DNA of 64,000 nt from Guillardia theta CCMP2712 (Eukaryota; Protista; Cryptophyta). Shown here one piece after another: positions 1 to 64,000 of this stretch. Position 1 is the stretch's first letter; every line of letters begins with the position of its first letter. The notes under the pieces are model-generated. The model was not told where the DNA came from. It ran no database searches and saw only the letters and a program-made list of their open reading frames with translations. A program made the translations under genes and the position numbers. The stretch is from NCBI RefSeq assembly GCF_000315625.1, contig NW_005434608.1, positions 145,449-209,448 of the forward strand, in the 5' to 3' direction.

Positions 1-410
1 GAAGGAGGGGACGAGGAGTGTTCTTTGTGTGTAAGAAGAAGTGTTGTAGACTCGAGCACAGGTCTAGGTGTAGTTTGCAAAGACTTGTCTTGATGATTGA
101 AGAAACTGACGTTTGCTGCCTCCCCCTCGAAGCATCTGCAAGTATCTTCTCCTCAACTTGGAGGTTCTATCCTCGACATTGATACTTCAGAGTGACGCCG
201 AGCTTGTCTTCCACCAGCTACATCCAGCACCCGTTGTACCCCTCTCTCTTCTCCCTCGCTCCCTCCCTCCCTCCCTCGCCGCTTCGAGCTGCTGCTTTCC
301 ATTCAGCTTTCCATTTTTCATTCCCCCCAGCTGGGGGGACGGGGGGACCCATTGGGAGGGAGGGGGGGAGGGAACGAAGCGGCGAGGGAGGGAGGGAGGG
401 AGGGAGGGAG

Positions 411-498
411 GGAAGGGAGGGAAGGGAGGGAAGGGAGGGAAGGGAGTGAAGGGAGGGAAGGGAGGGAAGGGAGGGAAGGGAGGGAAGGGAGGGAAGGG
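411..498 (+). repeat. (GGAAGGGAG)n 9-mer minisatellite, probably intronic
   Basis: About 10 tandem copies seen directly; they create the spurious GGK/REG/PSL ORFs. Confidence 0.9.
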
Positions 499-863
499 AG
501 CGAGGGAGGAGAGGCCAGTGGACGGGGAAGACCAAACTGAGTTGAGGAAGGAGGAAAAGGGAGGAAGAGTGTGGTATGTGTGTTTGAGGGAAGGAACATG
601 TTGGGCTGCATGTTATTTCTTTCACATTCTAGTGCTATCCTTGCATGCTGTCAGATTATGACGAGCCTTGTCAGTGATGGGACGGTGAAGCTGGAGCTGC
701 AACCTGTGAGAGCAGAGCTATGCGCACCTCGCAGCTGCTTATCCTCCCCTTCATCCTCCTCTCGCTCCCCTGCCTCCCAACGGAAGTGACAGCAAGCTCC
801 ATAGATGCTTCCAAGGTGACCTCTCCTCTCGCATGCCTCCTCGCGTGCTGATGTGGACGGCAG

Positions 864-2133
864 GAGAACAAGTTGTACAGAGTGGCGGTAGGAGCAGGAG
901 GACGAGCATGGCGCCGCAGCCTGACTTGCCCGCAGATCTTGGTCCCTTCCAGCCCATGGATGCATCCCGAGCTCAAGAGAAGGATCATGGAGAATCTCCG
1001 ACGTGTCCCGTGCGCTCGGCAGCTGCAGACGCCAGCAGGAGTGACATGCCGGCAGGCGCGCGAACCCGAAGCTGTACGTGCGAATCTTTATCGATGCTGG
1101 GCCTCTGCAGAACCTGCCAGGTCGACGGGAGAGACGAGTGGAGGAGGGAGAGGAGGAGGAGGAGGAGGAGGAGGGAGAGGGGGACTGAAAGGGCCGAGCA
1201 GATGAGTCTCGTCCTCTCTCAAAGACCGCAAGGCTGAGGAATCGTGAGTCAGCGTCTGATTGTGCGACGGCGCGTCTGAGCTGACCGCAGGCATGCTGTC
1301 CTCCATCGACCTCCGGGACGTGAGTGACGCTGAGCGATGTTGGAACTCAAGTGACGATGCCTCCTTGTCTTGTTCCAGTTTGATTACATCATGTGGATGG
1401 ATGCGGACATCGTTGAGTTTCCTTTTGGTGAACTTTGTTTCCACATACACATATCCTCCTCCTCCTCCCCCTCCCCACTCCTCCTCCTCCTCCTCCTCCT
1501 CCTCCTCCTCCNNNNNNNNNNNNNNNNNNNNNNNNNNNNNNNNNNNNNNNNNNNNNNNNNNNNNNNNNNNNNNNNNNNNNNNNNNNNNNNNNNNNNNNNN
1601 NNNNNNNNNNNCCTCCATTGATCTTCTTCTTCTTCTTCATCTTCTTATTATTAGTACTGCTACTATTCTTTTACCTCCTCTGGATGTCATTTTCCTCCTG
1701 ATTTTCCTCCTCCGTCTTCTATTCTCCACTTCTCCTTCTGCTGTTCGTGAATTCTTTGCAGACCTCCCTTCCAAACTCATTTTCGCCAACCCTACGGGAG
1801 TAATCCTTCCATTCCTTCTGCTCCTCCCGTTTCCTCTGACTTCATCCAAGGCGACTGCCCCTCTTGTTCTCATCGAAGAGCCTGGGCCCATGGGTGAATA
1901 CACTCATTCTTGATCTTTCTCTCTTGCTAGCTTGCTTGCAGTGCCATCTCCGTCCTACTTTCTTTCGCTCCTCCTTGTTGTCGCCTTATTCTTCCTTGCA
2001 GGGCCGAATCAGTTTTATGACACCACTGCGTTCACTCTCAAGGGGTGAGTGTAGGGTGGGAAGAAGCGAGAGAGGAGTGGAGCAGGAGAATGAGGGAGAG
2101 AGGGAGGGAGTCATGGAGAGCAGAGGGATGCGG

Positions 2134-2181
<48 letters not shown>

Positions 2182-3034
2182 CAAGGAATGCGGGAAGGGA
2201 GGATAGGAGGAGGGACAAGTGGGTAGAGGAGCCACGCATGTGTCAAAGCTCCTGGAATGCAGCTGACGAAGGTGCCAGCAAGTCAGACCTGTACCCGGAC
2301 CTCAACGTCCCCTACGTGGAAGGAAGAAGTGTTGAAAGGTGTCTTTCTCGTCCTCCTCCCCCAGTTCCTCCTCCCCTCCTCAAGCTCTCTCATCTTCATC
2401 CTCCGTTCCCTCTAACTCAAGGCCGTCAGGCTCCCACCCTACGTGCCATACCGGAGGGACGGAGAAGAGTTGGTCGAGATGGACGGGATTGGAACATGCT
2501 ACGTGCTGCCGGTAAGAGCGTATGGGGGAACATGGCAACAGTTTTCGGGCAGTTAGAGAGGAAGGATACGCGGAAGATGGTTGATGAGGGACGGAAAAGG
2601 TAGATGAGCGAGGAGAAAGGACGGCCAGAGGAGGGAGGGAGGAGATCTGTGATGTATTGAGGAGATGCAGTAAGGAGGAGGAGGAGGAGGAGGAGGAGGA
2701 GGAGGAGCAAGTGGTGCTGGTGTTTGCCGAGAAGGAGAATATTTGGAGTGCGGGGACGACAGGGGAGGGAAGGAAACAGATACTTTCATGACGTCGGCGG
2801 GGCAGGTGGAAGTTTTTACTGTGGGGAACGCAACTTATATCGACCATCCTCGGTTGACGGAGCACTGGTCCGTGATCAAGAAAGTCCACGAGATGGGCCG
2901 CAAGGTTCCTTCCTCCCCTTCCCCTGCCCCTTTCTTCTCACTGCCTCCACCTTCTATCCTGCGCTCCTGCACATCTTCCATCCATCTCTCCTCTTCTCTC
3001 CTCCCTTCTTCCCACCGCCTGCTCACTGTCTCTT

Positions 3035-3085
<51 letters not shown>

Positions 3086-3208
3086 TTTCTCATGTTGGGA
3101 CATTGAACTCGATGACGGGGCATGCAGGTGTTGATGCACCTGGAAGTCAGAGTGCGGCACGCGAACCTTCCTCTCTACGGGTCAGACTGGCACCGCAACT
3201 CCAACTGA
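864..3208 (+). CDS. Anp1/GT62-like (GT-A fold) glycosyltransferase, multi-exon; 5' exons unresolved, may begin upstream
   Basis: Hand-spliced exons read LYRVA-ILVPSSPW..., TARLRNR-MLSSIDLRD-FDYIMWMDADIVEFP (DxD motif), NQFYDTTAF, VEMDGIGTCYVLP, HPRLTEHWSVIKKVHEMGRK-VLMHLEVRVRHANLPLYGSDWHRNSN* (TGA 3206-3208). Motif order follows the Anp1/Mnn9/Van1 pattern (ARN..WVLWLDADIV..LDGVGG..ETEG..AKRLG). Confidence 0.7.
1512..1611. other. Assembly gap (100 N) after a (CCT)n tract
   Basis: Run of N. Confidence 0.99.
2133..2182 (+). repeat. (GCAG)n microsatellite in an intron
   Basis: Direct tandem array. Confidence 0.9.
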
Positions 3209-4244
3209 AGCCCGAGAGCGCGTCGTTAGAGCTCGTTGCGGCAGTTTGACTGACTGCGCGCACGACGGCGCATGTCAGGTCTACAACTACAAGTAGTTGT
3301 CACTGTGAGTAACGTAGAGTTACAACTCGTCGTTCGAATCACTGTGTTGGCGTTGAGACTGTTGTTCAATGGTTGTCTTCAATCTATTCATCAATGAAAG
3401 TGTAGCACTCTGACTCATACAAAAGATGTGTCCGAGGAGATCTGAGAAAACAGCTGTGTAAATAGCAAAAACGGCTCATTCAGTTCAAAACACTGCCAGC
3501 GGAAGGAATCATGTTGAAAGGGATTGTGTTGAAAAGGACTTCTCATGCCCATCAAACTGGAGAAAGACTTGATCGAAGGTATTGCAAAGCATCGCATCGC
3601 TGTATCCAAGTTCAATTCCCAATCGCAAGAGTTCCGAGACAACACAAGAAGGTCTCGCTTTCCCCAACTCCCTGATACTTGAAACCAGGTATCCCTCAAC
3701 AGAGGTGTATCGATAACCTCTCCTTGAAAGCGCCTCGACACGGTACCCACCCAGCTCCAAAAATGATTCAAGCATGGCGGGAAGGAAATCCGACCTTCTG
3801 CTTAGCGAGCGTCAGGTTTCTACAGTGGTCGGAGCAGTTCTCGATTCAACGCGTCAAATCATGTTCTCACAGCTCAACAAGAGCTCATGTGACGATCTCG
3901 CAGCTCAACAAGAGCTCATGTCATCATGTCATGTTCTCACTGCTCAAAAACAAACCGGAGGCCAGAGTGCCGATTTCATTTCAGAGAACACCAATCAGTA
4001 ATGTCTCGAATATTTCAAATTCTCTTAGAGAGTTTCAACTTTCAATTTCTGAATTGGTTCATGATACCGGGCCCTGCCTCACGCTGAGCCATCACCCCTC
4101 CCTCAACCTTCACCCACCCCTACCCCCTCCCATAAGTCACTTTTTATAATAATTTTTCTTCACTACCAATGTCACTACCCCTACCCCTACCTCTCATTTA
4201 CCCTTTGACCCACCCCTTTGAACATGGATGGAAAGCTGCACTGA

Positions 4245-6963
4245 ATGGCGTCGGCTGCCAGAAAGGGACGAAGGAGCAGAGGAGCGACGTCGAGAACCAT
4301 GAAGTCTCGACGACTCTCCTCTCATCCTCTCCCCATAATCTTCACTCTGTCTCTTTCTACTCATTCACTTCACCTTTCTCCTCGTATCTTTCCACTCCTC
4401 CTTTACACTGTTTTCCTCCTCAGGTAGCGATACTCGTCCCGGATGATGCTTCCTGATCTTTCCCATTCCGTCTCAGACATTATCTCTAGATTCTTCATCC
4501 TCTCATATCTAGAAGGTTGTGTTCAAAACATTGATTGTCACTCCACCTCTCAAGGCGCCTCCTGAATGACACCTTGTGATGGTCTCAATCGCTATTTCTT
4601 CAAGAATGTTTCGATCCCCTTACTCAACATGTGAAGCATACAGCACACACCTTGTTCTATGATTCCATGTGCAATCTGCGTTCTTAGCATTTCATTTCTT
4701 TGCGTTTGGTCCGAATGGAACCTTGTAGACCAAACAATTCCCTTACACAACGTTTCGATAGGCTGCCATCTATCACAACTGGAACTCAGCTGGCGGAAAC
4801 AACTCGCATCTTTCAATCTGGATGGAACACTGAGCTCACTGGGCGATGAAGCGCGAGGCTCACAAGATACAGTCTTGCTCCAACTCAACATAAACCCAAC
4901 ACTCACTCTCACGTCTGCAAGGGTTGCTACATGACGGCAGGTCGGACGAACATCCTCTGAAACCCTTGTCAGCGCCCACAACACTGTGACTCTGATCATG
5001 GAGGGTGCAAGTGGCGTGGCGTTCATGGGAGGCAACCGACTGGGGACTCCAGCGCTAGAGAACCGACTCGGCCCTCCTTCTCAAGGATACAGAGCTGTAA
5101 GTTTAATCTCATGCTGAGACTGTTGGAAGACAGACGTCTTTTGCTACACAACCGTGTCTCTTGCTCGCTCCACATGCTTGACCTTCATTCCTCTCCCTCT
5201 TCCTTCCCTCTGCTGTTTCTTCTCCCTAGCCCCGCAACCTCCCCCCTCCACTTTCAGCATTTTCTCTTCCTATCGACAGTCGCTGAATGTTCTCCTCGTG
5301 CAGGCGACGTCGTACGGAGCATCTGTTGCCCAGCAGCTTCTCTCACCCGTTCGCTGTCCAGAAAGACACTCATATCGCTGACTATGTGACAGATGGCGGA
5401 CTCCGGGGGCTTGAAGCAGCCGCTCTCACACCGATCTATTCCCACCAAGAGCATGTACAGTCCCGAGATGAACGAGGGGAGCAGAGTCGGAACCCCGGTG
5501 AGCCTGATCTCGAGCCTGTCGCTCCTCGTTGACGCCGATGGCTCAGGCAATCTTCACGAGATCCCCACAAGCGGTCCTGTCGCACAGCCACTCGTGAGTG
5601 TTGACATGCGCTGGTTGCATTCAAGGGGTTGACTTGGTTTCATTTCCTCCTCTGGTTGAATACAGGTTCAATACAAGTCCCTTTCCTCAGTCGGGAGAAC
5701 GGGCAACAACTCCCTTCTCCTCCTCCTCCTCCTTCAGGAGGACTGTGTCGACTGGATCTAGCTCAACACGGTCCTCCCTTCCCCTCGACGCGCTGGCCTC
5801 CTCCACCTTCAGCTCTTGGAGTGTGAACAGCTCCGTGGAGATGTTGACCATCGACGAAGACGATCAACTGAAAGCCGAGCAGTTCAGGTCGACCAAGTTG
5901 TGACTGTGATGTTGCGGGGGTGCTGACATTTGTTGGTACAGGAAACTAGATGTTTCAATGCAGGTGAAGACTTTGTTGCTGCAAATCTCACGAATCGAAT
6001 GCTCCTGACGATTGTTTCCCTCTTTCTTTCCTTTTCCTCTTCCTCTCTCTTTCATGTTTCTCATCCTCTGTTCCATTCTTCTTGATCTTCGTCTCCTCCT
6101 CGGCCTCCTCTCCCCTTCCGGGTTTCGGTCACCGCAGACTCCAAGAAGACAGCTGCATCGATCGCTGGCATCTGTAGCAGAGAGCGAGACGGGAGGAAGC
6201 GGCTCCAGGGACATTTCTAGACCAACTCTCCTTCCTCTTCCCCGACATGCAGCTCCTGTCCTCGATTCCACTCCCCATCGCATCGGAACCCCGATTGTAT
6301 CAACTAGAGCAGGGGCAGGACGAGCAAGTGGAGTGGAGACGTACTCGTTGTACTCCTCATAGCTTCTTTCATCTCACGCTTGCCGCAGACTTCCACACTT
6401 TGGTGCAAGTCGTCCGCACATCTCGTCCCATGGAAGGTAGCACATATACCTACTCATGCTAGCCCACGCTTCTTCTTCCTCCTCTTCCTCCTCCTCCTTT
6501 CTTCCCTCTTCTTCCACCTTTGCTCTCCTCCTCCTCCTCCTCCTCCTCCTCCTCCTCCTCCTCCTCCTCCTCCTGTACCTAAACTGTTGACAGGCCGCGG
6601 TTAGAGCCAAGGGAAAGTCCCATCAAATCCCCGTCCGTGTTGACGTCAAGCCCATTTGGGAAGGAGGAGGCAGGAGAAGTGAAGAAGAAAATCGCTCTTC
6701 CCTCCTGGCTGCAGGAGGATAGGAGGCTACAGGGAAAGCAGGAGAGTGAGGAAGAGCAGGGCAAGCATGTGCCTGTGTGGCTCAAGAAGGAGCAGCAGAT
6801 GAGCTCTACTGCGCACAAGGAGGAGAATGGTTACTCGCTCGATCCTTACAGGGGTCGGCGGCCCGGGGGAGGAGTAGGAGGAGCAGGAGGAGGCGGCGGG
6901 GATTCATTGCGATTGCAGAACTCTAGGACAATGATCCAGGGAGCGCTGCTGGAGGAAGACTGA
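4245..6963 (+). CDS. Hypothetical Ser/Pro-rich multi-exon protein
   Basis: Series of short segments bounded by AG/GT with pyrimidine-rich introns; last exon ends ...MIQGALLEED* at 6963. No recognisable domain; exon chain not fully resolved. Confidence 0.4.
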
Positions 6964-7483
6964 GGGGTGTTGTAAAGGGCGGAAGGGTTGGAAATCTTAA
7001 GTGGGTAGGCGGGGGGAGGTAGGAGAATGGAAGGAAAAATTTATTTCCTCTCGCATGTGAGGGTTTTATCACTAGTCAGAATGTTGTATATGAGCAAAAT
7101 TGCTTCTCATTCTTTCCTGTCGTAAGTTGGCTATATTCCTCTCCCCTCCCTCCTCCTCCTCCTCCTCCTCCTTCTCCTCCTCCTTCTCCTCCTCCTCCTC
7201 CTCCTCCTTCTCCTTCTCCTCCTCCTCCCGAGTCCTCCTCCTCCTCCGACTCGTCCTCCAATTCGCTGCTGCTCCTCCGTCAGCCAGTCCTCCTGTCTCA
7301 CCGGCACTCGCATATGTCGGGCTGCCAATGATCTTGCTGCATGCTTCTTGTTACATGCTTCTCATTGCCCGTTGCTCACTCCAGCCACGAGAGAACGCAC
7401 CCTCGTTACCATCACAGCACTACTTGCTTTCGTTGTTGTCGCTGTCGCTGTCGCTGTTGCTGTCATCGTCGTCTACCTCATCG

Positions 7484-8032
7484 TCACGATCCTCGGCTGC
7501 ACAATCCTTGCGGCTCCACACAAGTGCGAGAGCTCATGAAGGTCCGAGTGTCTCCGAGCGCGCAGTGACATCTGACATCAAAAAATGACGAGGGAAGGGG
7601 AGGGAGGAGGAGGAATGGGAAAGAAGGACAAGCGGTGAAAGACAGAGAAGGATGAAGGAGATGGTGATGGTCGTGGTAGTGATGATGATGACTACGACGA
7701 TGCTGATGACGACGCTTGCAGTGGTGTATGAAGAAGATGATGATGATGATGACGACGACGATGAGGAGGAGAGAAAGAGCAGCAAGGAAGGCAGCAAGGA
7801 AGGAAGCAACCTCTTATCAGAGTCCCAGGGTACATCGCAAGCGCAGCGCATCTCCTCGTTCAAGCCTTGAAACGTCACGATCCATCCAAGGAACAGAACC
7901 TGTGGGAGGCTTCACTGACAGGTCATCCCCGCGTGCTCGCTACCATCGAGAGAGCGAACGCTAGGAGCGAGAGCCTCGACAGAGTCTTGAGCTCCCATGG
8001 CATCTCCTCTCCCTCCTCCTACTTCACCGTCA

Positions 8033-8063
<31 letters not shown>

Positions 8064-8297
8064 CTCTCCCTCCTCCTGCTCTTCACCTCTTCGCCCCCTC
8101 CTCCTTCCTCTCCTTCCTCTCCTCACCGACGAAAGCTTTCGGAGGTTGAGCCAGTTGAGGAGCCACAGAAACGGGAGGGCGAAGAAGCCTCCGACCCACT
8201 GAGACACGTCAGGTCTTGTCGCGGGCAGCACATGTCATCCTACCAAGATCCTCGCTGTCCTTGTGGCCTCGTGGGGATGCTGAAAGTAGTTCATCAT
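7484..8297 (-). CDS. PSENEN: Presenilin enhancer 2 (gamma-secretase subunit PEN-2) homologue, 5 exons
   Basis: Spliced product MMNYFQHPHEATRTARIL-WVGGFFALPFLWLLNWLNLRKLSS-EEGEEMPWELKTLSRLSLLAFALSM-VLFLGWIVTFQ...CALGDTRTF...RGS*. Matches PEN-2 hallmarks GGFAFLPFLWLVN, WITIFQ and ALGDYLSF. GT-AG introns keep the frame. Confidence 0.8.
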
Positions 8298-8981
8298 AGC
8301 TTCTCCTCCTCCTCCTGTTGTCACAAGGTTGTTAGCCAAGATTAGAACGAGCTGCTAGGTCAACCCCTGCCTTCTTCCCATCCTCGTATCCCAGTCTATT
8401 CGTCCCTTGGTCCCCATCGCCTCCTCCTCGTTTGATTGCTTCAATCCTTCACTCCTTCACTCATCCTTGGTACCAAACCAACTCCTCTCCTCCCTCGACA
8501 CATCCTCTTTTCTGTTTCTCTAGCAAACCGCAGAAAGCTGAGTCTCGCCAAGTACCCTATAGGTAGAATATTCCATAAGTGGGATACTATTGTAGAAATT
8601 TACACATCCTCTGACCCTGTTCACAGCGAGGCTGGGGGTGGGATAGCAAGAACCTACTCAGAACAAGGAGGAAAACTAGGAGAGGGAGGAGAGGAGGAGG
8701 GGAGGAGAGGAGCAGAGACGAAGAGAGGAGACAGGGGAGAGGAGAAGAGAGGAGGAGGAGGAGGAGGAGGAGAAGGAGGAGGAGGAGGAGGAGGAGGAGG
8801 GAGAGGGAGGAGATGAGAAGGGAGGAAGTAGATGTCGATGGATAGAAACAAGGAGGAAGAGCGAGGGAGGAGGAGAAGAGAGCGGAGAGGGTAAGTGCGA
8901 ACGGGACGGCAAGTTAGATCGAGGGTCAAGTCAACCTTCATGGGGAAAGTATCGTCGAGAGAGGATGCATAGACCTCGTCG

Positions 8982-10931
8982 ATGAGCGGCGACCAAGCGG
9001 TACCGGCAATGCTGCCGGCCAACAAGAAGGCAGGGGTTCAACATGGGCGCAACAAGATCAAAGACCTGGTTGCCGAGCTGGATCGCATGGTTCCCTTGAC
9101 CCTCAGCTCCCGCCGGCAACGATCGGTGCTGGAGTCTGGCAGGACGGTCCAGCAGCTTGTTGAGGACCTGCTAGTGCATGTGCGCGCGGTGGTAGAGAGA
9201 GAAGCGATCTCTGGCGGCAAGGGGGAGGAGGAGGAGGTTGAGGTGAAAGCTGCTCTACTCAAGGAAGGGATGCTGGGCAGTGGCAGCCTGATGATGATGA
9301 CGGTGGATCGTTCGAGCCTCCACATCACTTCCATGAGCCGGGGCATGTTGAACCTGTACACGGACCTGCCGTTCGTGGGCCCGGCCGGTCAGTGCTTGGA
9401 GCACTTCGTAGCGCAGGAGGAGAAGAAGAAGCTCAGGGAACTGATGGATCGGATGGGAAAGGCGCCAGGAGAGAAGATGGAGGGTGAAGTAAGGATGCTC
9501 ACTTTCAACAGAGGCTTTCAGCTCCGCAGGTTCGCTGTGGGAGGAGGATGCGAGGGAGGGCAGGTGGTCCTGTTGTTCACGAGCATGGAGGAGGAGGTGG
9601 AGGAGGAGGAGGAGGAGGAGGAGGAGGAGGAGGTCAAGAAGGAGGCTGTTCAGGTGAGGGAGGTGGATGTGTGCGTGCTGGGTGCTGAGAGGACATCAGG
9701 GGTCGTTAAACCCTTGCAACGGGGTGTACGAGGTTGACGAAATGCTCTCGAGCGATTCTTTCTTTGCGGTGCAGCGGTCGTTCAAGAGGGCAGGCGTCAG
9801 CGGGAGTGGGCTGCTGGAGAACGGTTTCTCAGCTGCGATCGAGAACGCGACGGCGTCGGAGAGTGTCCAGAGAGCCATCTCTCAGTACAAGCTCGGGAAG
9901 GAAAGGCTGATAGCAATGAGCCTGCAGGTCAGCGGGGGTGGAGGAGCCGGCCGTTGGAGTTCTGACCTCTGGTTGACTTGAAGGCACATGTCTTCTTTTC
10001 TAAGACTGACCCACTCACTTTGAACCACCATTTCCGCTTTCACCTTCCCGGTAAGCGAGCATCCACCCCTTCCTCCACTGAACGCCATGGTTGACGGCGA
10101 CTTCAGAATGGCTGGGAGATTTCTCTATGGGCTGGGGAGAAAAGTCAGAAATCAAGCTGAATGGTCAGGAACGTGGTCAATCGACAACGAACTGCTGACA
10201 AGTCAACCAGGGACTCCCAAGAAGATCAAGTCCGGGGTTTACATCTCCCTCTGCCTGCATACTCCGTTGCAACCTGTGAACCGCTGAAGTTGCTGCGTGC
10301 TGCGTTGCTGACGTTGGGACGAAGGGGATGCTGCGAGCTACTGAGTTTCGCCTGCGGGAAGACAGCGGGCTCCTCAAGTGCTACCACAGCAGGTGCTTGG
10401 AGGATGTTCGACCCGTTTCACTCAGCTCCCATCCGGATTCTTCGTTCCTTTCCTTGTCAACGTTGCTCCTCAATACCCCCCTTCCCTTCCCCTCCCCTCC
10501 TTTTCAATTCCATTCACTCATTATCTCTTCCACCTTCTCTCCCTTTCAAGTTGATCCTCGGCCATAACCTCAATCCTGCCTGCCCTCCTCCTCTTTCGCT
10601 TCTCTCACGTGACGCTCCTTTGCTCGATCTCAGGCAGCTCTGCTTTCACGACGGGATGCTGATCATACGAGGAACAATGCCGGGCACAGGCATGCAGCTT
10701 CTTCCGTCCTCCTCTTCACTGAAAGGCCTTGCAGGGTCAGAGGGGGCAGGGTCGGACTTCGAGCTCGTCTACAGGTGGGACGACTCTCGAAGTTCCCTCC
10801 AGCTGACTTTCTTTCAGGCGAGTTTCGCCACCAGACAAGAAAATTTCTTTGGCCCTGCAGAGATGATGGAGGAGGGAGAGAGGGAGGATGGGGAAGGGGG
10901 AGGCAGGAGAATTGCTACTATCGTCAGGTGA
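8982..10931 (+). CDS. bHLH-PAS-like transcription factor, multi-exon
   Basis: GRNKIKDLVAELDRMVP...RTVQQLVEDLLVHVRAV resembles HLH helices 1 and 2. It is followed by a PAS-like segment MMMTVDRSSLHITSMSRGMLNLY...GQCLEHFVAQEEKKKLRELM. Confidence 0.6.
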
Positions 10932-10989
10932 GGGGTCTAGCGCAAAATTCTAGTCGGAATGTGCCAATCGGTTGAGCGGTGTCGTTACT

Positions 10990-12467
10990 TTATGCCAGTA
11001 AAGCTGCTGCGTTTGCACAGCTGCACTCGCTAGCCTCCCATATCATTCGGATCAGATCGAGTTCCAACTCCAGAGCACTGAGACAGCTCCTCGTAGATCG
11101 TCCGAAGATCCCCAGCAGGAAACACGTTCTCCTCTCCTCCAGCACCTGCAAAACGCTCTCATCCACGCATTTCCCTTCTTTCCCCTCCTCCCTCCCTCCC
11201 TTCCCCCCTCTTCCTCAGCAACCCCCCCCCAACTTCCCCCCCCCCCCCCTTTCACCTCCAGCTCGACTCGGAGGTCCGCCCACGAGATACCCTCGAGCCG
11301 CGGCGGGGCACAGGGCATCTTCGACCAGTCCACCAAACTCGGGCTGACGTCGAGTCGCAGCTGCTCCAGGTGCCGCAGGTGCCGCAGGTTTCTTGCGATG
11401 CGCGTCACGCCCTCCTGCCCGATACCGTTGTTGTAAAGATCCACGTGCCTGAGCCTGGGGAGGCAGACGAAACACTCGGCCACGTGCCCAGCGCCCTCGT
11501 CGCCAATCTCGTTGAAACCCAAGTAGAGGGCCTCGAGGTTCGGGGTGGACTTCATGCTCCGGGCTAGGAAGAAGCAGCCTTCGCTCCCTATGTTGTTGTT
11601 GCAGATCCTCAGGTGCTCAAGGCGCGTGTTGAGGGCAAGGGCCCGGCCCAGGCTCGTCGCCCCCTCGTTCCCCACATGGTTGCACCCCATCTCCAACGAC
11701 ACTAGGGTAGGCTTGCACGCAAGATACTCCCCCAGCCGCTGAGCCCCGTCCTTGCGGATATTGTTGCCTCCTAGCTCGAGCGTCTTCAGCCCTCTGACGT
11801 GATGGAGAGCGTCGGTCAGCAGAGTCAGCCCGGCGTCACAGACCTGGTTGTTGAAGACGGAGAGGAACTCAAGGTTAACGAGATGGCGCAGGATGTCACT
11901 CAAGTGCCTGCAGCCCTCAGCCCCGATCTTGTTCCCTCTGACGTCGAGATGCACCAGCGACGGCATGTAAGGAAAGACTTCTCGAATGTACATGATCCCT
12001 TCCTCCATGTAGTTGGCACATCCCAGGTCCAGTCTCTGGACAAGCTTCAGGCTGTCGGCGTACTGACTGATGTCAAGAGAGACCCCCTGCTGCTCTTGCC
12101 TAGCCTCCTCTTGCAGCCCTGGAATGCTGGCAAGAACAGCTCGTTGATAGTGCAGCTTCTTAAGCACGTCGGAGATGGGCTCTCTGAATTTGGGGGCGCA
12201 GGTGCACCTTGAACACCAGAAGTCTTCGTCTTCCAAGAGCGACAGGTCATCATCCGAGCTCATGTCCATCTTTCTAGCTCCCTCTTCATCACTGCAAGAT
12301 AGTTCTGCCATGGCGATGTCGTCCTCGCATGCGCAGTCTCCGCACGACTCCTCAGCATGGGGCGTAGAAGCAGAAGAGGCAGGTGGCACCCTTGCACTGG
12401 CATGGCAAGCACTGCCATGACGCATGCTCGGGTCGGGTTGGCTTGTCTCAGGGAGGTTTCTCATCAT
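10990..12467 (-). CDS. Ribonuclease-inhibitor-type (28-aa) leucine-rich repeat protein
   Basis: About 8 repeats of LxxLxLxxNxIGxEGAxxLAxxL in ORF 11052-12806. A 3' intron (about 11146-11255) gives the C-terminus VLEERRTCFLLGIFGRSTRSCLSALELELDLIRMIW...LLA*. Start codon uncertain. Confidence 0.85.
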
Positions 12468-12975
12468 GATCTCATCGTCACCTCCTCCTCCTCCCTCCTC
12501 CTCCCTCCTCTCTCCTCTGCTGCTTCGCTCTCCTTCGCACCCATCGGGCATGTGCCCGCGGCCCTCGCCCTGGTGCCACCGACTGATGCGAGTCACCCTG
12601 TCCCAGGGCGGCTTGACTCCGGCGGCCCGCCGCCGGCCGGCGATCCGATCGGGCCGCCGGGCTCCGGGACAGAGGCCTGAGTCTCGGCGATCGGACTCTC
12701 TCCGACTCAGACCGTCGGACGGCCCGGACGGTCCGTCGTGCTCAGTAGACTTCGCCGGGCCGCCCGGCCGTCCTTCACTTGATGGAATCCCAACACTGCC
12801 ACACACATTGGTCTAGAGGACCATCTGATTTTGTTTCAAGTTACCTTGAAAACTGCCACCGTACAGTTGTATTACTATGACTCTGAGTAACTGAGTCAAA
12901 CTTGTAAGGTCACAAGTTCTCCCGGCACAAAACCAATTCCTTGCACCTGATGCTCTCGGCTTTCGAATGCCTCTC

Positions 12976-13797
12976 TTATGCTCTTTGGTCGATTGATTTG
13001 TCGCCAGAAAGGTCAGCCACGGTTTCGGATGACTCGGAGGTCAAGTGAACAGTACTACTGGATCGGATGTAGGAAACATCGATGAGATTCTGAGATTCTT
13101 CTGGACTTGTGCGTCCCTGCTGTGAGGAGAGTAGATCATCCAGATACTGAGCAGCCTTGAATTGAAGGTCTGACACTTTCTACAGGGAGAACTCAGAATT
13201 GTCTGTTTTCAGTGGAATTATCTTTCCAATATCATCTGGTACAGGGCAGTCCATCTCCTTGGTAAGAAGGTAGGCGCGTCATGATGACAAATAATCTGCT
13301 TGAAGAATTGGAGGTGTTCTGCATGGAGGAAGGACCACACTGTGCTTCACTGCGAAGGACTATTGAATAAACCGTTCATTCAGAAGAAAGTAGGAGCTAT
13401 TTCTAAGTTCATCTCCCATAGATTGGGAACCTGTTGCCCTGCCCACCTGCGCTGTCGCGTTTTCACTTCCCTTGGCTCCTTTGAGGGTCTTGTAGAAGGC
13501 TTCAGTGTCACAAGCACCCGCCAAGCTCTCATCGTCGCTGTCGTCGGTGCTGGCAGAAACATGCGGATCCTGCGACATCGACAGCGCTCGCATGAAGCCG
13601 ATGCCTTGGAAGTCGTCCACCCATTCGGAGTGACTCGCCTCTTCGAAGCCGATGTTGAAGTCAAGCATGAGGTTGGAGCTGTTGGAGACAGGGCATGCAG
13701 CGAGGTCTGCAGAGCCGAAGAACGCATCGAAGACTTGTCGGGGTGCTGGCGAGCAGGAGACGGCGTCTTCAAGATTCATCGACATCGGATCGTGCAT
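12976..13797 (-). CDS. Hypothetical acidic protein, spliced
   Basis: Coding-like exon MHDPMSMNLED...ENATAQ|GT and a terminal exon ending ...KSIDQRA*; middle exon ambiguous. Confidence 0.4.
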
Positions 13798-14561
13798 TTT
13801 TGAATTGTTATTGCGAAGGAGAAACACAGGGAAGGAACACAAGGTGGATGAGGAAGAGAAGGACAGAAACCAGACGTGCTAGGAGGGAGAGAGGACGTCA
13901 AGTTGAGGGAGCTCGAACGCGGTAAGAGGAGAGAAACAGGAGTTCAGTGGAGCTGCTTTCGCAAACTACGCAGAATTTATACAGGAGTAGGAGTGGACTG
14001 GTTTTAATGGGGTCAGCCGCAGGCAGTCAAAACTCTGCAGACGGCCAGAGGGGTATTGGGGGCGAAGGTAAAAGCCTGCCCCATTTATCTTAGTACTCCA
14101 TTTGAGAAATCGAAGACCCTGAAGTGCAACTGGGAACTAGTGAATTCCTGACCCTCTTAAAACTTTACAACACACTGAAGTTGCGGCGGTACGTCCTGCG
14201 TCGGCTCCGCTCCGAGCCGGTAGGGGCCTCATCCCCCCTCAGGCTGCGCCTGCGTGTTACAGGGCAGGTCATAGCGCTCATGGCACATATCTCTCTTTAC
14301 AAACCAGTTATTGTCGAGAAGCTATGAACTTGAGGCCTTTTGTTGAAGGGTAACGTGACATTTAAAATATTTATAGGCAAGTAGCGAAACGATGCTTTTG
14401 ATAGTCGCACGGATCCCACCAAGTGGTCAACTGATGACCGGAGGTAATCGAAACGAGCTCTTTCCATACTGCGACTGGTCAACGACGGCCCCGATCACGA
14501 TACCCTCCCCTCTCTTCAACACCTGGGGGGCCATACCCTGCGCATCCACGAGCTCCTGGAC

Positions 14562-15472
14562 ATGAGCGCGTTCGTCTCAGTCATCCCTCGCCCCCGGAGC
14601 ATCAAGAGCCTCTCCTTCCCGCGTGAAGAGATCAAGATCACCGTCGAGCTTCTCCGTCCTCTCTTCTCGACCCGTCAGGAGCACGCTGCTGAATCCCTGG
14701 TAAGCACTGCACCATAGAGCGTCGAACTCCCGTCTGTCTGAAACCCTCTATCACCCACCTTTGTGCTCTGACCATCAGATTACTATGACTTCGGATGAAT
14801 GACTTTTGCATTCAGGGCATTTCTCTCACCACCCTTAAGGCAGCCTGCCGTCAGCTCGGCATCATTCGATGGCCGTACACTCGCAAGAAGTCACAGCGTG
14901 TCCCCGTGAGCCATAGTCAAGCAGGCTCGTCCATCGATGCCAAGATACGGGAACACCATGTCCTAGCCGAGAGCAGTCAAGGGGTCTCAGCTCAGAAGGT
15001 TGATGCTCCTGCGTGGGCCTCTGAGAGGTCAGGGCATGAACACGGCATCTACTTTGCTGAGCCTGCCGCTTCTTCGGGGTGCTCGAGTATCCTGTCGATG
15101 CATGAGGCCGAGGCGTCAAGTGCTGCACCATTTGTGGATACGGAGGAACATAGTCACTCCAACCATCCAGAAGCCTCCCAGTACCACATGGGTCCCTGTT
15201 GCGAGCATACGAGACCGCTCAAGAACTCATGGGGCAATGACACACAAGAACGTCGCGTGTACGAGGCGGATACGAGTTTGGTGTGGTCAGACGAGCCGGG
15301 ATGGTTGGCAAGTCAGGACATCATGGGAGCTGCTGGCCCGCACGCCGAGCTCACAGAAGATGCGGGAGGTCAGCATCCGCGGGGGATCGACAGGGATTGG
15401 CTGGCATGGTTTCTGCGGACGTCTGACGAGAGCGGAGACGTGACGAGCGACTGGATGTACGGACAGGCTTGA
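14562..15472 (+). CDS. RWP-RK domain transcription factor (paralogue 1), intron 14700-14815
   Basis: MSAFVSVIPRPR...ITVELLRPLFSTRQEHAAESL|GISLTTLKAACRQLGIIRWPYTRKK. Confidence 0.92.
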
Positions 15473-16050
15473 TTTGCACGATAGGAGCGTACGAGGGATG
15501 ATAGTGACAGCCCTAGATGGAGTCGTGGGTTCTGTGTGGGGATGAGATAGTGTTGTACATCAAAGACTTGGGAGTCCTCATAAACTCAACTCTGATTGAA
15601 GTGTTTGCTAATATTTACCTTAAGTTGATAAAATCCTTTCAGTTTGTCATACGAATGCTAGTGCCTCTTGGATGTGTATTACAGAGATTTGTACCCCGAG
15701 GGTGTAAGACTTATTCCCCACACCTGGAAATCACAAGGTGCATACTGCGGCGTGTTGAACCGGAGATGCGTACTCGAGCCATGCTGATTGCATGCTTGAT
15801 AGGGGTGCTGATGCATGCTTGCTTGGGAGTTATCCTTCAGGTACGTTCTATGGTTGGCATGCCATGTTTACTAACGCAGATCAAGCTTAAGGAAGGAAAT
15901 AACCCCAAGCCCGGAGGTCGTTTTGTTTCAAGATTGATCAGATGGTCTGTGAGCACTGAAGATGGAACCAATAAGTAACCACTCTGATCAGAAAGGCAAA
16001 GCGGCGTCTCGAATCAAGCAGACTTTTTCATCGAAGACCTCGCTCCCTTG

Positions 16051-16853
16051 CTACACCTCCTCCGAGTCATCGCCTACGCTTATGTACCAGGCGAGCCAAT
16101 CTCCGCTTATCCCCCCGAGCCCAGGTACTCCTGCTCGACCGTCCTTGAGTCCTCTATTGTCATCTCTGAGCCTGCCACCTCTGTTCTCCTCTGCTTGACC
16201 AGAGAGACATCGAGTCTCAGAAAGCTCTGAGAAGCTTTCTCCGCTCCTCGACTGATCCTCGCCAGGCCACCAATAGCACGACGACGCAGCATGCCCGTGA
16301 TTCCAGACCTTTTCGGGGCAATCGTCCGTTGACGCATCCGTTGAGAGGATCAGCGATGTGCTTGCAGCGTCCGCCTGCTGCTCGTTGCTGGCATATGGAG
16401 GATCATCGCTGACTTGCATCGGCATTACCCGCTTCGTCTCGTCCCATCCAGCACTTGCTCCCCTCCATCCGTCAAGACCCGCAGCTTGCGGAGGAGCGTC
16501 GGCGACAAGACCAGGTTCCTCAGGAGCAGCAAGCTCATCGCTTGACCCAGTCGCACCGGTGCTCATGGGCGTATTGGGCGCGTGCGTGCGCTCCTTTTTG
16601 TGCGTGTACGGCCATCGGAGTATGCCAAGCTGCCTGCAGCTGGCCTTGAGGGTGGTGAGGGAGATTCCCTGTGAGAGCAGATCAGGATGAGACAAGACGG
16701 AAAGAAATGCAGATGACTGACCAGAGTGTTTGCGACCTGCTCCTGACGGCAGTTGAAGAAAGGACGGAGGAGGTCGACGGTGAGGTGAACTTCTTGGGGT
16801 CGATGGTGGAAAGGGTTACGAGGACGAGGGATCACAGAAACGACTCGCTGCAT
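16051..16853 (-). CDS. RWP-RK domain transcription factor (paralogue 2), intron 16669-16721
   Basis: MQRVVSVIPRPR...LTVDLLRPFFNCRQEQVANTL|GISLTTLKASCRQLGILRWPYTHKK. Confidence 0.92.
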
Positions 16854-17566
16854 GTGCGGGAGGCTGTCTCAAGAGGAGGAGAAGGAGTCGGACGGGTCAC
16901 GCTGAAAAGAACGAATGCCTTTGGTTATAGGGGCTTGAAGCCGTGAGATGATGTCGTTGAAGTTCGTGAGGGGGGACGGACTAATTGAGCATACAAACTC
17001 AATTTTATTAGTATCAGGGAGAGGTGCGCCGTGAGAGGTGCGCCGTGACCGGGCTTATGAGATTATAACTCCTTTTTGCCAACCTCCGCAGGGACGCTCA
17101 TGGCACACCGAGGCAAGAGTGCGACATGCACAATCCGAATACGAGTGATTTCATTTATATCCGAGGCTGGTCCGATGGCGTCCGTGGACGTGATATAAAA
17201 CAGTTTGATGTCGGAGTTGCATCGAAGCTTCCTGAAGCATCTGGACGGATCTGGAGATTGATCTTAACCTTTGCGAAAAGCAGTGGTTTCAATTCATATC
17301 TTTGCTTTACTTTACGCACTGCCCCCCTTGATACCAGACCCTTTTTAAAGAGCCGCAGACTTTGTACTTCTCCTCCTCCTCCTCATATTCATATTCCTCC
17401 TCCTCCTCCTCCCCCTCATATATTCCTCCTTTTCCTCTTCACCATACATCTCCTTCTCGTCCTCCTCGCTTTAGTCCCCTTCTTTGTTACCATCCTCCAA
17501 TTCCGTCTCTAGCTTTTTGTGACCTCTCCTGCCTCTTGTTCTTGCTCCAACACACGCTGTGGTCTG

Positions 17567-18381
17567 ATGAGACGAACCGTCACCATCATGCCCCGTCCTC
17601 GCATCGGCACAGATGCCCTGACGATTCGCCAAGAGGTCGAGATCACCGTCGAAGTTCTTTCACCGCTTTTCGCGTCTCGACAAGAGAACGCTGCTCAAAC
17701 TCTGGTAAGCATGCTTTGCCATGTCAGCGCCCCTCCTTTCGTCTCATCCTAACTACCTGCTCTCTTTCCCAGGGCATATCGCTTTCAACCCTCAAGGCAG
17801 TCTGCAGGCAGCTCGGAATTTCACGTTGGCCGTATACGCGCAGAAGGAGGCGGGAGGCATCCTCCGAGAGTCGCGAAGGCTCCAACTCGTCCAGTCCGCT
17901 CAACGGAGATCACGGCATGTCAATAGAGCAGACGACTGGACAGACACAAGGGCAGCAGCAACAGGCGTTCATGGTAGCGGCAGAGGAGCAACAGGAGCAT
18001 TGCCAGGAAGAAGCGTGCTCGGTTGTTGTTGAACACACCACCGAAGCTATGTCTCATGGAATTGGCGGCGATTCCTCCCCTCCCCAACCTCCTGCCTCGT
18101 TTCCGTACGACCCTGTCACCGACTTCAGACCGAATATGCACGTGGGGGGGAGCAGCATGGCATGGCAGGGGGATGAGAGCACTTGGGACGAGCTTCTTGC
18201 TGGGGAGCAGGAGGCATCGGGCCGGTCTAATTCTCAAACTGAGTTAGGATGTAAGGCCTCCCTGGGGACGAGAGGAACAGGTGCTGCTCTGAGCAGCGAA
18301 CTTGACCGGATCGACCCAGGCTGGCTGTCCTGGTACCTGCATGGCAACGAGGAGTCAGAGGAAACGTGGCAGGGAACATGA
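17567..18381 (+). CDS. RWP-RK domain transcription factor (paralogue 3), intron 17705-17772
   Basis: MRRTVTIMPRPR...ITVEVLSPLFASRQENAAQTL|GISLSTLKAVCRQLGISRWPYTRRR. Confidence 0.92.
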
Positions 18382-18387
18382 CTGAAC

Positions 18388-18445
18388 AGAGCAGAGCAGA
18401 GCAGAGCAGAGCAGAGCAGAGCAGAGCAGAGCGAGAGCAGAGCAG
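18388..18445 (+). repeat. (GCAGA)n pentanucleotide repeat
   Basis: Tandem array running into the gap. Confidence 0.9.
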
Positions 18446-19267
18446 NNNNNNNNNNNNNNNNNNNNNNNNNNNNNNNNNNNNNNNNNNNNNNNNNNNNNNN
18501 NNNNNNNNNNNNNNNNNNNNNNNNNNNNNNNNNNNNNNNNNNNNNNNNNNNNNNNNNNNNNNNNNNNNNNNNNNNNNNNNNNNNNNNNNNNNNNNNNNNN
18601 NNNNNNNNNNNNNNNNNNNNNNNNNNNNNNNNNNNNNNNNNNNNNNNNNNNNNNNNNNNNNNNNNNNNNNNNNNNNNNNNNNNNNNNNNNNNNNNNNNNN
18701 NNNNNNNNNNNNNNNNNNNNNNNNNNNNNNNNNNNNNNNNNNNNNNNNNNNNNNNNNNNNNNNNNNNNNNNNNNNNNNNNNNNNNNNNNNNNNNNNNNNN
18801 NNNNNNNNNNNNNNNNNNNNNNNNNNNNNNNNNNNNNNNNNNNNNNNNNNNNNNNNNNNNNNNNNNNNNNNNNNNNNNNNNNNNNNNNNNNNNNNNNNNN
18901 NNNNNNNNNNNNNNNNNNNNNNNNNNNNNNNNNNNNNNNNNNNNNNNNNNNNNNNNNNNNNNNNNNNNNNNNNNNNNNNNNNNNNNNNNNNNNNNNNNNN
19001 NNNNNNNNNNNNNNNNNNNNNNNNNNNNNNNNNNNNNNNNNNNNNNNNNNNNNNNNNNNNNNNNNNNNNNNNNNNNNNNNNNNNNNNNNNNNNNNNNNNN
19101 NNNNNNNNNNNNNNNNNNNNNNNNNNNNNNNNNNNNNNNNNNNNNNNNNNNNNNNNNNNNNNNNNNNNNNNNNNNNNNNNNNNNNNNNNNNNNNNNNNNN
19201 NNNNNNNNNNNNNNNNNNNNNNNNNNNNNNNNNNNNNNNNNNNNNNNNNNNNNNNNNNNNNNNNNNC
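18446..19267. other. Assembly gap (about 820 N)
   Basis: Run of N flanked by (GCAGA)n and (CAT)n. Confidence 0.99.
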
Positions 19268-19315
19268 CATCACCATCACCATCACCATCATCATCATCAT
19301 CATCATCTTCTTCTT

Positions 19316-19350
<35 letters not shown>

Positions 19351-19377
19351 CCACCATCACCAGCATCATCACTTCCT

Positions 19378-19437
<60 letters not shown>

Positions 19438-19450
19438 CTCTTCCTTGCAG

Positions 19451-21901
19451 ATGCGACAGAGACGTTCCCTTGTCAGGTTCGGCGATCTCACCGGGGAGAC
19501 AAGGACCATCATGCTAGCAGTCAACCCTCACAGAACTGCCTTCCCTCCTCCGTGGGCTCGAGCTTCCGACTAGACTGTTGATGACGATGCAACCAGGAGC
19601 GTCATGCAAGCTCTGCCGATGGGAACTCCTCTCAAGCAGCAAGTTGGGGATGCGTGCAAAGCGTGAGGAGGAGGGGGAGGAGGAGGAGGAGGAGGAGGAG
19701 GAGGAGGAAGGAGGAGGAAGGAGGAAGGTGACATGCGAGCAGGTCATCGGAGCGAGGGTTTGTTTTCCTGTCTCCACGAGAGAACTCAGTCCTCGAGGTG
19801 CCTTCGACTACTTCTTCCCCAGTCTCGCACCTTGTGCCCTACCGACCCTCTTCTTCTTCCTTTCCTTCCTCTTGTCCATTCCATCTTTTGTTGCCCTTTC
19901 CATTCTTCTGTTGATGCTGGTAACGCTACTAATGCTCCTTTCCCTCCGACTCCTCCTCTCCTCCTCTCCTCCTCCCCTCCCTCCTCGTTTCTTCCTTAGG
20001 TTTTTCCTAGTCGGAACGTCTCCATCGTCATTCGCTTCCTATTAGCCGGTTAGTTGCTCGTTGCACAGCCGATGTCAACATGTCCATGGCAGCGAAGCTG
20101 ATGGGGAGATGCTGGAACGGGCACCTGCTGGAGCCAGGCAAGAGCCGGGGGAGGAGGAAGGAGAGGAGATAAAAGAGGAGGAACAGGGAAGAAGTTCAAC
20201 CACACTGAAGACGGCAGCGAATGTACGGAGGTCTCCCCAGACTTTACTCCTTCCTGCATGCTGAGGCTGTGCTCACAGTCTACCTCGATCGCCATGGTGG
20301 TCAAGTCGAAGAACCCGTAGGAGGAGGATGGGGGGTGAAGAGGAGGGAAGAGATTTGGTGGGGAGGGAGGAGGAGGAGAAGAAGGGGGAGGGGAGACGGT
20401 TCTCTTGATATCGATTGTCTCAGCCCTGAGCGGATTGTCGAGCTTGGATTTGAGGACTTTGTGGACAAGAAGGACCCGGAAAGCCCACAGCCACTGTTCC
20501 TCACGAGGGATTACTACGCCATGGTATGTAGGGAATATGCCTTGGAGTAGAGATGACGATACGAAGTGGAGTAGGTGGAGGGAGGGAGGGAGGGAAGGAG
20601 AGGGGAGATGGAGGGGGACGGGAAGGGGAGGGGAGGAAGGAAGATTGGGGAGGGGGAACGAGAGGAGGATGGGGCGGAGGCAGGGGTCGGGAGAGGGGAG
20701 GTGCAAGGGGATGGGCGAGGGGAGAAGGGGAGAGGGAAGGAGTGGAGGGGAGCCGAGGAAAGGAAAGGAAGGTGATAGAGGAAAAGGGGGCATAACGCTG
20801 ATGCTCGAGTGCCGCAGGGACTCTCAGCGGGAGAGAACGTCGTTGAAGTCAAAGTCGGGCAGTATGACACCTCCAACCGGTCAGGACCAATCAAGGCAAG
20901 AGACTGCAGAGGAGGAGAAAGAAGAAAGAGCGAGGGGGAAATGAGAGGGAGGTAGAGCAGGGGATAAGAGAAGATCGATAGGGGGAGGATGAGGGGTGAG
21001 AACGAGAAGGATTCCAGGAGGGAAGGACGCGGAAGATGAGGACAGAAAGAACAAGAGGAGGAGGAAGACAGGAACGGGATGGAAAGAGATCTCAGAAACG
21101 GGTGGGTATGGAGTGTCTGGAGGAGGACAGGAACGTTTTTGCCCACCTCACTCCTCCCTCAGTCTGTTTTGAACGCCAGCATGTCTTTCTTTATCGCCTT
21201 CAAGGAGCTCACGTCCCAAGTGCCGTTTGCGACTCCCTCAGGTTAATCCCGTCTAAAGCTGCGCCAAAGCTCACTGAAAGAGCAGGGGCAGGGGCAGGAG
21301 CAGGGGCAGGGGCAGTGGGATTGATAAAAACGTTTGTGGTGAGGCTTCAGCTGGGGTCTGTTGTTCACGTTGACTCTTGTCTCAAGGTGAACATGGCGAG
21401 GCACGGGGAAAGATGGCTTAGAACAAGATCCCTCCTCATGCAGCTTGGCTTCCAAGATTTCCAAAGGTCTCCACCTGCTCCTCCTGCTCCTCCTCTTTGG
21501 CCTCGTCATGCGCTCCTCCTGCTCCTGCTCCTGCTCCTCCTCCTCCTCCTCCTCCTCCTGCTCCTCCTCCTGCTCCTGCTCCTCCTCCCCATCCTCCTCC
21601 TCTTTTTCCTCCCGTCCTCCTCCCTTGATCTCCTCAGAGTTGAATCAGATGGGATGCGTTCGACGCCTTGAAGGCTGACGCTCACGAGGAAATGCAGCTC
21701 TCACTTGGCGAATTCATGACGGGGACAGGTGACCCTTGTGGCTTGCTCTCCTCCCTCCTCCCTCCTCCCTCCTCCCTCCTCCCTCCTCCCTCCTCCCNNN
21801 NNNNNNNNNNNNNNNNNNNNNNNNNNNNNNNNNNNNNNNNNNNNNNNNNNNNNNNNNNNNNNNNNNNNNNNNNNNNNNNNNNNNNNNNNNNNNNNNNAAT
21901 A

Positions 21902-21987
<86 letters not shown>

Positions 21988-23251
21988 TGATGATGATGAT
22001 AATAACGATGACGATGACGATGATGATGATGATGATGATGATGATGAGGAGGAGGAGGAGGAGGAGGAGGAGGAGGAAGTGGAAGAAGTAGAGGAGAGAT
22101 GGAGAAGGATAGAAACAAGAATCCCCAAGAGAGAAGGAGGCGGACAGGCGTCAAGACTTTGACAGCTGTAAACTGGCAGGAGACCCCATGGACAATCATC
22201 TTGGAGGATGACATTGTACTCAACCCGAACTTTGAAATCTCCGCACTACCTGAGGTATTCTACTTCTTCCTACCCTACGATATCCTTCCGACCCTGCTGC
22301 TGCTGCTTCTTCTCCTCCTCGTTCTCGTCCTCCTTCCTCCTCCACTTCAACCTTCTCCGGCGCCCCAGTCTCCTCCTCTGCTTCATTCGAATTCAACCCA
22401 CTCCCTTCCTCTTCTCTGATTCTACCTGAAACGACCTTCAGGTTTTGACGACCCTCCCTGCGGATGCTCACATCGCCTACCTTGGGTTCTGTTTTCCTCG
22501 CAAAATGCAGGTTCGTGCCATCATCATCATCACCACCACCTTCTCCTCCATCATCATTGCCACCAGCATCATCATACACTTCCACCAGCATCATCACCAC
22601 CACCACCATTATCTTCGTCGTCGTTATCATCATCGTCGTCATCATCACCATCATCGTCGTCACCATCACTCCCCCCTGACTCATCTCAGCATTCTTCTGG
22701 CTGGTGGACTTTGGCAGGAGCATGCTGCACGCATGCCTACATGCTCTCACAGCAGGGAGCAGCTCTTCTCCTCCAGGTAGCGGGAGGGCGACGGGAGCGG
22801 GTCAGGCAGGGTGAAGTCGCTACAGGTCGTCCAGCCTCTAAGTGCCCCCATCGATGAGATGATGAGAGACGCATGCAACAGGTGCTACTTCATACTCCCT
22901 CCACTACTACCACTACCTCCTCCTCCTCCTACTCCTCCTCCTCCTCCTCCCTCTCTGCCCTCTCTGCCCTCTTCCCCTTCCTCTTCCTCTTCAGCCTCTT
23001 CCCCCGCCTCCTTATCATCACCAGCACCTCCAACATCCCCATCACTGTCGTCATCGTCATCCACCCAACAAGCTGTTCTGTGCACCCCATCCTTCACGCG
23101 TCTCCTCAGCATTCTCATTTCCCTTCTCTCCTCCTCACTCACTGCCAGCGGTATGTTACGTTGTTACATCGTTGAGCTCGGACCCTCCTCCTCCTACCAG
23201 GACTTCTTGCACGAAGGGATCTTCTTGCAGACCATCACCAAGGGAGTATGA
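19451..23251 (+). CDS. Glycosyltransferase family 25-like protein, multi-exon; 5' end lost in or near the gap
   Basis: Exons VNMARHGERW..L..LGF..FQR, WTIILEDDIVL, LPADAHIAYLG, CCTHAYMLSQQGAALL, PLSAPIDEMM follow the GT25 motif order; stop at 23251. Whether the exons at 19451-20880 belong to the same gene is inferred. Confidence 0.7.
21798..22080. repeat. 100-N gap followed by a compound (GAT)n(GAC)n(GAG)n microsatellite, probably intronic
   Basis: Seen directly. Confidence 0.9.
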
Positions 23252-23292
23252 TATGATCAAGACGCAGCTGCGGGCATGCAGACGAAAGTCTC

Positions 23293-23683
23293 TTATCGCT
23301 TCACTCTTGCTCGAACTAGCACAAAGATGATCCCTCCTGCTAGAACCGCCTCCGCTGCCCTGAACGCCCAGACTTTCGATCGCTCAGAGAACTTGGTCTT
23401 GAGCTTCTTCAGCTGCTCGTACTGCCTTCCTACCCAGGCATTGAACCTGCCAATGTCTCAATCACCTCCCCTCCTCACCCCCTCCCCTCCCCTCCCCTCC
23501 TCCAGTCTCACCGGTACCCCAAGTAGAAACTTGCTCCGCACATGACGGCACAGAGCGGCGCTGGGACATCGAGAGACCAGATTCCATCATGCTCCTTGGG
23601 AACGACTTGGTGTACCTGGAGGGAGAGAGTGAAACCAGCATCAGGTTGTCACTAGTTGGACGCTACTATCACCATCGCCCATG
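23293..23683 (-). CDS. Small hypothetical membrane protein with a C-terminal hydrophobic helix
   Basis: Last exon ...RQYEQLKKLKTKFSERSKVWAFRAAEAVLAGGIIFVLVRARVKR* (TAA 23293-23295), preceded by a purine-rich GT-AG intron. Upstream splicing ambiguous. Confidence 0.45.
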
Positions 23684-24344
23684 TCGTCAACTTCACTTCT
23701 TGCTTGTAACCATCCTCCTCTCAATTCCCTCCCCTCCCTTCCTCCCCTCCCTTCCTCCCCTCCCTTCCTCCCCTCCCTTCCTCCCCTCCCTTCCCCCTCC
23801 CCTCCCCTTCCCCTCCCATCCTCTCCTCCCCTCCGTAGGCCTGTTTGGAAAGCCTCGTGGTTTCAACGACTATGAGCCTCCTATGCTAGTCACCCGGCGT
23901 ACTGAAAACTGCCGGCCCGTCCGCCGGCCCGGACCAAGGGACCATGAACTTTTGGGAGATTTTGATCCAACAAGATTTTCTAGAAGTTCCTGTATGCACA
24001 TAGTAAAAGGTGAACTATTGATACGACGATTTCCCAAAAGCTCACAAGTTGAGTGATCCAGTTTGCTGGACCGGCGCTCGTGACATGCACATGCGAAGAG
24101 GGAGGAAGGTGGCGGGAGAGGCAGAGGAGGAAGAGAGAGGGAGCGATAAGCGGGTGGAGGTGTGATGAACTTCATGCTGAAGTGAGATCGATGGCTGGGA
24201 GAGAGGTTGTTCTTGTTGGATAGCAGGGGAGTGGGAAGTTTGTGTTTTATTGCAACTTGCCCCTCAGTCTACAATTGCGAGGTTGGCAACTTTGCAGTGG
24301 GCGTGATGAGAGCAATCTGGGTCGTCATGTTGTTGTAGTAGTAG

Positions 24345-26018
<1,674 letters not shown>

Positions 26019-26309
26019 ACATGTCCCTTTACCAACCCGATGCCGTCGTTGCATGGCCAATGCCTTCTATCTGAAATCCACGTATACTTTTGCCATTTTT
26101 TCCTTTCAATGAAGTTTGAAATGGAGGAATGGAGGACTCTACAACAAGAAGGACTCCTGCCTATCAAGCGAACTATCTCTTATTATCAAATCAACAATCT
26201 ACTTCGAACGAGCATTAAACAACATCCATTGAGAAGTTTCGGATCCATCATCACCGACTCTCCGGTCAACCCTTCCCTGTGGTGTTTGCGACCATTTACA
26301 ACGATGGGA

Positions 26310-27347
26310 TCAAATCTGGTCGATAACCGCAGCAAGACACATCACCTACCAACAGCGAGGAACAAGCATAGTCAGGTTGTCTTGAACCCACAGAAACGAG
26401 AAGCGGGGTAAGGTGCGGAGGGCAGAAGCATGCTCGACCATAGACGAGGAGAAGCAAGGATGAAGAAGGATGGAGGAAGGAGTAGGCGAAGGAGCGGGAA
26501 CAGGAGCGGGTCGGGCGGGAATAGCAGGAGCAGGAGGCGCAGGAGGAGCAGGAGCAGGATGAGCAGGATGAGCAGGAGCAGCAGGAGCAATAGAGGTTGA
26601 AACTCACCAACGCTACGTCCAGTCCTGGCGCCACCTCTATCATATACATCTTGTCCTCAGTCGGGATGTGCCTTGTCGACAACTTCCTGCTCTGCATGCA
26701 CTTCATGTCAGACATCGACCCTGCTAAGACAAGATGCTGAGCTCACTGCTCGGGCTACTCGTCGTCCTCCCTCCTGCGAGCAATCCTCGATGTAGTACTC
26801 CTTGGCCTGTAGGCTGCCTCGGACCGCTAGAATGGGAGCGGGGAACGAGATTTCATCGGTCATGGAGGGGAAGGGCTCTGGCAGGATGTTCACGAGGAGG
26901 AGGCCCGAATCATCAGTCCTTCCTCTCCCTTCCTTCCTCGCAACTCGTGCGCGAACTCGGTCTGACACGAGAAGAAACCACTCGTCGGAGGATGGAGAAC
27001 GCCTGAGGATATGCTGGGGAGGAGGGTTTCAGGGGCAAGAAACTATACAGGCTCCCACTTACCGCATGATCAAGGCCTCCAGGAAGCATCAGTTTCCCTG
27101 TATCTCCTCCAACCACGAGGAACAGACTTACACCATTGATATCCTTCACCATCTTCGGCTCCTTTCCCCTACCGATCCCTTCCTCCCACATGCAAAACAT
27201 CGGCGCGTCATTGATGAAGTGAACTCTGGTGTCCTGCAAGGCTGTGATCCTTCTGAGAGGCATGCGTACTTCGATGTCGTCTCCTTCCTCCCCCCTCCTC
27301 TCCCTCTCTCGGCCACAGCACGCGCTGCTTCCTCCCTGCCCCATCAC
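26310..27347 (-). CDS. LURP-one/Tubby-C-like (Tub_2) protein, possibly N-acylated
   Basis: VRGSLQAKEYYIED...RVARA and DKMYMIEVAPGLDVAL-VMCLAAVIDQI* match the LURP-one C-terminal pattern. N-terminus MGQGGSSACCG. Confidence 0.6.
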
Positions 27348-27622
27348 GCCATCGTACGCCTCGATCCGAAATGGCCTGCGGACACTTCAAGGGGACTGAG
27401 CACGGGGTAGGGGTTGTCGAATACTAGGGTGGGGTCCACTCTGAAGTGGGTTATCAATATAAAATGGACTGGATAAATACGGGTAGGGTGGTCCAAATTC
27501 ATGTTCAACCATTGAATAAAGGGGTGGTGTCAACAGCACCATATGCTAGGAGGGGGTGGGGGTAGGTGGGAGGAATCCGTGACCAGTGTAGATGGGGATC
27601 CAGAGGCAGCGGCCACAGTACA

Positions 27623-29380
27623 ATGCAGGCTACGAAGAGGGGAGGGAGAAAGATTCTTGTAAGCGCGCTGGTGGCGATGGCGATGTGCCGAAGCTTCGCC
27701 GGCGCCATCCATACAACTCCCGCCGGCTTCATGGCGCCTCCAGCGTTGAGAGCGATCGGAGCCGAGGGGAAGCATGTAGTTTGCCACCTGAAGAAGAAGG
27801 ATCCAGGGCCGGGTACAGGAGAGGTGCTGGAGAGCCAGGCGGACCTGCTGACTAGGAGGAGGCTTCTGAGTGCTGCTGCTGGAATCTTGATCCTCCCTGT
27901 CCTCGACATGTTCTTCGGTGCCAAGGCAGCGCATGCGGCTGCAGGCACAGCCAAGGGGGAGCGGGGCCCTCCTGCGGACCTTGGCGAGGTCCTCAAGAAG
28001 GCAGCGACTAGGGCCATAGGAGGAGGAAGGTCGGGAGCAGCAGCAGGCGTCTTGCAAGTCCTGTCGCTCATGTGGCTGAGGACGACGATGAACTACCAGT
28101 ACAGGTATGGAGGGAGCATGTCCGAGGTCATGGCGAAACTGTACAAAGAGGGAGGGGTAGGAAGGTTCTACCGGGGGGTAGGATTCGCGCTGCTCCAGCA
28201 GCCCCTCTCTCGCTTCGGAGACACAGCAGCGAACGCAGGCATGGTGGTCCTCCTCGAGAGCTTCGACAGCACACGGGAACTTCCTCCCTTCGTCAAGACT
28301 GTCTGCGCAAGCGCTGCAGCTGCCCTGTGGAGGATATGGTTGATGCCTATCGACTCGTTCAAGACGAACATGCAGGTGTGTGGGTGGCGATGAGCAAAGT
28401 CAGGAGGAGGAGGAGGAGGAGGAGGAGGAGGAGATTGAAAGGATGGAGCAATCCAGCAGCAGTAGCAGCATCTGCAGATGACATCACATACAGGTGGAGG
28501 AGGAAGGTTTCCAGAAGCTCCTTGCCAAGATCAGAGCTCGTGGTGTTGGAGTTCTCTTTGAAGGAAGTGCAGCAACGCTCGGAAGGTACGGAAGGAGCAG
28601 TACAGGAGGCAGGGGTAGCTGACAGGATAAGCGAGAGTAAGAGAGGCAGCAAGGAAGTGGGCTCCAGGGTGTTGCAGCAAGGACAGATGCTGGAGAGGAA
28701 GGAGAGTCGAATGACGGGAGAGTAGAGGAAGCAAAAGTCTTACTCTCGTCCTTGCAGCTCGTTCGTCGGTCACTATCCTTGGTTTGCCACCTTCAACACG
28801 CTACAGTCCATGATCCCCCAGGCTGGTGAGTGGAGGAAACAGGGGATGAGGGCAGCGGCTGACGTTTGTAAAGATAACAACCTGGCTGTCAAGCTCTTGA
28901 GGAACGCTTGGATCGGACTCTGTGCGTCAGGTGAGCTTGCTCCTCTGCTGGGCAGGTTCCCTTGACAAGCCGTTGGCAGCGGTTTCGGACTGCTGCTCTA
29001 ACTCTCTCCGTGTCATCAAGACGACCAAGCAAACGTCACCGCAGCGAATCTCCTACGTCGAGGCTGTTCAGGTTCGGAGGAAGCGGGAGAGAAGAGGGGG
29101 CTGTTGGGACGAGGATGACGACGAGACGAAGGAGGAGGAGCTGGGATGGTGGTTGTGGTAGACGAGGAGGAGGAAGCTGTTCAGAAGTGCTGACTCGATT
29201 CTCTCAGAATGTGATGCAGGTGGATGGTATCAAGGGGCTCCTTGGCCGCGGCCTCGGCACTCGTCTTGTTACCAACGGCCTCCAGGTACGGAACATGCCG
29301 GCATCTTGACAGTGACTGGGGGAGAGCAGGGGATGCTGTTCTCTGTGGTCTGGCGCTTGTTCGACGAGTACTGGAAGTGA
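27623..29380 (+). CDS. Mitochondrial carrier family protein with a long plastid/thylakoid-type leader, 7 exons
   Basis: Three carrier repeats: MWLRTTMNYQYRYG..GVGRFYRG, MPIDSFKTNMQV..GVGVLFEG, NSLRVIKTTKQT..GIKGLLGRGL. Confidence 0.9.
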
Positions 29381-29488
29381 GCAACTCCGGCCTCCTCGCC
29401 CCTCCCCCTCCTCCTCCATCCCTCCCACTGTTGAGAGATTCTTGAGACTTTTCGTTGAGAAGAAGTGATGTTATTCATACTGTACATG

Positions 29489-32400
29489 TCATGACGTTTT
29501 GGACTCGGCGAGCGGGCGGATTCCTGCGGGGTCCTCGTCAGTGTCCTTCCTAAAAGTGTCCGACTGAGAAGAGAACGCACGGGAGCTATCCGCTGCGAGC
29601 CAGACGTCGTAGCGGATGGACCATCCTTTGAAGTGCACGAGCACCCGCTGAAAGGCGACTGTCAGCTCCGAGGAGATGAGATGGGGTGTGGAGGGGGAAT
29701 AGCGCGCAGGATAGCAGATGAAGGCAAGGGGGGAGGAGAAGGAAGAGAGGGAGCGGGAAGGAGGAGTGAATAGGAGGAGGAGCAAGAGGGAGGAGGACCT
29801 GCGTCCTGAGGCTGTTATCTATGCTCTTGATTTCTGCCTGGTAGAAGGCTCCACGATCTTCACATTCGACGTTCTGCCCAACGAAGAAGCGACTCTTGGA
29901 AGTCTGCGCAATGGATCACAAGGGGGATGAACAAAGTGGAGGAGAGGATGGAGGGAAGGGAAGGGAAGAACGAAGGCTAGAAGAAACTGAGAATGAAAGG
30001 AAGGAGAGAAAGGAAGGATGAAGCACTGAGCTCCAGGAGGAATTCCTGACCTTGTGCTCGAACCGGCTGAGGTAGATCTCATCCCTGGTATCCTTGTCGG
30101 TGATCCCAGGGATCGAGCTCCTCCTCGACCCGCTGTCTCCTACGCTCTCCGCGTCCACCTCCCTCTTTCGCGCCTTCTTGCCTGAGCTCTGCGTTTCCTT
30201 GACAGCCTCCTCGGCCTCTCGCCCTGCCCCTTCTCCTTTGCTTCTGATCTTGGTGTTCTTGATGTGTGTGAACTTGTATCCCCTCCTCTTCTTCTTCCCG
30301 CGCGCTGAAGGAGGTTGTGCCTCGCGACTCTTGCTCTCCTCTCCTCCTGCCTTCCCATCGCTTCCCGCCGTTTTTGCAAGCTTGTAAGGACGCACGTGAT
30401 CGCTCGATCCGCTCGACCGCGCGATCGCTAGCTTCGCGTCCTCCTCTCGCTTCTTCGTCTCCTCCGCATCCCGGCGAATTGGCGGCCTTCCCCTCTTCCG
30501 CTTCAGCGGCTCCTTCCGCAGGATGATCGGATCCTTGTGCCTTCCCTTGCTCCTGATCGCCACCACCTACACACAGATCAACCTCACACTATGTATGCAG
30601 GAGGGATTTAAGTAGGAGGGGGGGGAGGGGGTGGGGGGCGTTACCTGCGGCATGGCCGAGCACAAGTGGCACATGTAGTTGTAGTCCGTGTCGTAGCAGA
30701 TGTCACGAGCCTCGATCGCCTCATCGAAGCACACGAGCGGGTCCTCCCGCATGCAGCAAGTGTGCTGCCAGCTACAGCACCACTCGCAGAAGCACCACTT
30801 GCAATCCCACAGCATCTCCTCAGGTGGGTGGTTCTCCCGGCCACACCGGCACACCACCGGGCACGCGAACTCCCAGTCGTACTTGTTGCACTTGCCGTCG
30901 GCGCATCTGCTGTTGCACTTGTGCGAGGCAGCCTGACCGGTCCAGTGTTAGGAGAGAGGAGGGGTGGAAGGCGGGTTGAGGCAGGATGTCAAGCAACAGC
31001 CAGAGAAAGGGGGAGAGAACGAGAGGCATGCAGGTTGAGGTAGAGGCGCGGAGGAGAGAGGAGGAGGGAGGGGAGCGAAGAGGAAGTGAGGGGAGGGGAG
31101 GGGAGGGGAGGAAAGAAGGAACTTACAGCATCGGCTGCGTCATTCAGATTTCTCCTCTGACGTGCTGTCAGCTCACGGACAGAGTCTTCCGTCTCCTCCG
31201 AAACGTGATGGCTCGCCCTCTTCATCGCCTTCCACAGCTTCGATTCTTCCCTCCACTCCTTGCTGCCTCCCCGCTGTATCTCGTCCTTGGGCGAGGCTCC
31301 GTTGGTCGACCTGAAAACCTGCCTAACACTTCCACTGCTGCCGCCAAGGCGGTGCAGCAACGCATCAGCCACGTCCAAGATTCTTCCTCGCACAGTCGCT
31401 GGCGCCGGATGCGCCTTCTTCAGGCTCTCCGACTTGATGAGGAGCTGCCGTACCAGTCTGTGGATCATCATCATCGTGGAGAACTTGCCGTGACGCATGT
31501 CGTTGAACTGCAGGTGGAGGTCGTTGAGCAGCGTGCATAGGTGCGCGCACTCGTTCAGGGTGAACTCGTGCTTATCCTCGTCCACGTTCACCAGGGGGTC
31601 TTCCTCGAGGGTCTCCTCCCGATGCTTGCTGCTCGACTTACTCTTCCCACTCCCGGCCTTGTCCTTGGAGTACTGTACCATGAAGATCGACCCCATCTCA
31701 CTGTTCCGCTGCATGTACTTGTTCATCGCCTCAACTGCCCGCTGGTGCCTTTCATGGCTCTGGATGGTCAGCTCTCGGCTTATCCTCCTCCCCTCCGAGC
31801 GCGAAGGCCCGCTATCAGCAGGGGGAGTCACTTCAGCTCTCGCCCTCTTGCTCGTTTCTGGTCTGCTCGGAGTGGCTGATGACGTCAGTTTCGCATCTCC
31901 TCCCGACAAGGCGGCTTCCAGCGCTCGAAGCATCAGCCCTCCTGGGAACTGCGGGACGTGCCGCAACGACATGTCAGGCCCGAAAAGCGACCGGGGAAGA
32001 CTCCTATCCTGCTCCCCATCCTCGTCCCGACGGGCGTTGCTGTCCCAGTCCGTGATGATCCCCTCCTGCTTAGCAACGTTCAGGAGCTTCGCATACCACG
32101 AGTCGAGCTGTGCAGGAGTGGGGCAATGTTGATGCAGCGGCCGCATGTGGAAGATGTAATCGTGATGCAGATCGTTGGGCGGCATGCTCCATATAAAAAG
32201 GGCTTCGAACCCTCGCTTCTTCACAGCATCCAGGTATCCAAGTAGAACTCTGCGGACAACCTCCTTCCTCTCTCGGGTGCACTCTTCAGGGTCTGAGCAG
32301 GTGCTACTGCTGCAGACATCCCTCCCCCGCAGGCAGCACGAGGCCTTGTGGTAAAGCTGGACGGAGTCGATGTAGGAGATGTAAGCCTTGTTCTTGTTCG

Positions 32401-33789
32401 GCTCGGGAGCGTCTGATCCAAACTCTGCCACCACCAGTCCCAGAAATGCTACATCGGTTTCGTCCTCACACTCAACGAAGCACATGATGTTCTTCAGCAG
32501 GTATGGGAAGTTCTGTTTGCCGAAACGTGCAGTGAAGCCTGGCGTGCTCTCCTGCATTCTCTTCACGTTGCTGACCGTCCTGATGATCACAGGGCAGCTC
32601 TTCTCCAAGCCCTTGAACACCTTCTTCGCCACATAGCTCTGCATGTGCTGCGACAGGGGGCTCTCTTTCATGTCCCTTGCCCTCAGGTTCAGGTACAGGC
32701 AGTTCAGCTGTGGTTTCGCTAGCGAGTTCCACTTGTCTTGACAGTCTCTGTGGATGCATCGAGGAGGAATGTCTCCATACATCTCCCGATTGTATCGAAC
32801 GCAACGGTCGTGGTACTTCCTGCCGCAGAAGGGGCATTCGCACATAGATTCCACATCTTGCTCCACCACTTTGGAAGTGAACTCCGTTGCAAGTATGACC
32901 TTCGATTTCGCCTCGTCCGGGGGGGCAGCAACCTTGGCTCCCTCTGTCTCTTCCTTGGGAGGAGTGTACATTCCATCACGTTGAACCACCTGGACGAGAA
33001 GGAGTCACATAAAACAGCAACCCTGCCTAGACGTCCTCAAGGGGCTTCTAACCTGGAAGCAATAGATGCACATGTTGACGATTGACACGGGGTGACCAGG
33101 CTCGTGCTCGGGTGGATCGCAATGTTGCCAGAAGGGCCACCCTTGCTTGATAATACCCTCACACCTGTTTGTCAAGAAGTGACTTTGGGTTCTGATTGAG
33201 AGGTCAAGTGGTCTACAACCTGCTACATATGAGTGCGATGGTCTTGGCGTTTCCAAGTTTCTTGGCAGGGTTGAAGCACATAGCACAAGGATCTTTCCAC
33301 TCATCCTCGTTGCTGTCTACCTTGGTATTCCGCGTTGAGATCCGTTCAGTGGAGGCGACAACCTTGGTTTCCGCTGCAGACTTACTCTGAGAGCACCGTC
33401 AGGCATAAACATGCAACAAGCGCCGGAAGAGCGTCTGCACCTCATCATCGCTGCTCCAAGTCGGAGATAACCTATCGGTCTGACGACGAATTCTCTTTCC
33501 ACTCCCAACAAGTACCTGAAAGAAGCTGTGAGTCGATATAAGGCATTCAGAGGGTGAAGATACCTCCTTCATGGGGTCACTGCCGGGCAAATATCGCTTT
33601 ACACTTCGCCGAGATCGTTTCCTTTCACGAGGAGGCTTCTTAGGAGAAAAGGATGGCCTCTTCTTGGCACGTTTCGGTCCAGAATTCTCGTATTCGCCTT
33701 CGCTCTCGTCATCCACTTCCCCACTACTTTCTTCCTCTTGGTCCTCATCACTTGAATCGTCATCCTCATCATCGTCGTCCTGATCATCA

Positions 33790-33822
<33 letters not shown>

Positions 33823-35183
33823 CCATTGTCCTCCTCCTCCTCTTCCTCCTCTTCATTCCTGCTGCAAGATTCCTCACTGCTATTTTGCTCTTCCTCGTGC
33901 TCGCTCTCATCCTCGCCATTGTCCTCTTCTTCATCCCTTGAGCGACTTCGGAGTTTCGCGCTCCGAGCAGGTCGCTTAGACTTTCTTTGTTTCCCGTTTT
34001 CACAAGGCAAGCGAGAATATGCCTCTCTCACTTTCTCTTGCTCTCCCTCAATCTCAATGAATCGACGCATGGACTTTACAAACGCAGCAGGATACCATCC
34101 TTCCTGAAGTTCTTGCAAATCAGATGGTGTTCATAAAAGAAGGGAGTTCAAACCTCTCCTGTATCCAAGCGAAGCAATACCCATCCCTTAACCTCTTCGA
34201 CAAGCATGGTACAGCTCACTCCCGACTGATCCGACTATTACGCAAATAAAGCACAAGTTTCAGGAGCTTACTTCAAGTGAAAGAATATCTTCATCTTCAT
34301 CAAGATACTTCTTGATGGTCTGACAACAAAGTCATTGCCATCATGCTTGATTTCATCAGCCAGACATGTTCAAATTTACCTTTATCCGGCTTACTTGCGT
34401 CACGGTAACAGGAAACCATGACTTCTTTGGAAGTGTGATGTTTTTGTAAACCTGAAGTCGAAACATTATTGGGAGAACATAACGATTGACTTTTAGACTG
34501 AATACTTTAGATCTCGGCAAAAAACCTTGGTGACCTTCAAGAAAACCACCTTTTGGTTCAATATCCTTTGAACAGTACCACTCTTTGCCTCTGATTTCGT
34601 ACCTAGAAATTTGCATAAGACTGATAGTCGGTAAAGCGGTCAAAGACTCACTCGTTCCCTATCGTCAGAGAGTCAATACTTGTCCTTGATGAGTCTATTT
34701 CGATCAAGCGAAAGCCTTTGACATCTCTCCACTCATTGTCCACAATAATGCAGAAACCGTTGCATTTCCACTGCAACGACGGGCTTTCAGAATTCTGCCC
34801 ATCCTGCTCGCCAAAATGGAGTGATTAGACACAAGAGCGATCGTACATCATCATGTGCTTGCCACCTTGGATTTCGTCGAGGAGCTTCTCTTGGTAAAGG
34901 TCGCTCCTTCCCAACAGAAAACCTCCACTTCCGAAGACCGTGTCTTCCCCTTGGAACGCATGGGTCGCTTGATATCCTCTTGCCCAGATTCATCACCGCT
35001 AGAGGCATCCTCTGATACATCCTCTGAGGCAACATACTCGCTGTCTGCCTCGCTCTGACTCTCTTCACTACCACTCTGTTCTGACGACCCAGAACTGACC
35101 TCCTCTTCACTTGAATCTCTCTGCGAACGCCTCGAGGCTGGCCTCCTCGGCACACTCGATCTCTTCCTCGATCCTCGAGCCAT
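29489..35183 (-). CDS. p300/CBP-type (KAT11) histone acetyltransferase with SH3, Cys/PHD fingers, AT-hook and C-terminal chromo-barrel (Tudor-knot)
   Basis: AEFGSDAPEPNKNKAYISYIDSV, LLGYLDAVKKRGF..FIWSMPP..DYIFH..P..QLDSWY and LQFNDMRHGKFSTMMMIHRL match the p300 HAT core. CECPFCGRKYHDRC is the PHD; KRKRGRPP is an AT-hook; FFVGQNVEC..YQAEI..VLVHFKGWSIRYDVW is a Tudor-knot. Start codon uncertain. Confidence 0.88.
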
Positions 35184-36846
35184 GTGTCCTATCTCCGAAC
35201 AAGGATTCACTCAGGACCTCGTTGCACCTACATCTTCCAACCTGCCTCCCCCATCACGCCAAATTGAAAAATGCGGCAAGATGACGCTCACCTGCGAGAT
35301 CTGGCAGCCCAGGCACTCGACATTTTGGATGCTCTTACCAGAGGCTCGAATCTAACGTAACCTATTCGTCGGGTGACAGAAAAAACCTCCTCATGGTCAA
35401 TCAAGCAGCCTGCCCAGGCATGTCATCATGTTAGAATCAGGCCGCTCTGAATTCTATCTGTCGAATGGATGAACATGTTGATATCCACTACACATATTTA
35501 GGAGCCATAAGCCTGAACAGTGGAGTACACATCCTCAAAAGCTTCATCATCTCCATTGGCTATCGAGCACCTTGCACAAGTCGCCGCTGAGCCCTTAGGA
35601 ACAACAATCCACCCGATGGTGCGGAACTTCACATCACATCTAGACCAACAACAAGCAGCATATCTCGCCCAGCATTCACTCTCATCTCAATCCCTTCCTT
35701 CATATTTGCCATTCTTCACTCATTCACGCAACCCGCCATCGCAGCTCACTCCCGCCCCGCCCCCTGTGCCTCTGCCGCATCAAAAATCCCATCTAGGAAG
35801 GACCATTCCTGCACCACCCCTACCTTATTCACCCCTACCCCCATTAACATGTTTCAAAACCAGGTGTGATCAGCGCTCGAGTTTGTTGTTTGACTACCCC
35901 CCACCCCACGGAAAATTCGAAATCGACACTATCACCTTTGTCCCACCCCGACCACCCCACCTCATGAAACCTCATTCTAGATACCCCCGTCTCAAGGAAA
36001 TTTGGGTACCTACCCTTTTATCTATGGAAGGGTTACCCGTACCGGTACATGGAATATCCAAGATGGAATTGTTGAGATGCGAGCAGTAAAAGGTATGTAT
36101 CTCATACCATACCCCATTTTACTTATTACTATATCTATGATATTTTCTAAGTGTACGGTATGATAGAATCAACAATTATCCTACTGCAAGTGTACCCCAC
36201 CGTCGATGGTAAGTACCCGCCCTCGCACTTCACACCCAACTCAAAATACTACCCTACCCCTCAAATCCATGGATAAAATATACCCTACCAGGTTCTCAAA
36301 ACAATTTCAGTGCGGGGTCCTTGTGGCTGAGAGAAGCACTACCCCACCCAATTTTATAATCATTTGATATTCATATTCCAAATTTTGATTTCAAATTTCA
36401 AACTTCAAAATGAAGAAAGTAATATTTGGTTGGAAATTCAATTGTCAACCAGGAACGGGTCAGAGAGTGCTAACGAGAGAGCATGCACAAGCTTTTGGGG
36501 TCAAGGAGAAGGGCGGAAAGCGGCAGAGGCGATGGAGCTATGCATACATGCCAATGGAGTGATAAGACAAGTCACAAAACAGGCAGAGCAGAGTAGAAAA
36601 AGGGAAAGGGCCTGACACAGCAAGGCAGGGCAGAGCAGAACAAAGAAGGGCAGGGCATGTTTGGCATGGAGGGGCAGGTCACGGTAGGGCAGGTGGGAGT
36701 GTAGGCTAGAGACTGGTTTACAAAGAACTCATTCAATCATGAAAAATGAACAGAGTGCAGACGGTCTGAATGGCCTATTTGATCAGGATCCTGCCTTGGC
36801 TATGTCATAACGTTTGGCACCGCCAGGTTTATTTCGGAGAGGAGAT

Positions 36847-37355
36847 ATGATTATTCCTATTCGATGCTTTACGTGTAACAAGGTGAGGCTTGTTTGCGTC
36901 AAGCTTGGGTTATGATTGTGTAATTCCCTTGACAAAACAGACCATTGGGCACATGTGGCGAAGATACCTCGAAATCCTGGAAAACTACGATAAGGAAGAT
37001 GGAGCCGAGGTGCATTTCAGATCACTCCGCGACTTCTCGAATGACTGTCGAACTCCAGGTGAAAGCTTTCGAGGAGTTGGGGCTGAAGCGATACTGTTGT
37101 CGAAGTAAGTTGCATGTCCCATCTTTCATCCGCTGAGTTGACAAGAAACATAACCTAATTTTTGATTGATTTTCTGTTTGCTCTGCTTATCAGTGCACAT
37201 GAATTCTTCATTGATTTGGAATTTTTAGGAATGTTGCTTACACATGTTGACTTGATCGAAAAGCTCATGGTTTACAACCGTAAGTTACTGCTCGCATGTT
37301 TTCTGTAGCTAAAAACATTCGCACAGCTCTTGAAAGCACAAACCTCGTGGAATGA
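36847..37355 (+). CDS. RPB10: DNA-directed RNA polymerases I/II/III shared subunit RPB10, 5 exons
   Basis: MIIPIRCFTCNK|TIGHMWRRYLEIL...|VKAFEELGLKRYCCR|RMLLTHVDLIEKLMVYNP|LESTNLVE*. Confidence 0.97.
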
Positions 37356-37632
37356 GACTTGGCGGTCTATAGAAATCTAAATCTTATATTTACCTGTTAA
37401 CCTGACTGATGAAACAATATGTATGAAATTGAACTGAGAAAGGCAAAACGCAATTCCTGATTGAAAAAGCTTTTTAGACTCAAACAGTGGTTTGGCATGG
37501 TGCACAGTATCGTTTTATGCAGGAGAAGTCTCAGTATTTAATGTTTGGTCTCTAATTACAAATTCATTACATTGCAGCGCTATATATGTGCGGACTCCAC
37601 GGAACTGATTTTTCAAGCTGAAGCACTCAAGA

Positions 37633-38451
37633 CTATACAGCGCTTAAGATAACGTCCGATATACTCAGATGTGATCGTTTGACGACACAAATCTCAATAT
37701 CATGTTGATGACTTGATTCATGCAACGGTGTATGGCTCGGAATAATTTCAGGAGGTTCAGGGCTGAAACTTACGATGACATCGCTGTGTTTCTTGGAGGA
37801 TGTTCCCTTCGCTTTTCTCCGCTTTGCGCGTTTTGTGAGCATCATGGGAGGAGATCTGATAGGTAGGCATAGGTAGAGCACTGAACGCCTTCCTGACGAG
37901 CGCTTTAGCATCTCAAAGTTCATGGCAGTATTCCTGCTGTTGTGAAACTCTACAGACTCATCGTTGCTCCAATCAATCAATTCCATTTTGAATGGGTCTT
38001 TCGCATCCTTGCTTCCGCGTGTGTCGTATCTTTTCACTGAGTCAAACGCATGGATGCCCGGGTTGCAAGGTCTGGTGAATGAGGTGCCCGCGAGGAGATC
38101 TGGCTTGCTGCTATGGCTGCCACATGAGGGTCTTGGAGACACTTCGCAACTACACATCCTCGAGGAACAACTTTCAGAGGCTTTCGATGACGATGATGCT
38201 ACGAGAAGTTCTGATACTCCGAATAAAGTTGAGGAGGGGTCTTTGACCTCCAGGGTGTTCTTGCCAACGTTCTGCCTAGAGGCTAGGGTATGTGATAACA
38301 AAGAAGTATCAGGCGTTGAAGCATGCGAAAGCATGGACGATGACGAGGATTGGTCTATGCACGTTAGAGAGAGATTGGATGAGGACAAGGAGGAAGATGA
38401 AGAGAGCAAGGAGGAAGGGGAGGAGGAGATCGTAGAGAAGCGTGTTCCCAT
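37633..38451 (-). CDS. Hypothetical Ser-rich protein, single ORF of 272 aa
   Basis: Uninterrupted ATG-started ORF with a basic patch KRAKRRKAK; no domain recognised. Confidence 0.45.
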   Translation of the reverse strand: MGTRFSTISSSPSSLLSSSSSLSSSNLSLTCIDQSSSSSMLSHASTPDTSLLSHTLASRQNVGKNTLEVKDPSSTLFGVSELLVASSSSKASESCSSRMCSCEVSPRPSCGSHSSKPDLLAGTSFTRPCNPGIHAFDSVKRYDTRGSKDAKDPFKMELIDWSNDESVEFHNSRNTAMNFEMLKRSSGRRSVLYLCLPIRSPPMMLTKRAKRRKAKGTSSKKHSDVIVSFSPEPPEIIPSHTPLHESSHQHDIEICVVKRSHLSISDVILSAV

Positions 38452-38721
38452 TCCTGGGACTACGAAATGAGACTATCGCACCGTAAAGAGTGTTGTGGTC
38501 GAAAAGAACGGGGTGGGATTGGAATTGCTGTACAGAAGGGCATCAAAGTAGGGGTGGGGTATACGATGTAACCCAACCTTATTCCGGATTTCCAATGGCA
38601 TTACACGGGGTAGTAGTGAGGTCACATGGGTGGTGATGAGATAGGCTTGTAGAACATGTTCGGCAAAGGGTGGGGTGGTATCCAAGCCGAGTCTGAACTT
38701 CCGGCGAAGTTCAGTCACACT

Positions 38722-39495
38722 GGCGGCGGCCCAACCGTTAGTTCAGTTTCTCGGAGCCGGCGGCGGCGGCCCTGGCCGCGCCGGGAGTCCCGCCTGTGAC
38801 GGTGGCGGCCGGGCGCCGCTAGCCTGAGGCAAGCAGGGTCACCCGGTCTCACTCGGACTGCCGCAGTGACTCCGAGTCAGCGCTACGTACTACCGTAAGC
38901 TCCCGGCGCCGGCGATTCCCGGCGCCCCCGGGCGGCCCGGCCGGGTTCCCGGAAGTTCACCGTGAGAGGCGCGGCGCCCGGGCCGGGGGAACTCCGACTC
39001 GGATCATCGGATACTGAACTTGGAGTACGCCATTCAACTTGTGACTGATCAGAAAAACTTGCCGCGCTCACCAACTTGCGGCTGATGGAGAACAAACCGT
39101 GCCTTGAAAGCAACAGCCGGGCAGTCACAGCGGACGGTCGGCGCCCGGCCGTGACTCAGGCCCGCCCACCGCGGCGCCGGTCACCGGCGGACCGTCAGAC
39201 TGACGGGAGTCACGTTCCGGGAAGAATGCAGACTCCGCGGCGCGCCGGGCGCCGCAGTGAGGGCTATATTGTTTACATGCTGATGGATCAATGGCGATCC
39301 GATGAGGTTGTACCGGGCCGTCACCGCCCGCCCGGCCACCGTGTAACTAGTAACCGTCCGAGGGGCCAGCCTACTCCGAGTCCCGGAGCCTCGGAGTCCG
39401 GCGCCGCCGCCGCCGCCGGGCCGGGGCCGATCTGAGCCCCGGGCCCTGACTCTCAGAGTCTGACTCGGAGCTACTCAGTCCTCGACTCAGGCTCC
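38722..39495. other. Very GC-rich, CCGG/GACTC/GTCAC-rich intergenic island between divergent genes
   Basis: Composition differs sharply from the flanks. A similar tract lies at 56078-56450, with shorter ones near 12620-12770, 14185-14275 and 23893-23935. Confidence 0.6.
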
Positions 39496-40120
39496 TGATT
39501 GTCCTCGTACGGCTACAGATTTTTTAACTTAACTTTGAGTAAAGAGACTGTGGCTTGCTACTACGGAAATAACGGCCTATGCTCCGAGTGCCAAGGAGTT
39601 ACAAGGCTACGGTGCTGGTAAGACCTGCGGCGTAGGTTCCTAGAGAGTACCCCACGTACTCCACTGAACGCCTTTGTAAAACGGAAAATAAAAGAAAACA
39701 AAAGTAAAGGTGGGGTATCCCACCAATTTTTGTAGGGGTGTCATAGGTGTACCTAAGACCTCCTAACCTCTGAAAACTCAACTTCGATGCTATTTTCACC
39801 TTACGTACCTGGCCCACGAGACCCTACCCCACAGTCCCCGGAAGTTCCCACCCTACCCTCGAAAGTGCTACTTCACCGTCGCAGTCAAACACACCACTGG
39901 CTAGGCTTCCTAGTACCACCCCCCTATGCAAAGGATTTGTAGGCTGGTGGGTCGCTAGAAATCAGGGGTCCTTATCAAATGTTAACTTTGATGTTGGACC
40001 CCACCACTACTACCCCCACCCCCTTCCCTTCTACCCCGCCTTCCAATAATATTTCGGAACTTTCGGCCTTGTTCCCCACGCAGCGTCCCACGGCCGTCAC
40101 AAGCCACGAGCCGGCGGGAA

Positions 40121-40858
40121 ATGCAGGCAACCATGACGACAGCCATGCGCGACAAGAGGAGAGAGTGGCTCATGAAGCAGGCTTCTTCTGCTTCCAACTT
40201 CTCTTCTCTTGGTTCCGTCGCCTCATCCGACTCAGGATCTCAGAATGGCTCCAGCCGAAACCTGCGCGTGAATATCTCGCAAGTCAACGAGGAGCTGGGT
40301 TACCGTGACAACCGGATCCGTGCCTTAACGAATCGGCTTGTTTCTAGTAGAAGCATGTCTGACATGCATGCTATTGCTGCCATTGACATCGATGCCTCAT
40401 CGCAGTGGAGTCAGCTGCAGGAGAAAGGGCTCGACAAACGCGAACAGGAAGACATTGAGACCGTCCCTCCTGCACTGACACAAAGCTCTGAAGTAATTGT
40501 TTCAAATGCTTTGGCCCGACGAGGCTCCATGAACGACTTGTCGACAGCAAGCTACAAGCGTATCAACCTGAAAAGCGAATCCAGTGAGCAATCAAGCACT
40601 AAGACGAGAAGGAAGTCGGAAATAAATCGATACCTGATCAAGACGTACGCTCGTCTCGGTCAGCCAAAGGAGTCTGAAGAGTCCAGGCCAATACATTACT
40701 TTGTTCCGGAACTCGAGCAGACAAGCACACGAGAGCCTGAGAAGTTTGAGCTGAACATTGGATCGGGGTTGTCAAATCTCTGGGACGACTGCAAGAAAAT
40801 GAGCGACTCCTACTTGGGGGGGGCGATGAAGAATCTTCAACAAACTTTCGTTCATTGA
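40121..40858 (+). CDS. Hypothetical protein, single exon, 245 aa
   Basis: Clean ATG-started ORF with normal composition, followed by an AT-rich 3' region. Confidence 0.6.
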   Translation: MQATMTTAMRDKRREWLMKQASSASNFSSLGSVASSDSGSQNGSSRNLRVNISQVNEELGYRDNRIRALTNRLVSSRSMSDMHAIAAIDIDASSQWSQLQEKGLDKREQEDIETVPPALTQSSEVIVSNALARRGSMNDLSTASYKRINLKSESSEQSSTKTRRKSEINRYLIKTYARLGQPKESEESRPIHYFVPELEQTSTREPEKFELNIGSGLSNLWDDCKKMSDSYLGGAMKNLQQTFVH

Positions 40859-41787
40859 TTTTAGCTTACTTGTTGACTTTTGATTTTGTAGTGCCCTGTA
40901 AGGTTTGGATCTCGATTGTAATATATGATACTGTGTTGATAAGATGTAGCCATGGTCTGGCCCTCTCTTCTACATATCTCAACCACAACTAATTGTCAAC
41001 GAGATCACGGGAGTGAATGATTGTGGTTTGGAAACAACCCTGGACTACAACGGTCCGACCAAGTCTGGTCTCCATCTCGGTTGACTAGTCCGACAGTGGC
41101 GTTTGATGTTGGTGCCTTTGATTTCTCGAAACCCTATGATCCTGGCTCACGATTTGTAGCATCAGGTCCAAGCGAATCGTGAGGACCTGCCAGATGATTC
41201 CAACAAGATAGGGCAGGATTACAAGTACGTCCCCGCTGGAGGTTTCATGGACAACCGAGGAGAAGGCATACATGGAAGTGCTCTCTCCCTTGGCTACGTA
41301 ACGGTCGAGAACACGATGAAAACAGACAAAGAGGGGGTCAGACAATCTGAGAGGTGGTGGGATGTTCCTAAATTTTGGTAACAAGAGTCAAATGCTAATC
41401 ATCGATATTTATTCTCCTAGTACATGCGAAAACGTGTAGAAGTGAAGCAACAGAAACATCCAGATCAAAACATTCCTAAGCTTAAATTTACTATTTGACA
41501 AGTACAGCTTTGTTGACATGTGACATGCCAAATGGAGAAAACGTTTTGTCACTAGCAAAGGAGATGAATTTGCACGTTTCTCAGGACAACAGAGAGAACT
41601 CTTTTCAAGAATAACACAATAGCTTATAAAAGGGTACAATTAATCCGCAACTGGAATCTGCATCATTTCCTTTCAGAGTCCGCGGACTGGCGGACAAGGG
41701 AGCGAGTGGCCTAGTGGACTGTCAGTAAGCAGAATCTTGGAGGAGCAGCCTTCAGCTGTACAGCTACCTGCGCCAATCTTGGATTCA

Positions 41788-42526
41788 TCAAGCTCGACGG
41801 GGGCGGGTTGCAACCAATCGAGCTAGGTTTCTTTCCAGCAACTGCATGAGCCGCTGCTCGGTCGCAGTAGGTTTCCCTGGAGCGCGGCTGCCATCGAGTT
41901 GAACTTCGCGTACAGCGGCAAGGCGACTCACCCATAACGCAGCCTGACGAGTTGCAAGATCATGGAGTAGTTGGAGTCCAGCATCTTATCCACCTCCTCC
42001 GGGTCCAACGGGGCCTTCAGGAAGTTTAGATTAGGAGAACAGTGAAAACAAACGTACAGAATTTGAACTGGATGCGCTCATTTCCTCCTTGCTTGTTGGA
42101 GGATCCCTGCGCCTCCGTCAAACAGATCGTCTTCAAGACGTTCCTCCCCCCCCTCTCCCTTCTCCTCCCTCCTCCCTTCTCCCTCCTCCTCCGCCTTACT
42201 TCTCATCAACGGATTGGTCCTTCTCATCCTCAGCCTCCCAGAGCTCAATGTCCACCTCGCTCTCCGAAGATCCTGCATGGGCCAGTCATGCTGTCGAGCA
42301 TCACGAGCTCGATGGTTCAAGTTGCTGCGCGATGGCGGTCCTCCAATAGTAGGGAGCCACAGGGCCTCTCTCTCATACACCATCTCATCTTCGTCGATCA
42401 TACGGCATGCACATCACTTACTCCTCTCCTCTCCTCTCCTCTCTCCTCTCCTCCCTCCCTCCCCTCCTCTCCTCTCCTCTCCTCCCTTCCCCTCTCCTCG
42501 CCTCTCCCCTCACCTTCATCAGCCAT
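41788..42526 (-). CDS. Small spliced hypothetical protein with a weak SSXT (SS18/GIF)-like helical hairpin
   Basis: Exons APLDPEEVDKMLDSNYSMILQLVRLRY and GKPTATEQRLMQLLERNLARLVA resemble IQKMLDEN..LI....GK......QQILHRNLVYLA. Boundaries uncertain. Confidence 0.35.
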
Positions 42527-42713
42527 CGCCCTTCGGCCTGCTGCTCGTAACGGGATCTGAAACGGCTCCGTGGTTTGTTTTTAACGGCTGCGCAACGGAA
42601 AACCCAGATGACGGATGGCGGGAAAGAGGGCAGAGCCGGAAGGACGAACGGAGAGAGGAGGAGCAGGAGCATGAAGAGAAGCGTGATCGGAATCAGGAGT
42701 GAGATCAGGAGCG

Positions 42714-42756
<43 letters not shown>

Positions 42757-43061
42757 CAACAGGAGGAAGAGGATAGGGATTGGCATTGAATATTTTTTGA
42801 GATGGGCTGTCCGTGCCATGAAAGTCGTTTGGGTGGTCGAGCGTGGAAACGAGAGCAGAGACACAGTTTTGTGAAGATTCGGTCCAACAAACCGGCAAGA
42901 TTGCGTGCTCTACAGTGTGCAAGACAAGGAGCTTTGACATGGCACTTGCCGTCGTTCAAATATGTAGCACACTATGTTCATTAGTTAGCTGGAACAGACC
43001 CGGAGGAGCATTCGCGCTCGAGCGCCTCCCCGTCCTACGATCTCCTGACATGCATGGGCAG

Positions 43062-44369
43062 ATGTCATTCAGATCCCAGACTGTGGAGCAGCAGAACCTC
43101 TGCCATCAGTTCTCGGAGATCACGCAAGCAAGGTGAGTTCCAACTGAGAGGCCTCACCTTGACCAGTACTGCAGTCCTGAAGTTGCAGCGAGCATCCTGA
43201 GGAAGTGCAAATGGAACATCCGACAGGTTTGCTCTGCCATGGCAGCGACAGGACACCATGGTTGATTGTCCTCAGGCAATCGAGGTGTACTGGGAGAGCG
43301 CCGACTTCTGCTCTCCCGCTGTTGACAGCTCGGCCATCGAAGCGCTGTTTGACAAGTACAAGGGTGAGGAGCTTGACCCTGCGGTGCACAACATGATGTC
43401 GGCTGGCAGACTCGGACGACAACGCCATAGGCGTTGACGGTCTGATCAACTTCTGCAACGACCTGGAGATTCCTCCCGACGACCTGCGGATGCTTTACTT
43501 CTGTTACAACCTCAAGGTCAAGCTTGCGCACGACTCCTTCCCCGCCATGCTCAATCGCAACTGTGCATTGTGCAGGCCAAGAGCGCGGTAAGATGGACCA
43601 ACGCGGAGTTCGTGCAAGGGTTGTCTCGGCTGGGTGTAGACTCCATAGAGAAGATAAGAGACAGGTTAACTCTCCCCTACGTTGATCCTCCTTTCTCACC
43701 ATCTCTCTCTCTATCCTCCTTTGTCTCTCCGTCATCTCCCTCCGTCCTCTTTCTCAACATCTCCTTTCTTGCCATCTCTCTTCATCCACTGTCTCTCTAT
43801 CGTCTCGGTTGATCTTCTTCATCCTCTCCATCCTCCTTGCTTGTCTCTGTTGTGACCTGAGGCCATCACGGCAGCCTCAAGCACATGCGGTCTGAGCTTT
43901 CAAGTCCCAGCAAATTCAAAGATTTCTACGCGTACGCCTTCGACATCTCTCGGTACCGTCGTGTTGTTTCAGCGTCACTCGACGTGTGAATGGGACATGG
44001 CAGACAAGATGGGCAGAAGGTTCTTGACCTACAAACAGCCATACAGCTTTGGAGGATGTTGTTAGAGGGACGATTCGATCATCTGGACCTATGGTGTGAA
44101 TACCTCGAGAAAGTGTACAACAAGGCGATTACCAAAGACACCTGGCAACTCACCCTTGAGTTCTCGTAAGAGATGGGCATGTTGCTGTGATCATGGTGAT
44201 ACATCTGCAGGCAAACTGTGAATGAGGACTTCTCAAACATCGACCTGGAAAACAGCGCGTGGCCAGTGGTGATTGACGAGGTGAAATTGCAATGTCTTGC
44301 TCTTAGTGTCAGAGAAGCTGAACTGCCTCGCAGTTTGTTGAGTATTGCAGAGCCAAGGTGCCCTCGTAA
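43062..44369 (+). CDS. DCN1: DCN1-like neddylation E3 (UBA-like plus PONY/cullin-binding domain)
   Basis: FSEITQAS-PEVAASILRKCKWNI, IEALFDKYK, IGVDGLINFCNDLEIPPDD, FKDFYAYAFD, AITKDTWQLTLEF, SAWPVVIDE-FVEYCRAKVPS*. Confidence 0.95.
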
Positions 44370-44829
44370 GGTCGTGTCATCAGATGTTTGCATGCTGAAC
44401 GATCGGATGAGTTTGCGGCGGGGTGAGGAGGAGGTGCCGTAGAGGGAGGGGAGATTCGACATGTACATCAAGGGGGAGGTACAAGCAAGGAGAGTGATTG
44501 AGCGATCTCAGCTACTGTAAGGATGGACCATTGTAGGCTTGCCTATCAAGGTTTTGATGAACTCAATCAAACGTTGCCATGACAACGATAGGGAATGGAT
44601 GATATATTTAAAAGAAGAAGAGTGAAGAGTGGTTGTCAATTTGTTGTGCTCTGCCCAAACACCGCAGATTTCTGAGTGGCCGCAACAACAACGCACAGAC
44701 TTTCTTTAATTTTGCATGCATAACGACAAGTGTGACTTGATAATCTACACAAAGAGGAGGGGGCCAACAAGTTACTGGGGTAACAGAAGAACGGAATACC
44801 ATCAGCGTAGCTCTCTGATCCATCGCATC

Positions 44830-47800
44830 TCAAGATTTGCCAGCCGAGAGCTCTCGCCGAGCCTGTGGGACCGAGTGAACGACAGGGAATGGCTGGAGGA
44901 GGGAGGAGGAAGAGGAGTAAGAGATGCACGATCAAGGGGGAGGAAGAGCAGGATAAAGCCATAGAGAAATGTGAGAGGGCAAGAAAGCTGAGGCAAAGGT
45001 GAGGGGAGGAGAGCGGTTGGAGGGAGGAAGGGGGAGGGAGTGAACGAGGAGAGGAAGGAATCGACGGATGGGAAAGGAAAGCGAGGGATGGGAAAGGGGG
45101 CGAGAGGGCGGAGGAGGAGAAGAAAGAGGAGGAGGCGAAATTTCTAAAGGCTGATTGAGTGGTTGGGACGTGCAACCCGGTTGCGCTTATCAAGAGTCCT
45201 CCTGTTGAGTTTGAGCGATTCAAGGGAGACTATGCAGTCCCTGAGCAGCTGTCAGTTTATCAAAAGCCCCCCTCCTCCTCGTCCTTCCCTCCCTCTCTGC
45301 TCCCTCCCTTCCTCCCTCCTCCACTTCCTCCGTCCTCCTCCTTGCCCTGCCCTGCCCTGCCCTGCCCTGCCCTGCCCTGCCCTGCCCTGCCCTGCCCTGC
45401 CCTGGCTCACTTCCCCTCTCCTCCTTGACTCCTTCACTGCATGTTGACCTGCAGTAGGTGAGGAGAAATCTCATCGTCTCCAACCGAGTTCGACGAGGGT
45501 TTTTCACGAGCATGAGCTGTGAGGCTCGTTAGGATTCGGTGAGAGGGGAAGAGGTGTGACAGGCAGAACAAACAAGAGGAGATGTCAAGACGGACTACAT
45601 GGGAGAAGAGAAGGAAAAGGGAGGAAGGCGAGAAGGCGGCAGACAGCCAGGGGAGGAAAGTAGAAAATGAAGGGAGGGAGGGAGGGAGGGAGGGAGGGAG
45701 GGAGGGAGGGAGGGAGCGAGCGAGGGAGCGAGGGAGGGAGCGAGGGAGGGAGCGAGCGAGGGAGCGAGGGAGGGAGCGAGGGAGGGAGAGGGAGGGAGGT
45801 ATGCCTGGATTGATCCGCTCTTTTGCACAGTAGCACTGAAGCATAGCTTGAGTTCTCCTTTCTCCACAAAGAAATTGAAATTGATCGCCCCCGTCAACTG
45901 CTCCAGGTTCTCACCTTTCGTCTCCTCCTCCTCCTCCTCCTCTCCTCCTTCACCTGCTTGCTGTATTTCTCCACCTTGTTCTCCTCCTTCAACCTCTCCA
46001 GCACCTTCGCCATCCGGTCAACGTCAAACCCGTAGCTGGGGTCCATGACCTGCCATCAGTCTTACTTCTCAACCCTAGCCCCTTTCCCATCCGCTCTGCC
46101 TCCCTTTCTCCTCCCCTTCCCCTTCCCCTCCCCTCGCTGCTTCAGATTTCCCAGGTCGAGCGAGCACCCTGACCGTCACCTACCGCGTTGTCGGTGGAGG
46201 AGAAGACGGGGTTTGGAGAGAGCTGGAGGTCTTCGATCTTTCGGCCCTGCTGCTCGAAGAGGCATCGGAAGAGGGGGAAGAGATCCTCGTTGCTCGACAG
46301 CTGCCCGGAGTACTGGGCCTTGTGCCTCTTCTCAGGGTCCTTGTTGTTGAAGCCGAAGAGGCGGATCGATGCCTTTTGCGACTTCTTGTTCTGCTCGAGC
46401 ATTTCCATGCCGATCGTGACGACGCCTCCAAAGAAGAGCCTCCCCTCCTCTGAGGGCCAGGATCAGCACCAAAAGCGGTGGAGCTGGAGGGGATAGTAGA
46501 GCAAAGTATGGGAGAAGCGATGAGGGAGAAGGAGGCGGGGGGGGGGTGGAGGAGAGGAGGGAGATGGAGAGAGGGGAGTGATGTCTGGAGAGGACACGGA
46601 AAGGAAGGAAGAGCAGCTGGGAGGTCTTACTGCTCTGTGCAGTTGTGATCTCATTGATCTTGAAGCTGCACCTCTTGTTGATATACAACATCAACCCCTT
46701 CTCCTGTTAGCTGTGTCAACGACGGTTGGAACGAGCCAATAGACAAAAAGGGACACACGATATGCTCGCTGAGCTCCTTGATAGTGACTGCCTGGCTGTT
46801 CTGAATTCTGAAGGATAACTGCAACAACATCGATCAGGAGAGCCAGCAGTTCATGTAGGACAGGAAGCGGAGCAAAAACATCCAAAGCAAGATCTGGAGT
46901 GGAACAAACCTTGACATTGGAAGTGGAGCTTGAGAGGGGGTTGAACAAGACATCGAAACCTTCCTTCCGGTACATGTCCCGAACGATCGCTTCGTCCGAG
47001 TCCAAACTCTAGAGCACGGCATCGTCAGGTGGATGCTCTTCGCAGAGTTTGACTCACGTCATCCTCCCAGTCGTTTTGAGGCGCAATGATGCCGTCAGCC
47101 TGCCCAACGTCGTTGAGCGTTCTGAAACAGACTTGGATACAGGATCCTTACTTTACGCTTCTTTGAACTAGGCGTTTCCTTTGTCATTTCATTTTGTTTT
47201 CTCTTGTTGTCTGCGGACTCACGTCAACTCTTGCCTGCTATCGGTGACGTTCAACTTACTTTGCGTTGCAGCGGGACAGGGAGAAGATTGCGCGGTAACG
47301 TTGCGTTGATCAACACTGCAAGTTATCTTAGCAGGTTGAAAATTACTGTGATGTGGGGGGGGGGGGGAGAGGGAGGGAGGGAGGGAGGGAGCGAAGGAGC
47401 AAGGTGTACTTCTGTTCTTCCAATGTGCCCTCCGCGTTCTCTTCTTCACTTCGACTTCTGTGAGACAAGTTTTCACACATCTCGACCAGGCCTGTCTTCT
47501 CGCTCACCCTTCCTCAGTCTTGCTCGATGACAGGTTGCTCTCCTGACTCGCAGATTTGAAGCTCGTGAGTACATCAGCAGCTTTCTCTGCAGCTTCTTCT
47601 GAAGTTGGGCACAGGAAAGAGTCAGTGCGAAATAGTCAAGGCCGATGAGGTATCAGGTTGAAATGAGGAGGAAAGACTGATAGCACTGGATAGAAAGATG
47701 CTACAAGACAAGAACCAAGAAGCTTACCTTCCTCAGGACGTTGAAATTGACTCTCTTGTTCATCTTCACGATCTGACGTCTCATGTTCCCTTCTGCCCTT

Positions 47801-48046
47801 GCTGTCGCGGAGATTGGGCCCATCCTGCCTTTCGGACAGTCCTCCGATCATCCGTTCTGCCGTAGCATGCACATCGGACAGAGAATAACTTTCTTGCGAA
47901 TAGTTTTCTTGCGAGCTGATCTGAAATGGTTCAATCTCAAAATGGTTCTGACTCGAAAAAGAATCCGATGGCATATCTGTTATCTTTCCATCGAATACAT
48001 CTGCAAAATCTTGCGAAGAACTCATCCTTCCTGACTCCTGCGACAT
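44830..48046 (-). CDS. Divergent TATA-binding-protein-fold protein with a long SQ-rich N-terminal extension, more than 12 exons
   Basis: The spliced C-terminal half shows two pseudo-repeats beginning NPLSSSTSNV and NPVFSSTDNA, each with TBP-like strand/helix order (see findings). The gene is well supported by frame-consistent splicing; the fold call is an inference. Confidence 0.55.
45345..45403 (+). repeat. (CCCTG)n pentanucleotide repeat in an intron
   Basis: Direct tandem array. Confidence 0.9.
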
Positions 48047-48955
48047 GTTGGGCTGAGCCCGTCGCTCGATTTCCTGACTAGCAGCTCGAGCGCCCGGTTG
48101 TCAGGTGCGAGACATGTCCTTTCTCTCAACCCATTCGCGGGATACCACCCACAGCTAGCCGTTCATGCACACGGGAGCGACGAAGCTGAGGGTTTCATCT
48201 GCAAAGATGTCAAGAGCGTTGAATGCAGGAAACCTTGACAGGTATTCCCAACTCCATCGATCATCAGGCGCGGTGAAAGTGACATGTTACTACCCTCCGT
48301 TTATTGACCTCCCTTGTCCTGTTGGAGGCTGGAACCTCATCCTGGTCACCTCACTCTAGCGTGTCTCCCTCTTGTCTGCTCCATATCGGCCCTCACCTCG
48401 CGGCATTAACTCTCTCTACCCCTCAATATTTGAGTCTCGATCCCATTGATACGTTCTCACTTTCCCTCTACGCATCTCGCAGCTCAACCAGTCTTCCTAT
48501 GTTTCTTTGTTACTATTCATCTTCGCTCGTTCTCTTCCTCTTTCTCGCCCACCCCATCGCCCCTTGATCCCACACGCGTCAACTCCTCCATTTCCCACCT
48601 GCATCCCTCAACTTATCGTTTTTTCCAGCATCGCATGCCACAGTGCACCTGAAGTCCCTTGTCTCTCATTTCATCTGCAGCTTGTCCTCTCTCTGCCTCC
48701 TCCTCCCCTCCCGCTCCCTTCCTCCTCCCCTCCCGCTCCCCTCCTCCTCCCCTCCCGCTCCGCACCATCCCTGCTCCTTCTCATCTCTTCCCTCTCCTTC
48801 ATCTACGTTCTAGACGCGACATTCAGCCGTACCCCACCCCCTTCGCTACCTGACAATGATCGTAATATGACCGGTACCATTTGCTCCTCTGAAGACCCTC
48901 AGGAGCTCTTAGGTTTGGTGGGGTACTGAGACCGTTACAAACGGTTATTTGGAAA

Positions 48956-51900
48956 ATGCTCTGGGCAATGACAAATGCTGTCGGAGCAGGGGCCGGGGCG
49001 GGAGTAGGAGGAGGAGGAGGAGGAGCAGGAGCAGCAGCAGGAGCAGGAGGAGCAGGAGCAGGAGCAGGAGCAGCGTCCAGAGGACCAGCAGGAGGAGCAT
49101 GTATAGAGGCGAACTTGATGGGGTTCCACCATTCGAGGTTGATCCGTGTGGGAGGAGCTCAATTCAGTCCCTCCTGCCAAGTGAGGGCGGGGAGAGAAGA
49201 TTTGATGCGTCCAACCTGCGGAGGTTGGAACGATGGAAGAAACTGCGAGATGTTGGGGTGGAGGCGAAAGATCCTAGGGAATGTACAGAGCGGATCGCGT
49301 GCGGGGGCGTCGGGACAAAGGCAAGGGGACTGGAGATGGAAAACACTGTCCCGAAAGTGTAGCTCCTTTGTGCACTCCTCCTCAAAAATCCTCAGAAACC
49401 TGATCGTCCTCCTCCTTCTGATAGTTGGAACCTGGTTTCAATCCCCCAAGGTTGCGAGTGCGAAGGAGGGAGTGGGGGTGCAGGCGGAGCAAGCGGAGCA
49501 GGAGCGCGTTGTAAACCCAAACTCCAGGGCATGGAAAGAAGAGTTCAAAGGGTCCGAGCTCCCGCTATGGGCTCAGTTTGCTCGCAGGGACGTGACTCTT
49601 GCGAACATGGAGGACAAGGAAATGTTCATGACGGAGTGCAAGGCAGTCGTGCAGAGTCCTGTAGAGTACGTGTACGTGATGACGTTTGGGTCTCTCGAAG
49701 AGCAGGAGAGGTTCCTCCTGCGGCACTCCGGGGTAGAGCAGCCCGCCATGGTGCCATCGCAAGGGGGGGCAGTTGAAGCTGCCAAGGAGGGAGAGGGAGG
49801 ACTTGTGGAGATGTCCCCCGGCTTCATCTTCAGGACGGCCGTGCTCGTCCTCTCTGTGCTGTGTATCTCTGCGCTGAACATGCCGATACAATCGCCCACC
49901 ATCCGGCTGTTTGATAAGGCGTCTAGGAAGAAGGAGGAGTCAGTGAGGAAGAAATTTGGTCGAGTCGTGGCAAGGGGCGCAAACTCGAGTGCGGCCTTGC
50001 TGTCTACCAAGATCCCCGGGAAACAGGACGCGTCGAGCTACGACTTTGTTGTTATAGGTGAGCTTGTGGAGGAGGGAGGGAGGGAGGGAGGGAGGGAGGG
50101 GGAGAGAGAGGAGGGAGACGAGGAGGCGTGTATTGAAGAAAGGGGAAGGAGGAAGAGGAAGGAAAGGAGAAGGGGAGTATAGGAGGGAGGGGAAGGAAAG
50201 AGGGAGTCATCGGAGGGGGCCTGTGTTGTCTCTTGACAAGGAGGGATGCAGGAGGTGGAGCAGCAGGGCTGATGGCTGCAGGGCTCGGGACTTCGCTCGG
50301 GGCCAAGACTGTGTTGATTGAGGCGGATGAGATAGGAGGAGACTGTACGAACCAGGTTAAGGGAGGGAGGGGATGGTGGTGAGGGCGGCAGGAAGGGGAT
50401 AGCGGGCAGGTCGAAGAGGTGATTAGGGAAAGGGAGTCGGGTGAGGTTGGGAGAAGGAGAAGGAGAAGGAGAAGAAGAGAACGGGGAGGAGAGAGGAGAG
50501 GAGAGAAGAGGGGAGGGGTGGGGAGGGTGGTGGTGGTTGTGGTAGTTGTGGAGGAGGAGGAGGAGCTGATGCTGCATTCAGGGCTGTGTGCCCAGCAAAG
50601 CGTTGCTGCATGCAGGCAACGAGATGTCGCTACGAATGTGATGCGCCTTGACGACTTGAAGTTGTTGGCATGATGAGATGACGCAGGCCATCTTGGAGGA
50701 GCAATCTTTCAGATTCACTACAAGGTCCGCCATCTTCAAGCTTTGAACCCTCCTCTCCTACCTCTTCCTCCTCCTCCTCCTCCACCACCACCACCACCTC
50801 CTCCTCCTCCTCCTCTACTTCTCTCTCTCCCCTCCCCTCTTTCTTCCTCTCCCTCCATCTTCCAATTTCTCTCTTGTCCTCACGCGTGCTCCCCCCTGTC
50901 TCATGCTAACGATGACTTCAGATGGCGTAAGGGCTTCACTTACCCGAGTCTCAGTAACGCTTGTCAAAGGCTGACGCACCTGGCGCCGCCTCCCTGTACC
51001 CAGTCAAGAGGTTTCCTCTGCCCTCTACATCCTCTGCTGAGTCAGCAGCAGCCACATCCAGTCGGTCGTTGCCAGGGTGAAATCGCACGAGTCGGCAGAG
51101 GCGATTCAGAAAGGTGGAGCAACCAACGTGCTGATGGTGGTGGTGGACCTGTATGGTTGACGTGCTTGTGCTGTCCCGTCTCTGTCTTGTCCGTCCCTCT
51201 CGCTATCTATGTGATGGTTCGCCCAGCGGGGATCTCGTTTATCCACGGACAAGCGTCTTTCAAGGGTCAGAACAAGATCCTTGTGAGAAGATCTGACGGG
51301 AATTCTTCCGAGGTGTGCCATCTGCTCTTCTCAACACCTTGACAACATCTCCGTCATTTCCGTTGCATCTCCACACTCCTGTCATGAATCTTTTCTTGAA
51401 TCTTCCTCCATCCTCCTCTCTTGTCGATCACTCAGATTCACTCTCCCAACAGATCGTGGGGAAGAAAATTCTGATTTGCACGGGGGCGGAGCCGAAAGTC
51501 CCAGCGATCAAGGGGATCAGGAACGTGAACTTTTGGACCTACCGAGATGTAAAACTTGTTGCTGCATGGGGAAGGAACTGAAATGATTCTCCTCTCCTCC
51601 AGCTTTTCAAGCGCTTCCCCTCTGACCGCCCTGCTCACCTCGTCATCATCGGTAAGAGCTGACGAGAGTCGGCCGGGGCCTGGGANNNNNNNNNNNNNNN
51701 NNNNNNNNNNNNNNNNNNNNNNNNNNNNNNNNNNNNNNNNNNNNNNNNNNNNNNNNNNNNNNNNNNNNNNNNNNNNNNNNNNNNNGCTTCATCTTCGCTC
51801 CTCCTTTCTCTCTCCTCTCTCCTCTCTCCTCTCTCCTCTCTCCTCTCTCCTCTCTCCTCTCTCCTCTCTCCTCTCTCCTCTCCTCTCCTCTCTCTCCTTC

Positions 51901-53326
51901 CTCCCCTTGTTCTCTCCCTTCTTCACTGGATTGCTACAGGCAGGCGTTTCCTTCTCAGAGGAGGGGATCGTTGTTGACGAGCACCAGCGCACGACCGTTG
52001 CCAACATCATGGTCCCCACTCCCCTCCTCGCCTGTCTCCTGACCCTCCCTTCAGGCAGCAGGAGACTGCTGTACGGGGCAGGACAAGTTCTCCCACGTTG
52101 CAGGGTGGCAGGAAAGTTTCTCTCCCCTACCAATCGCCTCCCTCGGCCCTCTTGTTCACAGGCTTTTGAGCCCCTTCCTGCAGGCCTTTATCGCTACGAA
52201 AGCAGCGCTGCTGCCATGGTGGCTGAGGGGAAGCATCTCTAAAAGCTCCTCCGTCGTTCCTCGCGTCGTCTACACGAAGCCGGAGGAAAGAGACGGGAGG
52301 AGGAGGAGGAGGGAGGAGGGGGCGAGTGACGGGAAGGACGGCAGGTCGCGTCGGTCGGGCTGTCGGAGCAGGAGGTACAGGACAAGTGAGCAAGACAACT
52401 TGCGATGTCCGACTATTTGACTGGTTGAGGGAACAGGTACGGGAAGGTAGGACGGCAATGGACCAAGGTCTCAGTGACCAAGAGCATGCTCGACCGCAGC
52501 CTGGCAGACGAGGAGGTGAAAACTTGACTCGTCGCACTCCCTCACTGACTGCTGCAGGCCGAGCAAGCCTTCATAGAAGTTTACATCCACAACGACGGGC
52601 AAGTCCTGGGGTCCACCATGGTGTCGAACCGAGCCGGGGAGCTCGTCACGCTCGTAGCTATCGCCATCAATGTACTGGCAAGCTGCTGCGAATGCGGCTG
52701 ACCGCCATGGCAGAATAAGATCCACGTCAAGGACCTTGCCACGACTATCCACCCTTATCCTTCCTACGCCTTCGCTCTGCACAAGGTAATGTTCCTCTCA
52801 TCTAATCTCCCTCCTCTCCACTCTGAATTTGGCCCTTGAAGCGTATCATTTCCCATGTTTTCCTTCCTCTTTGCTAGCTCCTTGCATCTTTTCTTCAAGA
52901 GGCCTTCCTGTAGAGTCTTGTCGCTGCTCTCAACCTCTCCTCCTCTCATGGGCTCCCCCTCCTCTCCTTGTCTTTACAGTCTTGACCTGAATATTCTCAC
53001 TCCCTCAGCTTTGGATAGAAGCCGCAACGCGCAATCTATTTCGCAACCTCAACGGAGGTCTTCTGGCGAGCCTGATGAGATTTGCGGTGAAACTTTCAAC
53101 TCCTCTGGGTATACCAAGAACTTACTGGGTTGTCTGCGGCAGTTCGCGGCCTCGCGCATCTTTTCAAAAAAATCCAAAGCTGCTGCTACCCAACCAACCA
53201 ACGAGCCAGCAAAAGAAGCACAACACGGATGATCTACTTGGCCAAAAAAATCAACAAAACGATGTTTTCATGCTAACTCGGATTTCATCATTCCCCTGCT
53301 TTCGCCTCCTTCAGTGGATGGCTTAG
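48956..53326 (+). CDS. Class-I pyridine nucleotide-disulfide oxidoreductase (MerA/LpdA-like) with a membrane-associated N-terminal extension; interrupted by a gap
   Basis: [33 protein letters not shown] (redox CxxxxC), [44 protein letters not shown]. Both ends approximate. Confidence 0.85.
51686..51785. other. Assembly gap (100 N placeholder) inside the oxidoreductase gene
   Basis: Most of the NAD(P)H-binding domain between HLVIIG and GIVVDE is absent, so the true gap must be longer than 100 nt. Confidence 0.9.
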
Positions 53327-55720
53327 ACGGCTGTGTGTGAGGAGCGAGGAGATGGGGAAGGCAAACCGCTTCCCACATACAGAGCAGAAGTTTGACATCT
53401 TGCCCTGCTTCGTTCCCGCAACCTGCCGTGGGTGTCAAGACTAGAAACGGCGAATGAGATGCCAACCGAGCGGCAGTGCTCAAGTATCCTCTTTCTGTTC
53501 TCGCGCATGTGGCCCACTGTCTTCTCAAGTAGAGAAAACTCTTCTTCCTTCATCGAGAGATTCACCAGCTTCCCTCCCGGCTCTAGCCCAGCATCTCTCG
53601 TTCCCATAAGATCTTCAGTCAGTATCAGCCGCACCTGGACATATCGTCACACAGCCATAATCCAATGAAACGATGAGTATTTCTCTCACCCCTGCCCCAC
53701 GCGCCTCTGCGATGGAAAAGACGAGTCCATGCTGATCTGCTGAATCCAGCGAAACCCTGTCATCTTGCCCAAACATAACGCTCGCCTTTATCTACAGAGA
53801 CATCACATAAATTACAGTCACTTGATCACACTCGCAACCAGCAGAGTCTCTTGCCCATGCAGCTGAAAAACAGTCTGACCACCTCCCAGGTCACCTAATG
53901 AAACGTGATGGTTAGAGGAAGCACCTTGAAGGAAATGTAGGCTACCTGTTGAGATTATGTACAACAAGAGATCAAACAGTGGGTCTGTCTTGATGTCTTT
54001 CCCATCAGGCTGACTTTCATCTTCCCCATCCGACAATACAATACAAACAGGTTCTTCTTGTGGTTTTGTTTCTTCCTTCTTTGCCGTTTTCTTCCTCCTT
54101 TTCCGCGGGGATCGCAACTGAGCGCTATTATTTCTGGATTTTGCTGGTGAACCTTGTTCAAGGGTTTGTGATGAATTTGTCTCACGGAAGTCAGTATCTG
54201 TCGTGCCTGCAGCAGAAACAAACTTGCCCATCGCATCATCTCTGTTTCCTCCAAGGTCATTTCCAGATTGCAAATTGCCTGCATCGATTGCTGCGTTAGA
54301 AGGTCCAAGGTGATTGTGTTGAGGCATATCTTCTGCGTAGGGATATCTTACACTTTGAGGAGCAGATTCCACAGTCAAACCCCGTGAGGGTTTTGAGCTA
54401 GACAGAATAAAATTGCTGCAGATTACATTGTTGTTGGATAAAGAATATGAAACGTTGGAATTGTTCATAGCAGCTTCAAATGAATTCAACTCCACAGGAT
54501 TTTGTGGATTCGATTCGAGAGATTGAGATGATGCAAGGACATTGCCTGATGGCAGAGAAAACTTGCTTGCATATGAGACATGATGCTGATTTACATGATG
54601 CTGATTTGTACAATTTGAAACCATTCCATCTTGATATGTTGAAATGTGATTGTGATTTGCATGAATCGGAAAAGAGGCCACGACACCACCTGTTTCCCCA
54701 ATTGCAGTCGGAGTACATGCAGCAATCTGACGTGTTGACAATAGTGAAGAATCCTTCCAGAAATCTAACTTCGAGGTTGGGGAGACATTCAAACCAGCAA
54801 ACGCGTGATCTTTTATCAGGTTCGCCTCCGAAGTCTGGTCTTGCCTGAGAGGTGTCTGGCGATTGCTTGAGGTATCGTCATCCACAGCATTATTCAGACT
54901 TTGAATAGTCGATGGACTACTTTGTACAACCTAACAAAATCGTCAAAGATTAGCCGACAAAAAGAAATATTCGTGTACAGGTGGCATATCTGTAAGCGAT
55001 TTTGGTTGGCTGCACTGGGAAATAGGAGGGACATCAATCTCCCGGGCAATGAAATCCAGCCCTTCGACTAAACAAAAATGTGAAAAACATGGAAAAGATA
55101 GACAAGATCATTCGACCTTCACATCGCTGCATAAAGTTGTAAGCTTGATCCCTTTGTTGGAGCTCATCTATTATTTGGACATATTTCACCATCTTCTTCT
55201 TGACGCACTTGTTCCCTGTTCGGACTTGCACTCGAATCCAGAACGCATTTTCATTTCTTTGAAGCTTGACGCTGGTGTATGACCGATGCCACGGTGTGAA
55301 TCTTTGGTCACCTACTGGCATCAATTCATCCGGGCCCAATTCATCTGGTTTCACTTCCTGAATGACATGGATTCAGACGGATTGAGAGCGAGTTGCCTTC
55401 CTTACCAGATTGCTGTACCAATACTTCCCCTTGCAAGCTCCGTCCTTTGGCAGAGAGGTGGATTGTAGCTCCCAAAGTTTGAAGCCCAAGCTTGACAGCC
55501 ATTCTTTTCTCACCTCGACCACCCATACTTTGTTCTCCTCTGGCAGCTCGGGTTGTGCTAACTTCTTGGCAGTTCCTATCTTTCGCTTCTTAGTTCCCGG
55601 ATTCAAGTACCAGCTCACAGAGCCTTGGTTCTGAGAAGACTGGGTGCCCTGGGGTAGGCTCGCATGCGCTTCACAATGAGAGGCGGATAGTGCGAATGCA
55701 TGGTCCGAAGCTACCTCCAT
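53323..55720 (-). CDS. Hypothetical multi-exon protein, probably nuclear
   Basis: Collinear minus-strand ORFs 55373-55720, 55034-55354, 53818-54885 and 53323-53634 with splice sites; basic motifs KKRK and RKRRKK. Confidence 0.55.
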
Positions 55721-56077
55721 CGAAAGGCTACGGCACCTTTAGAGAAGATTAACAAAAGAAACCGTTATGGAACAACTTTGATATGGTTTGACCTAAACTC
55801 TACAAGAGAATCGAAACGCTCATCACTCCCATAGGTCTGTGTATTCAGAAGTCCTCGCAATCGACCATTCCTATTCACAACTCTCTTTTTACCTCCCTGC
55901 TCCCCCCTTTTCAAGCTTTTTCTCCTCTTGCCCTCGTTCCTTCTCCACTCTCAGCATCGTCCCTCGCTCTGCCTCTCTGTCCCTGCTCCTTCTTCTCTGC
56001 TCCCTGCCGATTCTCTTCGTCGCAAATTTCTTCCCGCGCAAAAATCCTCACAAGGGCTGGGGGATGAGGGCCTTTTC

Positions 56078-56450
56078 AGGCGGCGGCCCGGGCCGGCCGG
56101 GCCGGGACTCGGGGAGTCACTGGCCCAGTGGGGCGCGGCCCGCCGCCGGTCAGGGCCGGCCCGGCCGGGCGCCTAAAGCGCCCGGCCCAGTCACGGGCCG
56201 CCCTACTGCATGTTAAGCCCCCTACTGCATGTCTGCCGGATGACCGTGCCAGGGCTAAGTAGCCCTCGCACTGAGTCCGTACCGCGGCGCCACCGGAGGC
56301 CCCCGGCGTGGCCCGTGGCGCGCCCGGGCCCCGGGCCGGTCCGAGTCCGGCCATCGGGCCGGTACGGTCTGTCACTCCGATCCGGCGACCGGGCGGAGTG
56401 ACTGTGGCACTGAGAACAAGTCACGTGACTCTCAGTGACTCACACTCGGA
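56078..56450. other. Second GC-rich CCGG/GAGTC island between divergent genes
   Basis: Same word content as 38722-39495, followed by an AT-rich tract at 56460-56600. Confidence 0.55.
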
Positions 56451-57632
56451 TGGAAGGTTCCTTCAAGAATTAATGGTAGGAACGAATTGTGAACAGTTCT
56501 TCTTATTTCTGTTTTTAAATCGAAATTGTTTATGTTCTATACAAAATAAATCCAAAAATAATTTAAATATTTCAGTTTTTTGTTTTGATCGAGTTATGCA
56601 AGGGTGTCTTCAGACTTCCAGGATCGGTGGGTGGGTAGTCGAATTTGAACCGGATACTTGAAAACGAGTGGGGTACATATTCCCATTGCTGGGGTAGGGG
56701 GGTACTCTGATTCCTCTATCACCCACAATTCTATATATAAAAGAAGGGCAAATTGGTGAGATCATTGAAAAATGAGGGGTAGTGGAATGGAAATGAGGGT
56801 ACGAAGATGATGGGTAGGGTTATGTGCCTTGGGGTAGGGTAGAAGGAAAGGGTGGAGAGGTTGGCTTGATCAGCACAGCGTCGCAATGGAGGGATAGTGA
56901 GGCGCAGGAACGAGGAGCGAAGTGAGGGAAAGGGAAGACAAGGGAAGGGGGCTAGGAAGACACTGACAATGCTGGATGTATCGTATAGAGCCAGTGAACA
57001 GAACAGTTTCTGCTATTTTGTCCAATTGGAGCAAGCAGATTGGTTGATCTGAATTCGGTACACTAACAAGGTAGTTCTCGTGTTTTCTCCGCGATCATGG
57101 TCCAAGGCCTTGATCACTATGGGGATCTCACTTGGTAACGATAGGGTAAATGTGTACAGATTTCACCTCGCACTTGAATGCTCTCCACCAACAGTTTCAC
57201 CCCCTCTGGTGTTTTGGAGGTATTTGCGTTGCGGTCCGATATGTATGACCCGCCCCCCGTGTGCTGTTCCATGTCGTGTTTGTCGCACCACGTGATGATG
57301 ACATTAAGGGGCCATGGGATATGACTGAAATGCTTGATGTTGTAATGCATCTTGTTGTGCTCGTTGTTAGGAGTCGATGTTTGTTGCAAAATGCTGCAAC
57401 AGTCCTTCACGTCGGCCTAGCGGATTGAAGTTAGAATGTGAGGCCAATGAGCATTTGACAATAAGGACCGATCGTACGTTGCTAGTTTTATGCGACTTTG
57501 CCAACAACGAGCTGACATACTCTCGTCGGAAGCATGCAAAACCTCGCTAACTCTTTGCTTTCCTAGCCAAATCTCGCAACAACCACTCTGCAAACGACGG
57601 TGACTCTGAAAGGAAGGATTGGATTGCCTGGA

Positions 57633-59361
57633 ATGACAGCAGGAATGATGGCGGGCCGGATATCCTGGTTGACTGTATTCGCTCTCCTCCTGTGCACTGT
57701 CTTTTGTCACGTACCCATCTCTGCAAGCGTTCACGTGCTAGAGTCTTCAATCCAGCCTTCGGCAAGGGTGGTCCTCGGGCTCCGAAATCGTGCGCCTGCG
57801 TCCCTGCTGAGGTTGAGAGGTGCTGGCGATGCAGATTCCAAAGTTCAGGAGGCTCTGGCCGCGAAGGAGCTCGGGAATGAAGCGTACAAGAAGAAGGATT
57901 TTGAGGAGGCGATCAAACAGTACGAAAGGGCGGCAGAACTTGATCCGACCTCGATGGTCTACCTGAACAACATCGCTGCTGCTCTGTTTGGGCAAGGAAA
58001 GTACGAGGAGTGCATCAAGAAGTGCCAGGAGGTGGCCTTGTGCCCGTTGTCTTTCTTCCATGTAACGATTCGTTGGGGTTGTACAGGCGATTGAAGTGGG
58101 CAAGCAGTACCGATCAGACTTCAAAGACATTGCTCGAGCGCACTCGCGGTGTGGCAATGCGTGTGCAAAGCTCGGAAGGCTGGAGGAAGCCATCAAGCAC
58201 TACGACAGCTCTCTTGTCGAATTCAAGGATGGTAATGTGGAGCTCAAGGTATGATGCGAAGCGCTTTTTCCAGCCTTGGTGCTTACAATTGTGTTATGAA
58301 GCGACGAGAAGTGATTCGACAGAAGGACGAAATCGATAAAGCCGCTTACCTCAATCCTGAAAAAGCGGAAGAGCACAGGCAGAATGGCAACGCTTTCTTC
58401 AAGGAGGGCAAATGGGTTGATGCCATCAGAGAGTACACTGAAGGGCTCAGACGAGACCCCCAGAATCACTTGATCTATTCGAATCGTGCGCAGGTCCTTG
58501 AGCCTGTGTGAAGTCATGATGTGACATGCATATTTGCATACAGACTTACATCAAGGTCATGGACTTCGGGTCAGCGTTGAAAGATTGCGACAAATGTCTC
58601 GAACTCAAACCTGACTTCCCACGAGCATATGCCCGCAAGGCCACAGTGCAGATGCTTTGCAAGCAGGTGCCCTTCCCTTCTCCCCCTGCCCCCTCCTCCC
58701 CTTCCTCTCCCTGCACCCTCCCACTTCGCTCCATGTCCCCCAGCTGTCACCTTGTACTCGTCCAATTCCTCATGTGCTGATTTCACTTGGCAGATCCATA
58801 AAGCCAAAGAGACTGTTGAGCTGGGGCTGTCCAAGGCTCCAGAAGACCCTGAGCTGAAGGAGGCAAGCGCCTGGCACCTGCTCATCTGGCCTCCCTTCTA
58901 AAGTCAACCTCCAGGTCTTTCGCAAAGTCCAACAGAGCATCATGGGAGTAGGGCTTTCCCCGGAAGAGCGCGAGGAGGCGAGTCGACCCTCGTTGCCCTC
59001 TCCTGTGCCTCGGTGACAGAGCTCGCAGAGGGCCAAGGAGGCCATGAAGGACCCCAGCATCCAGCAGATCATGTCCGATCCCGTCATGCGCCAGGCTAGT
59101 GATCACTTGCGGGTGAGTAGGGGAGCTGACAAGTGAGCCGCAGGTGCTGGACGACATGCAGTCAAACCCTACGTCCGCGGCCAAGCACATGCAGGTCGAG
59201 CTGCCCAACCATCTTACCATGTTGCTTGACGTGCTGTGTTGTACAGGACCCGATGGTCAAGAGGAACATCGATCTGCTGGTGGCGGCAGGTGCGTGATAG
59301 AAGGTCCAAACTTGAACGAGCTGACTCTTGTTGCTCCTTAGGAATCATTCAGATGCGATGA
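57633..59361 (+). CDS. STI1: Sti1/Hop-like Hsp70-Hsp90 co-chaperone (TPR2A-TPR2B-DP2 only) with a signal peptide and transit-like leader
   Basis: KELGNEAYKKKDFEEAI, AYLNPEKAEEHRQNGNAFFKEGKWVDAIREYTE, YSNRA, AMKDPSIQQIMSDPVMRQVLDDMQSNP, LLVAAGIIQMR*. Confidence 0.92.
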
Positions 59362-59673
59362 GGACAAGGGCGAGACTAGGGAGCCTGCTGAATGTTGCCT
59401 GCTACTCTGCATGAATGAAGTGGAACTCCCAATCACTCGTCCTCTCACTCCTCCCCAGCCAGTACGAAGTTTGGTCGCTCATCCACCAGCAGCGTCCGGT
59501 CCGAGAAACGGCAGGTCATCATCAACTTTGTCGATCATGGTCGTGTACTCTCTGCGCATCAGAGCATGGCATGCGTTGTAGACGGAATAAATTTTCGCTT
59601 TGCGCATATGTGAGCACACAGGAATGAGCACAAACGTTCCTTTTTATACATCGCGAATCTGGGCATAACATTT

Positions 59674-61299
59674 TCAGTTGTGCCTCATTCTTACAGGCAC
59701 ATCCACTGCCGCCATGGAGTTGGCACGCTGGTAGATCGCCGTCTTGCCGTGGGCAGGATGATACACGATAGCTTCGGGATCTCCCCTGAAGCCCATCGCT
59801 CGCGCCTCCGCAAGGCTCTGCTGCAGCGTCTTGCCGTCCACCTCAACCTCATGCGCTCCCACCTTCCTTACGGGGGCTGCAGCCAGCTCTGTTGCTCCCT
59901 GTGGAGACTGGTTCGACGACCCAGGAAAGTAGAGGACGGGCTTGCCGCTAGCAGGGTGGTAGATAATTCCTTCAGGCCTGCCCTTCAATCCCAGAGACCG
60001 AGCCAACGCCATGCTCGACGAGAGCGTGCGGCCATCAACCTCGATAGGCCGTTGGCTCAGCTCAGATTTCTGCTCCCCCTGCATTTTCTTCTCGATGTTC
60101 TTCTGGGCCGCGGCCTTGCGGGCTGACGACTTGTCCTGAAGCACGTAGAGCTCTGGCTTTCCCTGTGCTGGATGGTAGACGATGGCCTCTGGCTGGCCCT
60201 TCAATCCCATCTTGTGAGCAGCATTGATGCTACCGGCAAGTGTGCTTGAGTCCACTTCGATCTTTCCTTGCTGTGCTGACGCCAACTCCTGGGTCGTGCC
60301 CGAGAGAGGTGGGGGCTTGACATAAGGCTTCGCCTTCATGTACACATCAGGCTTTCCGTGTGCTGAAGGCAAGAAGATGTTAGAGGTGCTGTGGTCAGAT
60401 CAACAAGCAAGCGCACCAGGATGGTAGATGATCGCCTGGGGGTCTCCTTTGAAGCCAAGGTCATGCGCTTCATCAATGCTCTGCTGGAGAGTCTGCGCCT
60501 TCACTTCAACCTCGCCCTTCTTCTTGCTCTGAGCCACTGAGCGAGCAGCCGACTTCAACGGAATGACGTCAAAGAGCTCTCCATGGAGATCCGCGTACTT
60601 GGGGGGTCCCTGCAGGCCCTCGGACTCGGCCTTTTCCATGGCGCCTTCAATGGTAGGGGAGTCAATGACCTGCGAGAGAGCAGCAGCATCCTTGCTCTTC
60701 TCCTTGGAGTTCAGCCTGTCGTAGCAGAACCTCTGGAGCATCTCGTTGCCGGCAAACTCCTTAGCGCAGAACTCCATCAGCTTGAGAGCCATCATGCTTC
60801 CAGGCTGAGCAAGCACAGACGACTTGGCCGCAAGCCTTGCCTTCGCCGCAGACTTCACGTCCTCCTTGTCAGCCTTCGGGAGGTTGATTCCTGCAACCTT
60901 GTTCATCCTGTCTGACCTGAACTTCTCAGCTTCCAATCGCTCCTTAGCCTCTGCCTCCCACTTGCCCAGGACGGCGGCCATCCTCTCCTGCTGCCTCTCG
61001 TCTTCGACCACGTCCTCTTCCCCTGCAATCTCTCCAGCCTTGAACCCGTTGATGTATGCCTGCCTCTCAGCCAGAAAGAGCAGACTGTTCGCTCCGAGCT
61101 CCTTCAGAGCGGAGATCCTCCGCTGCTCGTCGACATTCTGCAGGAGGGAGCTGGAAGAGTGATAATGATGAACGACCGCCGCCATGAGCAGGAGCGATGC
61201 TGCCACCCCGGCCACAACAGTTCCAATCCTCTTCGCCGACTTGTTGGTGGCTCCAGCAGTCATCTCCTCCGCATCCACGATCTCGATGCGGCTCAGCAT
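59674..61299 (-). CDS. Type II membrane-anchored protein with 4-5 copies of a 42-aa repeat; intron 60363-60416
   Basis: N-terminal hydrophobic segment IGTVVAGVAASLLLMAAVV. Repeats EVD..TL..S...A..xG(L/F)KG.PEAIxYHPAxGKP.LY; splicing restores HP-AHGKP. Confidence 0.8.
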
Positions 61300-62527
61300 C
61301 CTTACGAGCCTGCCCACTAGCGTCAGACGAATGCTCAAGACACACGAACAGCACAGGCTATCGAGCTGACCAAGGAAGATCAAGGAGAACAAAACTTCTA
61401 AATTATTTAACCTCGTTAGTAAACTTACATCATCATCCTACACACCACTTGCCAATGACTTGAAAAACAATCTCTTTCTATGCACGTATCCCAAAATTCT
61501 ACAAACAATCCATGATGAGAAAAACACGTCTTGGCCTACTACAGACCCTGGGTCGGACCGACCTCATTTCTATCGTAGGCTTAACAGCGACATACATCCT
61601 TGCTATCTACAACCCAGTGTCCGCATGATCCTCTCCCCTCGCTACTTCGGCTACTTTTCCTCCACCCAGCATACTGGTTATCTTGGACATTCTGAGCCTT
61701 GCGCGAAACACCCAAAATAGCGATAAAGTTGGGCGGGGAAATTCAATAATGGGCGAAATACTATGGTGAAAATTGAAATTTGGCCAGACCGGTGGAAGGA
61801 GTTTTGACTCTAAAAGAGATTAGCTCAATTATTTTTTCGAAACCAATTGCACCCGCCCGAAGTTTTTTAGGCAGAAAACAAGATTAGCTCATTCTGTTGT
61901 TGAAGACCTTGGGTTTGGTGATAGTTTTCAATTATTTGGTCTACATTTCATTATCTCACTAGAAACAATTCATTTCCGAAGTTGAACTTTAAAAGGGCAC
62001 GAACTTTCTGGCCAAACTGAACACAGAAAGTTCGATCGAACTACTACAACGTTTTTAGATGAATGTAAATGTTTATTAAAGGCAATCCTAAAACTAGTTG
62101 TTGCTCTGCTGCTGTTCCCGCTATAAAAGTTTGAGTTTTTGGGTAAGCCATTGTTATACTTGGTACAAATTCTGTGCAACAATGCCGTACAGAAATCATT
62201 TCGAAGAAGCCATTTTTAAAATAAACATCATTGTATACAGCATCTGAGTACAACATATATCTATAGTTTTTGTAACTGAAGGTATTGATAATAACAACTT
62301 TTGTACCATTTGGCCATCAATGTTCTCAACTCTGGTACTCAATATACAATTATGTAATTGCTGAGTTATAGCGAAACACTACCACTACTGGCTAAGAGGC
62401 TGAAGAACTGCAGAGAAGGCGGAAACTATTGCAGACAAGTGCAAGGGAAGGATGAAGAGAGGAGACGGCGACGAAGGCGAAGAGAGATGAGAGAAACGAT
62501 CATGGCCGTGAGATAGAATCAGGAAGT

Positions 62528-64000
62528 ATGAAGAAGGGAAAGAGCAGAACCGAGCTCGGTACCAAGATATCTGACGATTTCTGGCTGGTGGTAGGGTAGA
62601 TCAATGTGAAGGTATGATAAGAGGCAAAAGACAGAGATGATACGATCCTCCCGAGGTAGTTTACACCGAGTTTGGTTTCTCGGACTAGCAAACTGCACTT
62701 GGAAATCTTGCAGCAACCGTGTATTGACCCCGTTGTGCAGGTTCACACGATAGACTGGCCCGACCATGGTTTACGACATTTCCCCTTACGCTGGCAAGAT
62801 CCTCTTCGAGGAACGATCCAGCACATTTCGTCTCTACGGGCGAAACAGTCTGTATGCATTCAGAGCGGATGAGGGTGGAAATCTTGAGCACCTGTACTGG
62901 GGGAAATCCATTCCCCCACAGGATGACCTGAGATACCTCTCGTTCTCGAATGTGCAACTCAGTTTCGACCCCGGTCCTTTGACATACTTTGAAGACATCA
63001 CTGCCATTCAGGATCTCGTTTCTGAGCAGCTGGACCATGAAAATCTGCTCCGCGAGTGGGACAATGCGAGGAAACAGAACGTAGCTACCTGCATGTTTGG
63101 AGAGGCGTCGGGCGTTATCAACGATGTTGAAGAGGTGGCAGGAACATTGCAGTCATCCTCCGTCCTCGACGAAGAAGCAGTTGCCAGAGCCAGACGAGAA
63201 AATGCTGCGTGGAGGTTGATGAAGATGCAAGAGCTCAAAACCAGCAGGGCTGAGGGGGAAGAAGAGTTGCGCGAGATCGACGATTCGGATGGTGAGCCCA
63301 ACATCCAAGAGGTCCCAGCTCCCAATTATCCTATCAAGAGCCCTCACTTGGGCCCGATGGCCTCGTTCACCAGCCCTCACCTTGGTCCTCTCCACCCAAG
63401 CTTGGCAAAGGCTGGAGCCTTCGGCGAGGGCTTCCTCCCTCTGAATGCCTACCCTCCCGCTGAGGAGTTTGGGCTGGGCCCTCAAGCCACTGAGGATATG
63501 ATTCCTCCGGTCAGGTCTCGACGCGGAAGCCTTACAGGACACGACGATGTTGAGTGGGAAGGCACTCTACCACAGGTTGGGCGCAACACCAAACTGCTCG
63601 AATTCGCAGATTTGGGTACTGGTGACTATCGTCCCCCGAGCTTTTGTGTTGTCTACGAAGACGGCAGTACAATCTGTCCTCTCACCTACAAGGGGCATGA
63701 GATTCACAGAGGGAAGCTGCCCATGAAGTTCGCGAAGGGAAAACTGCCGGAGCTGCGAGGAGGAGAAGAAGACTGCAACAGTCTTGTGGTGCAGATGGAA
63801 GACAGATTGACAGGTCTTGAGTTCGATCTGGTCTACACAGTGTACAAAGACCTCGACGCAATCACGAGGAGAGTCATTGTTCACAATCCCAAAGAGAAGA
63901 AGAGCAATGGCAACAGCAACAAGCCGCGTACTCCGACGAGACTGGACAAGCTTATGAGTGCCACGGTAGACTTCCACACGATGAGTGGGCTGAATCTCAT
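62528..64000 (+). CDS. Alpha-galactosidase, glycoside hydrolase family 36 (N-terminal domain; runs off the window)
   Basis: ILFEERSSTFRLYGRNSLYAF..GNLEHLYWG, LLEFADLGTGDYRPPSF..DGS..LTYKGHEIHRGK, MEDRLTGLEFDLVYTVY..AITRRVIVHN, KLMSATVDF. Open from about 62799 to the window end; first exons uncertain. Confidence 0.85.

What the first reader, a model, noticed from the sequence alone, without database searches (positions are those of the whole stretch)
27623..27937. Mitochondrial-carrier-family protein with a tripartite signal, transit and twin-arginine leader
Seen: MQATKRGGRKILVSALVAMAMCRSFAG (signal-like), then TPAGFMAPPALRA.. (transit-like with Phe), then LLTRRRLLSAAAGILILPVLDMFFGAKAAHA-A (RR, hydrophobic core, AxA peptidase site), directly before the carrier domain. 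Known: RR..h..AxA is the thylakoid Tat signal of lumenal proteins, and carriers have both termini on one side of the membrane. Inference: a carrier retargeted to the thylakoid with its termini in the lumen, which would be a candidate lumen metabolite transporter. That matters in cryptophytes, whose lumen holds the phycobiliprotein antenna.
Basis: partly seen in the sequence, partly recalled or inferred. Interest (0 to 1): 0.7.

Follow-up and report, generated by a model that had tools for sequence, protein, structure and literature searches.

The report
Carrier protein with thylakoid Tat leader
A cryptophyte gene for the recently named plastid carrier MCFc begins with a three-part address label ending in a conserved twin-arginine thylakoid signal; the diatom protein published as an envelope transporter has the same signal, so this carrier probably sits in the photosynthetic membrane facing the lumen.

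Summary
Window 27623-27937 (+) encodes 105 residues: an ER signal peptide, a transit-peptide-like stretch, and T-RRR-LL, an uncharged core and AHA|A. They run straight into a mitochondrial-carrier (SLC25) domain. The window is Guillardia theta nuclear DNA. The gene has 7 exons (27623-29380). The public model GUITHDRAFT_158297 starts at M96, inside the leader, and so misses it.

The carrier belongs to the MCFc family, described in 2024-2025 in Phaeodactylum. It is 51% identical to MCFc itself (B5Y3N0).

The new point is that the twin-arginine domain is conserved. It is present in the cryptophyte orthologues and in about 90% of evaluable diatom orthologues. The consensus is S-R-R-x-F-L, with A-x-A about 24 residues later. 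The published Phaeodactylum MCFc carries it too (S57-R58-R59-F-F-L ... A78-N79-A80|V81). In 51 aligned diatom leaders the two arginines are the only invariant residues.

Neither MCFc paper mentions a thylakoid or Tat signal, and one places the protein at the envelope.

Best reading: a thylakoid-membrane carrier with both termini in the lumen. No localisation or Tat dependence was tested here. A 40 kDa immunoblot band in Phaeodactylum argues against cleavage of the signal.

The parts
27623..29380 (+). Whole coding region of the G. theta plastid-type MCFc carrier gene. Seven exons: 27623-28375, 28494-28585, 28758-28825, 28874-28930, 28980-29071, 29208-29285, 29330-29380 (stop TGA at 29378-29380). 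About 396 codons.
   Evidence: Each exon, translated on its own, is an exact substring of the database protein P0002 (GUITHDRAFT_158297). All introns are GT-AG. The exons were not joined.
27623..27694 (+). ER-type signal peptide, residues 1-24. Proposed cleavage is C-R-S|F, which leaves F25 at +1.
   Evidence: Basic n-region and a 12-residue core with mean hydropathy 2.62. The ATG and this segment are kept in the relative L001. The cleavage site is by inspection only.
27695..27844 (+). Stromal transit-peptide-like region, residues 25 to about 74. Its end is not defined.
   Evidence: Variable in sequence and length among cryptophyte orthologues, with large indels. The equivalent stretch is predicted disordered in the diatom precursor model.
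27845..27937 (+). Lumenal targeting domain of Tat type, residues 75-105: T77-RRR (27854-27862)-LL, uncharged core L81-L93, K101 in the c-region, A103-H104-A105 (27929-27937), predicted cut before A106.
   Evidence: Fits Z-R-R-x-Phi-Phi plus AxA (for the consensus). L75, R78, R79, G87, P92, G99 and AAHAA are invariant in cryptophyte orthologues. The same module is found in diatoms. The public gene model starts inside it, at M96.
27938..28375 (+). Start of the mature carrier: a short N-tail, helix 1 with the family motif LMWLRTTMNYQYRYGG, helix 2, and helix 3 with the only canonical signature, PIDSFK.
   Evidence: Pfam PF00153 hit. AlphaFold2 model of P0002 with mean pLDDT 88.8. Foldseek top hits are ADP/ATP carrier and UCP1, TM-score 0.65-0.7.
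28494..29380 (+). Exons 2-7: the rest of carrier repeats 2 and 3 (helices 4-6), with the degenerate third signature SNSLRVIKTTKQ.

Best explanation
The gene encodes the Guillardia theta orthologue of the plastid carrier MCFc, a very divergent member of the SLC25 mitochondrial-carrier fold. It is made as a precursor with a tripartite leader.

Proposed route:
1. The signal peptide takes the protein into the ER-continuous outermost plastid membrane. It is cut so that F25 becomes the new N-terminus.
2. The transit peptide carries the protein across the inner three membranes into the stroma.
3. The third domain (T-RRR-LL, an uncharged core, AHA|A) is a thylakoid twin-arginine signal. It binds the thylakoid Tat receptor and inserts as a hairpin with carrier helix 1.
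4. The thylakoid processing peptidase cuts after AHA on the lumenal face.

The mature carrier of about 31.6 kDa would then sit in the thylakoid membrane. Its N-terminus, and after six helices its C-terminus, would be in the lumen, and its matrix-type face would point to the stroma. It would exchange a still unknown solute between stroma and lumen.

Shown here: the sequence, its coding status, the fold, the family, and the conservation of the RR/AxA module in two algal lineages, including the published Phaeodactylum MCFc.

Inferred: every transport step, the cleavage, the orientation and the substrate.
For: - Leader anatomy and carrier domain.
- The leader is under coding constraint, and the annotated start M96 is not conserved.
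- The family is MCFc. BLASTP to P0343 (XP_002185866.1, UniRef100_B5Y3N0) gives 51% identity over 282 residues, E 2e-93. PMC12645085 identifies B5Y3N0 as MCFc.
- In a tree of 140 family members, every leader with a post-transit hydrophobic domain lies outside an 84-row clade of leaderless or mitochondrial-type members. That clade has SH-aLRT 93. The window's protein groups with three RR-bearing cryptophyte-like proteins (support 96).
- The logo of 100 unique signals reads S 67%, R, R, x, F 65%, L 55%. A.A is present in 86 of 100, at a median of 24 residues after RR.
- A MAFFT alignment of 51 diatom precursors has R66 and R67 as the only invariant columns in the leader. The 51 were chosen from sequences already scored as RR-bearing.
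- A blind tally that locates the hydrophobic core first counts RR 78, KR 3 and no basic residue 5.
- Phaeodactylum MCFc itself reads S57-R58-R59-F-F-L ... A78-N79-A80|V81.
- G. theta is known to use exactly this signal, transit and Tat-domain architecture for 14 lumenal phycoerythrin alpha subunits (PMC5784005).
- The published full-length MCFc-GFP signal fills the plastid homogeneously and co-localises with PsbA. I read that as fitting thylakoids at least as well as the envelope.
- The knockout lowers the dark thylakoid membrane potential by about 25%.
- In the model of a diatom precursor, the signal helix has pLDDT of about 60. A 23-residue linker with pLDDT below 50 separates it from the carrier.
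Against: - There is no experimental localisation, cleavage or Tat test for any member.
- Giustini et al. state an envelope location. They detect a band of about 40 kDa, which matches the uncleaved or signal-peptide-only-cleaved protein (41.5 or 39.0 kDa). The product expected after cutting at ANA is about 33 kDa.
- Tat normally carries folded soluble or cofactor domains. None of the five recognised Tat substrate classes is a cleavable N-terminal RR signal in front of a six-helix membrane protein.
- A related, largely haptophyte clade has the hydrophobic core and AxA but no RR, so RR is not indispensable for the family.
- A few diatom sequences lack RR.
- The canonical carrier gating motifs are missing in repeats 1 and 3, so even transport activity is an assumption.
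Confidence: 0.55

Rival explanations
1. Thylakoid carrier, but Tat-independent. The cleavable hydrophobic domain and helix 1 insert as a helical hairpin, either spontaneously or with the help of Alb3 or SRP. This is how CFoII, PsbW and PsbX insert in plants (my own knowledge). The RR would act only as a positive-inside or Sec-avoidance determinant.
For: The largely haptophyte clade keeps signal peptide, transit peptide, hydrophobic core and AxA, but has acidic residues where RR would be. A few diatoms lack RR and have more hydrophobic cores. There is no precedent for a polytopic Tat passenger behind a cleavable N-terminal signal.
Against: The two arginines are the only invariant leader residues in 51 diatom precursors, and the flanks follow the full S-R-R-x-F-L consensus. 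That is more constraint than a generic positive charge would need. The KR variants are the same ones tolerated by known Tat substrates (tolerance is my own knowledge).
Confidence: 0.2
2. Uncleaved signal-anchor. The RR and hydrophobic segment stay attached as a seventh helix, like the Rieske protein (Tat class III). The N-terminus would then be stromal and the C-terminus lumenal.
For: The 40 kDa band in Phaeodactylum is closer to an uncleaved form. Some sequences of the related, largely haptophyte clade have a conserved extra helix (GEKxGxAxIAV..GY.LGAAGVTP) without AxA, or an N-terminal membrane helix without a signal peptide.
Against: A.A is present in 86 of 100 signals at the expected distance. 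AAHAA is invariant in cryptophytes. The core is short and rich in G, A, S and T. The signal helix is low-confidence and separated from the carrier by a disordered linker in the model.
Confidence: 0.12
3. Inner-envelope carrier, as published for Phaeodactylum MCFc. It would exchange metabolites between plastid and cytosol. The hydrophobic domain would be a stop-transfer or re-insertion signal for the envelope, or would have no sorting role.
For: This is the authors' interpretation. The knockout changes 2-oxoglutarate, Glu and Arg pools and the coupling of photosynthesis to respiration.
Against: No ring-like envelope signal is described. GFP is homogeneous across the plastid and co-localises with PsbA. 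A conserved textbook Tat motif has no known role in envelope sorting (my own knowledge). Neither MCFc paper examined the presequence beyond signal and transit peptide.
Confidence: 0.1
4. The leader is not part of the protein. Translation would start at M96, as in the NCBI model, or the upstream ORF would be untranslated.
For: The public model GUITHDRAFT_158297 starts at M96. No transcript data were available here.
Against: M96 is Ile in the close relative, whereas ATG 27623 is kept. DNA identity jumps from 74-80% to 94-98% at the ATG, with no frameshift. More distant cryptophyte orthologues encode the same three-part leader in one ORF with the carrier.
Confidence: 0.03

Closest known systems
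MCFc of Phaeodactylum tricornutum (Phatr3_J46742, UniProt B5Y3N0). Sources: Giustini et al. 2025, PMC12645085; Liu et al. 2024, bioRxiv 10.1101/2024.12.16.628690.
   Same: Same carrier subfamily: 51% identity, the same family-specific motifs, and the plastid-type branch of the tree. Same leader plan: signal peptide, transit peptide, S/T-RR-x-hydrophobic, AxA.
   Different: Different lineage (cryptophyte rather than diatom). The published work describes only a bipartite plastid signal and proposes an envelope location. The thylakoid-type third domain is not mentioned in either paper.
Arabidopsis thylakoid ATP/ADP carrier TAAC/PAPST1 (At5g01500; cited in PMC9546453).
   Same: A mitochondrial-carrier-family protein reported in thylakoid membranes. 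It is the precedent for a carrier that serves the lumen.
   Different: A different carrier subfamily (adenine-nucleotide type). As far as I know it has an ordinary chloroplast transit peptide and no RR lumenal domain; this was not tested here. It is also reported at the envelope.
Tripartite presequences of cryptophyte phycoerythrin alpha subunits (PMC5784005).
   Same: Identical leader architecture in the same organism: signal peptide with AXA|F, transit peptide, then RR, hydrophobic core and AXA.
   Different: The passenger there is a small soluble lumenal protein, probably carried as a folded complex. Here it is a six-helix membrane protein.
Tat-integrated membrane proteins: Rieske protein (class III), actinobacterial Rieske and other dual Sec-Tat proteins (class IV), tail-anchored Tat substrates (PMC13673990, PMC5449189, PMC3471235).
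   Same: An RR signal used to place a membrane protein in an energy-coupling membrane.
   Different: In those proteins the RR segment is uncleaved, or internal, or followed by a folded cofactor domain with at most one anchor. Here it is N-terminal, apparently cleavable, and followed by six hydrophobic helices with no globular domain.

Membership tests
SLC25 / mitochondrial carrier family | Match to Pfam PF00153 (Mito_carr) above the curated cut-off | tested here: met
   31.8 bits against 22.3 on exon 1, residues 129-196. A profile of 50 homologues hits UCP2, GGC1, UCP1 and AAC at E 1e-7 to 1e-4. The single sequence finds nothing in the PDB.
SLC25 / mitochondrial carrier family | Three tandem repeats giving six transmembrane helices and three short matrix helices | tested here: met
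   AlphaFold2 model of P0002: pLDDT 88.8, pTM 0.85. Foldseek top hits are bovine and yeast ADP/ATP carriers and human UCP1, probability 1.0, TM-score 0.55-0.72.
SLC25 / mitochondrial carrier family | Signature P-x-[DE]-x-x-[KR]-x-[KR] on helices 1, 3 and 5 (the matrix salt-bridge network) | tested here: not met
   Only repeat 2 keeps P, D and K (PIDSFKTNMQ). Repeat 1 reads MWLRTTMNYQ and repeat 3 reads SLRVIKTTKQ. The same holds across the whole MCFc family, where W56, R58, T59 and N62 are invariant and Y63 is nearly invariant. I therefore file it as a divergent member by fold and Pfam. Canonical alternating-access transport is not assured.
MCFc subfamily | Close similarity to Phatr3_J46742 / B5Y3N0 and only weak similarity to other carriers | tested here: met
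   BLASTP of P0343 against P0002: 51% identity over 282 residues, E 2e-93. P0343 is XP_002185866.1 / UniRef100_B5Y3N0. There is no phmmer hit to any solved carrier.
MCFc subfamily | Placement in the plastid-type branch rather than the mitochondrial-type branch (the Phatr3_J46612-like group) | tested here: met
   The window's protein lies outside the 84-row clade (SH-aLRT 93) that holds heterotroph, green-algal and leaderless members. It sits in a cryptophyte clade with support 96-97. The backbone among plastid-type clades is weak (48).
MCFc subfamily | Plastid localisation of the protein | not testable with these tools
   Shown only for Phaeodactylum by GFP. Nothing exists for G. theta.
Twin-arginine (Tat) signal peptides | Z-R-R-x-Phi-Phi motif at the border of the n-region and h-region | tested here: met
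   T77-R78-R79-R80-L81-L82. The consensus is quoted from PMC13673990. Orthologues read S-R-R-x-F-L.
Twin-arginine (Tat) signal peptides | Uncharged h-region of moderate hydrophobicity followed by an A-x-A peptidase site | tested here: met
   Core L81-L93. The best 15-residue hydropathy is 2.13, against 2.62 for the ER signal core. AHA lies at residues 103-105 and K101 is in the c-region. A.A is present in 86 of 100 orthologue signals.
Twin-arginine (Tat) signal peptides | Conservation of RR among orthologues whose leaders are otherwise variable | tested here: met
   RR is the only invariant pair in 51 diatom leaders, chosen from sequences already scored as RR-bearing. It is invariant in 5 cryptophyte leaders. 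The blind tally gives RR 78, KR 3, none 5.
Twin-arginine (Tat) signal peptides | Transport that depends on the Tat machinery and the pH gradient and is lost with RR-to-KK | not testable with these tools
   Needs import assays or mutant leaders.
Twin-arginine (Tat) signal peptides | Passenger is a folded soluble or cofactor-bearing domain (the usual substrate classes I-V) | tested here: not met
   The passenger is a six-helix carrier with no globular domain. It matches none of the five classes listed in PMC13673990. The signal therefore looks like a Tat signal, while the substrate would be of a new kind.
Bipartite presequence of complex red plastids | N-terminal ER signal peptide followed by a transit peptide that begins with F/Y/W/L at +1 | tested here: inconclusive
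   The signal-peptide features are clear by composition. F25 is at +1 only if cleavage is C-R-S|F. The other cryptophyte orthologues have AxA|L. No SignalP or ASAFind was available.

The most novel reading that the evidence does not exclude
MCFc would be a thylakoid-membrane carrier, not an envelope carrier, in cryptophytes and diatoms. It would be inserted by the Tat pathway through a cleavable N-terminal RR signal. That would make it the first polytopic six-helix membrane protein known to use such a signal, effectively a sixth class of Tat substrate. It would also be a direct stroma-lumen solute exchanger, whose loss explains the lower dark thylakoid membrane potential of the diatom knockout.
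Probability: 0.35. Interest if true: 0.85.

Novelty: new variant of a known kind. Interest (0 to 1): 0.7.

Why it matters
- **Lumen transport.** Very few solute transporters of the thylakoid lumen are known in any alga. None of the carrier family is known in diatoms or cryptophytes, two major groups of marine phytoplankton.
- **Published phenotype.** If the signal works as it reads, a protein just published as a plastid-envelope link between chloroplast and mitochondrion would instead act across the thylakoid membrane. That would change how its knockout phenotype (lower electron transport, 25% lower dark membrane potential) is interpreted.
- **Tat pathway.** It would give Tat research a new kind of substrate: a polytopic membrane protein behind a cleavable RR signal.
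- **Directly testable.** A knockout, an antibody and GFP lines already exist in Phaeodactylum.
- **Gene model.** The G. theta model GUITHDRAFT_158297 lacks its first 95 codons, so this protein would be missed in predictions of plastid or lumen targeting.

Tried and rejected
- **PDB by sequence.** phmmer with the single sequence found no hit. Only the profile and the fold search place the protein among carriers.
- **Finding Phaeodactylum MCFc.** It did not appear by name in the top-120 lists of three word searches. I found it through the members of cluster P0123.
- **Mature N-terminus.** The Thalassiosira N-terminome (PMC3774753) has no carrier-family entry in its supplements.
- **Prior reports.** Literature searches for a Tat or thylakoid signal on MCFc or on any diatom or cryptophyte carrier found nothing in the library. 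Subscription journals are not covered.
- **Phycobiliprotein link.** Rejected, because diatoms share the signal.
- **M96 as the start.** Rejected.
- **Genomic context.** The neighbours are unrelated.
- **Substrate.** I did not attempt to infer it from contact-point residues. The alignment to solved carriers is too weak (12-18% identity).
- **Big representative search.** Not used. The operators called it costly, and the word search left nothing open.
- **Joined protein.** Whole-domain work used the database protein P0002, which each exon matches exactly.
- **Source of the window.** It is Guillardia theta DNA, not human.
Full report
**What is there.** The window is nuclear DNA of the cryptophyte Guillardia theta CCMP2712. 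A database protein, P0002 (GUITHDRAFT_158297, 301 aa), is 100% identical to the reading frame at the finding. From the first in-frame ATG at 27623, the + strand encodes 251 residues up to a GT donor at 28376.
- a basic n-region and a 12-residue hydrophobic core (residues 1-24);
- a polar, Pro/Ala/Gly/Lys-rich stretch;
- then T77-R78-R79-R80-L81-L82, an uncharged core up to L93, K101, and A103-H104-A105 before A106.

Pfam's Mito_carr model matches residues 129-196 of the same exon above its curated cut-off. I traced six more exons (28494-28585, 28758-28825, 28874-28930, 28980-29071, 29208-29285, 29330-29380). All have GT-AG borders. Each, translated on its own, is an exact substring of P0002. 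Whole-domain analyses used P0002 by reference.

**Is the leader real and more than chance?** The public model starts at Met96, inside the hydrophobic core of the third leader domain, and so lacks all targeting information. A 2-kb metagenome contig from a close relative (L001) settles the question:
- DNA identity to the window is 74-80% in the 220 bases before the ATG, 94-98% through leader and carrier, and 68% with indels in intron 1.
- The ATG at 27623 is kept, and the reading frame is unbroken.
- Met96 is Ile in the relative.

Differences in the leader fall 5/3/8 on codon positions 1/2/3. In the carrier part of the exon they fall 4/2/12. The leader is therefore coding, but under weaker constraint.

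A pattern of RR, a 13-residue uncharged hydrophobic core and A.A occurs once in 63,860 residues of six-frame ORFs of the window. I take that single hit to be this site, because the same function finds it in the leader, but the scan did not print its position. The pattern arises in 0.2% of shuffles of the leader's own residues.

**What the protein is.** The AlphaFold2 model of P0002, built with 50 homologues, is confident (pLDDT 88.8, pTM 0.85). It shows six long helices and three short ones in three repeats. Foldseek finds only ADP/ATP carriers, UCP1 and the carrier-like subunits of Tetrahymena complex IV, with TM-scores up to about 0.7.

By sequence the protein is far from solved carriers. 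phmmer finds nothing, and a family profile reaches UCP2 only at E 1e-7. The canonical P-x-[DE]-x-x-[KR] signature survives only in repeat 2. Repeats 1 and 3 carry family-specific, nearly invariant motifs instead.

This is the MCFc family, named in 2024-2025 by two groups working on Phaeodactylum tricornutum:
- Three paralogues go to the plastid (Phatr3_J46742, which is MCFc proper, UniProt B5Y3N0), the endomembranes (J42874) and the mitochondrion (J46612).
- Plastid-type homologues are reported in diatoms and cryptomonads.
- There are no land-plant or red-algal members, and the substrate is unknown.

I recovered B5Y3N0 as P0343 from the cluster of hit P0123. It is 51% identical to the G. theta protein over 282 residues (E 2e-93).

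In my tree of 140 members, an 84-row clade (SH-aLRT 93) holds the sequences without a hydrophobic leader: choanoflagellate, ichthyosporean, thraustochytrid, green-algal and other members. The G. theta protein falls outside that clade, in a supported cryptophyte clade. The diatom, brown-algal, chromerid and haptophyte-containing plastid-type clades also lie outside it.

**The new point: the third leader domain is conserved.**
- *Cryptophytes.* The other cryptophyte-like orthologues (P0001, P0003-P0005) have unrelated transit regions with large indels. They keep L75, R78, R79, G87, P92, G99 and the block A-A-H-A-A invariant.
- *Diatoms.* Of 114 diatom orthologues, 90 scored as signal peptide with F at +1, then transit region, then [ST]-R-R-x-F-L, core and A-x-A. 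Most of the rest are N-terminally truncated models that still show SRRxFL.
- *Logo.* From 100 unique signals it reads S 67%, R, R, x, F 65%, L 55%. A.A is present in 86, at a median of 24 residues after RR. This is the Berks consensus S/T-R-R-x-F-L-K and the general Z-R-R-x-Phi-Phi.
- *Alignment.* In a plain MAFFT alignment of 51 full-length diatom precursors, the only invariant columns in the roughly 119-residue leader are the two arginines. The 51 were picked from sequences already scored as RR-bearing, so this is not independent of the scoring.
- *Blind tally.* A procedure that first finds the hydrophobic core and then looks upstream gives RR 78, KR 3 and no basic residue 5. In another 8 it picked the ER signal instead; these have RR.
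- *The published protein.* Phaeodactylum MCFc reads signal peptide (..ALS|F), transit region, S57-R58-R59-F-F-L-G, core, A78-N79-A80|V81.

G. theta is already known to use exactly this three-part leader for 14 lumenal phycoerythrin alpha subunits (PMC5784005).

**What the literature says and does not say.** Neither MCFc paper contains the words thylakoid signal, Tat, twin-arginine or lumen in this sense. One of them trimmed the presequences before alignment. Giustini et al. state an envelope location in the abstract. Their data, however, are a GFP signal spread through the plastid that co-localises with PsbA, is homogeneous in expansion microscopy and is excluded from the pyrenoid. In my reading that fits thylakoids at least as well.

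Liu et al. fused the first 87 residues to GFP and saw fluorescence 'within the stroma'. Those 87 residues contain the whole signal peptide, transit peptide and RR domain. A lumenal location would therefore be expected, and confocal imaging could not tell the two apart.

The knockout has lower electron transport and a dark thylakoid membrane potential about 25% lower. A thylakoid carrier could produce this directly.

Against cleavage: the antibody detects a band of about 40 kDa. The calculated masses are 41.5 kDa for the full protein, 39.0 kDa after signal-peptide removal and about 33 kDa after cutting at ANA.

**Mechanism and its weak points.** The most economical reading has four steps:
1. 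ER entry and signal-peptide removal.
2. Transit to the stroma.
3. Recognition of the RR signal at the thylakoid, and insertion of the signal core together with carrier helix 1 as a hairpin.
4. Cutting after AHA in the lumen.

With six helices, both termini would be lumenal and the matrix-type face stromal. This is the same topology, relative to the stroma, as an envelope carrier would have.

The AlphaFold2 model of a diatom precursor shows the signal helix at low confidence. A disordered 23-residue linker separates it from the carrier, as expected for a detachable presequence. This is weak evidence.

The weak points are real:
- Tat usually moves folded soluble domains. The 2026 review's five substrate classes include no cleavable N-terminal RR signal ahead of a polytopic protein.
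- A related clade, whose named members are haptophytes (Prymnesium, Emiliania), has signal peptide, transit peptide, an acidic n-region, a more hydrophobic core and HAxPxxA, but no RR.
- Other sequences recovered with that clade have a conserved extra helix, or an N-terminal membrane helix without a signal peptide.

The shared ancestral trait may therefore be an extra N-terminal hydrophobic segment, with Tat dependence particular to diatoms and cryptophytes. Because the gating motifs are degenerate, even transport activity is an assumption. The substrate is unknown. By analogy with the plant thylakoid carrier TAAC, and from the membrane-potential phenotype, I would first test an electrogenic exchange of an anionic metabolite or nucleotide. 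This is only a guess.

**Verdict.** The thylakoid-targeting inference is well founded by comparison and extends to diatoms, but it is untested. The tie to the cryptophyte phycobiliprotein antenna is not supported. The carrier family and its plastid location are already known. The conserved thylakoid Tat-type domain, its presence on the published MCFc, and the resulting challenge to the envelope model appear to be new within the literature I could search. The window is not human.

Noticed in passing
window 27908-27910 (Met96) and the public model GUITHDRAFT_158297: The NCBI/JGI gene model starts at Met96, inside the hydrophobic core of the lumenal targeting domain. It therefore lacks 95 codons of leader. 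The close relative has Ile at that position.
   Followed up: yes
window 26600-27300: This block upstream of the carrier gene is 92-100% identical (mostly 96% or more) to the relative's contig L001, which is about as conserved as the carrier exon. The overlapping ORF on the minus strand (26913-27347, 144 aa) has no Pfam match. It is probably an exon of an unannotated or unknown neighbouring gene.
   Followed up: partly
window 18447-19266: Assembly gap (a run of N), flanked by microsatellites: (GCAGA)n before it, and (CAT)n and (GTCCTC)n after it. It accounts for the apparent dip in G+C at 18-20 kb.
   Followed up: yes
proteins P0235-P0333 (largely haptophyte clade, e.g. Prymnesium P0273/P0289/P0327, Emiliania P0097): Plastid-type MCFc relatives here have a signal peptide, a transit peptide, an acidic n-region, a strongly hydrophobic core and HAxPxxA, but no RR. 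One subgroup has a conserved helix, GEKxGxAxIAV..GY.LGAAGVTP, without AxA. Another has no signal peptide but a single N-terminal membrane helix. An extra N-terminal hydrophobic segment may be the ancestral trait of the non-mitochondrial branch.
   Followed up: partly
proteins P0209, P0220, P0222 (diatoms); P0146, P0188, P0196, P0207: A few diatom orthologues have KR instead of RR. A few have no basic residue before the core, and two of those have markedly more hydrophobic cores (hydropathy 2.8-2.95 against a median of 2.06). This is the pattern expected for a switch from Tat to Sec or spontaneous insertion.
   Followed up: partly
proteins P0009, P0011, P0013, P0029, P0070, P0086: Some mitochondrial-type members of the family carry N-terminal EF-hand domains or His-rich extensions. 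This recalls the calcium-regulated carriers.
   Followed up: no
whole MCFc family (alignment A2); window 28070-28100 and 28995-29030: The matrix salt-bridge signature is lost in repeats 1 and 3. It is replaced by motifs that are nearly invariant across the family (LMWLRT.MNYQYRYG and SNS[LI]RV.KTTKQT). The gating mechanism may therefore differ from that of classical carriers.
   Followed up: partly
window 30989-32989 (-), 24354-25583 (+), 11052-12806 (-), 17362-18381 (+): Neighbouring ORFs match a p300/CBP-type histone acetyltransferase (HAT_KAT11), an M24 metallopeptidase, a leucine-rich-repeat protein and an RWP-RK domain. None has an evident functional link to the carrier gene.
   Followed up: partly
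window 28395-28435 and 29100-29180: Purine-rich (GGA/GAG)n runs lie inside introns 1 and 5 of the carrier gene. Intron 1 is the least conserved segment against the relative (68% identity, with indels).
   Followed up: no

What the first reader, a model, noticed from the sequence alone, without database searches (positions are those of the whole stretch)
45170..46965. Hidden, highly divergent TBP-fold protein resembling giant-virus-type TBP-like factors
Seen: splicing eight short minus-strand exons gives FNPLSSSTSNVK-LSFRIQNSQAVTIKELSEHI-EKGL...-KEGRLFFGGVVTIGM..KASIRLFGFNN..KAQYSGQLSSNEDLFPLFRCLF, then a second unit NPVFSSTDNA-VMDPSYGFDVDRMAKVL..KYSKQ-LTGAINFNFF..FSATVQKSGSIQ-LMLVKNPRRTRLETMRFLLTYCR. 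The duplicated NPxxSSTxN start and the strand-helix-strands-xSG-helix order mirror the two halves of TBP. Known: TBP kinks the TATA box with two Phe pairs (RFAAV/LIFSSG and LFPGL/LIFVSG). Inference: repeat 1 keeps Phe at both sites (LFFGG, RLFG) while repeat 2 loses them (LTGA, VQKSG), which suggests asymmetric, non-TATA recognition. The long insert after helix 1 and the F..VTI / I.LF / Q.SG pattern look to me more like nucleocytoviral TBP-like proteins than canonical TBP. This could be an intronised viral acquisition or a lineage-specific promoter factor. No single track ORF reveals it.
Basis: partly seen in the sequence, partly recalled or inferred. Interest (0 to 1): 0.82.

Follow-up and report, generated by a model that had tools for sequence, protein, structure and literature searches.

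The report
Cryptophyte protein with predicted TBP-like fold
An expressed 15-exon nuclear gene of the alga Guillardia theta encodes an unnamed, lineage-restricted protein whose predicted structure resembles the two-lobed saddle of the TATA-binding protein, but no sequence test places it in that family and nothing links it to a virus.

Summary
The exon chain is real. An assembled transcript (L017) matches the window at 100% identity in 15 exons, 48200..44690 on the minus strand.

The window is Guillardia theta CCMP2712. The public gene model (GUITHDRAFT_164630, hypothetical protein) is wrong at its 5' end and skips exon 12.

Relatives are few: Baffinella frigidus and about five environmental lineages. 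Two intron positions are shared with relatives. None was found in 2.9 million viral contigs.

Sequence methods see no TBP: Pfam on 18 members, profiles against PDB sequences, and a profile test of the two halves against each other.

Two AlphaFold2 models (mean pLDDT about 50; repeat 1 at 70-86, the sheet of repeat 2 below 50) both give strand-helix-four strands-helix twice. Foldseek puts TBP chains on top both times (probability 0.89-0.99, TM up to 0.53, E 0.002-0.02). Giant-virus TBP-like models also match.

Verdict:
- The TBP-like fold is plausible but not proven.
- TBP family membership is not shown.
- Viral origin is unsupported.
- The Phe argument was not testable.

The parts
44690..48200 (-). 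Whole transcribed gene (15 exons). The coding part runs from ATG at 48046 to the stop at 44832-44830. It corresponds to GUITHDRAFT_164630 of Guillardia theta CCMP2712.
   Evidence: Transcript contig L017 aligns at 100% identity in 15 blocks. Identified through P0002 and the scaffold position.
47058..48200 (-). Exons 1-6: 48200..47728, 47598..47508, 47457..47410, 47315..47260, 47210..47152, 47099..47058. They encode the 5' UTR and an acidic, Ser-rich N-terminal region predicted to be disordered (pI 4.45), with a Lys/Arg cluster near its end.
   Evidence: for the bounds. for pLDDT below 50 over residues 1-198. for the charge.
46910..47008 (-). It encodes a conserved helix ahead of the domain and the first copy of the short motif.
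   Evidence: helix 199-213.
46759..46818 (-). Exon 8: strand S1 and the short helix H1 of repeat 1.
   Evidence: Junctions; structural elements.
46631..46703 (-). Exon 9: a small extra strand and strand S2 of repeat 1. It ends with one base of a split codon.
   Evidence: Phase shown; mapped.
46184..46449 (-). Exon 10, the longest. It encodes the S2-S3 turn with its conserved aromatic-glycine motif, S3, S4, the most conserved loop of the family, S5, helix H2, strand S1' and the second copy of the motif.
   Evidence: Used as the query. Invariant columns. The intron after it is shared with relative L010.
45954..46049 (-). Exon 11: helix H1' of repeat 2.
   Evidence: helix 374-386.
45805..45897 (-). 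Exon 12: the strands of repeat 2 (low model confidence). It is followed by the only GC-AG intron (45804..45517) and is missing from the public NCBI model.
   Evidence: GC donor is the only workable junction; P0002 lacks it; pLDDT below 50.
45449..45516 (-). Exon 13: helix H2' of repeat 2, the best conserved stretch of the C-terminal half.
   Evidence: The intron after it has the same position and phase in relative L002.
45177..45240 (-). Exon 14: a C-terminal extension with a conserved basic helix.
44690..44862 (-). Exon 15: the last ten codons, the stop and the 3' UTR.

Best explanation
This is an ordinary, expressed, intron-rich nuclear gene of the cryptophyte Guillardia theta.

Shown:
- It encodes a protein of about 488 residues.
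- The acidic N-terminal half is predicted to be disordered and ends in a Lys/Arg cluster.
- The basic C-terminal domain of about 250 residues is conserved only in cryptophyte-like eukaryotes.

Predicted at moderate confidence: the domain folds as two tandem strand-helix-four strands-helix units, a ten-stranded sheet backed by four helices, as in the TATA-binding protein. A basic helix follows.

Inferred: the protein is nuclear and uses the basic sheet side and the invariant loop between S4 and S5 of repeat 1 to hold nucleic acid, most likely DNA. The acidic tail would recruit or regulate partners. That would make it a lineage-specific chromatin or promoter factor rather than the general TBP.
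For: - Gene and splicing: transcript L017 at 100% identity in 15 exons, and the transcript-derived proteins P0001 and P0010.
- Family: 9 clusters among 1.84 billion representatives, Baffinella frigidus, further fragments, and 11 metagenome loci of about five kinds. Only residues ~182-473 are conserved.
- Fold: two AlphaFold2 runs with the same order of elements.
- Foldseek against the PDB, model 1: TBP chains take 13 of the top 15 ranks listed, after ywmB at rank 1 (probability up to 0.97).
- Foldseek against the PDB, model 2: all of the top 11 are TBP chains (TM by target 0.42-0.51, probability 0.89-0.99).
- Foldseek against BFVD: 15 matches at E <= 0.001, and the named ones are mostly TBP or TBP-like.
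- Published description of TBP as a ten-stranded sheet with four helices and quasi two-fold symmetry (PMC1885664).
- Charge: domain pI 9.5, tail pI 4.45.
- Host context and shared introns.
Against: - Mean pLDDT is about 50 and pTM 0.34-0.38. The sheet of repeat 2 is below 50, and only 11-18 mostly fragmentary sequences fed the models.
- No Foldseek match to the PDB reaches E 0.001. TM stays at or below 0.53 and rmsd is 6-10 A.
- Pfam finds no TBP in any of 18 members. Profiles against PDB sequences find nothing.
- The two halves show no profile similarity.
- Nuclear location and nucleic-acid binding rest only on charge, a Lys/Arg cluster and the fold analogy.
Confidence: 0.5

Rival explanations
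1. The fold prediction is an artefact of a shallow alignment. The protein is a lineage-specific orphan with some other alpha/beta fold, and the TBP matches are generic sheet-plus-helix resemblance.
For: Low confidence in repeat 2 and low pTM. PDB E-values are all above 0.001. Unrelated sheet proteins (lipocalins, PsbP, START-like) appear further down the same lists. There is no sequence support of any kind.
Against: Two runs with different alignments give the same order of elements. Both put TBP on top with probability 0.9-0.99 over about 230-255 columns, which covers the whole TBP core. An independent library of viral models returns proteins named TBP.
Confidence: 0.25
2. It is a true but extremely diverged paralogue of TBP (a TRF/TLF-like factor). 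It descended from the cellular TBP gene and still works in pre-initiation complexes on a subset of promoters.
For: The best structural matches are cellular TBPs across both repeats. The domain is basic and carries an acidic N-terminal extension, as many TBPs carry variable N-termini (the comparison with TBP N-termini is my own knowledge).
Against: No Pfam PF00352 signal at E up to 10 in 18 members. No internal repeat signal. About 9-11% identity in the structural alignments. There are extra elements and a C-terminal extension.
Confidence: 0.13
3. The domain belongs with other users of the same half-fold, such as the CENP-L/CENP-N/RdgC homology domain of the inner kinetochore. It would then act as a chromatin or protein scaffold rather than a promoter factor.
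For: Iml3 (CENP-L), CENP-N and RdgC appear in both PDB lists. The literature links CENP-L/N to RdgC (PMC9235857) and the RdgC centre domain to half of TBP (PMC1885664).
Against: These matches rank below TBP, with probability 0.2-0.8 and TM 0.25-0.31. No Pfam hit to CENP-L or CENP-N families.
Confidence: 0.08
4. The gene was acquired from a giant virus (a nucleocytoviral TBP-like gene) and later gained introns.
For: Foldseek E-values are lower against viral models (best 4e-06) than against the PDB. Several matches are named TBP of algal or amoebal giant viruses.
Against: - No relative in 2.9 million viral contigs.
- TM-scores to viral models are only 0.10-0.33, lower than to cellular TBP.
- The gene has 14 introns, and two positions are shared with relatives of 34-50% identity.
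- GC content matches the neighbourhood.
- The neighbours are host genes: a flavoprotein oxidoreductase and a DCN1-like protein.
- The top four viral matches carry no name.
Confidence: 0.04

Closest known systems
TATA-binding protein core domain (TBP; Pfam PF00352) and its paralogues TRF/TLF
   Same: The predicted order of elements is strand-helix-four strands-helix, twice, giving about ten strands and four helices. TBP chains are the best structural matches over the whole domain. The domain is basic and has a variable N-terminal extension.
   Different: There is no sequence or profile similarity and no detectable similarity between the two halves. Identity in the structural alignments is about 9-11%. 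The protein has extra small strands, an extra N-terminal helix and a basic C-terminal helix. It is restricted to cryptophyte-like organisms.
TBP-like proteins of large DNA viruses (giant-virus TBPs, the asfarvirus B263R type, herpesvirus late-gene TBP mimics)
   Same: They are also too diverged for easy sequence detection and were recognised by fold (PMC5825884 and PMC4893493, listed). Predicted viral models of this kind match the model at E 4e-06 to 1e-03.
   Different: No sequence relative in viral contigs. TM-scores are low. The gene is an intron-rich host gene in host context with introns shared across species.
CENP-L / CENP-N / RdgC homology domain
   Same: It uses a related sheet-plus-helix half-fold and binds DNA or chromatin. 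These proteins appear in the Foldseek lists.
   Different: The scores are lower. Those proteins pair two chains, whereas here two units lie in one chain as in TBP.

Membership tests
TBP (PF00352) | Significant match to the family profile, once per repeat | tested here: not met
   hmmscan against Pfam at E up to 10: no PF00352 match for the single exons, for seven proteins or for all 18 family members. HMMER filters may hide very weak matches.
TBP (PF00352) | Two tandem repeats that are recognisably similar to each other | tested here: not met
   hhalign of the N-half profile against the C-half profile gave P 0.27, with only 20 columns aligned out of register. The short shared motif is not conserved in relatives.
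TBP (PF00352) | Saddle fold: ten-stranded antiparallel sheet with four helices on the convex side and quasi two-fold symmetry | tested here: inconclusive
   The order of elements fits in two models. TBP chains are the top Foldseek matches with probability 0.89-0.99 and TM up to 0.53, but E is 0.002-0.02 and pLDDT is below 50 in the sheet of repeat 2.
TBP (PF00352) | Two pairs of Phe at the DNA-kinking positions | not testable with these tools
Conserved Phe residues exist in both halves, but their equivalence is unknown.
TBP (PF00352) | Binds TATA-like DNA and the partners TFIIA/TFIIB | not testable with these tools
   Needs structural or occupancy data on the native protein.
Giant-virus TBP-like proteins | Fold-level match to viral TBP-like proteins | tested here: inconclusive
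   BFVD gave 15 matches at E <= 0.001, several named TBP, but TM was 0.10-0.33 and rmsd 9-28 A.
Giant-virus TBP-like proteins | Sequence relatives encoded in viral genomes, or viral genomic context | tested here: not met
   The IMG/VR scan found 240 pattern matches, none confirmed by tblastn. Neighbours are host genes and introns are shared with relatives.
CENP-L / CENP-N (kinetochore) | Profile match, or best structural match, to CENP-L/Iml3 or CENP-N | tested here: not met
   No Pfam match. Structural matches rank below TBP with probability 0.2-0.8.

The most novel reading that the evidence does not exclude
Cryptophytes carry a second TBP-fold DNA-binding factor that sequence methods cannot detect. 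It would have two unlike halves and recognise a promoter or chromatin element other than the TATA box. That would be a new cellular branch of the TBP-fold superfamily, comparable in divergence to the viral TBP mimics.
Probability: 0.2. Interest if true: 0.75.

Novelty: new variant of a known kind. Interest (0 to 1): 0.5.

Why it matters
TBP-fold factors sit at the base of transcription initiation. Outside the TBP/TRF family, single-chain double-repeat versions have so far been recognised mainly in large DNA viruses, and there only by structure. A cellular, lineage-restricted family of the same kind would bear on two questions. One is how far this fold can drift while keeping its architecture. 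The other is whether secondary-plastid algae with two nuclei-derived genomes use extra promoter or chromatin factors.

At a practical level, the public gene model for this locus is wrong: it has a wrong 5' reading frame, a skipped exon behind a GC-AG intron, and a missed last exon. This hides half of repeat 2 from database users.

Tried and rejected
- Pfam on each exon separately found nothing.
- A PDB sequence search with exon 10 found nothing.
- A word-index protein search with exon 10 found nothing, because only proteins of 58-185 residues were candidates.
- A profile of the first alignment against PDB sequences gave a DNA gyrase B match at E 0.007. I reject it. It comes from P0008, a chimeric environmental protein whose tail is a gyrase B C-terminus, and it disappears once P0008is removed.
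- A weak Pfam match to Alg17C_C in 8 members (best E 0.007, below the cut-off, 15 residues over the invariant loop) is treated as chance.
- PHROGs found nothing.
- The first related-loci run failed because alignment A5 was too gappy. It was repeated with A4.
- A literature search for the locus tag, and for Guillardia together with TBP, returned no paper.
- I could not run a direct profile-profile comparison with a TBP alignment.
The spliced product was taken from database proteins returned by the search (P0001, P0010) and from transcript contig L017.

Full report
**What is in the sequence**

Their splice phases fit together. The spliced product reached me from the databases instead.

A full-library search with exon 10 alone (88 residues) returned nine clusters. 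Two of them are 100% identical to the exon:
- P0001 (481 aa), from a 1768-nt JGI contig. Its cluster also holds P0010 (488 aa), an MMETSP transcript product.
- P0002 (347 aa), which is the NCBI protein XP_005827538.1, hypothetical protein GUITHDRAFT_164630 of Guillardia theta CCMP2712.

So the window is cryptophyte nuclear DNA, scaffold JH993030.1.

**Transcript evidence**

The JGI contig (L017) aligns to the window at 100% identity in 15 colinear blocks from 48200 to 44690. Choosing the only workable junction in each case gives 13 GT-AG introns and one GC-AG intron, at 45804..45517. P0010 maps onto the same exons, from the ATG at 48046 to the stop at 44832-44830.

The NCBI model (P0002) reads the 5' exons in another frame. 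It skips exon 12, the one behind the GC donor, and misses the last exon. This removes the strands of repeat 2.

**Surroundings**

- The gene lies head-to-head with a pyridine-nucleotide disulphide oxidoreductase gene.
- It lies tail-to-tail with a DCN1-like gene that has UBA and cullin-binding domains.
- Elsewhere the window holds exons with LRR, p300-type acetyltransferase, M24 peptidase and RWP-RK domains.
- GC content at the gene (0.52-0.54) matches the window.
- Nothing in the neighbourhood looks viral.

**The family**

Relatives are few:
- a protein of the cryptophyte Baffinella frigidus (P0017);
- several environmental proteins and fragments;
- 11 metagenome loci that fall into about five kinds.

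Only residues ~182-473 of the G. theta protein are conserved. The acidic N-terminal half is not.

The invariant residues cluster in three places: the S4-loop-S5 hairpin of repeat 1, helix H2, and the end of S1'.

Two intron positions are shared with relatives of 34-50% identity:
- The phase-0 intron after exon 10 has an exact counterpart in L010. Several fragment proteins also end by reading into an intron at that point.
- The phase-2 intron after exon 13 has an exact counterpart in L002.

Other introns differ between lineages. This is the pattern of an old, vertically inherited eukaryotic gene.

**Sequence tests of the TBP idea**

All were negative:
- Pfam at E up to 10 on single exons, on seven proteins and on all 18 aligned members gives no TBP match and no other credible family.
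- Family profiles against all PDB chain sequences give nothing. The one exception is a gyrase B match caused by a chimeric member, P0008, which I discard.
- A profile comparison of the N-half with the C-half is not significant (P 0.27).

**Structure tests**

Two AlphaFold2 runs gave models with mean pLDDT 49.8 and 51.2. One used 11 sequences and the other 18.
- The first ~198 residues are predicted to be disordered.
- Repeat 1 reaches pLDDT 70-86.
- The helices of repeat 2 reach about 70.
- The sheet of repeat 2 stays below 50.

Both models give the same order of elements:
- a helix (199-213);
- then S1, H1, a small strand, S2, S3, S4, S5, H2;
- then S1', two tiny strands, H1', four to six short strands, H2';
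- then a basic C-terminal helix.

This matches the published description of TBP: a ten-stranded sheet with four helices and quasi two-fold symmetry (PMC1885664).

Foldseek against the PDB:
- Model 1: ywmB ranks first. TBP chains fill ranks 2-13 and 15 of the top 15 (E from 1.6e-03, probability up to 0.97, TM by target 0.30-0.39).
- Model 2: all of ranks 1-11 are TBP chains (E 5e-03 to 2e-02, probability 0.89-0.99, TM by target 0.42-0.51). TM reaches 0.53 further down the list.
- About 230-255 columns are aligned, which covers the full TBP core.
- Iml3/CENP-L, CENP-N and RdgC follow at lower scores. They share half of this fold according to the literature.

Foldseek against predicted viral structures gave 15 matches at E <= 0.001, the best at 4e-06. 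Those that carry a name are mostly TBPs of giant viruses of algae and amoebae, plus TBP-like proteins of other large DNA viruses. TM is only 0.10-0.33. That list, which the tool printed, includes some viruses of animals. I fetched none of them.

**Viral origin**

A scan of 2.9 million viral contigs with the family's two most conserved patterns found no relative. Add the host context, the 14 introns, the shared intron positions and the unremarkable composition, and nothing supports a recent viral acquisition. An ancient one cannot be excluded but has no positive evidence beyond fold-level E-values.

**How it most likely works**

Shown: an expressed host gene, and a conserved basic domain (pI 9.5) behind an acidic tail (pI 4.45) predicted to be disordered, with a Lys/Arg cluster.

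Predicted with moderate confidence: a TBP-like double-repeat saddle.

Inferred: nuclear location; nucleic-acid binding by the sheet face and the invariant basic loop; a lineage-specific role at promoters or chromatin.

I note only two things:
- In the models the conserved aromatic-glycine motif of repeat 1 lies in the S2-S3 turn.
- Repeat 2 keeps conserved Phe residues in its first strands.

**Comparison and novelty**

The domain works like, or at least looks like, TBP. It fails the sequence-defined membership tests for PF00352, so I do not file it as a TBP. It is best described as a new, cryptophyte-restricted variant within the TBP-like fold class, pending a better structure. I found no paper on it.

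Early in my reasoning I began to recall TBP motif letters from memory. I also did not use the TBP letters quoted in the finding.

Noticed in passing
window 45147-47823 (NCBI model of GUITHDRAFT_164630, protein P0002): The public gene model is faulty. Its first ~80 residues come from another reading frame of exons 1-5, exon 12 is skipped, and the final intron and last exon are missed. The transcript-derived proteins P0001 and P0010 give the correct product.
   Followed up: yes
window 45517-45804: A GC-AG intron, the only non-GT donor among 14 introns of this gene. The transcript junction allows no other canonical choice. In relative L002 the nearest intron lies about 7 nt upstream and has a GT donor.
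   Followed up: partly
window 45343-45404 and 45671-45799: Perfect and near-perfect microsatellites inside introns: a 5-nt unit in 12 copies and a 4/12-nt unit in about 33 copies. CT-rich low-complexity tracts are common in the other introns.
   Followed up: no
window ~18400-19300: A stretch with zero base composition, that is, an assembly gap (run of N). It explains the GC dip at 18-20 kb. It lies next to an ORF with an RWP-RK domain at 17362-18381.
   Followed up: partly
window 24354-25583 (+): An ORF combining a Peptidase_M24 domain with an HTH_21 domain, a helix-turn-helix-like domain by its Pfam description. The pairing looked unusual to me. A long antisense ORF overlaps it.
   Followed up: no
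protein P0008 (environmental, 122 aa): A chimeric protein. Its first half belongs to this family and its tail is the C-terminus of DNA gyrase subunit B. It produced a spurious PDB match until it was removed.
   Followed up: yes
window 30989-32989 (-) and 11052-12806 (-): Large exons with a p300/CBP-type histone acetyltransferase domain and with leucine-rich repeats. These are ordinary host genes that help show the window is not a viral island.
   Followed up: no
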